A DNA stretch of 64,000 nucleotides from an uncultured archaeon. GTDB taxonomy: Archaea > Asgardarchaeota > Heimdallarchaeia > Heimdallarchaeales > Heimdallarchaeaceae. The position numbers and the translations under genes are program-made. How positions within the stretch are numbered: the stretch's first letter is position 1; the number at the start of each line of letters is the position of its first letter. The DNA is taken from assembly GCA_964534625.1 (NCBI GenBank), contig CAZHRF010000001.1, positions 1 to 64,000 of the forward strand, in the 5' to 3' direction. The notes beneath the pieces were generated by a model. The model did no database searches, was not told the origin of the DNA, and worked only from the letters and a program-made list of their open reading frames with translations. Shown here piece after piece: positions 1-64,000 of this stretch.

Positions 1-6
1 TTTTTT

Positions 7-28
7 TTCCAGTTGAAGTAAACGGGTG
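7..28 (+). promoter_or_regulatory. ORB-like (Orc1/Cdc6-binding) motif
   Basis: TTCCAGTTGAAGTAAACGGGTG resembles the archaeal ORB consensus TCCAGTGGAAA..AAGGGG; at the window edge, upstream context missing. Confidence 0.4.
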
Positions 29-89
29 TGTCTGTTTTCATTTATGACTAAGTTTAAAACTAAACAATTTCATTCATGTTTGGTTAAAA

Positions 90-368
90 ATGACAAATCG
101 TGTTCATTTATGTATAAAATGTGGAAGACCTATACAAAATGTTGGTTATTGTTCTGACTGTGCTTCTGAGGTCTCTATTGGTATTTATAATCGTTGTACA
201 TTCTGTGGTAAAAGTTCTTTAATGTCTCCTCTTGCATTTAATAAAAAAACAAAGAAAGTTTATTGTAAGACATGTTTGAATGTTTTTGTTCAAGGGTTGA
301 AAAATAACGATATTCCTGATCAACACATTAAAAAAATAATTGACCATGATTTTATTCCTGTAAAATAG
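90..368 (+). CDS. small Zn-finger hypothetical protein
   Basis: 92 aa with four CxxC pairs (CIKC, CSDC, CTFC, CKTC). Confidence 0.7.
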   Translation: MTNRVHLCIKCGRPIQNVGYCSDCASEVSIGIYNRCTFCGKSSLMSPLAFNKKTKKVYCKTCLNVFVQGLKNNDIPDQHIKKIIDHDFIPVK

Positions 369-383
369 TATTATTTTGATTTA

Positions 384-2150
384 TTATTCTATTCCATTTA
401 GTGACCAATTATTCCCCGTAATTTGTAAAATGATACTCCATATAAGTGTTAATATTAAGTTCAGTATTATTATTTTATTGTGGTTTGTTTTTTGAATGAT
501 AAAGAATTTTGTGATTATATATCCACAGTACATCCCAATTATTGTACCTGGCATTGTATGACAAAATAAGGCTGTTAAGAATATCTTTGAAATTTTCTTT
601 TTGTTTATTCCTACTTTTATTAATATCTTAATATCCTCTTCATATTCTCGAATATACATAATTCCAAAATATATTATTTTAAATGAAATAACTATGTATA
701 TTAGCGAATTTGTTATTGTATAAACATTTTGGATTCCTACTAACTCCTTATTATTTTCTATTTCATATGTTATTTTTTCCATCGTATAATTATATTGTTG
801 GATAAGTTTTATTATTTCATTATCGTTTGATAAATTTTCTACAGGTATTGTTATTATATTTGGATTTTTAGTAATATTATTTTGAATAAACGTGTTAAAC
901 TTTCCATATATACAGAAACCACCAGAAAATACATTATTTGTTATTCCTGTTATTTTGTATTCTTTATTTTCAAAAACTATTTTTTGAAGAAAACTGTTTT
1001 GTATAAAATATTTGTCTATAGAATCTCCAATTAGTATTTCATTTATTTTTTGTGGTACTTCTCCATCGATTCTTTCTATCTGTTTAAATTGGTCTTGCTG
1101 TATTCCTAATATTGTGATATAAAAGGATCTGTTTTTTCCTATCGATTTGTAGCTATTCACATCTATTTCATAGTATGTTTTTTCCTTTCCATATACTCTT
1201 GAAATGTAATTTTTATTGAAATTTTGATTGATTTTTTCTAATGATTGAATAAATGTTTCTGCCAACATTCCTTGATATGTTCCATTAATATTACTTGATT
1301 CATTGAAGTATTGATTAATATTTACTTGTTTTTGATAATACTTAACTACATCGTATTCTCCTATTATATAATAACTTAAATCCTTTTTTTGATAATGCGT
1401 ATTATAATTGTTATTTATCAATAATGGCGCTGTAATACATATTAATAATGATGTTACAATAATTATTGTAAAGATTAATGATTTTCTTATCTCACTTGAT
1501 CGTAAGAAATTTTTCATTCCTACTTTCATTGTTGTAGGTATTTTTCCAATTATACCTTCAAATTCAATTATACTCTTATATTTTGATATATTTTTAGAAG
1601 ATTTCTCAAAATCTTCTTCCTTAATATGTCCAATCACTTGATTATGTGCTATAAAACAATAAATCAAGAAAATAGTTAAATTGCTTCCTAAAACTACTGG
1701 TAATGAAATTAATCCAACGTATTTGATAAAACCAAAAATCCCATATATTATCACTATAGTTATCATTCCCGTAATTATTCCTAGTATTAGCGTTATACTT
1801 GCATTTATTATATGATTTAATATCATGTAACTGTAAATCCATTTATCTTTACCCCCAATATTTTTCATAATTTTCATATCTTGTTTTTCAACATTATATC
1901 TTTGTTCCACTCCTTTAATTGTTGCTATAATTCCTGATATTATAGCTATAGTGATAATAACTAACGAACCATATTGATATAATCTAAAAAAAGTATAATT
2001 TATTCGTTGATAAAAATAATTTTTGAGTAAGAAATAAGATCCAATACTCATAGTTACTAATGCATATGATAAAATTTGATTGATGAAAACAAGAATAGAT
2101 GGAATAGTTGTCCTCTTGAAATTCTTCCAAGCAAAATTAAATTGATTAAT
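384..2150 (-). CDS. ABC transporter permease, FtsX/MacB-like
   Basis: Two TM clusters flanking an extracellular domain; directly downstream of an ABC ATPase. Frame stays open 33 codons upstream of the ATG at 2051 (INQFNFAWKNFKRT...), so probable start is ATT at 2150. Confidence 0.8.
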   Translation of the reverse strand: MNQFNFAWKNFKRTTIPSILVFINQILSYALVTMSIGSYFLLKNYFYQRINYTFFRLYQYGSLVIITIAIISGIIATIKGVEQRYNVEKQDMKIMKNIGGKDKWIYSYMILNHIINASITLILGIITGMITIVIIYGIFGFIKYVGLISLPVVLGSNLTIFLIYCFIAHNQVIGHIKEEDFEKSSKNISKYKSIIEFEGIIGKIPTTMKVGMKNFLRSSEIRKSLIFTIIIVTSLLICITAPLLINNNYNTHYQKKDLSYYIIGEYDVVKYYQKQVNINQYFNESSNINGTYQGMLAETFIQSLEKINQNFNKNYISRVYGKEKTYYEIDVNSYKSIGKNRSFYITILGIQQDQFKQIERIDGEVPQKINEILIGDSIDKYFIQNSFLQKIVFENKEYKITGITNNVFSGGFCIYGKFNTFIQNNITKNPNIITIPVENLSNDNEIIKLIQQYNYTMEKITYEIENNKELVGIQNVYTITNSLIYIVISFKIIYFGIMYIREYEEDIKILIKVGINKKKISKIFLTALFCHTMPGTIIGMYCGYIITKFFIIQKTNHNKIIILNLILTLIWSIILQITGNNWSLNGIE

Positions 2151-2958
2151 TTTCCTTCTCCTCCTCTTGTTCTAATATATTATTGAATAAAATCTCTTCT
2201 TCAGTCAATGTGTTAATGTATAAATCTTTTGCATTTATTGGTCTATACTTAATTTTGTTAGTTTTTTTTCTTCCAGGATTGTTCTCTTTTAAGTCTATCT
2301 TTTTATTTTTAACCTCATATATTTTTGTTGCTATATCTATAAATTTTGGATCATGTGATGCTATTATTATCGTAATATCTGTTTGTTGATATAGCTCGTA
2401 GATTTTTTTACAAATTTTACTTGAGGTTTCCCAATCTAAATTGGCTGTTGGCTCATCTAAAACCAATATATATGGCTTATTAACTAATGCTCTTGCTATG
2501 GCTACCCTTTTTTTTTCTCCCGCGCTTAATTGTTCTGGAAAACTATTTTTTCTTTCTTCTATGTCAAATTTATGAAGAATTTCATCTATTTTGTTTTTTT
2601 CATGTTCTCCTTCATTTATTAATTCTTGAAATAATATTAGATTTTCATACACTGTTAATGTAGATATGAGATTTTTATCTTGAAAACTAATACCAAAATA
2701 TTTTGATCTTACATTTAATCTTTCTTCTTTCGCCAATAAACCCAAATCTAACCCTACTACTTTAACTTCACCTGTGGTTGGCTCACTTAATCCTGTTATG
2801 AGATTGATTAAGGTTGTCTTTCCGCTTCCACTTGGTCCATAGAATAAGACTAGTTCGTCTCTTTCTATTGATAGATTTATGTTTTCTAGTACTTTTATTT
2901 TTTCCCAAAATAATTGAAATATCTTTGATAGATTTTTTATTTCAATTACAGTTTCCAT
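2146..2958 (-). CDS. ABC transporter ATP-binding protein, LolD/MacB-type
   Basis: Walker A GPSGSGKT, signature LSAGE, Walker B LVLDEPTANLD, H-loop SHD. Confidence 0.95.
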   Translation of the reverse strand: METVIEIKNLSKIFQLFWEKIKVLENINLSIERDELVLFYGPSGSGKTTLINLITGLSEPTTGEVKVVGLDLGLLAKEERLNVRSKYFGISFQDKNLISTLTVYENLILFQELINEGEHEKNKIDEILHKFDIEERKNSFPEQLSAGEKKRVAIARALVNKPYILVLDEPTANLDWETSSKICKKIYELYQQTDITIIIASHDPKFIDIATKIYEVKNKKIDLKENNPGRKKTNKIKYRPINAKDLYINTLTEEEILFNNILEQEEEKEN

Positions 2959-3187
2959 ATTTTGTTTTTTTTTTATATATCTATTAGTATTTCGAATTAA
3001 CTTGTTGTCATCTCTATTTTTTCTTTATATCAAAATAGCTCTTTTTATTCTTAATACAATGCTCTTTCATATATTCATTCACATAATGGAAACCATTCTT
3101 GAATTTTTTTATCTTTTAATCAAACTGAAATTCTATAAATAGTTAATTCTCATTTACTTTTACATTATCATGTTATTATACTTTTAA

Positions 3188-3294
3188 TTGTTCACAATTT
3201 CTTTTTTATTTGTGAATGCTCCCAATCTTTATTTTGTTTATTTTCGTTTCTTTCTCCTCTAAATCGTTTTTTGTTTGTTCACAATTTCTTTTTT
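3188..3294 (+). repeat. 20-bp direct repeat in origin region
   Basis: TTGTTCACAATTTCTTTTTT at 3188-3207 and 3275-3294. Confidence 0.9.
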
Positions 3295-3322
3295 CCCGTT
3301 TAATCGTGTTCTTTTATCTTTT

Positions 3323-3342
3323 TTCCAGTGGAAATGGAGGGG
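3323..3342 (+). promoter_or_regulatory. origin recognition box (ORB) with G-string
   Basis: TTCCAGTGGAAATGGAGGGG: TTCCAgTGGAA palindrome followed by a G-string, the established archaeal ORB. Confidence 0.85.
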
Positions 3343-3776
3343 TCTTTTTTTTAATTGTGAATGAGTGAACCCATTCTTTTAAATATTCTTTTAACCTATG
3401 TATTTTTGTCGGTTTTATTTTAATTAATTATATGTTGTGAATATATGTTATTACCGTAAATACATTTCATTCACAATTTTTTTTCGTCGGGACTCTTAAT
3501 TGGAATAGTTATTCTATTTTTTTTTTGCCTTATTGTGAAGCAATTGTGAATTTGTTTATACTGTGAATGATGTAATACCCAATATATGTATTTATATATT
3601 GATATATATATTATTTATAAATACCACTTTTAGTATTTTTTTTGTAAAAATCACTGAAAGATTGTAATTATGTTATAAATTACTGATCACAAGAGTAACT
3701 TGTCAAAATTAAAGTTATTAACACAACATAATTAAACGATTATCATAAGCTTTTTTTAGAAATAGTTTAAGGATGC

Positions 3777-4208
3777 ATGATAATTATGCCAGCAAATCCC
3801 AATAGAGAATTTCTTTTAGAATTAGGCACGTTATTGAACAAGAGAGTTAGAGTGATACTTGATAATGGTCGTAATTACAAAGGTATTTTACGTGGAATTC
3901 AAGATAGTTCATTAAACTTAGTATTAGCTGATGCTCAGTCAGATGATGGAGATCATTTTCGAGTATTTCTTACAGGACATAATATTTGCGAGATTACACT
4001 TGCAGAAGAACCATTTGATCTTGCTGGTCTTGCAAAAGAACTTGCACAACAATTTCAATTACATAACGTAAAAGTAGTAGAAGAAGCAGGTATAATCCGG
4101 GTATTGGATCGATTTACTGTTAGCGAAGAGGGAGTACAAGGCAGTGGTCCTATAGCTGAAAAGATAAAGAAAATATTCTATAAATATAAAGCAGAACAAG
4201 AAGAATAA
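3777..4208 (+). CDS. Sm/Lsm family RNA-binding protein with C-terminal extension (SmAP3-like)
   Basis: Sm1 motif LLNKRVRVILDNGRNYKGILRGIQDSSLNLVLADA, Sm2 VFLTGHNI, ~65-aa extra C-domain. Confidence 0.88.
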   Translation: MIIMPANPNREFLLELGTLLNKRVRVILDNGRNYKGILRGIQDSSLNLVLADAQSDDGDHFRVFLTGHNICEITLAEEPFDLAGLAKELAQQFQLHNVKVVEEAGIIRVLDRFTVSEEGVQGSGPIAEKIKKIFYKYKAEQEE

Positions 4209-4240
4209 CTATCTCTTTTCTTTTTTTTTGTATTTATCAA

Positions 4241-5791
4241 GTGATTTTTATGTTAGAGACGCTCGAAACTGATTTAAATGGTCGTATTGCAAGATACTAT
4301 CTACCTAGAGGTACTGTAGAAACGCCCACTATCCTTCCCGTACTTGATCCACGAAACAACCATGTACCTCCAAATGAGATTAAGGAAAAATTTGGTTTTA
4401 ACTTTATAATAACAAGTGCCTATTTATTCTTAAAACGATATGGAAAACCACAAGGCGACAAAAATATTCATCAGATAATGGATTTTGAGGGAAATATAAT
4501 GATGGATAGCGGTGCCTATCAAATTTTAGCTTATGGAGATGTTGAAGTAAAACCTATGGAATCCCTTCAGATACAAACTATATTGAAACCAGATGTTGGT
4601 GTTATTCTTGATGTACCTACTCCCCCCTCAGATAGTTATTTACAAGCAAAAGATAAGACAATTGAAACTGTAAAAAGAGTGAAACTAGCGTTAGATTATA
4701 TTAGTAATAATAAAGAAATCATTTGGACCCTGCCTATTCAAGGTGGTCAATATACAAATTTGATTCTAGAGTATATTAATGAAATTAAGAGTAATAATTA
4801 CTTACCGTATTTTAACTTCCATGCTCTAGGAAGTGTCGCCCCATTAATGTCAAACTATGAGTATCGCACTTTATTTGAGATGATTTATACTACAAGGAGA
4901 AATTTACCTAAAAATATTCCTTTACATTTATTTGGTGCAGGGCATCCCATGGTTTTTCCTTTCATCGTTGCTTTAGGGTGTGATACATTTGATAGTGCAG
5001 CATATGTGCTATTTGGAAAAAGTAGAAGATATATGACAATCAATAGCACATATCAGTTTGAAGATTTGGAAGAATTTCCTTGTAGTTGTAAAGTATGTAC
5101 CGATTGGACACCAAAAGAACTTAGAAAAGAAAGTGAAGATGAAATCACTAGACAACTAGCTCTTCATAACTTATATATCACAAAGCAAGAGCTTAATAAT
5201 GTTAAAAATGCTATTAGAAGAGGTGCATTATGGGAATTACTAGAACAAAGAGCTCTTTCACATCCAAAATTATATGAAGGGTTTATATGGATTCTTAATA
5301 ACATAAAAAATGACTTTTTAGAAGAGAACACACAAATCACAAAAACTTTTGGATTAAAGTTATTTAATACTTATTCATTTAGAAGACCTGAATTGACAAA
5401 AGCTAGAAATAAAGTAGTTGAAAATTATTCTCAAAAAAACAAAAATATCGTTTTAATTATTATATCAGGAGACCCAAATCCCATAATAAAAATAAAACAA
5501 GATCAGCAGATAATGGAATACATAAGTGATTATTGTACTGAAAAAGATATTTTCATATTAATACCTTACCTAGGAATAATTCCCGTGGGTTTAATTGAAA
5601 CTTATCCTTTTACCCAATCTATCTTTTCAGGAATAATTACTAATGAATTAATTGATAATGTTATAGAAAATGCAACCCAATTTATTATGAAAAATAATTA
5701 CCAAAAAATAGAAATACTGAATAAAGACCAAAAAAACATTTCAAATAGCATATTTAATAAAATTAAAAATAGTTTAGAAGATTTATTCTAA
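4241..5791 (+). CDS. tgtA: archaeosine tRNA-guanine transglycosylase
   Basis: MMDSGAYQ, HLFGAGHP, FDSAAY, Zn site CSCKVC...LALHN. Confidence 0.93.
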   Translation: MIFMLETLETDLNGRIARYYLPRGTVETPTILPVLDPRNNHVPPNEIKEKFGFNFIITSAYLFLKRYGKPQGDKNIHQIMDFEGNIMMDSGAYQILAYGDVEVKPMESLQIQTILKPDVGVILDVPTPPSDSYLQAKDKTIETVKRVKLALDYISNNKEIIWTLPIQGGQYTNLILEYINEIKSNNYLPYFNFHALGSVAPLMSNYEYRTLFEMIYTTRRNLPKNIPLHLFGAGHPMVFPFIVALGCDTFDSAAYVLFGKSRRYMTINSTYQFEDLEEFPCSCKVCTDWTPKELRKESEDEITRQLALHNLYITKQELNNVKNAIRRGALWELLEQRALSHPKLYEGFIWILNNIKNDFLEENTQITKTFGLKLFNTYSFRRPELTKARNKVVENYSQKNKNIVLIIISGDPNPIIKIKQDQQIMEYISDYCTEKDIFILIPYLGIIPVGLIETYPFTQSIFSGIITNELIDNVIENATQFIMKNNYQKIEILNKDQKNISNSIFNKIKNSLEDLF

Positions 5792-5911
5792 TACAAAAGG
5801 GCTTTGAAAGTTAATAAAATTTAGCAGAAATACTTCAATTAATGCTTATCTTTTTCCAGTTGTAAAATATTTAATATATCTTGAGAATTTATTTTAATCC
5901 CTTGTTAAATG

Positions 5912-6253
5912 TTAAAGGATATTTTTTATTTTTTTTAATTCCTTCTTTCTTCTTTCTAGTTTACTAACCGTATTTCCTATTTTAATTCTATTCTCTATGT
6001 TATCTGGAACTTTTTTTCCTATATAATTATTATATTTATACTCTGGTTCTGTTCTTAAATAGTAATATGGTCCATGATAATACTCCTTTCCTTTTCTACA
6101 TTTACAGTTTTTTTTCCCACATCTGATCCATTTTTCTGATATAAAACCAAATATTGGTTCTTTTTTCATAAGTATCTCAATTCTTATCTCAATTTTTTTG
6201 ATTTCTTTTTGAATCATTTTCTTATCCAGTATTATTTCTTTCATAACTGACAA
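5912..6253 (-). CDS. small basic Zn-binding protein (DUF6788-like)
   Basis: RCGKKNCKC...HGPYYY motif. Confidence 0.7.
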   Translation of the reverse strand: MSVMKEIILDKKMIQKEIKKIEIRIEILMKKEPIFGFISEKWIRCGKKNCKCRKGKEYYHGPYYYLRTEPEYKYNNYIGKKVPDNIENRIKIGNTVSKLERRKKELKKIKNIL

Positions 6254-6362
6254 GTATATATACTAATTTCAACATAAAAGACTTAGATATTATTGTGATA
6301 TTTTCCAGATTATATCACTATATTTAATTTAATAATTAATACTCAGTATAGAACGTGATATT

Positions 6363-6686
6363 ATGCGTCAAGATAAAGAATTAACAGAAAAAAGAGAGAA
6401 AAAAATAACTGAAAGTGAACTCAATCCTGGTATTGTAATAAGTAGCAGGCGGAAGTACATATATTCTGAAGAATCTGATGAAACAATTAAACTAGAGAAA
6501 TTGCTGTTAAATCTTCTTGCAGAGCACGGTCCATTAACACGTAATGAACTTGTTAAGCTAACAAAATTACCTAGATCTACTCTTTATGACAATTTAGTCA
6601 AATTAATTGATAGAGGTTTAGTAAAAAAGGAATCTTTACCGCGAAAAACTCGTGGAAGACCAAAAGTGGTATTTAAACTTAATTAG
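6363..6686 (+). CDS. winged-helix transcriptional regulator (TrmB/ArsR-like)
   Basis: GPLTRNELVKLTKLPRSTLYDNLVKL...GRPKVVF. Confidence 0.85.
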   Translation: MRQDKELTEKREKKITESELNPGIVISSRRKYIYSEESDETIKLEKLLLNLLAEHGPLTRNELVKLTKLPRSTLYDNLVKLIDRGLVKKESLPRKTRGRPKVVFKLN

Positions 6687-6770
6687 TTTGTATTATTTAT
6701 AATGGTTATACTTATCTACATTATGCTAATTTATTAAGTGCACATCTATCGACAAAGTTAAACATTTATC

Positions 6771-8030
6771 TTGTTGTGTAATTTCTGCAGTTATGAGATG
6801 GGTATTATGAATAAAGAATCCGATTCACGTATAGACGCAATTTTTGATAGATATTTAGATGATTCCAATCCAATTTTCATTAAACGTGAGGTTTTAAGTC
6901 CTCATTATGTACCTGAAGTTTTACCCCATCGTGATGATAAGTTTGAAGAATTAGCAAAAATTTTAGGTCCCTCTTTACGTGGGGGAACGCCTAGTAATAT
7001 TTTTATTTATGGAACTACTGGTACTGGAAAAACTGCTGTTTCAAAGTATATTCTTAATATTTTAAGAGATAAAGCTGAATCCCGTGATTTGCCTTTTAAA
7101 TATAGTTTTATGAATTGTCAACATGTTGATACTAAATATCGCGTTTTTTCTCAATTGTGTGAAGATATTGGTATAGATGTACCATTTACTGGTCTTCATT
7201 TCGATATTGTTTATCAAAAATTTAGAGAAGAGTTAGATAATCTTGCAACACTACATGTTGTTGTTTTAGATGAAGTTGATATGCTGTATAATAAAAGCAC
7301 AGATGCATTATATATACTTACAAGAATTAATAGTGACTTAAAACGTTCCCGAGTTAGTATTATAGGGATAACCAATGATGTGAATTTTAAAGATACTCTT
7401 GATCCTAGAATTAGGAGCAGTTTAAGTGAGGAAGAGATTGTTTTTTCTCCATATACAGCTGAACAATTAAAGGACATTTTATCCCAAAGAGCTAATGTTG
7501 CTTTTCGACCTGATGTTTTAGGTTCTGGTGTTATTGGTCTTTGTGCAGCTATAGGTGCTCAACAACACGGAGACGCTCGCAGATCACTTGATCTTTTACG
7601 TGTTGCTGCGGAACTTGCTGAAAGAGATACAAAAACTAGTATTAAAGAGGAACATGTTAGAAAAGCCCAACAAGTTATCGAACGCAATACTGTACATGAG
7701 GTCTTGAAATCGTTACCCATTCAAACTAAGGTTGTTTTACAAGCAATATATCTTGCTGAAGGAAAATATGAAGAAGTGACAACAGGTACTGTTTATGAGC
7801 TATATGAACAAATATGTGGTTTAGTTAGATTAGACCCTTTAACCTCGCGTCGTATAGGCGACTTAATTAACGAACTTGATATGTTGGGTATTCTAAATGC
7901 ACAAGTGATTAGTAAAGGGCGATATGGTAGAACTAAAAAAATTCATATAACCGTTCCTCCTGTTCAAGTTCGAGAAGTTTTAGTTAATGATTTTAGACTT
8001 TCTAAAATTTTTAATAAAGATGAAGTTTAA
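6771..8030 (+). CDS. cdc6: Orc1/Cdc6 replication initiator (Cdc6-1 type)
   Basis: PEVLPHR, Walker A GTTGTGKT, Walker B VVLDEVD, GDARRSLDLL, C-terminal wHTH KGRYGRT; true start may be a downstream ATG. Confidence 0.96.
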   Translation: MLCNFCSYEMGIMNKESDSRIDAIFDRYLDDSNPIFIKREVLSPHYVPEVLPHRDDKFEELAKILGPSLRGGTPSNIFIYGTTGTGKTAVSKYILNILRDKAESRDLPFKYSFMNCQHVDTKYRVFSQLCEDIGIDVPFTGLHFDIVYQKFREELDNLATLHVVVLDEVDMLYNKSTDALYILTRINSDLKRSRVSIIGITNDVNFKDTLDPRIRSSLSEEEIVFSPYTAEQLKDILSQRANVAFRPDVLGSGVIGLCAAIGAQQHGDARRSLDLLRVAAELAERDTKTSIKEEHVRKAQQVIERNTVHEVLKSLPIQTKVVLQAIYLAEGKYEEVTTGTVYELYEQICGLVRLDPLTSRRIGDLINELDMLGILNAQVISKGRYGRTKKIHITVPPVQVREVLVNDFRLSKIFNKDEV

Positions 8031-8261
8031 ACTTAATCATAATATTTTTGAAAAGACTTAAAGAAATGATGTTCCTATCGTAGATTTAATGTAAAATTAA
8101 GAATTAAGTAATTTGAAAAAATAGCTGTTCTGTTTTCCAGTTCTTCAATCCAAAAATAAAAATATCTGTTTATGCTTATTAGACATGGCAATGATATTAC
8201 TAGCCCTTGACTGAGTATCCATTCATGATATAATGATGATGATCTTGAGTATTGAGCCACC

Positions 8262-10247
8262 TTATTCCTTTTTTTGATATCCTTTAAAACTGAATTGCCA
8301 AAACGCGTATCCATCTGAAGCTGATCTTAGGTCATTCGCGACATCTAATGATTTTTTCACGGACATTTCCCCTTCTATGACAGATCGTGATCCTAAATTA
8401 TTTATATTTTCTACCTTACATCTATATTTTTCTGTAATGTTCAATATTTTTCCTAGATAGTGTGTTGGTGTTGTTATAGTATATTCATAAACAGGTTCAT
8501 GAACACATGATCCTCCTTTGACTAATCCTTTATGAATTGCTTTTTTTATTGTTGGTACAACTATTTCATATCTTAAACTATTTTCTTTCAGTTGGCGGAT
8601 ATTTTTTATTTTTACGGTTAAATTTCTAATTGGATATGCACTATCTGCCCCTCTAAAAACTGCATTTTTAAATGCTATTAGAATCATTTCTTTAGTTCTA
8701 CTTTCATATTCTTCATTATCATGTATCAATATATTGTTTCTTTTATCCTTATAGTTGTATTTTTCTATCTTTTGTGGCGTTTTTCTACACTCTAATTCTA
8801 TTTTCATTAATTCTAGACTGTCAACAAATTCTAATTGAACGTTTTCGTTAATCTGCTCAACAAGTGCAACTTCTGGTTCTGATACCTCTAATTCAATACC
8901 TTCTTTTCGTATTTCGTTAATAATTATTTCCAATTGTAGCTCACCAATTCCATATATCTTAATTTGACCTGTATCTCCCTCTATAGAGTATTGAAAATTT
9001 GGTTTAATTAGAGAAAAAACGTCTAATTTTTCTTGTAATTTCGGTATATTTGCAATTTTTAATGGTTCTATTCTTCTTTCTATAACTGGTTCTTGTAAAT
9101 ATGATATCTGCTTAAATTTTATCTGCTTATCTTGGGTGTTTTTTTCAATCAGAGTATCTCCAATTATTACGTCTTTTAAACCAATTAAAGCCCCAATATT
9201 TCCTGCATTAATTTCCTTTGCTGCTATCAATTTTTCCCCTTTATATACTGCTACTTGTAAAACTTTAGCAATTTCATTAGTCCTCTTATTCAATAATTCT
9301 TTTCCAGTTTTAATAGTCCCAGAAAAGACTCTTGCTACAGCTATTATTCCTTTATGTTTTTCATATAACATTTTTCCAATACATAGTATAATCTCATTAT
9401 CTCCATCACATTCTTTAATTTTTTCAAGATTCTTTTCATCTATATATTCTGTAATATAATTTACCCTCATGGTTTGTGCTTCTATTGGATTAGGTATTCT
9501 TTCAATGATAGCTGGCATCATTGTTTTTATTATTTTATATTCTTCTGTCAATTTATTCTGCATATTTTTTTTGTATAATCCAATTATTTCGCTAAATTTT
9601 GGAATATTTTTTTGATAGTTCGCTATAGCCCATCCATCTAATGCAGAACCTATTAAGATTCCACCCGTTTTGAATGATATTTCCCACTTTTGTTTGTATT
9701 CTTCATATATATATTGATTAACTAATTCGTTTACCATCTGTATAATATTTGAAAGTCTTTGTTCTATTTCTTTTTCTTTTAACTTTAATTCATTAATTAA
9801 TCTGTCAATTTTATTTATAAATAAAATTGGTTTCAATCCCTCTCTCATTGCTTGTTTTATCACAGATTCAGTTTGTGCCATTACTCCTTCAACAGAATCC
9901 ACTACAATAATAACCCCATCAACCAACCTTAAGGCTTGAGATACATTACCTGAAAAATCAACATGCCCGGGTGAGTCGACTAGGTTTATTAAATATTTTT
10001 TATTGTAATAATTGTATGTAAAAGAGATATTAGCTGTTTTTATAGTGATTCCTCTCTTTTGTTCCTCTTCAAGATAATCTAAAGCTCTAGCGGTTCCCAC
10101 CATAGTTTTAGATAGTAACCCTCCTGCTTGGAGAAGATGATCAGATAGTGTTGTTTTCCCATGATCAACATGACTTACAATACAAATATTTCGAATGTTT
10201 TTTTTGTCTTTCATTATATTTTGGATTGTTTGAATATATCGACTCAT
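8262..10247 (-). CDS. translation elongation factor EF-2 paralog (aEF-2p-like), no diphthamide motif
   Basis: SHVDHGKT, RGITIK, DSPGHVDF, NKID, GIGELQLE; domain IV lacks HxDxxHRG; only 661 aa. Confidence 0.85.
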   Translation of the reverse strand: MSRYIQTIQNIMKDKKNIRNICIVSHVDHGKTTLSDHLLQAGGLLSKTMVGTARALDYLEEEQKRGITIKTANISFTYNYYNKKYLINLVDSPGHVDFSGNVSQALRLVDGVIIVVDSVEGVMAQTESVIKQAMREGLKPILFINKIDRLINELKLKEKEIEQRLSNIIQMVNELVNQYIYEEYKQKWEISFKTGGILIGSALDGWAIANYQKNIPKFSEIIGLYKKNMQNKLTEEYKIIKTMMPAIIERIPNPIEAQTMRVNYITEYIDEKNLEKIKECDGDNEIILCIGKMLYEKHKGIIAVARVFSGTIKTGKELLNKRTNEIAKVLQVAVYKGEKLIAAKEINAGNIGALIGLKDVIIGDTLIEKNTQDKQIKFKQISYLQEPVIERRIEPLKIANIPKLQEKLDVFSLIKPNFQYSIEGDTGQIKIYGIGELQLEIIINEIRKEGIELEVSEPEVALVEQINENVQLEFVDSLELMKIELECRKTPQKIEKYNYKDKRNNILIHDNEEYESRTKEMILIAFKNAVFRGADSAYPIRNLTVKIKNIRQLKENSLRYEIVVPTIKKAIHKGLVKGGSCVHEPVYEYTITTPTHYLGKILNITEKYRCKVENINNLGSRSVIEGEMSVKKSLDVANDLRSASDGYAFWQFSFKGYQKKE

Positions 10248-10297
10248 TATTTTTAGTTAATCATAATATGTTTAAAGGGTTTTGAAAAATGTCCTAT

Positions 10298-10378
10298 CTA
10301 TGTAGGCGAAGCCCGAAGACGATCTCTCATTCAATGCAATATACATTTTGTCAAGATCACGGAGGTAGCTTCGCCTAT
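10298..10378 (-). ncRNA. H/ACA-like guide sRNA (single hairpin, K-turn, ACA tail)
   Basis: AGGCGAAGC/GCTTCGCCT lower stem followed directly by ACA; internal pocket; GATCT/AGATC upper stem; UGA/AAUGA K-turn-like motif; upstream TTTATTAA. Confidence 0.6.
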
Positions 10379-10461
10379 TTTTCTATTAATATAATATTTA
10401 ATAAATTCTCTTATTGTGGTTTATTAGATATGCTTATTATTCTGAATAATATCATTATTTT

Positions 10462-11082
10462 ATGATTCTTGAAATACGCGAATTATTAGAAAAAATTGAT
10501 CTCTTAGTAGATGCAGAAGAAAGACGTTTAACCGATAAAATTGACGAATTGAAGGAAGAATTGGCTCAACAAAGATTCAACCAAAACCAATCAAATAAAA
10601 TGGAAAATACTATCACAAATTTGAAACAACAATTAAGTAGTTTGAAAGAAAAATGCACTGGTTATGAAAAAACACTAGATGATTATTCAAATATAGAGAA
10701 TCAAATTACCAAACTATCTCAAAAGAATGAAGATCTAGAAAACAAGGTTCAAGAATATACGTTTCAACTAGAGCAATTCGAAAAAATACAACAGGACTAT
10801 AATTTTCTTGTTGAAAATCATAATAAACTAAAACAAGAACAAACAGGTTACAAATTTACTATAAAAGTAATCTCTGATTGGATACCTAGTCAAAAAGAGA
10901 ATATATCTATTTTACTTGCTTTATCGTCTGCACCTGAACATAAGTTATCGTATAAAGACTTGAATGAAAGAACAACAATCCCTCAAGTTACTTTAAAAAA
11001 TAGAATAATTCCATTGCTTGAAGAAAAATCTCTAGTAGATGTAAAAAAACCATTTATAATCTTGAGTATCGGAGACGACTAA
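10462..11082 (+). CDS. coiled-coil protein with C-terminal winged helix
   Basis: ~130 aa E/Q/K-rich heptads then LSYKDLNERTTIPQVTLKNRIIPLLEEKSLV. Confidence 0.7.
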   Translation: MILEIRELLEKIDLLVDAEERRLTDKIDELKEELAQQRFNQNQSNKMENTITNLKQQLSSLKEKCTGYEKTLDDYSNIENQITKLSQKNEDLENKVQEYTFQLEQFEKIQQDYNFLVENHNKLKQEQTGYKFTIKVISDWIPSQKENISILLALSSAPEHKLSYKDLNERTTIPQVTLKNRIIPLLEEKSLVDVKKPFIILSIGDD

Positions 11083-11150
11083 TAGTTCTATATTTATGGA
11101 CTTTGGTATTCTCAACAAATTTAAATAAGTTGCAATCTTATATTATTTGC

Positions 11151-11963
11151 ATGAAAAGATTATTCCGTAAACGACGTGGTGTAAGTAATATAATTGCTAC
11201 TTTGATAATATTTACTGTAATGATAGCTGCGCTCTCACTAGCCTTTTCCCAAATAATCCCTACTCTAGAACGTTTTCAAACACAAAGTGATTTAACTTTA
11301 GCGACAAATACTTTCCTAAATTTCGATTCTGCCATTACTAGATTAATTAATTCTCCTGATAATAGTTCATCAGTGGTTAGATATCCTTTACCAAGTGGAG
11401 AATTGAATTTGAAACCAGGTACCCCCATTTCTTTATTAGTGATGTCAAATGGCGATGAAATCTTTAGTACTTCTATCACAAAAGGTGAACTCATTTTTAC
11501 TTTGTATGGTAATTACAGAAGTCAGGGGGGTCCTATTTATGATATTGGTGATCCAACTATTCTCGCCTATTCAACAAATAATACAGAGAGGATGACAAAT
11601 ATTGTTAGACAGACTTTTGATAACTATAAGGCGTTAAAACTATTCTATAATGTATTTGCTACAATCGAAGAAACAGCAACATTTGATATAGTTGTTAATT
11701 TTTTTGTGCTTGAACTTGATACTGTTTCAAAGAGTGATGAAACAAATGAATACTTTCCAATTATTAATTCACAAACCAATATCAAAATTCTAAAAGCGTC
11801 CCATGAGTTGGAAAGCAATACCTTTGATTTGATAAATGGTGATTTAAGTATAGGTGGTCAAAGTAGTACTTTTTTCCAAGAAGAAACATATGAACCTAGA
11901 TATTCAACATTTGGGTTGACGGTTAATATACACACTATCAAAATTCTTTTTTCAACAATATAG
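11151..11963 (+). CDS. type IV pilin-like protein (class III signal peptide)
   Basis: MKRLFRKRRG/VSNIIATLIIFTVMIAALSL; ATG at 11151 preferred to TTG at 11103. Confidence 0.8.
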   Translation: MKRLFRKRRGVSNIIATLIIFTVMIAALSLAFSQIIPTLERFQTQSDLTLATNTFLNFDSAITRLINSPDNSSSVVRYPLPSGELNLKPGTPISLLVMSNGDEIFSTSITKGELIFTLYGNYRSQGGPIYDIGDPTILAYSTNNTERMTNIVRQTFDNYKALKLFYNVFATIEETATFDIVVNFFVLELDTVSKSDETNEYFPIINSQTNIKILKASHELESNTFDLINGDLSIGGQSSTFFQEETYEPRYSTFGLTVNIHTIKILFSTI

Positions 11964-12088
11964 TAAATTCGCTGTTTGTAATATTATTATCATCATTTAT
12001 ATTTGGTGTAATATCTATTAAGGTAAAGTATATATAATAAGTCATACTATAGTAAACTTACCACGAAAGTGGATGTAGCCATGTCTGT

Positions 12089-12117
12089 AAAGGTATGAGG
12101 TTTTTCCTCATACCTTT
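12089..12117. other. perfect 12-bp hairpin upstream of 16S
   Basis: AAAGGTATGAGG-TTTTT-CCTCATACCTTT. Confidence 0.6.
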
Positions 12118-12415
12118 CTTTAGATTATTGTTTTTCATTTAATGTTCTCAAAGCATAAATTTTTTATAATTTATGTTTTGCCATTCCTACTGATAGAATT
12201 GGATGAAATTTTTTTTGTATATTGTATTGGATTAGTTATATGACTGCTATATTCGTTTGACTATAAGACGTCAATCAACAGACATAAATAGCTTGTTAAT
12301 TCTCTTGATTATAGTAAAAATTCATTGGTATAAAAAAACAAAAAATGCCAATGAACGATAACTTAAAAAACCCATATAAAACATAGAGATTGCAATTAAA
12401 AATGCAATATCACCT

Positions 12416-14127
<1,712 letters not shown>

Positions 14128-14267
14128 TTTTTTGATTAAAAATTATTTCTTCAATTTTTTGACTTTTTATTCTCTTGTTGTTTTTATTAGTTTTTTATAG
14201 TATTCTTTTCTTCATATTTCTTCATCTTTCCATAAAAATTATTATAGAGAACGTTTTAACTTTAATT

Positions 14268-14669
14268 ATGAACTTTCAATCATCTCTCCCCACTCTAATT
14301 AAACAAGCAAAAAAAGCCTATTCTTTGGCTTTTGCGCCTTATAGTAATTTTAAAGTTGGAGCTGCTTTACTGACAGAAGATGGAAACATTTATTCTGGTT
14401 GTAATGTTGAATTTGCAGATTATTTAGTTTTACATGCTGAGTTAAACGCAATTGGGTCTGCAGTAACTTCAGGCGAAACTAGTTTTGTAGCTATGGTTAT
14501 TTATTCTAATCGCGAACCTCCTGTTCTCCCTTGTGGTTCTTGTAGACAAAAAATTTATGAATTTTCGGCTCTTCATAATACTGATATTAGAGTTATTGCT
14601 ATTAATAATAATACTCAGATAAGTTCTTCGATAAAAACGCTTTTACCTGATGCAGATATTTTTAATTGA
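14268..14669 (+). CDS. cdd: cytidine deaminase
   Basis: APYSNFKVGAAL, HAE, PCGSCRQ; start moved to ATG 14268. Confidence 0.92.
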   Translation: MNFQSSLPTLIKQAKKAYSLAFAPYSNFKVGAALLTEDGNIYSGCNVEFADYLVLHAELNAIGSAVTSGETSFVAMVIYSNREPPVLPCGSCRQKIYEFSALHNTDIRVIAINNNTQISSSIKTLLPDADIFN

Positions 14670-14929
14670 TTTTTTAAAGTATTAAACACTTAAACGAAAT
14701 CTACTTTTATGTTTATTCTATTACTTTATAATTCATACAATTAGCACATAACCAGAAATCCTTCACTTCTTTCAATTCTATATCATCTGGAAGATAATCG
14801 TGTTTTTTGATCATTGTTCCCCCACATTTTGGACATTTTTTTACATTTTCGTCATTCATTTGTTTTCACGAGATAATATTGAATACCACTATAAATTATT
14901 TCTGCATCTTAAGTTTTTTTCCTTCCTTA

Positions 14930-14967
14930 GTAGTTACAAAATAGTACTGTAGTTACAAAATAGTACT
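14930..14967 (+). repeat. tandem 19-bp duplication
   Basis: GTAGTTACAAAATAGTACT x2. Confidence 0.9.
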
Positions 14968-14999
14968 CTATTTGTATGATTTTTGTGATGAGTTTTTTA

Positions 15000-15512
15000 G
15001 GCAGTTTTAGGAACTTACCTAAAAATGTAGCACTTCACCCAACTGGCAACGTGACGAAGAGGAACATGATGTACCTGTAGTCAAGGAGTATACGAGAAGA
15101 ATCCGGGAACAAAAGGACATACTGGTCCTGTGGCGATAGAAGCACAGATGATACGGACAAGGCTAAATGGCACGACCTTAGCGCCCGTAAGCGGGTTCAT
15201 TGCACTATTGACCCTGGGACTCATGGGTGGCCCAACTAGGTTTAGTCAGTCATCCTTAGGAAGACTACCACCTCCAGGGCGACAGACTGGTCATTCACGG
15301 AGAAGAACCAGAAACTGTCTGGTACTGCGACCAATGGCCGAGTACGGTGAAAGAACGGTATAAAGAGAGGGGGAAATAAGAGTGAGAATGAAGGTCTTTA
15401 ATCGTTGAATACTTGGCCATAATTACATAGTTAACAAACCGCCTGGCTATGTTCTTGGCACCATTTAAGTCAGCATGGCATAGGCTAAAATTTTCTTTAA
15501 GTGGATGGAATC
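15000..15512 (+). mobile_element. decayed IS4-superfamily transposase remnant
   Basis: GC-richer island; frameshifted pieces RLVIHGEEPETVWY / ATN / VKERYKERG / EI resemble the W.L.TN...Y..RW.IE transposase motif; TTTAAGTGGATGG resembles IS4-group ends. Confidence 0.45.
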
Positions 15513-15904
15513 CTTAAATGTTTTCTTAATTCGGATTAGTACTATTACTAAAGCTAATTATGAATAAAAATCTGTTTTTTTACCATACGTCTTCTAGCGG
15601 GTGTAGAACAAACCAAGATTATAACATTTATACTAAAATAGAGCGTTTTGTAACAAACACAAATAAGGTGATGAATAAAAATGCCATAAGCATTAAGGTT
15701 CTATGAAAATGGAATTTGAGAGAAAAAAAAGATTGTGTGGAAAATATGCTGTGATTCAGTTTTAAAGCTTCCAATTAAGTAATGGAGTTTTCACATATTC
15801 AGAGCGTAACCTTCTTAAACACAACAATGCTTTATCTCGTGTTTGATATATCTAGGTATGTCTGATTTAAATTAACAAGTATATACCTAGTTTATTGATG
15901 TAAA

Positions 15905-17812
15905 TTGAAGGTGAATATATTGAATCTTGAACAATGGATCAACGAAAAAGATTTACAAAAACTTGAATCTCTTAATAATGAAAAAATTATGAAAGTAATC
16001 CATGATTTTTTATCCCTCTGTAAACCAAAAGAAGCTAAAGTAATAGATGACTCAAAAGAAGACATTGCTTCTGTTCGTCAATTAGCTATTAAAAATAGTG
16101 AAGAGCAGCAGTTGAAAATGGAAGGACATACGATACATTTTGATGGTTTTTATGACCAAGCTAGGGACAAAAAAAACACTTGTATTTTAATTGATCCTGA
16201 AGAAAAGGATAAGTATGGTCCTCATCTTAATACACTTCCTAGAACTGAAGGTTTAGATGAAATTTTAAATATCATGGATGGTTGTATGAAGAACAAAATT
16301 GCTCTAATCAGATTTTTCTGTTTAGGACCAACTAACTCTTCATTCTCTCAATGTGCACTCCAAATTACTGATTCTGCTTATGTTGCTCATTCTGAAGACT
16401 TATTATATAGACGAGGATATGAAGAATTTAAAAGGCTTAAGGATCCTAATGATTTTTTTTATTTTATTCATTCAGCTGGTGAGTTGACCGATGCAAATGT
16501 CACTAAGAATGTAGATAAAAGGCGTATTTATGTTGATTTACAAGAAAATCGTGTTCTTTCTGTAAATAATCAATATGCAGGTAATAGTCTTGGATTAAAG
16601 AAGCTTGCACTTCGATTGGCTATTAATAAAGCTATTTACAATGGATGGTTAACTGAACACATGTTTATTTCTGGTATTCATTCTCCATTCAAAGAAAGAA
16701 AAAGTTATTTTTTGGGTGCATTTCCAAGTGCATGTGGAAAAACTTCTACTGCCATGGTACCTGGGAATACTATAGTTGGAGACGATATTGCATATCTTCG
16801 TTTAGATAATAAGAATATCCCAAAAGCTGTGAATATTGAAAGTGGTATATTTGGAATTATAAAAGATGTTAATCCTAAAGATGACCCTGTTATATATAAT
16901 ACTCTCACTACAGAAAATGAATTGATATTTTCAAATGTTTTGATTAATGATGGAACCCCCTATTGGATTGGAATGGGAGATCAAGTAGATATTCCCCAAA
17001 AAGGAACGAATTGGTCTTCATCTTTATTAGGTGAGTGGTATAAAGGAAAAAAAGGTCCAGATGGTAATGAATTACCCCCATCCCATCCAAATGCTAGATA
17101 TACTATAAAAATTGAAGATCTTGAGAACTTTGATGAAACTTTACATGATCCCGAAGGCGTAATTGTTTCAGGAATTATTTATGGTGGTAGAGATTCTGAT
17201 ACTTCAGTACCTGTTTTTGAGTCATTTGATTGGGAACATGGAGTTTACGTAGGTGCAACAATTGAATCCGAAACTACTTCTGCGACATTAGGTAAAACTG
17301 GTGTAAGAAAGCATAATCCAATGGCAAACCTTGATTTCATTGTTGTTCCTCTTGGTGATTATATCAAGTCTCATCTAGATTTTGGAAAGAAAATACCTGA
17401 TGACAATAGACCATGTATATTTTCAACTAACTATTTCTTGAAAGATGAAGATGGTCAATATTATGATGAAATTCTTGACAAGAAAGTTTGGTTATCTTGG
17501 GCAGAAGGGAGATATCATGGCGATTATGAAGCAATTGAAACACCTATAGGTTACCTTCCAAAATATGAGGACTTAGTAGATCTTTTTCAAAACATTTTTG
17601 ATAAACCATATGATAAAAAAAGATACCAAAAGGAATTTTCTATAAGAGTTGATAAATTCCTCGAAAAATGTGATAGAATTGAAGAAAGTTTCAAACACGA
17701 GAACCTCCCCAATGAATTTTATACCCAGCATGACCTTCAGAAAAAAAGATTGTTAGATATAAAGAAAAAATATAACAAATCTATAATCTTTCCTTCCGAT
17801 TTTATCAAATAG
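15905..17812 (+). CDS. pckG: phosphoenolpyruvate carboxykinase (GTP)
   Basis: QITDSAYV, YAGNSLGLKK, AFPSACGKTS, VGDDIA, HPNARYT, YGGRD. Confidence 0.96.
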   Translation: MKVNILNLEQWINEKDLQKLESLNNEKIMKVIHDFLSLCKPKEAKVIDDSKEDIASVRQLAIKNSEEQQLKMEGHTIHFDGFYDQARDKKNTCILIDPEEKDKYGPHLNTLPRTEGLDEILNIMDGCMKNKIALIRFFCLGPTNSSFSQCALQITDSAYVAHSEDLLYRRGYEEFKRLKDPNDFFYFIHSAGELTDANVTKNVDKRRIYVDLQENRVLSVNNQYAGNSLGLKKLALRLAINKAIYNGWLTEHMFISGIHSPFKERKSYFLGAFPSACGKTSTAMVPGNTIVGDDIAYLRLDNKNIPKAVNIESGIFGIIKDVNPKDDPVIYNTLTTENELIFSNVLINDGTPYWIGMGDQVDIPQKGTNWSSSLLGEWYKGKKGPDGNELPPSHPNARYTIKIEDLENFDETLHDPEGVIVSGIIYGGRDSDTSVPVFESFDWEHGVYVGATIESETTSATLGKTGVRKHNPMANLDFIVVPLGDYIKSHLDFGKKIPDDNRPCIFSTNYFLKDEDGQYYDEILDKKVWLSWAEGRYHGDYEAIETPIGYLPKYEDLVDLFQNIFDKPYDKKRYQKEFSIRVDKFLEKCDRIEESFKHENLPNEFYTQHDLQKKRLLDIKKKYNKSIIFPSDFIK

Positions 17813-18040
17813 CATCTTAATTTGTCAATGAATATAGTAGCCTTTAAAATTAGGCTCTATTATTTATTTTTTATACAAAATTCAAAAACTCTAATCTCAT
17901 AAATGGTGTCTCGAATATTTAACGTACCGATTAAAATGATCAAAACGTACACAGCAAAATTTTGAAACGTTTCATTTTTCTATTGAAATAATAAAGGTAA
18001 AAATATTTTTTAATGGTTGAATTTATTGTAGATTGATAAT

Positions 18041-18568
18041 ATGACTGTTTTATGGAAACAACTAGAAACTGGTCCAAATCCACCTGAAGAGATTTATTGT
18101 ATAATTGAAAATCCAAAAAATAATAAAAATAAATATGAAATGAGTAAAGATGGTATAATTTATTTAGACCGGGTTTTACATTCCTCTGTTCATTTTCCTG
18201 GTGATTATGGATTAATCCCCCAAACGTATTATGAGGATGGTGATCCTCTTGATGTATTGGTCCTAATAACTGAACCAACATTTCCTGGTTGTGTGTTAAT
18301 GGCGCGTCCTATTGGTGTTTTAAAGATGAAAGATGAGAAGGGATCTGATGATAAAATTTTAGCTGTAGCTTCTAATGATCCTTTATATATGAAGGTTCAC
18401 TCTTTGAATGATATTTATCCTCATACAATAATTGAAATCGCTGAGTTTTTTAGAAGCTACAAAGGTCTTGAACCTTCAAAAAAAACTGAGGTTAAAGGTT
18501 GGGAATCTAAAGAAGCTGCTCTAAAAACGATAGTTGATTCAATGAAATTATATAATGAGCTATTTTAA
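18041..18568 (+). CDS. ppa: inorganic pyrophosphatase (family I)
   Basis: NKYE, YGLIPQT, EDGDPLDVLV, DEKGSDDK, FFRSYK. Confidence 0.97.
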   Translation: MTVLWKQLETGPNPPEEIYCIIENPKNNKNKYEMSKDGIIYLDRVLHSSVHFPGDYGLIPQTYYEDGDPLDVLVLITEPTFPGCVLMARPIGVLKMKDEKGSDDKILAVASNDPLYMKVHSLNDIYPHTIIEIAEFFRSYKGLEPSKKTEVKGWESKEAALKTIVDSMKLYNELF

Positions 18569-19543
18569 GGATAGCGCCTTATGCTTTCAATTTTTAAAAT
18601 CTATAATTATTAAATCGAAACACACGATGAATAGTTCTGATATACTCACTATATGCTTAATCCATCTTATTCTTAACCAAATGTCTTTTTTTAATAATGA
18701 TCCCTTCATTGTTTGATTTATTGAGACTCAATCAGAACTAATAATGACTTAATATCCAGTTACAAGACGTGTACTTGGTATAGGAGCCACTATACAATAT
18801 ATCAAGCAAGGTATAGTGTATCAACTATTCATTGAAACATAGTAAAAATGCATCTAGGCCTCACTCAACCTAACAAACGTAAATTTTTCAAAAGTTTAAA
18901 AAAAAGTATAAAAAAACATTAAGGTTTTTATAGTTTTCCTATACCATACTTTAATCTATAGGAACTAATGTAAAAGGACTTTGTCCGTCATGTCCATCAT
19001 TTCTATGAGGACCATCGAATTTAGCTTTCATTTTGATTTCACCCAATTTTTATTGGTAATTGAATAATAGAAGAAACATTCAAGATACCAACAGAAAAAA
19101 AGTGACAGTACATATGTAGAAATTATAGCTAGTTGGATTAAATCATAGTTGAAACAATCAAAGGAATCATAGAACAATATCTTTTTATCTTAGGCGAGAT
19201 AAGTAAATATACGAACATCAAGTTCGTAAATTCTGATATCTTACTTTAACCAGTAAGAAAATATTAATTTAAAATATTCATATCAATATGTATTTGTTGT
19301 TGATAATTGGTGTTTATGATCAAAACTCAAAGTATAGTGGTAGTAATTTATATACTTACTTGAAAAAGTTAATGAACACTAATTTTATATATGTAACAAA
19401 AACAACAAAGAATGCATATAAGATTAGTATCAAATCACCTCCTAGGATGAAAATCCACTAGTAATTACAATATCAAACTAGTTAGCTAACAAGAACTCTC
19501 CAAATAGGCGAAAACTGAATTATTACTATTTTAAAGTAACCTC

Positions 19544-22500
19544 AACTATGCATACGCCATGCAGTGGATGACTAGGCTAGGGTGCCGATGAAGGACGTGG
19601 TAAGCGGCGAAACGCTACGGGGAGGCGCATACAGCCATCGATCCGTAGGTCTCCGAATCGGATTTCCGGTTACAGTTGATAAGACTGTAACAACCAGTAA
19701 TGGTGGGGAACGGCGGGAACCAAAACATTCAAGTACCGCCAGGAAAAGAAAACAATCGTGATTCCGGTAGTAACGGCGAGTAAACCCGGAACAGGTCAAA
19801 CCGAATGCCTATATTAATAATATGGGTGGATGTGGTGTTTTTGACTATCAAAGGATCGTCAGAGCTAAGTCGAAATAGCTTATGAAAGCTATGCCAAAGA
19901 AGGTAATAGCCCTGTAGACGTAAACTCTCGACCTGATAGATTTCAAGATTAATGTGGCTTGGATTTGTCGCATGAATTTGGGAAAACTTAGTCCCAAACC
20001 TAAATACATCCCTAGACCGATAGCGAACTAGTAACGTGAGTGAAAGTTGAAAAGTATTCGAAATACGAGAGTGAAAAGTCCCTGAAACTGTATGGTAACA
20101 GACGTGAATGGCTTAAAAGAGTAGATTCTGAGTGAAGGAAATCATTGTGAAGTGTGAGTACGAATTCAGAGGATCGAGGTCATTCGTTCCGTCTCGAAAC
20201 ACGGGCCGAGGAGTTTAAATCTGTGGCAAGACAAAACATTAGTGGTGTCGTAGCGAAAGCAACCAGCACGCAGCCGTAAGGTCAGGTGCGACGTCCGACA
20301 AGGGCGTGAAGTCACAGGTTTAAGACCCGAAAGCAGTTGATCTATCCCTGGTCAAGATGAAGCGCTTCGAAAGGGGCGTGGAGGTCTGAAGAGGTATTGA
20401 TATGCAATTCATTCTTCTGAATTGGGGATAGTGGCAAAAGACCAATCTAAACTGCTGATAGCTGGTTCCTCCCGAAGTATAACCACAGTATAGCGTCATT
20501 GGAGGTCGTATGTGCGGTAGAGCGACGGGTGGGGGTTTCCGTGGAGTGAAATCTGCGCGCCCCTTTCCAACTCCGAACTTGCATACACCATAGAAGATGA
20601 TAGACGGGCGCATATCCGCAAGGGATATGGCCGAAAGGGGATCAACCCTACGATGGGTTAAGGGCCCTAAATCCCGGTTAAATGTTAAACAGAATGGCGT
20701 CCAACAGCGAAGACAATGAGGCGGTAAGCTTAGAAGCAGCTAACCGTTAAAAAAAGCGTAACAGCTTACTCATCGAGTTGTTGGGCCCAGAAAATGGACG
20801 GGGCTAAACCGGGTCCCGATACCTGTCCGGACTTCAAAAGAGTCTCGGGTAGGGAGGCGATCGGATTGGACAGAAGCTGGGAAGTGATTTCCAGTGGACC
20901 GTTCTGATTTGCAGATCTCGGCGGTAGTAGGAGCATAGTGAGGTGGGAATCCTCATCGCCAAAAGCCCAAGGGTTCCTTGGCACTGTTCGTCAGCCAAGG
21001 GTTAGTCGGTCCTAAGGTGGAACTTAATACGACAAACCGAAAGGGAAACAGGTTCATATTCCTGTACCATACGTATAGTCGCGGCAACGCAAGTTCCGAG
21101 CTGACACTAGTGGGTAGGTGGTCTAAAAATCAAATTTTAGTTAAATCAAGAAATCTGGGAAGAACCGTTATGGTGAGAACCAGACGAATTGATGAATAGG
21201 CGAGCCATTGGTTGCTTGCTACCATTGATCCCAATAGTCCGTGAAAAAGCGAAGAAAAATACGATTACGTATGACCGTACCCAGAACCGACACAGGTGTG
21301 GCTAGCTGAGAAGGCTAAGGCGTGTTAGGATAGTTTAGGTGAAGGAAATCGGCAAATTGGCCCCGTACCTTGGGTATAAGGGGTGCCTGGAAAGGTGAAT
21401 GCCTTACCAGGTCGCAGTGACAAGGGGCACCCGACTGTTTAATAAAAACATAGCAAACTGCAAGGGTGAAAACCTGTGTACAGTTTGTGAATCCTGGCCA
21501 GTGCAGGTGATTGAAACCGGGGTACAACTCGGCTAAGACCCTGTAAACGCCGGAGCTAACTATGAGCTTCTTAAGGTAGGCAAATGCCTAGTCTGCTAAT
21601 TACAGACGTCCATGAAGGGACCAACGAGGTGCCCGCTGTCTCCACCTAAAACCTACTGAACCCACAGTCCAGCGAACAGTCTGGAACGCACCATCGGGAA
21701 GAGAAGACCCTGTGGAGCTTTACTGCTGTCAGGGGCTGTTATACTGGTGTGCATGCATAGAATAGTCAGGAGATGTTGATGGTGTGTTCTCCGGGACACA
21801 CTGAAGTTGATCTTGAAATACTGACCATGTGCATTGGTATGACTTACCTCTTGCGAGGGGGACACCCCCTGCCTGGCAGTTTCACTGGGGCGGTAGCCTT
21901 TTGAAAAGATATCAAAAGGGCCCAAAGCCGAGCTCAACCGGGACAGAAATCCGGTGTAGAGTGCAAGGGCAAAAGCTCGGTTGACTGTGAATCCAATTAA
22001 ACGGTTCGCAGATGTTAACGCAGGGCCTAGCGATCTTTCGCATTTGCCATATGTAGGCGGCGGAAGTGACAGAAAAGTTACCCCAGGGGTAACTGCACTT
22101 CTAAACGGAAGTGGCTTAAAAACTGGGTAACAATTACATTTATTATCTTTCAAAAAGGTTTATCAAAAAGGCAAAAATTTTTGGGTCTTCCTAAACGATT
22201 TATATAGTGAGGAAATAGTCAAGTAACTTCAGTTACAGGCCTATTGATTTGAGCAGATAGATTAACCTGATATTAAGAAACCATCAGAACACAGTAAAAC
22301 TATAAGAGCCATTATTCCGTGAGTGAACGATAGATAGGTTAAGAGATTGGTAACTTGCCTTTACAGGCCGACAACTGGTCTCTAATAACCGATGTGCAAA
22401 AATATTTTGTGCAAGTGCAGCCCTGAACAGAGTTGTCGTGGGTAAGAGTTCACATCGACCTCACGGCTTGCTACCTCGATGTCGGCTCTTCCTAGCTTGG

Positions 22501-22908
22501 TGGTGATTAAGCCACCAAGAGTGGGGTTGTTCGCCCATTAAAAGGGAACGTGAGCTGGGTTTAGACCGTTGTGAGACAGGTTGGATTCTATCTGATGGTG
22601 CTGGCGGGCGATTGAGAGCAAAATCTCCACAGTACGAGAGGAACAGGCGGTTGGGGCCGCTGGTGTACCGGTTGTTCTAAAGAGCATTGCCGGGTAGCTA
22701 AGCCCTTGACGATAAGAGCGGAAAGCATCTATGCTCGAAGCGTTTCTCAAAACGAGTCGCCCATTCTGCTCTATTCTGGGGACTGGTGACAGTAACCTTA
22801 AGAGTAGACGAGAGCGCGGAAAAAAGATCCGTTTGATAGAGCGGGGGTGTAAGCGTCGAGCTTTGGCGAGATGTTTAGCCTACCGCTACTAACTGCTCAA
22901 GCATAGTT
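19544..22908 (+). rRNA. rrl: 23S rRNA, interrupted by one intron
   Basis: Terminal stem AACTATGC/GCATAGTT, CCGATGAAGGACGTGG, CCGATAGCGAAC, CTTAGAAGCAGC, CCTCGATGTCGGCTC, sarcin-ricin loop AGTACGAGAGGAAC. Confidence 0.98.
22092..22426 (+). other. 335-nt bulge-helix-bulge (endonuclease-spliced) intron in 23S rRNA
   Basis: Removal restores CCCCAGGGGTA|ACAGAGTTG; CTGCACTT/AAGTGCAG closing stem, GGGG/CCCT helix, TAA and GAA bulges. Confidence 0.9.
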
Positions 22909-23085
22909 AGGCCAAATGAAGTGGTAATATTCAGTTGCTAAATACTTGGAGAGTTCTTGTTAATTAACTAGTTATTTTTTATTTATTGCTTTTAAATTTC
23001 AAAGTGAGACATACAGATTTATTTTTGTAAAATTTTTATAAAAATGCGTGATGTGGAGTTTTTATATAATAAATAGATACTAATT

Positions 23086-25902
23086 TTGATTAACTCAAAG
23101 AGAAGATATAAATTGATATCAAAAAAATATAAAAACAATTCATCCGGAAATCATTCAATCATTGCATTACTCTGGAAATTATTTTGTGGTTTTTTGAGGT
23201 TCCTTTTACCATACATTAATTCGTTTTTAGTGGGTTTTTTTATTCTATTAGTATTATTTCCTTCTACAATTGACTATTTTCCTAAAAGTAACTTTAGAAA
23301 TGTTTTTCTCATTTTTAAAAGTATATTATCATTGAACTTAACCATGTATATATTTTCCTATGAGTGGATCCATTATTTTTGTATAACTATAGTTGTAATT
23401 TTATTTTTATTTTGTACTAAATTTTTACCATACAGGGTATGTATCAAAGATAATGTGTATTACCAGAAGAAAACTTTTTTCCCCTTATATCGCTCTTTTA
23501 GTATTATTGCCGTGAAATCTCCTTTAGACTCTTACTTTCTTAAAAATGATCGTTATGCAAAAACAATTCATCATGACTTTATTGAGCATCTCTCAAAAAA
23601 TCTATCAAAGTATAACTTATTGATTACTAAGATTCAATCTAACGATGGGTCTATATTTGGTTCTGATGTTCCTTTTTTTTTGGTTATACCAACGACAAGT
23701 TTTTTTAGACATAATCTCATTAAAAAAACAGAAGCCAATCTACTATTTGTAAAACACTCATTGAAAGTTTTCTACGATGCCACTTCGACCGTTTTAACAC
23801 CGGATGAAATTGACTGGTTCTTCAATTTTTTAAACAGTTATAAACACCGAACTGTATTTTCTCCATCATATAAAGAAACAAAGATCCCAAATTTGACTGA
23901 ACATATTTATTCATTATTTATAAATGAAACTATAGGCGATGCACAGTTTCTTTTCCATATTTCAAAAATAAATGAACATGACTATTATTTATGTGCTTCA
24001 TGTCTAACTAGTAACAAAGAAACTAGTACTAAAATATATGAAACCATTGGTTTTAAACACAAAAAAAATTATCATATCCCCTTCAATAGAATTCAAAACA
24101 TTCAAGCATTTTTTTCAACAGCGATCTCTAAAAAAACAAGATTTAAAATAAGTCTAAATAATTTAAGTAATTATATTCATATACCCAATGGATATCTTGG
24201 TACTATAATAAAAAGAAAAGAGTTTTTAAGTACAAGTTTGACTTCAGAAAAGGATAAAATAGTTCTAGGGAATACTACTGATAATTTATCTTTTCCTATT
24301 TGTTTAAAAAAAGAAGATTTACTTTTCAACATAGAAATTTATGGCATGGTTGGGCGCGGAAAGACTCAATTAGTTAGTCTGATTTTAAAACAACTAATTA
24401 GTATAGATGTAAATATGTTAATTTTTGATATCAAAGGAGAATATGCCAGAGAATATGTTCAAAATCCAAATGTAGAAATTTATACTATAGGGCGTCCAAA
24501 TCCCTTGTGTGTTAATGTTTTTGAGACTCAAGATGAAGACGATGTTCGTAGCACATTACTGATCTTAGAAGAAATGCTGAAAACATCTAATCAAGATTTT
24601 TCTCCTGCTATGAAAAATCTATTCGAAACTGCACTATTTTTAACACATAAAACTAAAAGAAGACATCTTAAAACGTTTATAGAAAATCTAATAGACGTCA
24701 CATCAAATCTCCGTATTCAAGGCAACAGTAATTATGTCCAACAGACATTAGATGCTGTTTTAAATCGGTTAAATTTTATTTTCAATCCTATAAATTTTGA
24801 TATATTTGGTGTTTCAAGAACCACTCTCGATTTTACTAAATTTGAAAATGGAAAAACTATAATATTGGATTTTTCAGAGTTCCAAAGGAGGGCAGCAAGA
24901 CCTTCTGATATATATCTCATTTGTAATATAATATTAAAAATGTTCTATAGATATGCAACGAGTAGAGGTGTGACAAATAAACTTAGATATCTAGTTGTAC
25001 TTGAAGAGGCGGTAAATATTATTCCTAGAATATATACGAATGAAAGTTCGGCTTCTTTAATAAGCTCAGAAAACAACTTTTTGTTGGGAAGAAACCTTGG
25101 AATTGGCCATATAACTATTTCACAAATGTGGGATAGCGTTAGTAAGATTGTTCATGGTAATTCTTCTACAAAAATTATTTTTAGAAGTAGTGAAAAAACC
25201 GATAAAATAGCTCGTGCATTGAATATTGGAGAAGATGAAATAAATAATTTACATAAATTACCAATTCAGCATTGTTATGTATTCAAAGACGGTTTTGAAA
25301 AAGCTTTGGAACTTAAAACAAATAATATTTCAACGAACTCTTACAATTACTCTAATTATCTCTCTCTACTAAGAAGAAAATATCCATCACGTCAATATCC
25401 CTTGTTGTATGAAAATTTTATTGAAATGCGAACATCACTTTATAAACAAGTAAATAAAATTCAGACTTTTGAAAAGGACAAATCTTCTCAATCGGACCAT
25501 TATCCTATAGAGCGAAATAAGAATGAAAATCTATCATCTGTTAATAGATCAATATATCATAATCAAAGTACTATTACTATAGATCAATTATATCAAGATG
25601 ATATTTGTAACCAATTATGCCAATTAAGTAATCATTCTGTTCACTGTTATAAGGGCAAATACATTGCTATGATGTTTGTTGGAGAACTTCAAAAAAGATA
25701 TAAGGATAAAGAATTACTAAATATAGTATTTAATTGCGACCTCTTTAATTCTGTTACTAGCCATGTAGAAAAAAATATTGGTATAAATATAGATCAACCA
25801 ATAAAATTTTGTATCATTCAAAACCTAATATTCGACTTACTAAAAAAAACGAATCTGTCTGAAAATAATGCAGTACAAATACTGAGAAAATATGTAGAAT
25901 AA
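23086..25902 (+). CDS. membrane-anchored HerA/VirB4-like ATPase (DUF87)
   Basis: N-terminal TM segments, Walker A GMVGRGKT, IFDIKGEY, Walker B VVLEEA, GRNLGIG..ISQ; exact start uncertain. Confidence 0.8.
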   Translation: MINSKRRYKLISKKYKNNSSGNHSIIALLWKLFCGFLRFLLPYINSFLVGFFILLVLFPSTIDYFPKSNFRNVFLIFKSILSLNLTMYIFSYEWIHYFCITIVVILFLFCTKFLPYRVCIKDNVYYQKKTFFPLYRSFSIIAVKSPLDSYFLKNDRYAKTIHHDFIEHLSKNLSKYNLLITKIQSNDGSIFGSDVPFFLVIPTTSFFRHNLIKKTEANLLFVKHSLKVFYDATSTVLTPDEIDWFFNFLNSYKHRTVFSPSYKETKIPNLTEHIYSLFINETIGDAQFLFHISKINEHDYYLCASCLTSNKETSTKIYETIGFKHKKNYHIPFNRIQNIQAFFSTAISKKTRFKISLNNLSNYIHIPNGYLGTIIKRKEFLSTSLTSEKDKIVLGNTTDNLSFPICLKKEDLLFNIEIYGMVGRGKTQLVSLILKQLISIDVNMLIFDIKGEYAREYVQNPNVEIYTIGRPNPLCVNVFETQDEDDVRSTLLILEEMLKTSNQDFSPAMKNLFETALFLTHKTKRRHLKTFIENLIDVTSNLRIQGNSNYVQQTLDAVLNRLNFIFNPINFDIFGVSRTTLDFTKFENGKTIILDFSEFQRRAARPSDIYLICNIILKMFYRYATSRGVTNKLRYLVVLEEAVNIIPRIYTNESSASLISSENNFLLGRNLGIGHITISQMWDSVSKIVHGNSSTKIIFRSSEKTDKIARALNIGEDEINNLHKLPIQHCYVFKDGFEKALELKTNNISTNSYNYSNYLSLLRRKYPSRQYPLLYENFIEMRTSLYKQVNKIQTFEKDKSSQSDHYPIERNKNENLSSVNRSIYHNQSTITIDQLYQDDICNQLCQLSNHSVHCYKGKYIAMMFVGELQKRYKDKELLNIVFNCDLFNSVTSHVEKNIGINIDQPIKFCIIQNLIFDLLKKTNLSENNAVQILRKYVE

Positions 25903-25995
25903 TTATTGTGATTACTTTCGACCATTGAATCTTTTCGAAACTTTTAAATTATAACTGAATACGATTGATTTAACTACAATAGATATAAAAATGTT

Positions 25996-26081
25996 GCCAG
26001 GATAGCCAAGCGGACTAAGGCGCTGGTCTTGAAAACCAGTTTTCTTTGAAAGCCGGGGTTCAAATCCCCGTCCTGGCTCCA
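25996..26081 (+). tRNA. tRNA-Ser(TGA)
   Basis: GCCAGGA/TCCTGGC acceptor stem, CTGGT-CTTGAAA-ACCAG, long variable arm, encoded CCA. Confidence 0.93.
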
Positions 26082-26113
26082 GTTCTATCTAAATATATAA
26101 GGAACTTATTCTT

Positions 26114-28198
26114 ATGATTGATCTACCAACATTTTACACAATAGGTATATCAGAAAAACCTCAAGCTGCAAGAAGGATTGCTTGGGCTTTGGATGAAAAA
26201 AATGATCCTCAGTTTTATCGTCTTAATGGTGTTCCAATCTATCAATGTGAGAGAGGAGGAAGAATAATTATTATCGTTCCTGCTGTTGGTCATCTATTCA
26301 CTCTTGATCAAATTGGGAAAACATGGAACTATCCAATCTTGGATTATGAATGGCTTCCTACTTATAAAAAATCTTCAAAATCTTATACAAAAAAATTCGT
26401 TGAAGTTTTTAAATTATTAGCTGAAGAAGCTAATGATGCAATAGTAATGACTGACTATGATAGGGAGGGTGAAGTAATTGGATACTTGATTTTAAAATAT
26501 CTTCTTAAGAAAAAAGTTGCGGAAAGAATGAAATTTTCAACTTTAACTAAACGCGATATAATAGATGCATATAAGAAAAAAGATCCATATTTAAACAAAG
26601 GACTATTAAATTCAGGGCTCATTAGACATTATGTAGATTGGCTTTTTGGCATAAATTATACAACAGCATTGAGTACATCACTAAAAAAAACCACAGATAA
26701 GTTTAAAACCATTTCAATCGGTCGCGTTCAAGGTCCAACTTTAGGGTTCGTTATTGATAAAGAGGAAGAAATTAATTTGTTTATGCCTACTCCTTATTGG
26801 AGGATTCATTCATCAGTACTTATTGATGGTGAGACCTATGAACCCATATATGAAAAAAAAGAAATAGAAACTAAAAATGCAGCGAATGAAATAGTAAATG
26901 ATTGCTTCAGATTGAAAGGTGTTGTTAATGAAATTACTGAAAAAAAGAATGTTCTCTATCCTTTCCCTCCTTATAATCTTAGCCACTTACAACGTGATGC
27001 GTATTTTTATCTTAAATACTCGCCAAGTAAAACTCTTGAATTAGCAGAAAAACTATATCTAAAAGCATTAATATCTTATCCTAGAACTGATAGTCAAAAA
27101 TTACCTATGAAACTAGGTCATAAAAAAATCTTAATAAAACTAAAAACGCAAAACGAATATTCAGATTTTATCTCGGAAATTTTAAAACGAAAAAAATTCA
27201 AGCCAATAGAAGGAAAAAAAACTGATGCTGCGCATCCCGCTATTCATCCAACTGGGAAAAAACCTAGTGCTACCCTATCTGAAGAAGAGAAGAAAATATA
27301 TGACATGATTATTAAAAAATATCTCTCTTTATTTGGTCCAAAGGCGATTCAAAGGGTAGTAAACTTCGAAATTATGATAGATTTTCATAAGTTTTCAATT
27401 GAAGGTAAAAAAATTACCACTAAAGGTTGGATAAAATATGCAACACCTTATGTTTTCTATACTGATACACCTATTCCCAATTTGGAACTAAAACAGATTA
27501 TAAAATTTGATCTTATAGAAAGTAAAGAAGAGTTTTCTGAACCACCCAGACGGTATAATGAATCTTCTCTTCTTCAAGAGATGGAAGCGAATGGACTTGG
27601 AACTAAAGCAACAAGAGCTTCTATTATTGAAACTTTATTTAAAAGGGGCTACATAGGAGGAGGTATTATTACTCCTACTGAATTGGGTATTGCAGTTGTT
27701 GATGTTCTTAAAATACATTATTCTATTATAGTGCAGACAAAAATGACAAAGAAGTTAGAAACATTGATGGAAGACATTAAAAACCGAGAAACAAATGTAG
27801 AAGAAGAAATATTAAGGATCAAGCAGGATTTGTTTAAAGATCTAAAATCCTTTCATGATAAAGAAACAGAAATTGGACTTTCACTCTATGAAAATATTAG
27901 AGAACTTGAGGAACATGACATTATTATCTTAGGTCAATGTCCAAGATGTAAAACTGGTAATTTAAGAGTTTTAAAATCTAAAAAGTCTGGAAAGTTATTC
28001 GTAGGTTGTAGTTCTTATTATGAATCAGATATTAAGTGTGAACTAACTTTTCCAGTACCTTATGGAACAAATTTCAAACCCACTAATGAAATTTGTCCTC
28101 ATGATAATTTACCATTAATCGAAAAGAGAAATAATGGAAATAAAAAGTTAGTATGTATCTCTCCTGATTGTGATTATTGTATTGATAGGAGTGATTAA
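26114..28198 (+). CDS. topA: DNA topoisomerase IA
   Basis: SEKP, AVGH, TDYDREGE, SIGRVQGPTL, catalytic ISYPRTDS, AHPAIHPT, C-terminal Zn ribbons. Confidence 0.96.
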   Translation: MIDLPTFYTIGISEKPQAARRIAWALDEKNDPQFYRLNGVPIYQCERGGRIIIIVPAVGHLFTLDQIGKTWNYPILDYEWLPTYKKSSKSYTKKFVEVFKLLAEEANDAIVMTDYDREGEVIGYLILKYLLKKKVAERMKFSTLTKRDIIDAYKKKDPYLNKGLLNSGLIRHYVDWLFGINYTTALSTSLKKTTDKFKTISIGRVQGPTLGFVIDKEEEINLFMPTPYWRIHSSVLIDGETYEPIYEKKEIETKNAANEIVNDCFRLKGVVNEITEKKNVLYPFPPYNLSHLQRDAYFYLKYSPSKTLELAEKLYLKALISYPRTDSQKLPMKLGHKKILIKLKTQNEYSDFISEILKRKKFKPIEGKKTDAAHPAIHPTGKKPSATLSEEEKKIYDMIIKKYLSLFGPKAIQRVVNFEIMIDFHKFSIEGKKITTKGWIKYATPYVFYTDTPIPNLELKQIIKFDLIESKEEFSEPPRRYNESSLLQEMEANGLGTKATRASIIETLFKRGYIGGGIITPTELGIAVVDVLKIHYSIIVQTKMTKKLETLMEDIKNRETNVEEEILRIKQDLFKDLKSFHDKETEIGLSLYENIRELEEHDIIILGQCPRCKTGNLRVLKSKKSGKLFVGCSSYYESDIKCELTFPVPYGTNFKPTNEICPHDNLPLIEKRNNGNKKLVCISPDCDYCIDRSD

Positions 28199-28199
28199 G

Positions 28200-28445
28200 A
28201 TGACGGAACTAGAAAAAAGAAAAAGATGTGTTATCTGTAATAGAAGAAAACTTAACCATTCAATATATTGTATTAAGCATTTTGATGCAAAAAAGATTTT
28301 GATGAAATATTATGAGCAATGGCAAAGAGCTTATGGAGTTTTATCTTGGGAATCTTATATTCAAAAAGTGCTAAAAATTGAAGATAAAGTAGGTATTTGG
28401 ATAATAGAAGTTATCAAACACGAATTATATTTCAAACCATCGTAA
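28200..28445 (+). CDS. small Zn-binding hypothetical protein
   Basis: CVIC...YCIKH; ATG 28200 directly after the topA stop, preceded by GGAGTG SD. Confidence 0.7.
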   Translation: MTELEKRKRCVICNRRKLNHSIYCIKHFDAKKILMKYYEQWQRAYGVLSWESYIQKVLKIEDKVGIWIIEVIKHELYFKPS

Positions 28446-28791
28446 TATCTAAAACGTTTATTAAAAAGTAATTATTGCGTATAAAATCATAATCAGACAA
28501 CACATAGGGAAACAAGATAAAAGGCAAAAAGTAGTACGAAATACTAATGGTTGATATTGTAAAGTATAGATTTTGGTGAAAATTTAGTACTTGCGAAATA
28601 GTGCTTTACTTGTATAATTTATGTGGTAGAATACGCTAAATACACTTTAAATGGATAGAACATTGAATATTTTCTTCATTTGGAAGTACTAAAATATAAC
28701 TATACAAGAAATTGAACCAATTGCTCGAGATCACATTAATTTTTACTATAAATTAATGTGATATATTTACTCTAGATCCTTCCTTAATAAT

Positions 28792-29061
28792 CTAAGAGAA
28801 AAGTGCAGTATGTATTTGATCCAATTCTGGTATTCCTTCAAGCATTACATCACCAACAATAATTGTTGGTAGTGATTTTATTGATTTTACTCTAGTATTA
28901 TGTTTTTGTTTTTTTTTATCTATGTGAATACTAGTATAAGTAAATAACCCTTTATACTGTTCAATAGCTTCTCTTAATCGTTCTTCTGCTAAAGTACAAT
29001 ATGGGCATTCACTTGAAGTATATAAAATGATTTTTTTCATTTTTTGTTCATTTATTTTCAC
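28792..29061 (-). CDS. glutaredoxin/thioredoxin-like protein
   Basis: CPYC active site, SLPT cis-Pro motif. Confidence 0.88.
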   Translation of the reverse strand: MKINEQKMKKIILYTSSECPYCTLAEERLREAIEQYKGLFTYTSIHIDKKKQKHNTRVKSIKSLPTIIVGDVMLEGIPELDQIHTALFS

Positions 29062-29135
29062 TTAACGTTCCTTAAAAAAATCATCAATAAAAACTGGACT
29101 CAAAACTTTCTTTTTTGTGTTAGTTTAGACTTGAT

Positions 29136-29396
29136 TTATATCTTACATCTACATGGATTAAAATGGCATTTTGGACAGTTTTTATTATATTTTTCTGTTG
29201 TGACCATCTGTGTATCAATTTCAAGCAAATTTGCCAGACTTAGTGTCCATGCTATAACATCTGCAATCTCTTCTTCTATTTTTCTTCTGTCCTTTAGTAA
29301 AAGTGCTTCTGATAGTTCTCCAATCTCTTCAATAAGTTTTAAAAAAGTTTTATATAAGCCTCTGTTTTTATCTTTTTCATAAAATAATTCCATCAT
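29136..29396 (-). CDS. MazG-like nucleotide pyrophosphohydrolase
   Basis: EEIGEL...EEIADV, C-terminal CPKC...C.C. Confidence 0.88.
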   Translation of the reverse strand: MMELFYEKDKNRGLYKTFLKLIEEIGELSEALLLKDRRKIEEEIADVIAWTLSLANLLEIDTQMVTTEKYNKNCPKCHFNPCRCKI

Positions 29397-29449
29397 GAGT
29401 TTTTGTAAGTTTTTTATTTATCTCACCCTCTGTAAAAACTCTTAAAATG

Positions 29450-29638
29450 TTATTGAAATGTTATTGTGATATTACCTACAAACACAGCTATGATTAGTAT
29501 AATGGCTGTAGCAACAACAAACCACGGACCTACTTTTACACCTGGTAAATCTTCGTCATAATACCTCATGAGCCCAGCACCTGTTGCTGGCATTGGACTT
29601 GATTCTTTTTTCTTTGTTCTTCTCCTTGACTTACTCAT
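29450..29638 (-). CDS. secG: preprotein translocase subunit Sec61beta
   Basis: GAGLMRYYDED...KVGP followed by a single TM helix. Confidence 0.92.
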   Translation of the reverse strand: MSKSRRRTKKKESSPMPATGAGLMRYYDEDLPGVKVGPWFVVATAIILIIAVFVGNITITFQ

Positions 29639-29715
29639 TTTTAACCATGTTCATCCTTTGAATATATATTTATATGGTTTTTCATAATCAATAAATTTTG
29701 TAAAAAAAATATTGT

Positions 29716-29792
29716 TGGCGATCCCGATGAGATTTGAACTCACGACCCCCAACTTAGAAGGCTGGTGCTCTATCCTGCTGAGCTACGGGATC
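29716..29792 (-). tRNA. tRNA-Arg(TCT)
   Basis: GATCCCG/CGGGATC, CCAGC-CTTCTAA-GTTGG, encoded CCA. Confidence 0.95.
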
Positions 29793-29913
29793 TATTTTCT
29801 CTTTTAACTTTACTTCAATCTTTTTGATTGCTATATTAAACTTTTTGATTCTAGGCTACTATTTTATTTCGAAAATTATATAATGATATGTTCTCTCTTC
29901 TTTTTGTATATTA

Positions 29914-31440
29914 ATGGATTCCTCTCAGATTTTAAAGAAATTATTCGCTGCTGGATATCAACTGACACCAGAGGCTTATGAATTTCTTGTATCGTTATCT
30001 TCTAAAAGAGTTATTATCGAAAGAATAATTAAATCTAAATCAGATTCTTTTTTACTAACAATAGACGAAATAAATAGTTTTAGAGAACAGGCAATAGATG
30101 AAAGTAATTCTAAAAAAAAGAATATTCTTGAAACAGAACAATCTCCGTTTAGCGAAGATAAAAAAACAAATCAATTCTCCAATTTGATATCAAATAAACA
30201 AGAAATAAATATTGAAATAATTTATTCACCAAATGCAGTTCCACCACCTCCTTCTACAACAAGTTTCCAAAAATATTTTACAAGTCGATATTTGCAAGTA
30301 TCATCATTATTTAAAGGAAGAAAAGATATTACAAACATTGTTGGATCTTCAAGCTTATTAAATAAAATCAAGATAAACTCTATGTCTTTTATTGGTCTGA
30401 TTAAATCAAAGACATTCACTCGGAAGGGATCTTTTATTCTTGAAATAGAAGATTTGGAAGGTTCGATTAAGGCATTGATTCCTTCTTCAAAACCTGATCT
30501 AATTCAACAATCCCATTATATCCTAAATGATTCGGTTCTCTGTTTTAAAGGTACCTGGTCTAAAGATATCTTGTTTGTGAATGAAATTAATTGGCCTGAT
30601 ATACCCTATACTCACAAACCCAATCGTTCTGATATTGATGTTTGTGCACTTTTTCTTTCTGACATACACATTGGTTCAAAGCAGTTTTCAAATGTTCTTT
30701 TTCAAAAAGTAATTGATTTCGTCAATGGAAAACTAAAAGATTCACAATATAGATCTGTAGGTGAAAAAATAAAATATATTTTTATTGCAGGTGATTTAGT
30801 TGAAGGTGTAGGTGTGTATCCAGGTCAAGAAAATGATTTAGTAGTAGATAATATTCATATGCAATATTTTTTGGCGAGTGAATTTATAGAGAAAATCAGA
30901 TCTGACATAGAAATTTTTGTTATACCGGGAAACCACGATGGTGCAAGATTTGCTGAACCCCAAACACCTATCTTGAGAGATTATGCTAATGAATTATATG
31001 AGTTGAAGAATGTACGTCTTTTAGGCAGTCCAGCTTATATTAAAGTTTCAGGAGTTGAAATTCTTATGAACCATGGAAATTCCATAATAGATATTAATGC
31101 TGCTATACCCAATATTAACCATGCAAGTTCAGTTCCTGCGATGGTTGAAATATTGCGCAATAGACATTTGGTTCCTATATATGGCCAAAGAACCCCAATT
31201 GCACCAGAAGCTGAGGATTCCTTATTCTTATCCCGAATACCTGATGTTTTTCATACAGGACATACTCATTTAGCTGCAGATGGGTATTATAAGGGAATAA
31301 CTCTGATAAATTCGGGAACATTTCAACTACAAACAGATTATCAAAAAAGTATGAATATAAATCCAAATACGGGTATTTCATACATTATGAACTTAAAGAC
31401 CCTCCAACGGACACGAATCGATTTTAACCAAATTATGTAA
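29914..31440 (+). CDS. polB: DNA polymerase D small subunit DP1
   Basis: OB fold plus phosphoesterase motifs SDIH, GDLVEG, PGNHD, NHG, HTGHTH. Confidence 0.95.
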   Translation: MDSSQILKKLFAAGYQLTPEAYEFLVSLSSKRVIIERIIKSKSDSFLLTIDEINSFREQAIDESNSKKKNILETEQSPFSEDKKTNQFSNLISNKQEINIEIIYSPNAVPPPPSTTSFQKYFTSRYLQVSSLFKGRKDITNIVGSSSLLNKIKINSMSFIGLIKSKTFTRKGSFILEIEDLEGSIKALIPSSKPDLIQQSHYILNDSVLCFKGTWSKDILFVNEINWPDIPYTHKPNRSDIDVCALFLSDIHIGSKQFSNVLFQKVIDFVNGKLKDSQYRSVGEKIKYIFIAGDLVEGVGVYPGQENDLVVDNIHMQYFLASEFIEKIRSDIEIFVIPGNHDGARFAEPQTPILRDYANELYELKNVRLLGSPAYIKVSGVEILMNHGNSIIDINAAIPNINHASSVPAMVEILRNRHLVPIYGQRTPIAPEAEDSLFLSRIPDVFHTGHTHLAADGYYKGITLINSGTFQLQTDYQKSMNINPNTGISYIMNLKTLQRTRIDFNQIM

Positions 31441-31489
31441 AATATCAACCCACAAAAAATAAATAATAAGTGTATAATATTTAACTAAG

Positions 31490-31912
31490 ATGAGACTTGA
31501 AAGAAAAATAGCAATAGCTTTAGCAAAAGAGTTGAAACGCATAACACAAAAAGCAAAATTAGAAGCATTGGCTGTTTTAACCGCAACAGGAGATAGAATT
31601 GCTTTTTATGCTGGTGACAAACGTGCTAATTCAACGGAACTCTCGGCAATAGGTGCTGCATTGGTTGCAGCAGCTCGTTTGGCATTAGAACGCTTAAATT
31701 TTTCACCTATTAATGATGTGATGGTTAGAGGTAAAAAGGGCTTTTTGATTTTGAAATCAATTGGTGACTTTCACTTGGTTGGTGGAACCAGTGACATTGA
31801 AGAGTTCAAATCGGCCATCTCTGTTCTATCACAACACGCACCAAAAATTGCAGATATCCTAACATATGTGAATATTGATGAAGATGGTGGAATTATTGTT
31901 GATACAGATTAA
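31490..31912 (+). CDS. roadblock/LC7 domain protein
   Basis: AVLTATG...ELSAIGAAL...VMVRGKKG pattern. Confidence 0.85.
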   Translation: MRLERKIAIALAKELKRITQKAKLEALAVLTATGDRIAFYAGDKRANSTELSAIGAALVAAARLALERLNFSPINDVMVRGKKGFLILKSIGDFHLVGGTSDIEEFKSAISVLSQHAPKIADILTYVNIDEDGGIIVDTD

Positions 31913-32115
31913 GTCTAAAGGCTACTTTTAGCCTTTTATGTATGTTGTTCTTCTATTATGATAAGTTTTGGATATTATCAGAATTACATTCTAGATTGTA
32001 CTAAAAACGTTTTTTGTATTTTCTTTCCATAAGTAATCTTTTTAAATATCCGTAATTAGACATCACTAAAGTAAAATCTATTATATTAGGATAGATTACA
32101 ATAGGTGAATGATGC

Positions 32116-34374
32116 GTGTCTGGTAGAACTGAAATGTCTGGTATATTCGGTAACTTTTGGGAAAAAGTCGTTGATCATTTTGAAGACTATGAAATTGATA
32201 AAGAATTTTTATTACACAAACTTGCTCTAATTTGTATACTAACTGCAGGTATCATTATTCGACTTTTTTCTTTAATCAAGGGTTATGATATTATTATTAA
32301 AGCATTTGATCCCTATGTTCAATTTATAAGTGCCAACTATATTGAACGGAATGGTTTTATAGATTTTGTTCATTGGGTAAAAAATGATTCTTGGTATCCT
32401 TTTGGGTTCCATATAGGTAGGGAATTGTATTGGGGCGTACCTATTAGTGCTATTGTTCTCCATTGGTTTCTTAATCTTCTTACTTTTAATGTAACAATGC
32501 AACAAGTTGCATATTTTATTCCCGTTATTTATGGTGGATTAACAATTATTGCCTCTTATTATTTGGGAAAAGAAACGATCAGTTCGAGAGCTGGACTGTT
32601 GACTGCACTATTTATGTCTATACTTCCCTCTTATGCCTCCCGTAGTGTAGCTGGCTTTTTTGATAATGAATATATTGGAATACTTTTTGTTGTATTGTCT
32701 TTATACTTCTTTTTGCGTGCCCTAAAAAGAGATGATACCTTATCAGCATTTTTAGCTGGCATATGCTTAGCTGTGCTTATGGGCAGTTGGGGTGCATATA
32801 GATATGTGCTTGATTTACTGCCTCTTTGTGTGTTGTTCTTACTTTTATCGAGAAAAGTGACTTATAATCTAATAAAAACTTATACTATTACTAATTTTGT
32901 TGCTATAAGTTTGGGATTTATTGTTAAAAGAGTTATTATGAATAAATTCTTTGGTATAGAAGTAATGATACCCATTTTAATGATAGCTTTGTTAATCTTT
33001 GTTGGGATAATACAAAATATATCAAGAAGTTTGCCTGAAAAAACATTCAAACAAGTACTTCTGATAGGGGCAATAAGTTCAATTTTATTACTTAGTATCA
33101 TTGTGGGTGTGTTACTTTCTGTTGGTATATTTGATAACATAGCTGCCAAATTCTGGGCTGTGATTATTCCACGGGGTAGGGTAGATATACCTATTATTAA
33201 TTCAGTGAGTGAGCACCAACCTATGCCTTGGGGTTCACTATTCAGAAACTTCCACATACTAACATTTTTCATGCCGTTAGGGATATATTATTGTTTAAAA
33301 AAGCCAACTGATGTTAATATATTTATTCTAGTTTTTGGTGTTTCTGCTATCTATTTCACTGGATCTATGATACGGTTGGTCTTACTTTTAGCACCCGCTG
33401 CATCATTATTAAGTGCATTAGCTATAGATAGGATACTATACCCTTATTCGTTGAGTGCTCATGGAAAAATAGCTTTAACTCGAAGGAAAGTACGTATTTC
33501 CAAATCAATAGGGCGGGATGAAGCAATGATTGCCTATATTGTGATATCCTTACTCTTGTTGACTTTTGTCTTCCACTGTGTAAAAATCTCTGAAGGTTAT
33601 GCTGCACCGGAGATGGCACCGCCGTCACCATATGGGAATTCTGTACCTATGACTGATTGGCAAGATGCATTAGCTTGGTTAAGAGAAAATGCTCAAGGAC
33701 CTGGTGTTATTCCTAATAGCCCTTCTGTTGTTTTGAGTTGGTGGGATTATGGTTATTGGATAACCAATTATGGTAATGCTACTACTCTAGTAGATAATGC
33801 TACGACAAACAAAACGCAGATTGGTACTGTGGGTACTATGCTTATGTGGAACCTCACCGAATCTATACGGTTAATGTATAGATATAATGTCAAATACGTG
33901 TTGGTCAATAGTCAAGCTGGTGTTACTTGGTTGGGTTCTGATCTAGGAAAATCTGCTTGGTGTATCCGTATTGCAGAAGCCGATGTCCCTCATTATGGGA
34001 TTAAAGAATCTGATTACATTGTAGAAGAAAGTGATGGGAGGCGCATTTATGCGAAACCTTTCTATGAATCAGTTCTATATAGATTATCGGCATATGACAA
34101 AGACACTGGTTTTGCATTTGACGGGCAGTATGGGCCCACAGGCCAAAATGCTCCATCTATATTTGCAAAAGCATCAGATTATCCTGTTAAAGATTTAAAA
34201 GGGCCTGATGGTCATATATACTTTACTGAGGTTTATAGAAGTTACGGATTGGGAACTGACTCCGCAGGTACAGGAAGAGCCTTTCCGGGTGTGCGTATTT
34301 ATGAAGTTATTTATCCTCCAAATATAGCCCAATTAGCAGCTGAACTTGATATGTTATATCCTAAAAATGGATAA
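32116..34374 (+). CDS. aglB: oligosaccharyltransferase catalytic subunit STT3/AglB
   Basis: FDPY, FFDNE, SVSEHQP, WWDYG, DNAT, DLGK; multi-TM. Confidence 0.96.
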   Translation: MSGRTEMSGIFGNFWEKVVDHFEDYEIDKEFLLHKLALICILTAGIIIRLFSLIKGYDIIIKAFDPYVQFISANYIERNGFIDFVHWVKNDSWYPFGFHIGRELYWGVPISAIVLHWFLNLLTFNVTMQQVAYFIPVIYGGLTIIASYYLGKETISSRAGLLTALFMSILPSYASRSVAGFFDNEYIGILFVVLSLYFFLRALKRDDTLSAFLAGICLAVLMGSWGAYRYVLDLLPLCVLFLLLSRKVTYNLIKTYTITNFVAISLGFIVKRVIMNKFFGIEVMIPILMIALLIFVGIIQNISRSLPEKTFKQVLLIGAISSILLLSIIVGVLLSVGIFDNIAAKFWAVIIPRGRVDIPIINSVSEHQPMPWGSLFRNFHILTFFMPLGIYYCLKKPTDVNIFILVFGVSAIYFTGSMIRLVLLLAPAASLLSALAIDRILYPYSLSAHGKIALTRRKVRISKSIGRDEAMIAYIVISLLLLTFVFHCVKISEGYAAPEMAPPSPYGNSVPMTDWQDALAWLRENAQGPGVIPNSPSVVLSWWDYGYWITNYGNATTLVDNATTNKTQIGTVGTMLMWNLTESIRLMYRYNVKYVLVNSQAGVTWLGSDLGKSAWCIRIAEADVPHYGIKESDYIVEESDGRRIYAKPFYESVLYRLSAYDKDTGFAFDGQYGPTGQNAPSIFAKASDYPVKDLKGPDGHIYFTEVYRSYGLGTDSAGTGRAFPGVRIYEVIYPPNIAQLAAELDMLYPKNG

Positions 34375-34669
34375 ACTCTTTTCTTCTTATTTTTTCTATT
34401 TTTTATTGGAATATTTGAAGAGATGTTTTAGATTATTCTTATTTGTAATATAATCTTGGTACTTTCGCTCCGTTAGTCTTTGTAGTCTTAGTACTATTTG
34501 TTACACTTTTTACATAAAGAATTGAAATTAATCAGAAATATAGAAGATATGTATGTGTTCAGTATAGAACCTCTCTTTCAATTAGTGTTCAAAGATGGGA
34601 CTAATTTTAGTTAAGCTAATAGGTTGCTCTTTAATAGTAAAATTTTAATTGTTTTGATGATGAAATAAA

Positions 34670-35440
34670 TTGAATAATATGACTAATTTTATCCATAAAA
34701 TCATAAATCTATTTAAAACAGAGGAAACAAAATTTAAAACAGAAATGACAGAGAGACTAGAAAAAGAAAAACATATTAATTTAAAGACCGTCAATACAAA
34801 ACTGCCCATAGATAACCGTATTTGTTTATTTCAAGAAATTGTGAAAAAAAGAAGAATTAACGGTGTTTATCTTTCGAAACACTATCATTTCTTTTTAATG
34901 TCTGAAATGGATATTTCAAATATAAAAACAAAATTAAAAAGAGAAGGAAGAATAGAAATAAAAGATTTTTTCCAAAAGTGGAATGTAGACAAGAAAGTAA
35001 TCGCTAGTTTACTAAACCAATTTGAGCGGGGAATTATGGGTAAGAGAGAATATTACGCTATCTCTCACCTAGAGAATAGTTATTATTCAAAACTTAGGAA
35101 CGTTGATGAATATGAACTTGAAAAACTAGAGGACGAAAACAAAGATTTGTCTATGGAACAAATTCATAGCATCATAAATAACCTTATTGAGACAAAAAGA
35201 TTAAAGGGCACTATACAAAGCAATTCAAAATATCTTAGTGGTTCTAAATTCAGAGAGATTATGACCGAATATCTAGAAAAATTAGCAGAAAAATTTATTG
35301 AAATTTCTTTTAGTAAAATTAGCAGAGAACTAGAAATAAAAAAATCAGAAATTGAAACATTTCTGATTGAATATGTAAAAAAGAATCCCAGCAAAATTAC
35401 TATATATCCCTTAGACCAAAAGATTATATTCAAAATATAA
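34670..35440 (+). CDS. tandem winged-helix protein (PCI/DDRGK/UFL1-like)
   Basis: Repeated helix-GRIEIKDF..WNVD and NLIETKRLKGTI patterns; family is inference. Confidence 0.55.
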   Translation: MNNMTNFIHKIINLFKTEETKFKTEMTERLEKEKHINLKTVNTKLPIDNRICLFQEIVKKRRINGVYLSKHYHFFLMSEMDISNIKTKLKREGRIEIKDFFQKWNVDKKVIASLLNQFERGIMGKREYYAISHLENSYYSKLRNVDEYELEKLEDENKDLSMEQIHSIINNLIETKRLKGTIQSNSKYLSGSKFREIMTEYLEKLAEKFIEISFSKISRELEIKKSEIETFLIEYVKKNPSKITIYPLDQKIIFKI

Positions 35441-35584
35441 GATAATAGGTACATATCTTTAATAGAATAGATCTCTTTCTATCAAAAACCACTAAAATAA
35501 GATGGGATTTAGAAACGGATTAAAATTAATCTTGAAAAAGTGTTGAGTTTATTTACTAAAGTTGTTTTATTATAACAGATACAA

Positions 35585-36502
35585 ATGGAAAACAAAAAAA
35601 GAATTTCTTCAGGCATCACAGGTTTGGATGCCCTAATGTATGGAGGGCTAGTAAAAAATACAGTTAACTCTATTGTGGGAGGCAGTGGAACAGGGAAAAC
35701 AACATTTTGTTTATCATATATGCTTCAAGGATTACGCGAGGATGATCATATTCTATATCTGTCATTTGAAGAAACACCATCTAAATTGCTTGTTGAAGCA
35801 AAATCATTAGGAATAAACTTGGACAAATATGTATCAGATATAACTAATGTAATACACTTAGTGGAAAGCGAGAAAATTGTTGAATTCATTGTTGATATTT
35901 TACCTAGTTTAACAAAAAAGTTGAAAGACCAATATATCAAACATACAAGGATTATAATAGATCCATTAACACCCGTTTTATGGGAATTTCCTTCAGAAAA
36001 AGATCAGAGAAAAGTATTAACAAAAGCATACCGGTATTTGAGTTCTTTAGGTACAGTCTTACAAACTGTTGAAGAAGCCAACCCTTTCGGACAAGACAAC
36101 ATAGGAACAAGTGAAACTAGGGTCCCCATTTACCTATCAGATAGCGTAATCCAAATTCAGAACTTAGGCTTTGGAGGTAAATATAGTAGAACATGCAAAG
36201 TCATAAAATCAAGACAAACTGCTCATTACGAAGGTATTTACTCAATGAATTTTGCGTATGGATCCGGGATATCGATTGATGTAGAAACTAGAGATAATCA
36301 CATCTCAAATGAAATAAATACGGAATATGAACGGATTTTGACAGTTCTTCAAACTTGGTCCAGAGCTAAGGATCCAAAAAAGAAACTAGTGTCTCAAATT
36401 GCAAATAATCTTTTAGATAAATCAAAGAGAACGGTTACTAATAAGGAAGTCGAGTTAGTCAAAACCTTAACGGATCCAAAAATACTGCAAGAGGTAAAAT
36501 AA
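35585..36502 (+). CDS. KaiC/RAD55-like RecA-superfamily ATPase (single domain)
   Basis: SSGITGLD, Walker A GGSGTGKT, LSFEE, IIIDPL, KSR finger. Confidence 0.9.
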   Translation: MENKKRISSGITGLDALMYGGLVKNTVNSIVGGSGTGKTTFCLSYMLQGLREDDHILYLSFEETPSKLLVEAKSLGINLDKYVSDITNVIHLVESEKIVEFIVDILPSLTKKLKDQYIKHTRIIIDPLTPVLWEFPSEKDQRKVLTKAYRYLSSLGTVLQTVEEANPFGQDNIGTSETRVPIYLSDSVIQIQNLGFGGKYSRTCKVIKSRQTAHYEGIYSMNFAYGSGISIDVETRDNHISNEINTEYERILTVLQTWSRAKDPKKKLVSQIANNLLDKSKRTVTNKEVELVKTLTDPKILQEVK

Positions 36503-36864
36503 TGGATTGCGTTTGTACCATAAAATCTGATTTAATGGATATTGTCAATTTAGAAGATGTCAATGCAGCATTATTATTTAGAATAGATGGCAATGTGATT
36601 AGATCCTGTTTTAAATCAGAGTATGAACAAACACTAGTCCATATTCTTCAATGGTGTAAAGCGAATGTAAAAAAAGTTTCTGGAGAAATGAAAGACAATA
36701 ATCTTGAGAAAGTGACCTATGAGCTAAGTAATGCTTGTATAATTTTTAATCTGGTTAATGATGTCTGTTTACTCACGACAATTGCAAAATCAGATGTTAA
36801 TGATACATTATTATCTATTGAATCAAAAAGGAAATCAATAGACATTGCAAAAAAGATGGGGTGA
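36502..36864 (+). CDS. roadblock/profilin-like small protein
   Basis: 120 aa, VNAALLFRIDGNVI beta-hairpin, roadblock-type secondary-structure pattern. Confidence 0.7.
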   Translation: MDCVCTIKSDLMDIVNLEDVNAALLFRIDGNVIRSCFKSEYEQTLVHILQWCKANVKKVSGEMKDNNLEKVTYELSNACIIFNLVNDVCLLTTIAKSDVNDTLLSIESKRKSIDIAKKMG

Positions 36865-38180
36865 TTATCATTCAGATAAGTTCAAATACATTTTCTCATC
36901 GAAGCATGGATAAAATAATAGCAGATATTAAAAAAGAAATAATTGGAGATATAAATGGAAAACCCGATTTTTTATTACTAGCTTTCACAACAGGATATAA
37001 AGTCCAAGAATATAAGAAAGCACTATCAATAATAAAAAATGAGAGTGGGGCTAAAAATATCATTGGAGGGACTTTTCCAGGTGTTACAACATCAAACAGT
37101 AATCCAACGACCCAAGGTGCCTCTATCATGGCGATAAAATCAAATGATATTCACTTTGATGATCTTATTTCTTATTCGAATGTTAGAGTCAAACAGAAAC
37201 ATATTATTGGAGAATTTAATGAATTATACAGAAATAACAACAGAAAATCAAAGGTTGGATTTGCAATTTCAGCTGGACCAACATTAGAAAAAAAGGCTAT
37301 GAAACAAATGAAAGTATTAGATACTTTCTTTGCACAAAAGTTTAAAAGGATATTTAATGCTTTGGGAAAAGTTATTGAAAAAAGCATGGGAAGAAAAGGT
37401 TTTGGAACAAATGGATATATTGATACTATAATATATGAACTGGCAAAAAACAATTTTAACCACTTAATTGGGGGAGCAACAGTAGATTTAAACTTAGATT
37501 CTATTAACTATCAATTTTTCAATCAAGAACTTATGAAAAATGCCTTTGTTGGGACTATTATCTCATCAGATAAATACAGATTTGGGCAAAACTGGACATT
37601 TGACATGTCAAAAAGAACAAATACTTACAGAATCAATGATTATTTAAAATCGGGTTATTTACAAAAAATTAATGATAAAAAAGCCAGTCAAGCATATCTT
37701 GATTTAATTGGAATGGAGAGGGATTTTTATAATGATGTTTTTGAGAGCTATTCTTATACAAATCTATTATATCTGTCTGCTTTTAAGGAAAAAAAGGGTA
37801 ATTATTTACCATTTTTAACAATAAATCATCCTTCTTTAGACGGGATAATTTCTTCAATTACAAAAAATCAATTTAAGAAAAATAATTTTGATGCTAAATT
37901 ATTTACACAATCAGGTAAAGGCATCAAAAAATCTGCTGCAAACTGTGCTTCAAGAGCAAAAGCTGGGCTCAAAACCCTAAAATTAGGTCTATTCATAAAT
38001 TGTTCTAACAGATTACTAATAGCGGGAGATAAAATTTATGAAGAAAATAAAGCGATCAAAGACGTTCTGGGTACCGATGTACCATTTATGACTTTATACA
38101 CAGGTGGAGAATTCGCCATAATAAATGGAAAACCAATTAACTCAACTGTTTCTGTACATGGTTTAATCATTGGTAAATAA
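36861..38180 (+). CDS. FIST-domain sensory protein
   Basis: KPDFLLLAFT, IIGGT, LIGGA, FIST_C motifs CSNR and YTGGE. Confidence 0.85.
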   Translation: MIIIQISSNTFSHRSMDKIIADIKKEIIGDINGKPDFLLLAFTTGYKVQEYKKALSIIKNESGAKNIIGGTFPGVTTSNSNPTTQGASIMAIKSNDIHFDDLISYSNVRVKQKHIIGEFNELYRNNNRKSKVGFAISAGPTLEKKAMKQMKVLDTFFAQKFKRIFNALGKVIEKSMGRKGFGTNGYIDTIIYELAKNNFNHLIGGATVDLNLDSINYQFFNQELMKNAFVGTIISSDKYRFGQNWTFDMSKRTNTYRINDYLKSGYLQKINDKKASQAYLDLIGMERDFYNDVFESYSYTNLLYLSAFKEKKGNYLPFLTINHPSLDGIISSITKNQFKKNNFDAKLFTQSGKGIKKSAANCASRAKAGLKTLKLGLFINCSNRLLIAGDKIYEENKAIKDVLGTDVPFMTLYTGGEFAIINGKPINSTVSVHGLIIGK

Positions 38181-38212
38181 AATTTGTGGAGTTTTAAAAG
38201 AATAATGGAGTA

Positions 38213-38818
38213 ATGAACATGATGATGACACATATCAATTCAAATCAATATGGCAAGGCTGATGTTTTAAAGATTGCATTGCTTGGATTAGGTTCGGTAG
38301 GAAAAACTACGATAACAAAAAGATATACAGGAGATATTACGGACCTAGGAAATATCTCAATGACAAAGGGTGTAGATATTTCAATTAAAAGACTTTTTTA
38401 TAAAAATAAACCTATCGTTATCCAAATTTGGGATTTTGCGGGACAAAAACAATTTAAGTTTATGCTTGATATTTTTTTGAAAGGTGTAAAAGGAATACTT
38501 TATGTCTATGATATAACAGATATTGAAACATTGTTTGATTTGGATGAGTTCGTTCTTTTAGCAAGAAACTTTTTGAAAGATAATGGTCTTCAAAGTATAC
38601 CCGAAGTATTGGTTGGTAACAAAATTGATCTTGGTGAAAGTGAGATAAACATGAACGATATTAACTATTTTCTTGCTGAACATAATATCTCAAAACATTA
38701 CTTAACAAGTGGACTATATGCAACTAGTGTTTCAGAACCTTTCACATACATCATATCAAAAATCCAAAATAAAGAATCAGATAAAAAACTGTTAAGTGTA
38801 TTAAAATCAAGAGATTAA
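38213..38818 (+). CDS. Rab-like small GTPase
   Basis: G1 GLGSVGKT, G2 TKGVD, G3 WDFAGQ, G4 NKID, G5 TSG; no C-terminal Cys. Confidence 0.93.
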   Translation: MNMMMTHINSNQYGKADVLKIALLGLGSVGKTTITKRYTGDITDLGNISMTKGVDISIKRLFYKNKPIVIQIWDFAGQKQFKFMLDIFLKGVKGILYVYDITDIETLFDLDEFVLLARNFLKDNGLQSIPEVLVGNKIDLGESEINMNDINYFLAEHNISKHYLTSGLYATSVSEPFTYIISKIQNKESDKKLLSVLKSRD

Positions 38819-38828
38819 GGTAAACAAG

Positions 38829-39137
38829 ATGGAAGATAAATATATAAAGAAAACTTTCACCTGTGATTGTTGTGGTCAAAAATTGCTATTCAAAATTGAG
38901 AAGAATAAGTTAGAGGAAATATCTAGAAGTCAATTAATGAATTTTGTGATCATGCATGCAGATGATCACACGCTCATTCTATCATTAGATGCTAGGGGTG
39001 AAATCCGACGAAAAAAAGTGGCAACTATCGGTGAGGTAGAAAATAACAGTTTAAATCAATCTTATCAAAAAATCAAGGCAATTTCGGAAGCAAAAAATCT
39101 CACTGAAGCCTTTAACATCTGGCTAAAGAACTGCTGA
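38829..39137 (+). CDS. small Zn-binding protein (CxxC...HxxxH)
   Basis: CDCC...HADDH..LSLDARGEIR. Confidence 0.7.
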   Translation: MEDKYIKKTFTCDCCGQKLLFKIEKNKLEEISRSQLMNFVIMHADDHTLILSLDARGEIRRKKVATIGEVENNSLNQSYQKIKAISEAKNLTEAFNIWLKNC

Positions 39138-39166
39138 AATAAAAAAAAATAAAAAATAAAGAAGTA

Positions 39167-40450
39167 TTATTTTGGTGTTAAGTCTATCACTGTTCCAACT
39201 GCAACAGTCTGACCCATATCTCTAACGGCAAATCGACCTAATTGAGGAATTTCTTGGAATTTCTCAATAACCATATCCCTAGTAGGTATGAACTTAACCT
39301 TTGCAGATTCACCATTTTTTAAGAACTGTGGGTTTTTTTCCACTCCGTCTTTACCTCTCTTCTCTAACAACTCTGCAAATCTTACAGCTATTTGTGCCGT
39401 ACCCGCATGGATAACGGGAGTATAGCCTTGTGCTATTACAGAAGGATGGCGAATTACAATTACCTGTGCAGTAAAATCTTTGACTACTGTTGGTGGATTA
39501 GAAGCTGGTCCAACAACATCACCACGGCGAACATCTTTCTTTGATAAACCTTTGCAGCTAAAACCTACATTGTCACCAGGCATGGCTTCTTGTATGGTTT
39601 CGTGGTGCATCTCTATAGACATTACAGCAGCTTCTTTTCCAGTAGGTTGGAAAACCACACGATCTTTTGGTTTTAAAACTCCAGTTTCAACACGGCCGAC
39701 AGGAACAGTTCCAATACCAGTAATTGTATAAACATCTTGTATAGGTAATCTGAGTGGTTTATCAATTGGTTTTTCTGGAACTTCAAAGTCATCTAAAGCA
39801 TCTATTAATGTTGGACCATCATACCATGGTGTGTTTTCGGATTTTTCTCTAAGATTATCGCCTTTCATACCACTTACAGGAATGAATTTTACATTATCGA
39901 TTTTATAACCGAATTTCTGTAGTTCTCGTGACATCTCGCTTTTAATTTCATCATAACGTTCTTGCTTGTAGTTTGCAAGATCCATTTTATTGACTGCAAC
40001 AATTATCTGGCTTACACCTAATGTTTTTGCTAACAATGCGTGCTCTCTTGTTTGTCCCGTTGCACTAATACCAGCTTCAAACTCACCAGTACCGGCACTA
40101 ACAACAAGTATAGCCGCATCAGCTTGAGATGTACCCGTAATCATGTTTTTTACGAAATCACGATGTCCTGGAGCATCAATTATAGTGAAATAATACTTTC
40201 GAGTAGAGAATTTATAGAAAGCCAAATCGATGGTAACGCCTCTTTCTCGTTCTTCTTTAAGCTTGTCTAAAACCCAAGCAAATTTGAAGCTACCTCGACC
40301 GATCAATTCTGCTTCTTTCTCAAACTTTTGGATCTCACGATCACTAATGCTTCCACATAGATAGAGTAAATGTCCTGTCATAGTGGACTTACCATGATCT
40401 ACATGACCAATAATTACTAAATTCAAATGATCTAAGTTTTTTGAGCTCAT
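39167..40450 (-). CDS. tuf: translation elongation factor EF-1 alpha
   Basis: [42 protein letters not shown]. Confidence 0.99.
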
Positions 40451-40561
40451 TTTTTATACACCTTTTCGACATCTTGGACATACGATAGCTCAAGTTGTAC
40501 TTGAATGGTACCGCTATTTTTATTTTTAAAAGCATTTTGGTTTTGTTGTTTTTTATTATAA

Positions 40562-40960
40562 ATGATGTCGTAAAATTGGGCTAAGGGGAGGAAAGGGCGT
40601 TAAACCAAGTCAGAGCGAGATAACGAGAATCTTCACATGACGAGAAGGAAAAACAAGAGCCAAGATGAGGGGAGAAGGCGATGATCACGTGGAACTTGTG
40701 AGTTATAGGTTGGTGGTTACAGCGAAACAAGAACCTATTTGTTTATATACAACTTGAAATTATACCAAATGAAAGGAGCAAGAAGCGTTTTAATACGGTT
40801 AGACGGTTCTCTATCAAACATACGTACATCTTCTAGTTTAAAAAGTCCAAACACATGTTTAACCGCTGCACGTAATTCAGGATGATTAAGGATATACAAA
40901 CCAATATGGTGGTGAAACGCCCGCAAAATAAGATCTTGGGAAGAAGCGGTTCCATAGTGA
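40562..40960 (-). mobile_element. IS remnant: DDE transposase C-terminal fragment plus right end
   Basis: LRAAVKHVFGLFK...IWYNF resembles the R..VE.vF...K...YN tail with E mutated; ends TTTTACGACATCAT (TIR-like). Confidence 0.45.
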
Positions 40961-41292
40961 TACTAACTTGTTTATTTAAGTTCCTTTACAAAAGTTTTCA
41001 TACTCAATTATGTAAAATATTTCCTAGATAGTCTCTGTGGAACAAGAAGAATTCAATGAGGACACTTGTAAGTTAATTCTGTGTTTTATGTGATCAATAA
41101 CATCCTCTTGTTTGTTAATGACTAAAAACTCATAATCAAGGGATAACGAAATTTTTGTGAAGGAACTTTTATTTATTTCTTCGAACAATTTTTGTTGTCA
41201 TGTTAATTTAGTGACAAAAAATCACACAGTATGCGAAATCTTTAAAATAGTTTTTAAAATGTTGAAAAATAGAGAAATACAGGTAGATATAT

Positions 41293-41718
41293 ATGATAAA
41301 AAAATTACCATGGATTTTCCCGGGCATGAGAAGACCTAATTTTAATTTACACCGGCTTACATTTCGTATTCCGACAAAAGTTCCAAATAGTGTACTATAT
41401 GTGATTATATATACAATAATATTTTATATATACGCTGGTGGAGCTTACAATATTGTTAACAGAGACACTCTAATTAGCATTGGTAGTTCTGGAAGTCAAC
41501 CTGTTTTTATACATACCTCGGTTCAAGCTCAATTTTTAATTGAAGGCTTGGTTGCAGGATTTGTTTTTGCTCTTGCTTCTTTAAGTTTGTATCTGCTGGA
41601 TTATGCAACGAAATTCGCATTTGATGTAAATACAGCACAAAAAATAGAAGTTTTAGCTGCATTACTTTTGACTATATGGTATGTTGTGATCCTTTTAATG
41701 TATAATGCAAAAGGCTGA
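41293..41718 (+). CDS. oligosaccharyltransferase accessory subunit OSTC/DC2 (OST3/OST6 family)
   Basis: PNFNL..., AGGAYNIV, PVFI, QFLIEGL match eukaryotic OSTC (PNLKL, GGIIYDVI, PVAF, QYIMEGL); 3 TMs. Confidence 0.85.
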   Translation: MIKKLPWIFPGMRRPNFNLHRLTFRIPTKVPNSVLYVIIYTIIFYIYAGGAYNIVNRDTLISIGSSGSQPVFIHTSVQAQFLIEGLVAGFVFALASLSLYLLDYATKFAFDVNTAQKIEVLAALLLTIWYVVILLMYNAKG

Positions 41719-42150
41719 TTTTAACTCTTCCTATTTATATAACAGAGTTAAATCACATCAGTTGAATTCCACTTAAGTAGGAACAGAAAAAATCACACAG
41801 TAATTTAGTTAAGAGGTATAGAAAAAACAATATAATATCTCCAAAGATGTGCTTGAAGTATCGTTTCTACTTACTGAAGTATCTTTTTTGTTTAGTATAT
41901 ATACTGTCTTATACTAATAAATCTTGTATGTCAAAGATCCCTCTAGACTTAATAGTGTTTTTTAGTTTAACAGAAAAAGTACTTCTTATTATTATCTTTG
42001 TTACTAAAATTTTATTGCTTGTTAGTTTAATGTCTATCTCTTATTATTTGACCAAAATAATTATATCTAAACATTTCAAAAAATATAATGCAAATTTTTT
42101 TAAGAGCTTATTCCTATTGTTTACATCATTAATAATATTATCATATTATT

Positions 42151-42780
42151 TTAATATTTTGATGTAATTCTTATCCCTTCTTTTGTGATGAAATATGTAA
42201 TTTCATCATTTTCACATTTTGCCTTCCATTTATTCTTACTAGGCACTACTTCTGATAAGAATATTGTTTTATCCACATAATACTCAAATGCTGCTTTTGC
42301 TACGGGTTTATATTCATATTTTGTTTTTGTTCCGCTTATTTGGTTACTTATAACGATGGATAGATTTTTGTTTTTTCTGATTTGTTTGAGATATGCAAGT
42401 TGCATTGTTATTAGTTTTTGTTTTTTGATAAAATTTGTGTTAAGTATGCTTCTATATTGTGTTGTTAATCCGTTTATTATTATAAGTTCTATATTTGATT
42501 TTGTTAAAAAGTTTTTGAGATTCATAACAATTTGAAGTTGTTTGTGTATGCTCTCAATTGGCATTAAAATAATATTTTCAAGTATTTCACTTTCGGAGAC
42601 AATATTATTTAATCTTCTTCCACTAAAATTTGCCTCACAATCCAATACACAAACTCTATCAATTTTTTTTATATTTGAACAAATATGATACAAAAATATC
42701 CTTTTTCCAGATTTTGGTGGACCTGTTATTTGTGTTATCCCTTCTGGTATTTTTTTGTTCTTAAATATATCTAAAAACAT
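42151..42780 (-). CDS. radB: RadB-like RecA paralog with degenerate Walker A
   Basis: GITQITGPPKSGKR, DCEANFS, IIINGL, VISNQ; start probably ATG 42780. Confidence 0.75.
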   Translation of the reverse strand: MFLDIFKNKKIPEGITQITGPPKSGKRIFLYHICSNIKKIDRVCVLDCEANFSGRRLNNIVSESEILENIILMPIESIHKQLQIVMNLKNFLTKSNIELIIINGLTTQYRSILNTNFIKKQKLITMQLAYLKQIRKNKNLSIVISNQISGTKTKYEYKPVAKAAFEYYVDKTIFLSEVVPSKNKWKAKCENDEITYFITKEGIRITSKY

Positions 42781-42847
42781 GATTGTCATTAGTAGTTGGA
42801 TACTAAAACTTTTTTGGTGGATTTCTATGTACATTTTTTATTTAGAA

Positions 42848-42946
42848 TGGAGCCTCGAGGGGGAGTTGAACCCCCGACCTCTACCTTTTTGGAATCCATT
42901 TCGGATCTTACCAAGGTAGCGCATCTACCTACTGAGCTACCGAGGC
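42848..42946 (-). tRNA. tRNA-Thr(GGT) with 22-nt intron at 37/38 (42887-42908)
   Basis: GCCTCGG acceptor, CTACC-TTGGTA^A-GGTAG, BHB TTGG/CCAA with TAA and AAA bulges, encoded CCA. Confidence 0.93.
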
Positions 42947-43087
42947 TTTCTTGAAATCTACTTATTATTTCGTTTTTAAACGTTCCGTTTTTATCTATTT
43001 CCATACTCTTCAATAAAATCCTCAGAAGGCGAAAAGTCTAAATATAGTTTCATTTATTGGCAGTTAAATCAGTAACAGTGAATAATT

Positions 43088-44110
43088 ATGGGTAAAAAAG
43101 CGATTATATGGTTTCTGTTATTTTCATCATTGTTTATTGGTAACTTAGTACAAGTTCATGGGGCGAATTCTGACGAATATATAGTACTATTTGATGAATC
43201 TCACGGACAGTATTTCAATAGTACAAGAATGGAAACAGCTCTAAGTTATCTTAGTGAGAGTGATAATGTGAATGTTACTATTCTAACCCAAAATAATGGC
43301 TTTAACTCCACAAATCTCCAAGGTATAGACTTGTTAATTATAGCTAATCCTGGATCCTATGATAATTATAATTTGTCTTCAAGTGAAGTAGAATCTATCT
43401 TAGATTTTGTTGAACTAGGTGGCTCGTTATTTTTATTAACTAACCCCCTAAGTCATGATTCAAACATAACTGGAAATCCAAGAACATTCAACAATGATTT
43501 ATTGAGCGCTAGAAATAATTTTTTGACGCCCGCAGATTTTGATGAAAAGAATGGATTCCCATCCGTAATATCTAATGATTTTATTGCTCCTTTACAAAAT
43601 GAGAGTTATCTTTTACTGAATAATTTTGAAAGTGATTCTCATGAAATATTCAAAGAAGGATCAATAGATGAAGTGTTTTTGTACTCTTCTCCAATATCTA
43701 TGAATGGAGAACTCGATTCAAGTTCTATTGGACTTGTTCCTAAATCTTCTTATTCAATTTACTATGATAATACTTACAATTTCCCTTTCGACTCCTTAAC
43801 TTGGTTTTTAGCAAAGGAAATCGGTGAAGCAAGACTAGTTTTATCTGGTTCATCAATTATGTTTAGTGATTTAGATTCTATTTTTAATAACACAAAGTGT
43901 ATTGAAACTGCGAATAATAAACAATTATGGAAAAACACTGTTTTTTGGTTACTTGGTATTGATCTTTTAGAAGAAGAAGTAAAGATAGTCATTCCTACTT
44001 TTCAATATTTGACATTTTCGGTAATCGGTACGTCTATTGTCGTTCTTATAATGTCTTTACTTCTGTATAAATTTAAATTGGAAAAAACAAAGCCCATTGA
44101 CTTAAAGTAG
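43088..44110 (+). CDS. single-pass membrane protein with GldG/IFT52/Wbp1-like (DUF4350) domain
   Basis: Signal peptide, VLFDESHGQ, IDLLIIANP, ILDFVELGGSLFL, ARLVLSGS..MFSD, C-terminal TM. Confidence 0.75.
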   Translation: MGKKAIIWFLLFSSLFIGNLVQVHGANSDEYIVLFDESHGQYFNSTRMETALSYLSESDNVNVTILTQNNGFNSTNLQGIDLLIIANPGSYDNYNLSSSEVESILDFVELGGSLFLLTNPLSHDSNITGNPRTFNNDLLSARNNFLTPADFDEKNGFPSVISNDFIAPLQNESYLLLNNFESDSHEIFKEGSIDEVFLYSSPISMNGELDSSSIGLVPKSSYSIYYDNTYNFPFDSLTWFLAKEIGEARLVLSGSSIMFSDLDSIFNNTKCIETANNKQLWKNTVFWLLGIDLLEEEVKIVIPTFQYLTFSVIGTSIVVLIMSLLLYKFKLEKTKPIDLK

Positions 44111-44333
44111 TTTTTTTCTTTTTGTCTTTATTCCTAATCTTTTAACTGGATGTTTTTATAAATTCTGTTTTAGTTCATTAAAAACACAGTCAGTCCATAG
44201 ACAATTTATTATATTCAGCCTAAAGTGGATTTAATTATTTACAAAACAAGACGATAACATGTTTTCAATTGAATTCCTAGTTTAGTTAGCGTTTTTTTTG
44301 GGGTATATATAATTCTCTCTCATTAGATTAATA

Positions 44334-45647
44334 ATGAGCAATAATAAAGAGAATCAAAGAAGAACAGATTTCTTATCTGTCTTAAAGAGAGGAGAACATA
44401 GAAAACTAATACTTTTGATTGAATCGTTGTTAGATGGTAGTTTGAAAGCGTGTGATTTTCGATTAGTTGTATCGCAATATTCACCGAAAACTGCGACAAC
44501 ACTATTTAGGGATATGTTACCTCGTTTTTCCTCTGATTTAAAAAAGAAATTGGGCATTATTTTTGAAAGGTTCTTTTTTTGTAATTCAAAAAAAAATGTT
44601 AAAACACTTTGGAAACTCGTTAACCATAGTACTTTTTGGACTGATTTGAAGAATTTTCATGATTACTCAACAAAAAATATAATTGACTATGGTGACATCA
44701 AATCCTTTTTGTCGCAAGCTTATAATAATTGTACTTATAAGCGGCCTTTAACTTATGTTCAACGTAAGCTAGTAGAATCACTTGAAAAAAGTCCTACTCT
44801 CACTTATAGTAAGATATCTGAAGAAATCCAAGTTTCAAAGAAGAAGCTTTCTTTTGAAGTTAAAAATCTAAGAAATAGAGGTATATTTTTGGGAAGTTTT
44901 ATTGATTATCGTAGTCTAGGTTTTTTTGAATATTTTACGTTCAATGAAGCATTAAAAGGCATTGATTCTATTTTACTGAAGAAAACTTATACCCTCTTTC
45001 CGAATTTTATATTGAACCAATTTGTGTGTAATAAATTACCTAAAGATACTTGTTATTACGCTATTGATAAAAAAGTTGTTATAAGTAATTCTGTCTTATT
45101 ATCTAATAATATTAATTTTGACCAATGTAAATCTGGTCTGCGTTTGAATCCTCCTGGTCGTATTACGTTCTCTGAAAACCAAGACATCGTTTGTAATTTG
45201 AACGTTGACAAACCCTATGGATTGGATCTGGTAGAGAATTGCAAAATAGATTTTCGGCATCCTGATTTCCAGTCTATTGCGAGTCGTTATGATGTTTCTA
45301 TTAGGACATTGATCAGAATGAAAAAAATGCTTATAAAAAACAAAGTCGTTCAACCACACATAAGTATTAAGGATAAATCACTAAGTAAAATTGTGTTTCT
45401 TTCGCAACAAGAGATTCCTTTCTTATATAATAAACTTCCTTATATTGAGGCTTATAAATTAAATTCAGGAAACAATGAGTCTCTTTGGCTTAGTATGGCT
45501 TTGATCCTCCCACATGACATTGGTCCTTTGCATAACTTTTTTAGAAAAAAGTCTGAAATGTTTATTGTTACCGAAGAAAAAGTTAGCAAAATATCAGCTA
45601 TTGACGGAATTTCTTATAACAATTATCATAAAACTTATACAAAATAA
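44334..45647 (+). CDS. hypothetical protein with two Lrp-like HTH motifs
   Basis: LTYSKISEEIQVSKKKL and DFQSIASRYDVSIRTL; ends 17 bp before the RPA gene. Confidence 0.65.
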   Translation: MSNNKENQRRTDFLSVLKRGEHRKLILLIESLLDGSLKACDFRLVVSQYSPKTATTLFRDMLPRFSSDLKKKLGIIFERFFFCNSKKNVKTLWKLVNHSTFWTDLKNFHDYSTKNIIDYGDIKSFLSQAYNNCTYKRPLTYVQRKLVESLEKSPTLTYSKISEEIQVSKKKLSFEVKNLRNRGIFLGSFIDYRSLGFFEYFTFNEALKGIDSILLKKTYTLFPNFILNQFVCNKLPKDTCYYAIDKKVVISNSVLLSNNINFDQCKSGLRLNPPGRITFSENQDIVCNLNVDKPYGLDLVENCKIDFRHPDFQSIASRYDVSIRTLIRMKKMLIKNKVVQPHISIKDKSLSKIVFLSQQEIPFLYNKLPYIEAYKLNSGNNESLWLSMALILPHDIGPLHNFFRKKSEMFIVTEEKVSKISAIDGISYNNYHKTYTK

Positions 45648-45664
45648 AAAGGATTGTATATTGT

Positions 45665-47782
45665 ATGTCTAATAATCACTCTTTAAATGAGATTGTAGAA
45701 GCCATTGTATCTAAAACTAATTACTCAAAGGCTCAAATTCAAAATATGATTAATGAAAAAATGGATGAGTTTGAAGATTTAGTTACTGAATTAGGTGCAG
45801 CTCATATTGTGGCGAAAGAATTAGGTGTTACTTTTTCTACAGAATCGAGCTCTCAACTTGTTCCCTCTATTACTTCTATTCACAGTTTAACTCCACAGCT
45901 AAATAATGTAAGTATTCAGGGGCGTATTCAAAAAATTTATAGTCACATAACCTTCAATAGAAAAGATGGTGAAGAGGGTATTTTGCAACCCTTTTTAATT
46001 GAAGACAAATCCGGTTCAATTAGGGTTGTTCTTTGGGGAAAAAAAGTCTATGAATTTCAACAATCAGAGAGAGAGATTGGAACTCCGGTTAGATTAATTA
46101 ATGGATATACTAGAGAAGGTAAATATCAACCTATTGAATTTCATTTAAATGATCAGTCGCATTTTCAATTTAATCCTAGTGATCTAAATTCAAGCGATCT
46201 ACCTCCTGTAAATAAAACATATACAAAGATCAATCAAGTAAAAGAAAATAGTATGGATATTTCTCTTCGATGTAAAATTATTGATATATCTGAAGTAACT
46301 GAATTTGTGAGAAATGATGGCAGTAAAGGTAAAGTCCGTAATATTTTTGTTGGTGATGAAACTGGTCGGATAAGAATAAGTTTATGGGATGAAAAAACTG
46401 ATTTGATTGATCCAGACAATAATGATCAAGTTATATGTGTTTTTGGTATAAATGCAAAAAGGAACAATAAAGGATATTTAGAATTACACTCATCAAAATT
46501 GACCAATATAAAAAAAGTTAAACTTCGGGAGGAGGAGGATTTTCACATTAAAAAAGAGACCAAAACTGTTGTATCTCAACCAGAAGAAGTAGGTTCTCTT
46601 TCTAAAATCAAATATGAAAATAAACTTATTTCTGTTACTGGATTAATTGTTTCAATTAGACCCCTTCATAAATTTCAAAGAACTGATGATTCTGATGGCA
46701 TGGTCAGGAATATACGGCTATCTGATAGAAGTGGAACAATTCGTGTTGTACTTTGGGATGAAAATGCACAGAAGATAACCGATGCTAACTTAAATACGAT
46801 CGTTACTATAAGTGGAGGTTATACAAAAAAGAATCAGTATGGCGATATAGAAGTACATTGTGGCAATAAAAGTTTAATCAATACTGAAATATCTGAAACT
46901 CTCTCGAGAAGTAAATATGAGGTTGAATTTAAACCTATAAGTGATATATCATCAGAACTAAAGGAAGTACATATAAAAGGACTGGTGACTAATATTTATC
47001 CAATTAAATCTATTGTTACAAAAGATGGTAAGAATATACAATTACAATCTTTTCGATTAGCTGATAGTAGTGGTGAGATACGTTTAACTTGCTGGCGAAA
47101 CAATATTAAAAAGTTAAATAATATAGGTGAAAATGAGCATATAAAAATTTTAAATGCTAGGGTGAAGAGTAATGATGAGTATGGAACGGAACTAACAATA
47201 ACTGGAAAAACAATTGTAAAAAAAGTTGATGAAGTAGAACGAGAAAACTTTGGATTTATTTCAAGTGACTTGGTTAAAGATAATAGATCTGTTTATTCAC
47301 ACATTAAAAATATTGCCGATATAAACGAAAATGAGGAAGTAACTATTCAGGCCAGCATTGCAAAAGTAATAGACAGACCATTTGTATTTCCTCTCTGTCC
47401 CGATTGTAAAAAGAAATTACATGAAAATGAGGATGGTTTTGAATGTAAAACTCATGGTAAATTAGAGATACCTGAATATTTGCTTTTATTTTCTTTCATT
47501 GCTAATGATGGTACGGGCAATGTACGTGTTGTATGTGGTGGTTCTTTAGCAGAGAAGATTGTTAATATGAGTGCAAATGAAGCGGCAAGTTTTGTAAACA
47601 AGGAAGGTTCAACGCGCGCTCCTTATTTATATTTAAAGGAGCAAGATTTTGAAGATAATGAATATATAATTACAGGTTTAGTAAAAAATAATAGCTATTT
47701 CGATGCACTAGAATTAAAAGCAAAGGCAATTGATGTTATAGACTATACACCAATGACAAGGCAAATTATAAAACAAGTTTAA
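45665..47782 (+). CDS. rpa: replication protein A large subunit (multi-OB fold + Zn finger)
   Basis: Repeated D.SG.IR..LW OB folds, CPDC...CKTH Zn finger. Confidence 0.93.
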   Translation: MSNNHSLNEIVEAIVSKTNYSKAQIQNMINEKMDEFEDLVTELGAAHIVAKELGVTFSTESSSQLVPSITSIHSLTPQLNNVSIQGRIQKIYSHITFNRKDGEEGILQPFLIEDKSGSIRVVLWGKKVYEFQQSEREIGTPVRLINGYTREGKYQPIEFHLNDQSHFQFNPSDLNSSDLPPVNKTYTKINQVKENSMDISLRCKIIDISEVTEFVRNDGSKGKVRNIFVGDETGRIRISLWDEKTDLIDPDNNDQVICVFGINAKRNNKGYLELHSSKLTNIKKVKLREEEDFHIKKETKTVVSQPEEVGSLSKIKYENKLISVTGLIVSIRPLHKFQRTDDSDGMVRNIRLSDRSGTIRVVLWDENAQKITDANLNTIVTISGGYTKKNQYGDIEVHCGNKSLINTEISETLSRSKYEVEFKPISDISSELKEVHIKGLVTNIYPIKSIVTKDGKNIQLQSFRLADSSGEIRLTCWRNNIKKLNNIGENEHIKILNARVKSNDEYGTELTITGKTIVKKVDEVERENFGFISSDLVKDNRSVYSHIKNIADINENEEVTIQASIAKVIDRPFVFPLCPDCKKKLHENEDGFECKTHGKLEIPEYLLLFSFIANDGTGNVRVVCGGSLAEKIVNMSANEAASFVNKEGSTRAPYLYLKEQDFEDNEYIITGLVKNNSYFDALELKAKAIDVIDYTPMTRQIIKQV

Positions 47783-47817
47783 TTACTTATGAATCATGTA
47801 TTATGAATTGTTTTGAT

Positions 47818-47895
47818 TGGTGCCCCGACCGGGATTTGAACCCGGGTCTGTGGAGTGAGAGTCCACAATTCTTGGCCGAACTATACTATCGGGGC
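47818..47895 (-). tRNA. tRNA-Glu(CTC)
   Basis: GCCCCGA/TCGGGGC, GTGGA-CTCTCAC-TCCAC, encoded CCA. Confidence 0.95.
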
Positions 47896-47972
47896 TATAA
47901 TAACACAAAAAGTGAAGGATTTTTTAAGTTTTCTTTTTAGTATAGTCTATCAGAAATTTATGAAAATATGAG

Positions 47973-48818
47973 TTGATTAATATGCGTTATTTCATTAAAG
48001 TTTTTTATGATGGAACACAATATTTTGGATATCAAAGACAGCCAAAATTTCCTACAGTAGAAGAAAATATAATTAAAGGATTAAAAAATACTGGTTTTAT
48101 AGATTCAGCAAAACAGAGTAATTTTAAAAGTGCAAGTAGAACAGACAAACACGTATCAGCAATTGGTAATGTTTTTGCATTTAACACGGAGGATGAACCT
48201 CTTCTTGGTTTAATAAATTCAAAGATATCATTAGATTATTCAATTCTTTGCTGGGCTAAAAGTAAAGTTCCATCAACTTTATCGCCTAGAACTTCAATAT
48301 CCAAAAAATATTGGTATGTGCTTCCTTGGGAGTATCTGAATAATACAACTGATTTATCTATTATTCGGAGTTTATGTAAAAAATTTGAAGGTACTCATAA
48401 TTTCAAGCTTTTTTGTAAAAATGATCATCGTAACACAATTAGATCAATTGATCAAGTGAATGTGAAAAAATTCATGAACATTGTTATTTTTGAATTTGTT
48501 GGGGAATCATTCTTGTGGGCTCAAATAAGGCGCATAATGTTTTACCTCTTAAATTATTCCACGTTTTCTTCTAAATATCAAGACGTCGAACATCTCTTAG
48601 AAAAGCCCGAACAAGTAAAAAATTTATATTTAAGGTCTGCAGATCCACATTATCTTGTACTAATTGACCATTATTTTGAAAATATTGAATGGACTGTTAA
48701 TGACATAATTATTAATAAACTGAAAAAGATAATAAAGAATAAGTTACTTAACTATAAAAAGCAGTATTCTTTGTTTAACGCATTACATTTTCATGTTGAT
48801 AATTTTATTAAAAAATAA
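47973..48818 (+). CDS. truA: tRNA pseudouridine(38-40) synthase
   Basis: YDGTQYFGYQRQP, SRTDKHVSA, GTHNF, FLWAQIRRI. Confidence 0.94.
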   Translation: MINMRYFIKVFYDGTQYFGYQRQPKFPTVEENIIKGLKNTGFIDSAKQSNFKSASRTDKHVSAIGNVFAFNTEDEPLLGLINSKISLDYSILCWAKSKVPSTLSPRTSISKKYWYVLPWEYLNNTTDLSIIRSLCKKFEGTHNFKLFCKNDHRNTIRSIDQVNVKKFMNIVIFEFVGESFLWAQIRRIMFYLLNYSTFSSKYQDVEHLLEKPEQVKNLYLRSADPHYLVLIDHYFENIEWTVNDIIINKLKKIIKNKLLNYKKQYSLFNALHFHVDNFIKK

Positions 48819-48833
48819 GCTGATTATCTTTCT

Positions 48834-49451
48834 TTATTTGAAAAATTGTGAAAGAAACGTACTGATGGCCACTATTATTATTAAATGAATAAATGAGATA
48901 ATTATTAACTGAACTTTGATTTTATTTTTATTAGTTAGTTTAAGTAAAAAATAATTATTGAGTACGTTAAACATCAAATATGATAAAGAAAAATAGTTAA
49001 TTAGAGAGATTTGAAACTCTTGAATTTGATAATTCAAAATTGAATAAAGAAATGAAAATAAAGGTGAAAAACCTGCAATAATAGCAATTGTTAGTGTTGT
49101 CACATATCTTATTAATGAGATTCGTTTTTGGTATATGGCAAGTGTATTTTCTTTTTCTTTCAAAGCTTTTTTTCTGTTTTTTATAAGATTTGATGTGATA
49201 TTGATATCTTTGATTGCATTTTTTTTCTTTGTATTACTTAATGAAAGTAGTAATGTTTGGATTAGTGGGAATTCAAAATCTATATCTTTTAATATTTCAT
49301 TTAAACTTTTCCCAAACTGTAATTTAAAAGTTAATTCTTTAGGTATGTATCTTGACAAAAAAAATGCGCCCTCCATATTTTCCTCTTCTTGAAGACTATT
49401 CAATAAGTCATCTAATATTATATCATCACTATGTTCTAATTTCATTTTCAT
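48834..49451 (-). CDS. type IV pilus/T2SS platform membrane protein (TadC-like)
   Basis: Helical T2SSF-like region plus 3 C-terminal TMs, in operon with a secretion ATPase. Confidence 0.55.
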   Translation of the reverse strand: MKMKLEHSDDIILDDLLNSLQEEENMEGAFFLSRYIPKELTFKLQFGKSLNEILKDIDFEFPLIQTLLLSLSNTKKKNAIKDINITSNLIKNRKKALKEKENTLAIYQKRISLIRYVTTLTIAIIAGFSPLFSFLYSILNYQIQEFQISLINYFSLSYLMFNVLNNYFLLKLTNKNKIKVQLIIISFIHLIIIVAISTFLSQFFK

Positions 49452-50238
49452 TACCTATTATAGTTTTATTTTGTATGTATTGCAAAATATATGTACCAAA
49501 GAACCCATAAAAAACAGGAAAAAGAATGATTAAGAGGGAATCGTTGGGAACAACAAGTGATATGACCAAACTTAAAATTAATGGAAATAAGCAAGAAATT
49601 GCTATAAAAATGCTTATATTGTCTTCAATAAGAGCAATCTCTCTTTTTATATTAAGTAAAAACTCGGGTTCTGACTCAATTATTATCGTTTGTTTTTTGA
49701 TGTTTCTTAACATTCTTCTGTATTTTTCATTCAAAAAGATAGCACTTATCTCTTCAATTATTTGATCTTCTTTACTGTTCCCAATATTCAGTTTGAATAT
49801 TGCTTTTTGAAATGCTTTTTGATAATTTTCTTCTTCTAATTGATATTCGATAATATTTTCTAGTGCATGAGGAAATGAGTTTAAAACTGTCATATTAATG
49901 GAAAGGGAATTTAAAGTAAGAAATGCTTTTTCATCAAATTTTTGGTGTTTTTGTATTATCTTGCTTCTAGTATAATGAATGCAGATTAGCATGTTTAGTA
50001 TGCCCATAAATAATGAAAGAATTAGTGCATTAGCTATTTTCCATTTCAATAACTGTGTGAAAAAGATAAATAGTGTGAGTGTGATACTGCCTGAAATATT
50101 TCTGAATTGCATTAATCTTTTTTTATCTTCATTTGTGAAGAAATGTTTTGTCTTATTATTCATGTTTTTTACTGTTAAATACTCTAAAAAGGTTAATTCT
50201 TCATTAAAAATCTCTTTTAATTCATTGTCTTGTTTCAA
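49429..50238 (-). CDS. type IV pilus/T2SS platform membrane protein (TadB/C-like)
   Basis: 2 TM + T2SSF-like helix (SFPHALE) + 2 TM; downstream of the ATPase. Confidence 0.6.
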   Translation of the reverse strand: MKQDNELKEIFNEELTFLEYLTVKNMNNKTKHFFTNEDKKRLMQFRNISGSITLTLFIFFTQLLKWKIANALILSLFMGILNMLICIHYTRSKIIQKHQKFDEKAFLTLNSLSINMTVLNSFPHALENIIEYQLEEENYQKAFQKAIFKLNIGNSKEDQIIEEISAIFLNEKYRRMLRNIKKQTIIIESEPEFLLNIKREIALIEDNISIFIAISCLFPLILSLVISLVVPNDSLLIILFPVFYGFFGTYILQYIQNKTIIGNENEIRT

Positions 50239-50258
50239 GCAAATTTTCCTCCGTTTGT

Positions 50259-51605
50259 TTATTTATTATAAACTGTTTTTTTTTGTCCAAAATCACAAAT
50301 CTCTTTTTCTTTAATAGCCTCAAAAAATCTTTTTTCATCCCATCCTCTTTCAAATATTTTGAAAAAATTTGGTCGTTCCTGTTTTTTTTCATTCGTGTTT
50401 TTTTGTATTTCAAATATTTGTTTTATCTGTCTAGCAATCCCATCTGTTCTAACATTTTTTTCCATTACAATTATTAAATCTAACGAAAAAAAATCACTTG
50501 GTTTAATGCTGTGAATATTTTCCCATCTTCTCAATATTTTTTCTAATTTATCGGAATGTGTAGTCTGAATACCTTTTAATCCCGCATTTAGTGCTTCAAA
50601 CATGGCTTGAGTATGTTCTTTTGATTGGATTTCTCCCAAATATATCCAATCCGGTGATCTATGTAGTAATCTTAATATTTCTGATGTTTTAGTATACTTT
50701 TTATCAATAACTTCAAATGAATCAACTTGTATTCTGAGTTGTTTATACCCCATCTCAGTTTGATCTATTGATTCAATAGCATCCTCAATTGTTATCTTCC
50801 GCCAATGTTTTGGAGTATGTAAATCTAGTGCGTTAGCTAATGTGGTTTTTCCAGAATTTGGTTCTCCCACGATAGTTATGTTGCGTCTTTTATTTATCAT
50901 AGTCACAAGATATTGAGCAATAAAAGATGGTAAGGTCTTGGCTTTCACTAAATCATGTAATTGTAACGGTTTTCTTTTTAGTTTTCTAATATTAAATGTA
51001 GGGCCATTTGGTGATAATGGGGGAAAATCAATAGCTATACGTGAATGAAATTTTTTAGTTTGCCATTCTATTTTTACTGATGGATTAGATTGATTTATCC
51101 AAATGGGATGTTCTAGTTTAATTCTTGTTACAAGAGCATCAAATTCTTCTTCCTGTAATATAATTTCTGTATTGCATCTTCCAAATATTTGATGATCAAT
51201 ATAGATTTCGGTACCTTTTTTATCCATATAAATCTCATCAACAAGATCATCAATAAGAAAAGGCATTAATCTATCTAATTTAGTAATGTGATAAACAAAA
51301 AGTTCTAAGATTTCCTCTGTCTCTAAATCGCTTTTTTCTTCTATTATTCTCCATAGTCCTATCGATTTAATTTTTGAAATTAATTCATCAAAAGATAATA
51401 CTCTGTTACAAAAGAGGTTTTTATTGGTAAGTAATATATCATATAATTCCGTTTTCAATATTGGTTTTGCGTCAAAATCTAGTTTTGCTTTAAAGTAATA
51501 GCTAGTTTTATCACCAATGGATTTTATTCTAATATTATATCCGTCTATTGAATACTCTCGGTAACACCTTTTATCCAATTGAGTTTTGTTATATAAGATT
51601 TTCAT
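50259..51605 (-). CDS. type II/IV secretion (CpaF/VirB11/ArlI-like) assembly ATPase
   Basis: FNIRK, Walker A GEPNSGKT, Asp box TIED, PDWIYLGEI, His box TTHS. Confidence 0.9.
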   Translation of the reverse strand: MKILYNKTQLDKRCYREYSIDGYNIRIKSIGDKTSYYFKAKLDFDAKPILKTELYDILLTNKNLFCNRVLSFDELISKIKSIGLWRIIEEKSDLETEEILELFVYHITKLDRLMPFLIDDLVDEIYMDKKGTEIYIDHQIFGRCNTEIILQEEEFDALVTRIKLEHPIWINQSNPSVKIEWQTKKFHSRIAIDFPPLSPNGPTFNIRKLKRKPLQLHDLVKAKTLPSFIAQYLVTMINKRRNITIVGEPNSGKTTLANALDLHTPKHWRKITIEDAIESIDQTEMGYKQLRIQVDSFEVIDKKYTKTSEILRLLHRSPDWIYLGEIQSKEHTQAMFEALNAGLKGIQTTHSDKLEKILRRWENIHSIKPSDFFSLDLIIVMEKNVRTDGIARQIKQIFEIQKNTNEKKQERPNFFKIFERGWDEKRFFEAIKEKEICDFGQKKTVYNK

Positions 51606-51717
51606 TCATCTCTTTTACTCATTAATCCTTTATCAACTCCTCATTTTTTATTATGATTTTCAGTTCTGCTATCAAAAGTTTAAATAATCAAAACTTTCTT
51701 TTTTTGTTGTGAAATAA

Positions 51718-52683
51718 ATGAATTTGCAGTATGATATCATGTGGACAGAAAAATATCGACCTAAAAGTCTTAAGAGCATTATAGGCCATAGCGACATTAT
51801 TAGTCGATTGAATGGTTTTGTAGAAAAAAACAATTTACCCCATCTGCTGTTTGCTGGACCACCTGGAACAGGAAAAACAACTGCGGTTTTGGCTTTGGCA
51901 AATGATCTTTTTAAAAAAACAAATGTATCACGTAATTTACTTGAGCTTAATGCTTCTGATGAAAGAGGTATTGATATTGTGAGAACCAAAATTAAAGAAT
52001 TTGCTCGAACCATGCCATATGGAAATGCCCCATTTAAGATTATATGTTTAGATGAAGCAGATAGCTTAACTTCAGCAGCACAACATGCTTTAAGAAGAAC
52101 AATGGAACAATATGTGCGAACTAGTCGTTTTGCTCTTATTTGTAACTATTCAAGTAAAATTATTGAACCTGTTCAATCACGTTGTGCCACTTTCAGATTT
52201 GGACCTTTGGAACCAACAGCTGTTCGGAGTTTTATAGAAGATATCTGTGAGCGAGAAAATATTCCCTTTACAAAGGGGGGAATTGATGCTATCCTTTATA
52301 TTTCAGAAGGGGATTTAAGGAAGTGTATAAACATATTGCAAGCAACTGCTGCATCAGGTAACTCAATCGAACATGAAAATGTACTTAAGACTGTTGGTCA
52401 TGCAAATCCCGAAAAAATAAAACTAATGTTAAAAACAGCTTTAGATGGTCGTTTTGAAGAATCACGAAAAAATCTAAATGAGTTAACACTTGAATATGGT
52501 TTATCCGCAAATGATGTTATAAAACAAATTTATAGAGAATTATCGTCTTTACCCATCAGTTCTCAAAAAAAATTAGTTATATTGGAGTATCTTGCTGAAG
52601 TTGACTTCCGTATTACCGAAGGTGCGTCGGGTAATATTCAAATTGGTGCGTTTTTGGCTCGTTTATCAAGAGAAGGCATTTAA
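51718..52683 (+). CDS. rfcS: replication factor C small subunit
   Basis: WTEKYRP, GPPGTGKT, LNASDERG, LDEAD, SRC. Confidence 0.97.
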   Translation: MNLQYDIMWTEKYRPKSLKSIIGHSDIISRLNGFVEKNNLPHLLFAGPPGTGKTTAVLALANDLFKKTNVSRNLLELNASDERGIDIVRTKIKEFARTMPYGNAPFKIICLDEADSLTSAAQHALRRTMEQYVRTSRFALICNYSSKIIEPVQSRCATFRFGPLEPTAVRSFIEDICERENIPFTKGGIDAILYISEGDLRKCINILQATAASGNSIEHENVLKTVGHANPEKIKLMLKTALDGRFEESRKNLNELTLEYGLSANDVIKQIYRELSSLPISSQKKLVILEYLAEVDFRITEGASGNIQIGAFLARLSREGI

Positions 52684-53729
52684 GTATTATTAAATTGTTT
52701 TTTCCAATTACTCGACAATTTTTTATATATTTGGTCAACAGCTTTTTGGTGATTATAAGAATAAATAAATTCTGCATGATCTCTGATTGTAAACTCTGCA
52801 ACTTTTGTTGATTTAGATACTAACTTTTGTGTCAGTACGGAAGAACTACTTAATCTTTTTGCGAATAATTTGTCTGCTACATATGCGCTTGCAGCTGCAA
52901 ATGACAATGGTCTCCTTCCGCCCCTGTCCTTGTTTGGTATTTTTTGTAGTATTCTAAAACAAAGAAGTTGTAAGATATTTTCATATACATATGGATCTAT
53001 TCCATATTTTTTCTTTAACCTTTTTTTAATTTCATCATTTGTACTAATTGAGGCGCAGATTCTTGCTATATATTCTTCACTTCTCCTGATTTTTGTTGTA
53101 TGCATTTTAACGTTTAAATCTTGCATAAGACCGAGTAGATTTTTACCCATTACTCTGTGACCCAATTTTTCGTATGTTGAAACCATTTCTCTCAAAGTTA
53201 TGGGACAATTTCTGCCTTGTTCCCTTATTGCAAGCAATAAACACATAGCAGATAAGAGGACATGATTTGTGATTTTTTCTGCTTTTTCTTTTTGATATTT
53301 TTTATATAAATAAACAGCTCTATATCTTGTTTGTTCTGATATATGATGTTGAGAACATACATTTTCTAGAATTTTGAATACTCTATGATCAGTCTCTTTT
53401 CCTTGTAAAGCAACAGGAACATGATAAAATGATTTGAATTTGCGGAATTTTTGTTGTTTTGTTTTACTAATCATGTTTCCATTTACATCCCTAAAAAAGT
53501 ATTCTTCTATCGCTCCAATTGATGTACCTAATGAACTTGCAGCACCCAAATGGTTATTTACTGCAGTATATTGTTGTTTTGTCCTATTGTCTTGTTTTAC
53601 TACATTTCCCAGTTGATAAGTTGAGTCCTCTAGTACTGTCTCACAAACCAAACCACACTGTTCACAAACATATAGTCCATCTTTTTTAATTGTTCGTGAT
53701 CCACATTCATCACACATGTAATCATTCAT
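52680..53729 (-). CDS. tfb: divergent transcription initiation factor TFB/TFIIB paralog
   Basis: Zn ribbon CDEC...CEQCG, two cyclin repeats (GRRP..FAAA.AY, LTQK.V...EFTIR). Reads from the reverse complement at 53729, so strand is -, not + as in the track. Confidence 0.85.
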   Translation of the reverse strand: MNDYMCDECGSRTIKKDGLYVCEQCGLVCETVLEDSTYQLGNVVKQDNRTKQQYTAVNNHLGAASSLGTSIGAIEEYFFRDVNGNMISKTKQQKFRKFKSFYHVPVALQGKETDHRVFKILENVCSQHHISEQTRYRAVYLYKKYQKEKAEKITNHVLLSAMCLLLAIREQGRNCPITLREMVSTYEKLGHRVMGKNLLGLMQDLNVKMHTTKIRRSEEYIARICASISTNDEIKKRLKKKYGIDPYVYENILQLLCFRILQKIPNKDRGGRRPLSFAAASAYVADKLFAKRLSSSSVLTQKLVSKSTKVAEFTIRDHAEFIYSYNHQKAVDQIYKKLSSNWKKQFNNT

Positions 53730-53947
53730 ATTATCTACTAAAATCAGTCATTTCTAATACTTTATAGCTTTTTGTGATTGAAATGTTGGTTAAATGACGG
53801 TGGCCTCCGAAGGATTATATAAGTAATCTTTTTGACTTTACTTTATTAGTTATATGTGAGAGATAATTGAAAGTAAAGCCAGAAAAAATAGATATATTAT
53901 CCAGACCATTTTACGAAATCGAAAAATTGTGTGGTTTTTAAAAAAAC

Positions 53948-64000: not shown

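What the first reader, a model, noticed from the sequence alone, without database searches (positions are those of the whole stretch)
34670..39137. KaiC-like ATPase / roadblock / FIST sensor / Rab-like GTPase / Zn-protein operon: candidate undescribed Asgard signalling system
Seen: five genes with overlapping or near-touching ends (TAATG at 36499-36504, GTGA at 36861-36864, then 32-bp and 10-bp gaps), preceded by a tandem winged-helix gene. Established: FIST domains are small-ligand or heme/NO sensors (NosP); KaiC-like ATPases are proposed archaeal signalling hubs; roadblock proteins act as GAPs or scaffolds of small GTPases (MglB, Ragulator). Inference: a sensor-to-GTPase relay with no histidine kinase, conceptually like nutrient sensing through Rag/Ragulator. 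I know of no description of this exact combination.
Basis: partly seen in the sequence, partly recalled or inferred. Interest (0 to 1): 0.82.

Follow-up and report, generated by a model that had tools for sequence, protein, structure and literature searches.

The report
Asgard KaiC-roadblock-FIST-GTPase gene cluster
A Heimdallarchaeaceae (Asgard) archaeon keeps an old archaeal ATPase-roadblock-FIST cassette joined to a Rab-like GTPase and a small zinc-type protein that recurs beside or fused to GTPases across Asgard archaea. This gives a rare way to match one Asgard GTPase to likely partners, but no function has been measured.

Summary
Five co-directional genes lie at 35585-39137: KaiC-like ATPase, roadblock, FIST, Ras/Rab-like GTPase and a small Cys/His protein. 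The junctions are as described, and a four-winged-helix gene lies next to them.

The order is identical in all 14 relatives examined (four other genera of the family, 40-63% identity).

My reading is that two older modules are joined here.
- A roadblock-FIST pair, often with a KaiC-like ATPase, also occurs in Thermoplasmatota, Altiarchaeota and DPANN. No GTPase accompanies it there.
- A GTPase plus "ZnP"-domain pair also occurs in at least five other Asgard families. In two proteins the domain is fused to a GTPase.

Each module is preceded by the same rare promoter-like box (TGTGG[A/T]GTTT plus an A/T-rich stretch). The cluster may therefore be two co-regulated transcription units rather than one operon.

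A signalling role (sensor/ATPase cassette coupled to a GTPase switch) is the best reading, but it is inferred. The Rag/Ragulator analogy is not supported at the level of homology. The closest analogues are actinobacterial conservons and MglA/MglB.

This scan had already reported the same kind of cluster on other DNA (Heimdallarchaeaceae, Hodarchaeales-type and Loki-type genomes). I found no published description in the library searched. One key paper (Makarova 2017) could not be read.

The parts
34670..35440 (+). Gene for a protein of four tandem winged-helix domains (UFL1/PCI-like array). The likely true start is the ATG at 34679.
   Evidence: - ORF.
- Pfam: PCI 29.2 bits and E3_UFM1_ligase 25.4 bits, both above cut-off.
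- AF2 model with pLDDT 91.3 shows four winged-helix units.
- Foldseek top hits are UFL1/DDRGK1 8b9x (E 3e-9, TM 0.40) and SelB 1lva.
- The gene lies next to KaiC in 13 of 13 relatives that have sequence there, but on the opposite strand.
- The relatives' proteins align from window residue M4.
35540..35555 (+). Promoter-like box P1 (GTGTTGAGTTTATTTA), about 30 nt before the KaiC start codon
   Evidence: - In 11 of 13 relatives TGTGGAGTTTATTTA lies at the same distance from the ATG; the two genomes of genus g5 have CCTTTATATAA there instead.
- The 14-mer pattern is rare: 3-7 copies per genome against 1-4 for the reversed control, and 1-2 of those copies lie in this locus.
- Function as a promoter is inferred.
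35585..36502 (+). Single-domain KaiC-like (RecA-superfamily) ATPase, 305 aa, with a C-terminal extension of about 70 aa
   Evidence: - Pfam KaiC E 2.9e-33.
- A profile of the family matches solved KaiC at 9e-57, and also PH0186, SSO2452 and PH0284.
- Walker A GGSGTGKT, SFEE, and Walker B RIIID126 are conserved.
- No NCBIfam equivalog reaches its cut-off.
36502..36864 (+). Roadblock/LC7-fold protein, 120 aa, translationally coupled to the KaiC-like gene
   Evidence: - Pfam Robl_LC7 19.6 bits, below the cut-off.
- The profile of alignment A4 matches 7f8m_A (Robl_LC7) at E 5e-7 over the full length, and 9jue_D at 0.002.
- The start overlaps the KaiC stop here, and by 4 nt in all 14 relatives.
36861..38180 (+). 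FIST-domain protein, 439 aa, the only one in this genome
   Evidence: - Pfam FIST_N 25.0 bits (above cut-off) and FIST_C 27.5 bits (just below).
- Relatives carry both families in precomputed Pfam.
- It is the single copy in G000.
- Homologues were found in 27 of 30 genomes of the family.
- Across 17 divergent Asgard homologues G69, G139, G182, G204, F219, C381, R384, G389, D390, P408 and E417 are invariant.
38184..38199 (+). Promoter-like box P2 (TTGTGGAGTTTTAAAA) between FIST and the GTPase gene
   Evidence: - AATGTGGTGTTTTAAAT (one variant has C) is conserved before the GTPase gene in all 14 relatives.
- In most relatives it also encodes the FIST tail KNVVF plus the stop.
- It remains conserved where FIST ends before it (this window and genus g5), which points to a DNA-level role.
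- In the window it lies only 13 nt before the ATG at 38213, so the real start may be one of the ATGs at 38219-38225 (inference).
38213..38818 (+). Ras/Rab-like small GTPase, 201 aa, with no C-terminal cysteine
   Evidence: - Pfam Ras 92.7 bits.
- G1 GLGSVGKT, G3 WDFAGQ and G4 NKID are conserved.
- The best solved relatives are Rab11, Rab1, Ypt1 and the Thorarchaeota Rab 7ezb at about 1e-19.
- It is one of about 30 small GTPases in G000.
- It groups with the ZnP-linked GTPase of genome G398 (SH-aLRT 95, quick tree).
38829..39137 (+). Small Cys/His protein ("ZnP"), 102 aa: a member of an Asgard domain family found beside or fused to small GTPases
   Evidence: - No Pfam, NCBIfam or PADLOC hit.
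- C12, C15, H43 and H47 are invariant in 14 sequences.
- The motif CxxC...HxxDH...D..G..R is kept in distant Asgard relatives.
- AF2 model with pLDDT 73: five strands and a C-terminal helix.
- No fold match in PDB.
- The nearest Atlas clusters are unnamed Asgard proteins.
- Relatives lie directly after a GTPase gene in 7 loci and are fused to a GTPase domain in 2 loci, out of 31 non-family loci.

Best explanation
The cluster is a composite regulatory system built from two older modules that were joined in the ancestor of Heimdallarchaeaceae.

Module 1 (KaiC-like ATPase, roadblock, FIST) is an ancient archaeal cassette.
- I propose that FIST binds a small molecule.
- Through the roadblock adaptor, this changes the ATPase or autophosphorylation state of the KaiC-like ring.

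Module 2 (Rab-like GTPase plus ZnP) is an Asgard-specific switch.
- ZnP is a zinc-binding partner of the GTPase, acting as regulator or effector.

The two modules are co-regulated through a shared promoter box. They probably also communicate physically, with the roadblock dimer as the likely docking platform for the GTPase, as in MglB and CvnB. A ligand signal would then be converted into the nucleotide state of one specific GTPase. The neighbouring four-winged-helix protein is a scaffold or the local transcription regulator.

Shown here: gene content, conservation of order, the separate wider distributions of the two modules, intact catalytic motifs, the shared DNA motif, and the recurrence of ZnP beside or fused to GTPases.

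Inferred: ligand binding by FIST, every protein contact, the direction of signal flow, promoter function, and the output.
For: 1. The order KaiC-Robl-FIST-GTPase-ZnP is identical in 14 of 14 relatives from four other genera, at 40-63% identity. The KaiC/Robl start-stop overlap is conserved and the other gaps are 1-55 bp.

2. FIST homologues were found in 27 of 30 genomes of the family, and the system is single-copy in G000.

3. A second family of the same class (f5, FIST homologue in 22 of 22 genomes) has GTPase-KaiC-Robl-FIST-MFS in the four loci examined. Genome G397 has KaiC-Robl-FIST-MFS.

4. Outside Asgard, 51 of 58 FIST loci with enough upstream sequence have a co-directional roadblock-like gene. 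22 also have a KaiC-like gene, and none has a GTPase, ZnP or the winged-helix protein.

5. ZnP-domain relatives follow a GTPase gene in families f33, f26, f3 and f31, and are fused to a GTPase domain in f3 and f20. That is 9 of 31 loci, where roughly 1% of genes are small GTPases.

6. The GTPase next to ZnP in G398 is sister to the operon GTPases (SH-aLRT 95).

7. ATPase and GTPase catalytic motifs are intact.

8. The rare box TGTGG[A/T]GTTT precedes both KaiC and the GTPase gene across genera.

9. The winged-helix gene stayed next to KaiC despite a rearrangement in this genome.

10. Established knowledge:
- Roadblock proteins regulate small GTPases in MglA/MglB and in conservons (PMC10933270; PMC13343842; PMC13621833).
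- KaiC-like ATPases were proposed as archaeal signalling hubs (Makarova 2017, cited in PMC5847659).
Against: - No expression, binding or activity data exist.
- The five-gene form is limited to one family, so its conservation could partly be inheritance rather than selection.
- The second promoter-like box and the independent existence of both modules allow for two unrelated neighbouring units.
- Orthology of the f1 and f5 operon GTPases is unresolved. The AU test rejects a strict f1+f5 clade (p 0.0005). It does not reject the clade once each group's nearest sister is included (p 0.56).
- FIST is assigned by moderate Pfam scores, and no solved structure matches it by sequence.
- In other lineages the roadblock-FIST pair sits beside enzymes and a transporter: FAD oxidoreductases, LuxE/LuxC and MFS. 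This could mean a metabolic rather than a signalling role.
- The promoter reading rests on conservation and position only.
Confidence: 0.5

Rival explanations
1. Two functionally unrelated units happen to be neighbours. One is a KaiC-Robl-FIST cassette and the other a GTPase-ZnP pair. Each has its own promoter, and they have stayed together within one family by descent only.
For: - Both modules occur independently elsewhere.
- A promoter-like box lies before the GTPase gene, and T-runs follow it in relatives.
- The five-gene form was found only in family f1, plus one contig of G086 that is probably misbinned.
Against: - Strict adjacency is kept over 40-63% protein identity and four other genera, while the flanks were rearranged in this genome.
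- The same rare box precedes both units.
- A small GTPase is also attached to the same cassette, at the other end, in family f5.
Confidence: 0.2
2. The roadblock-FIST(-KaiC) cassette controls or assists a membrane or lipid-related process rather than acting as a general ligand sensor. In Heimdallarchaeaceae the Rab-like GTPase links it to membrane remodelling.
For: - In non-Asgard archaea the neighbours are FAD-dependent oxidoreductases (FAD_binding_3 type).
- In Loki-type genomes the neighbours are LuxE acyl-protein synthetase, LuxC acyl-CoA reductase and a gelsolin-domain protein.
- In f5 and G397 the neighbour is an MFS transporter.
- The GTPase is Rab-like.
Against: - The neighbours differ between lineages, as expected for a regulatory cassette plugged into various outputs.
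- No lipid enzyme or membrane protein lies in the Heimdallarchaeaceae cluster.
- The GTPase has no lipidation motif.
Confidence: 0.2
3. The cluster is an archaeal homologue of the eukaryotic Rag GTPase/Ragulator nutrient-sensing machinery. This is the stronger form of the first reader's analogy.
For: - A roadblock protein and a small GTPase are encoded together.
- Pfam Gtr1_RagA gives a weak hit of 23.8 bits.
Against: - The Gtr1_RagA hit lies under a much stronger Ras hit of 92.7 bits.
- The protein is 201 aa, without the C-terminal roadblock domain that defines Rag GTPases.
- The best solved relatives are Rabs.
- The roadblock's nearest solved relative is a stand-alone Asgard roadblock.
- The roadblock-FIST pair predates the GTPase association.
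Confidence: 0.04

Closest known systems
Actinobacterial conservons / G-protein systems (CvnA-D; mfp operon)
   Same: [quoted passage not shown] In conservons the roadblock is thought to be the GAP and the DUF protein the GEF (PMC13343842, PMC13621833, PMC11343762).
   Different: - The ATPase here is KaiC/RecA-like, not a histidine-kinase-like protein.
- A separate FIST protein is present.
- No component gave a DUF742 (CvnC) hit in Pfam.
- The GTPase is Rab-like with a catalytic Gln, not MglA/CvnD-like.
- The host is an Asgard archaeon.
- The resemblance is functional. No homology of the systems is shown.
MglA/MglB polarity switch (Myxococcus, Thermus)
   Same: A Ras-superfamily GTPase is encoded with a roadblock-fold protein that forms dimers and regulates the GTPase (PMC10933270).
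   Different: - The roadblock here is translationally coupled to a KaiC-like ATPase and followed by FIST.
- It occurs with those two genes, and without any GTPase, in many archaea.
- The GTPase keeps DxxGQ.
- No GAP activity or binding was tested successfully.
Archaeal KaiC-like ATPase signalling hubs (Makarova, Galperin and Koonin 2017, as cited in PMC5847659; ArlH/FlaH)
   Same: A single-domain KaiC-like ATPase is encoded with putative input and output proteins, in an archaeon with few classical two-component parts nearby.
   Different: - I could not read that paper, so I cannot say whether the KaiC-roadblock-FIST triad is described there.
- The join to a Rab-like GTPase-ZnP pair is Asgard-specific in my data.
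- The protein is below the cut-off for ArlH and for every NCBIfam KaiC subfamily.
Asgard small GTPases and roadblock proteins (Tran et al. 2024, PMC10933270)
   Same: The GTPase and roadblock are of the same protein kinds. The GTPase scores 5.7e-19 against the solved Thorarchaeota Rab 7ezb, and the roadblock profile matches 7f8m_A.
   Different: That study states that MK-D1 GTPase genes are generally not in operons with roadblock, longin or TRAPPC3 genes, which makes partners hard to assign. Here the linkage is conserved.
Rag GTPases / Ragulator (LAMTOR)
   Same: Conceptually, both use roadblock-fold proteins as a platform for a small GTPase downstream of a metabolite signal.
   Different: - The GTPase has no C-terminal roadblock domain.
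- It is Rab-like by sequence.
- There is no heterodimeric GTPase pair.
- It is not a family member.

Membership tests
KaiC-like ATPase (Pfam PF06745, RecA superfamily) | Profile match above the curated cut-off | tested here: met
   115.6 bits against a cut-off of 26.6. The family profile matches solved KaiC at 9e-57.
KaiC-like ATPase (Pfam PF06745, RecA superfamily) | Walker A, Walker B and catalytic glutamate | tested here: met
   GGSGTGKT, RIIID126 and SFEE (E62 invariant) are present in 20 aligned sequences.
Bona fide circadian KaiC | Two tandem KaiC domains (about 500 aa), scoring above the equivalog cut-off | tested here: not met
   The protein has a single domain of 305 aa. NCBIfam KaiC scores 97 bits against a cut-off of 408.
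Roadblock/LC7 (PF03259) | Profile match above the curated cut-off | tested here: inconclusive
   19.6 bits against a cut-off of 23.
Roadblock/LC7 (PF03259) | Full-length similarity to a solved roadblock protein | tested here: met
   The profile of alignment A4 matches 7f8m_A (Robl_LC7 domain protein) at E 5e-7, positions 3-119 of 120, and 9jue_D at 0.002.
FIST (PF08495 + PF10442) | N- and C-terminal FIST domains above cut-off | tested here: met
   FIST_N scores 25.0 against 23.2 (met). FIST_C scores 27.5 against 28.5 (just under) in the window protein. Most relatives carry both in precomputed Pfam.
FIST (PF08495 + PF10442) | Binding of a small ligand or heme (as in NosP) | not testable with these tools
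   No solved relative was found by sequence. The structure was not predicted here.
Ras superfamily, Rab-like | G1-G4 nucleotide-binding motifs and a Ras-family profile match | tested here: met
   GLGSVGKT, DFAGQ and NKID are present. Pfam Ras scores 92.7 bits. The top solved hits are Rab11, Rab1 and Ypt1.
Ras superfamily, Rab-like | C-terminal cysteine motif for prenylation | tested here: not met
   The C terminus ...LKSRD has no Cys, and the relatives end ...SKYxxx.
Rag/Gtr GTPases | C-terminal roadblock domain fused to the G domain | tested here: not met
   The protein is 201 aa with a G domain only. Gtr1_RagA scores 23.8 bits under a Ras hit of 92.7 bits.
Actinobacterial conservon (CvnA-D) | Histidine-kinase-like CvnA and a DUF742 CvnC | tested here: not met
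   No such Pfam hit appeared in any of the six proteins at E up to 0.01. The ATPase is KaiC-like.
Zinc-binding C2H2-type small domain (ZnP) | Four invariant metal ligands | tested here: met
   C12, C15, H43 and H47 are invariant in 14 sequences and largely kept in distant relatives. Metal binding itself is not testable here.
Zinc-binding C2H2-type small domain (ZnP) | Match to a known zinc-finger fold or family | tested here: inconclusive
   - No Pfam hit.
- Foldseek best E is 0.1.
- VIA-align best Z is 3.6.
- The Atlas neighbours are unnamed Asgard proteins; one bacterial Zn_ribbon_21 cluster has TM 0.46.
UFL1 (E3 UFM1 ligase) N-terminal winged-helix array | Profile match above cut-off and structural similarity | tested here: met
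   PF09743 scores 25.4 bits against 23.2. The Foldseek top hit is the UFL1/DDRGK1 chimera 8b9x at E 3e-9, but with TM only 0.40.
UFL1 (E3 UFM1 ligase) N-terminal winged-helix array | UFM1 and UFC1 encoded in the same genome | tested here: inconclusive
   Ufm1 (PF03671) was not found in G000, which is 89.8% complete. UFC1 scores 24.1 bits, under the cut-off of 25, at C94:2286-2561.
Known anti-phage defence systems (PADLOC) | Any component matching a defence-system model | tested here: not met
   The only hit is a weak P-loop match of the KaiC-like protein to mad8 (24.4 bits). The other five proteins have none.

The most novel reading that the evidence does not exclude
ZnP defines a new, Asgard-specific class of small-GTPase partner: a zinc-binding regulator or effector domain with no counterpart among known GAPs, GEFs or GDIs. 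The cluster as a whole is then a ligand-gated G-protein system. In it, a FIST sensor and a KaiC-like ATPase set the state of a Rab-like GTPase through a roadblock platform. That would be an archaeal example of the regulatory logic later elaborated in eukaryotes.
Probability: 0.25. Interest if true: 0.8.

Novelty: new variant of a known kind. Interest (0 to 1): 0.62.

Why it matters
Asgard archaea encode tens of Ras/Rab/Arf-like GTPases (about 30 in this genome). Almost nothing is known about which regulators act on which GTPase.

Tran et al. 2024 state that gene order generally gives no help in matching them. This cluster is an exception. It names a short list of candidate partners for one Rab-like GTPase: a roadblock, a FIST protein, a KaiC-like ATPase and a small zinc-type protein.

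The zinc-type domain recurs next to GTPases, or fused to them, in several Asgard families. All the proteins are small and soluble-looking, so binding and GTPase assays are feasible with recombinant material.

A positive result would give the first operon-defined GTPase regulatory circuit in the archaeal lineage closest to eukaryotes. It would also give a function to a widespread archaeal roadblock-FIST cassette.

Tried and rejected
- **Complex prediction.** GTPase with ZnP gave no answer (score 0.00, controls not run). This is no evidence either way.
- **RNA evidence.** No RNA holder was listed for the stretch, so co-transcription could not be examined and read laying was not used.
- **Single-protein scan of genome contigs** with FIST found nothing. 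The diverse FIST alignment A7 was too divergent for that tool. The alignment of non-Asgard relatives (A8) worked.
- **ZnP fold.** Foldseek against PDB and VIA-align wide gave no convincing match.
- **Longer fused forms of ZnP** were not found in the 5.8-billion-protein collection. This is weak evidence because that search needs shared words. Fusions were found instead by genome search.
- **Pfam accessions PF27410/PF27411**, named in an earlier scan note, are not in this Pfam copy, so that claim was not checked.
- **Makarova et al. 2017** could not be read by DOI or by PMC id.
- **Independent recruitment of the GTPase in f1 and f5.** I considered this, but the AU tests give opposite answers depending on whether each group's sister is included. 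I make no claim.
- **The TGTGG box as the generic promoter consensus of the lineage.** I rejected this because the pattern is rare genome-wide.
- **Inverted repeats flanking the flipped winged-helix and second roadblock genes.** Only AT-rich noise was found.
- **A defence-system reading** was rejected.

Full report
**Observation**

The window is archaeal: it carries 16S and 23S rRNA genes and has about 30% G+C. Source names attached to near relatives of the FIST protein place it in Candidatus Heimdallarchaeaceae, Asgard.

Six co-directional ORFs lie between 34670 and 39137.
- TAATG at 36500-36504;
- GTGA at 36861-36864;
- gaps of 32 bp and 10 bp.

Pfam gives KaiC (115.6 bits), Ras (92.7), FIST_N (25.0, above cut-off), FIST_C (27.5, just under), Robl_LC7 (19.6, under) and nothing for the last, 102-aa protein.

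The roadblock assignment is firmer with a family profile, which matches the solved Asgard roadblock 7f8m_A over its whole length (E 5e-7).

The upstream protein hits PCI and E3_UFM1_ligase above their cut-offs. It folds with pLDDT 91 into four tandem winged helices. Its best structural matches are the UFL1/DDRGK1 array and SelB.

**Conservation**

A FIST homologue was found in 27 of 30 genomes of the same family.

I fetched 14 loci from four other genera. All have KaiC-Robl-FIST-GTPase-ZnP in this order on one strand, at 40-63% identity to the window proteins. KaiC and Robl overlap by 4 nt in every one, and the other gaps are 1-55 bp.

The winged-helix gene is always next to KaiC. It is divergent in all relatives and co-directional only here. 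The flanking genes are also rearranged in this genome, so the adjacency survived a rearrangement.

G000 has one FIST, one ZnP, about 30 small GTPases and two clear KaiC-like genes.

**Module 1: the cassette is older than the five-gene cluster**

A profile search of 400 Asgard genomes and inspection of neighbourhoods show three further arrangements.
- A second family of the same class (f5, FIST homologue in 22 of 22 genomes) has GTPase-KaiC-Robl-FIST-MFS-SAM hydroxide adenosyltransferase in the loci examined. Earlier scan notes call this arrangement Hodarchaeales. My tools give only group codes, so I did not verify that name.
- Genome G397 has KaiC-Robl-FIST-MFS.
- Loki-type families have roadblock, a roadblock-related 330-aa protein, gelsolin, FIST, LuxE and LuxC.

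Outside Asgard, FIST relatives occur in Thermoplasmatota, Altiarchaeota, Methanobacteriota and DPANN genomes.
- Of 58 loci with at least 2 kb upstream, 51 have a co-directional roadblock-like gene.
- 22 of them also have a KaiC-like gene.
- None has a GTPase, ZnP or the winged-helix protein (examples).

The core is therefore roadblock-FIST, often with KaiC. The GTPase is an Asgard addition.

**Module 2: GTPase plus ZnP**

ZnP has four invariant ligand candidates: C12, C15, H43 and H47. It has no known family or fold.

A profile search found weak but consistent relatives across Asgard genomes. They share CxxC...HxxDH...D..G..R.

Of 31 such loci outside the family:
- seven have the ZnP-domain gene directly after a small-GTPase gene (families f33, f26, f3 and f31);
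- two encode the domain fused N-terminally to an Arf/Ras-like G domain (G032 in f3, Pfam Arf 1.7e-14; G165 in f20).

About 1% of genes encode small GTPases, so this is far above chance. Related genomes are not independent, however.

In G398 the pair is followed by two V4R-domain proteins. The G398 GTPase is sister to the operon GTPases (SH-aLRT 95, quick tree).

Whether the f1 and f5 cassette-linked GTPases are orthologous is open. A strict f1+f5 clade is rejected (p 0.0005). The clade including each group's sister is not rejected (p 0.56). I chose both groupings after seeing the tree.

**Regulatory signals**

A box TGTGGAGTTTATTTA lies about 30 nt before the KaiC start in 11 of 13 relatives. 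The window has GTGTTGAGTTTATTTA at 35540-35555.

A very similar box, AATGTGGTGTTTTAAAT, precedes the GTPase gene in all relatives. The window has TTGTGGAGTTTTAAAA at 38184-38199.
- In most relatives this second box also encodes the last residues of FIST (KNVVF, then stop).
- It is still conserved where FIST ends earlier, which argues for a DNA-level role.

The pattern is rare in these genomes: 3-7 copies against 1-4 for a reversed control, with one or two of the copies in this locus (for G000). It is therefore not simply the lineage's generic promoter.

I read the boxes as BRE/TATA-type promoters with a shared specific element. This implies two co-regulated units, or an operon with an internal promoter. 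That is an inference, and no RNA data could be obtained.

**Mechanism**

The most likely reading is a signalling system in which:
- FIST and the KaiC-like ATPase, bridged by the roadblock protein, form the sensing and energy-using part;
- the Rab-like GTPase with ZnP forms the switch and output.

The ATPase and GTPase motifs are intact. The GTPase has the catalytic Gln and lacks a lipidation motif.

Ligand binding, all contacts and the direction of flow are inferred. The one complex prediction I could run (GTPase with ZnP) gave no answer.

**Comparison with known systems**

- The closest functional analogues are actinobacterial conservons: sensor ATPase, roadblock, a small GEF-like protein and a Ras-like GTPase (PMC13343842, PMC13621833, PMC11343762).
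- MglA/MglB is a second analogue (PMC10933270).
- Membership in these systems, in Rag/Ragulator, in bona fide KaiC clocks and in known defence systems fails on defining features.
- Tran et al. 2024 note that MK-D1 GTPase genes are generally not in operons with roadblock, longin or TRAPPC3 genes. A conserved linkage is therefore unusual and useful.

**Novelty**

Searches of the paper library for KaiC/roadblock/FIST/archaea and for FIST/Asgard/GTPase found no description.

The paper most likely to mention the KaiC-roadblock-FIST triad (Makarova 2017) was not available.

This scan had already reported the same type of cluster on other genomes. I re-derived their main claims independently: the family-wide operon, the f5 arrangement, the Loki arrangement and the non-Asgard roadblock-FIST pair.

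New in this report, as far as I can see:
- the bipartite promoter structure;
- the evidence that ZnP belongs to a GTPase-associated domain family with fusion forms.

Noticed in passing
window 34670-35440: The four-winged-helix protein passes the Pfam cut-off for E3_UFM1_ligase, and its best structural match is human UFL1/DDRGK1 (TM only 0.40). Ufm1 was not found in the 89.8%-complete genome. A UFC1-like ORF at G000:C94:2286-2561 scores 24.1 bits, just under the cut-off of 25.
   Followed up: partly
window 31490-31912 and 34670-35440: Two single genes lie on the opposite strand compared with all relatives examined, while their neighbours keep their relative order: the second roadblock gene and the winged-helix gene. 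No flanking inverted repeats were found.
   Followed up: partly
window 31490-31912: A second roadblock/LC7 gene lies between the DNA polymerase small-subunit gene and AglB/STT3. It is 88% identical to its counterpart in two genomes of another genus (L014, L022), far more conserved than the cluster's roadblock (about 50-56%). It probably has a housekeeping role.
   Followed up: no
L097 (G398:C1:16500-21500), 475-3256, minus strand: In another Asgard family the GTPase closest to the window's is followed by a 300-aa protein with an N-terminal ZnP domain and then two V4R-domain proteins. V4R is the fold that Tran et al. relate to TRAPPC3. This is a second candidate GTPase-regulator operon.
   Followed up: partly
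L066 4495-10893; the same layout in L067, L068, L074 and L075 was judged by ORF sizes and my own profile hits only: Loki-type genomes keep this gene order: roadblock, a roadblock-related protein of about 330 aa, a one-domain gelsolin, FIST, LuxE acyl-protein synthetase, LuxC acyl-CoA reductase.
   Followed up: partly
L104 2400-3518; L107 290-1397 (Pfam-checked); L108 2259-3372 (same layout by ORF size only): In Loki-type genomes a stand-alone ZnP-like gene follows an RNase III-domain gene of about 243 aa rather than a GTPase gene. The domain is therefore not exclusively GTPase-linked.
   Followed up: no
L071 (G086:C96:1-6848): A genome assigned to another family carries a short contig with the complete Heimdallarchaeaceae-type cluster. 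Its FIST scores E 1.7e-240 against the family profile. This is probably a misbinned contig rather than a transfer.
   Followed up: no
window 12555-14034 and 19540-22912: The 16S and 23S rRNA genes are separated by about 5.5 kb that contains several ORFs of 160-635 aa on the same strand. The rRNA genes are not in a compact operon.
   Followed up: no
window 38213-38225: The GTPase ORF begins with four in-frame ATG codons in its first five codons (M-N-M-M-M). The promoter-like box ends only 13 nt before the first one. The real start may be a later ATG on a leaderless or short-leader mRNA.
   Followed up: no
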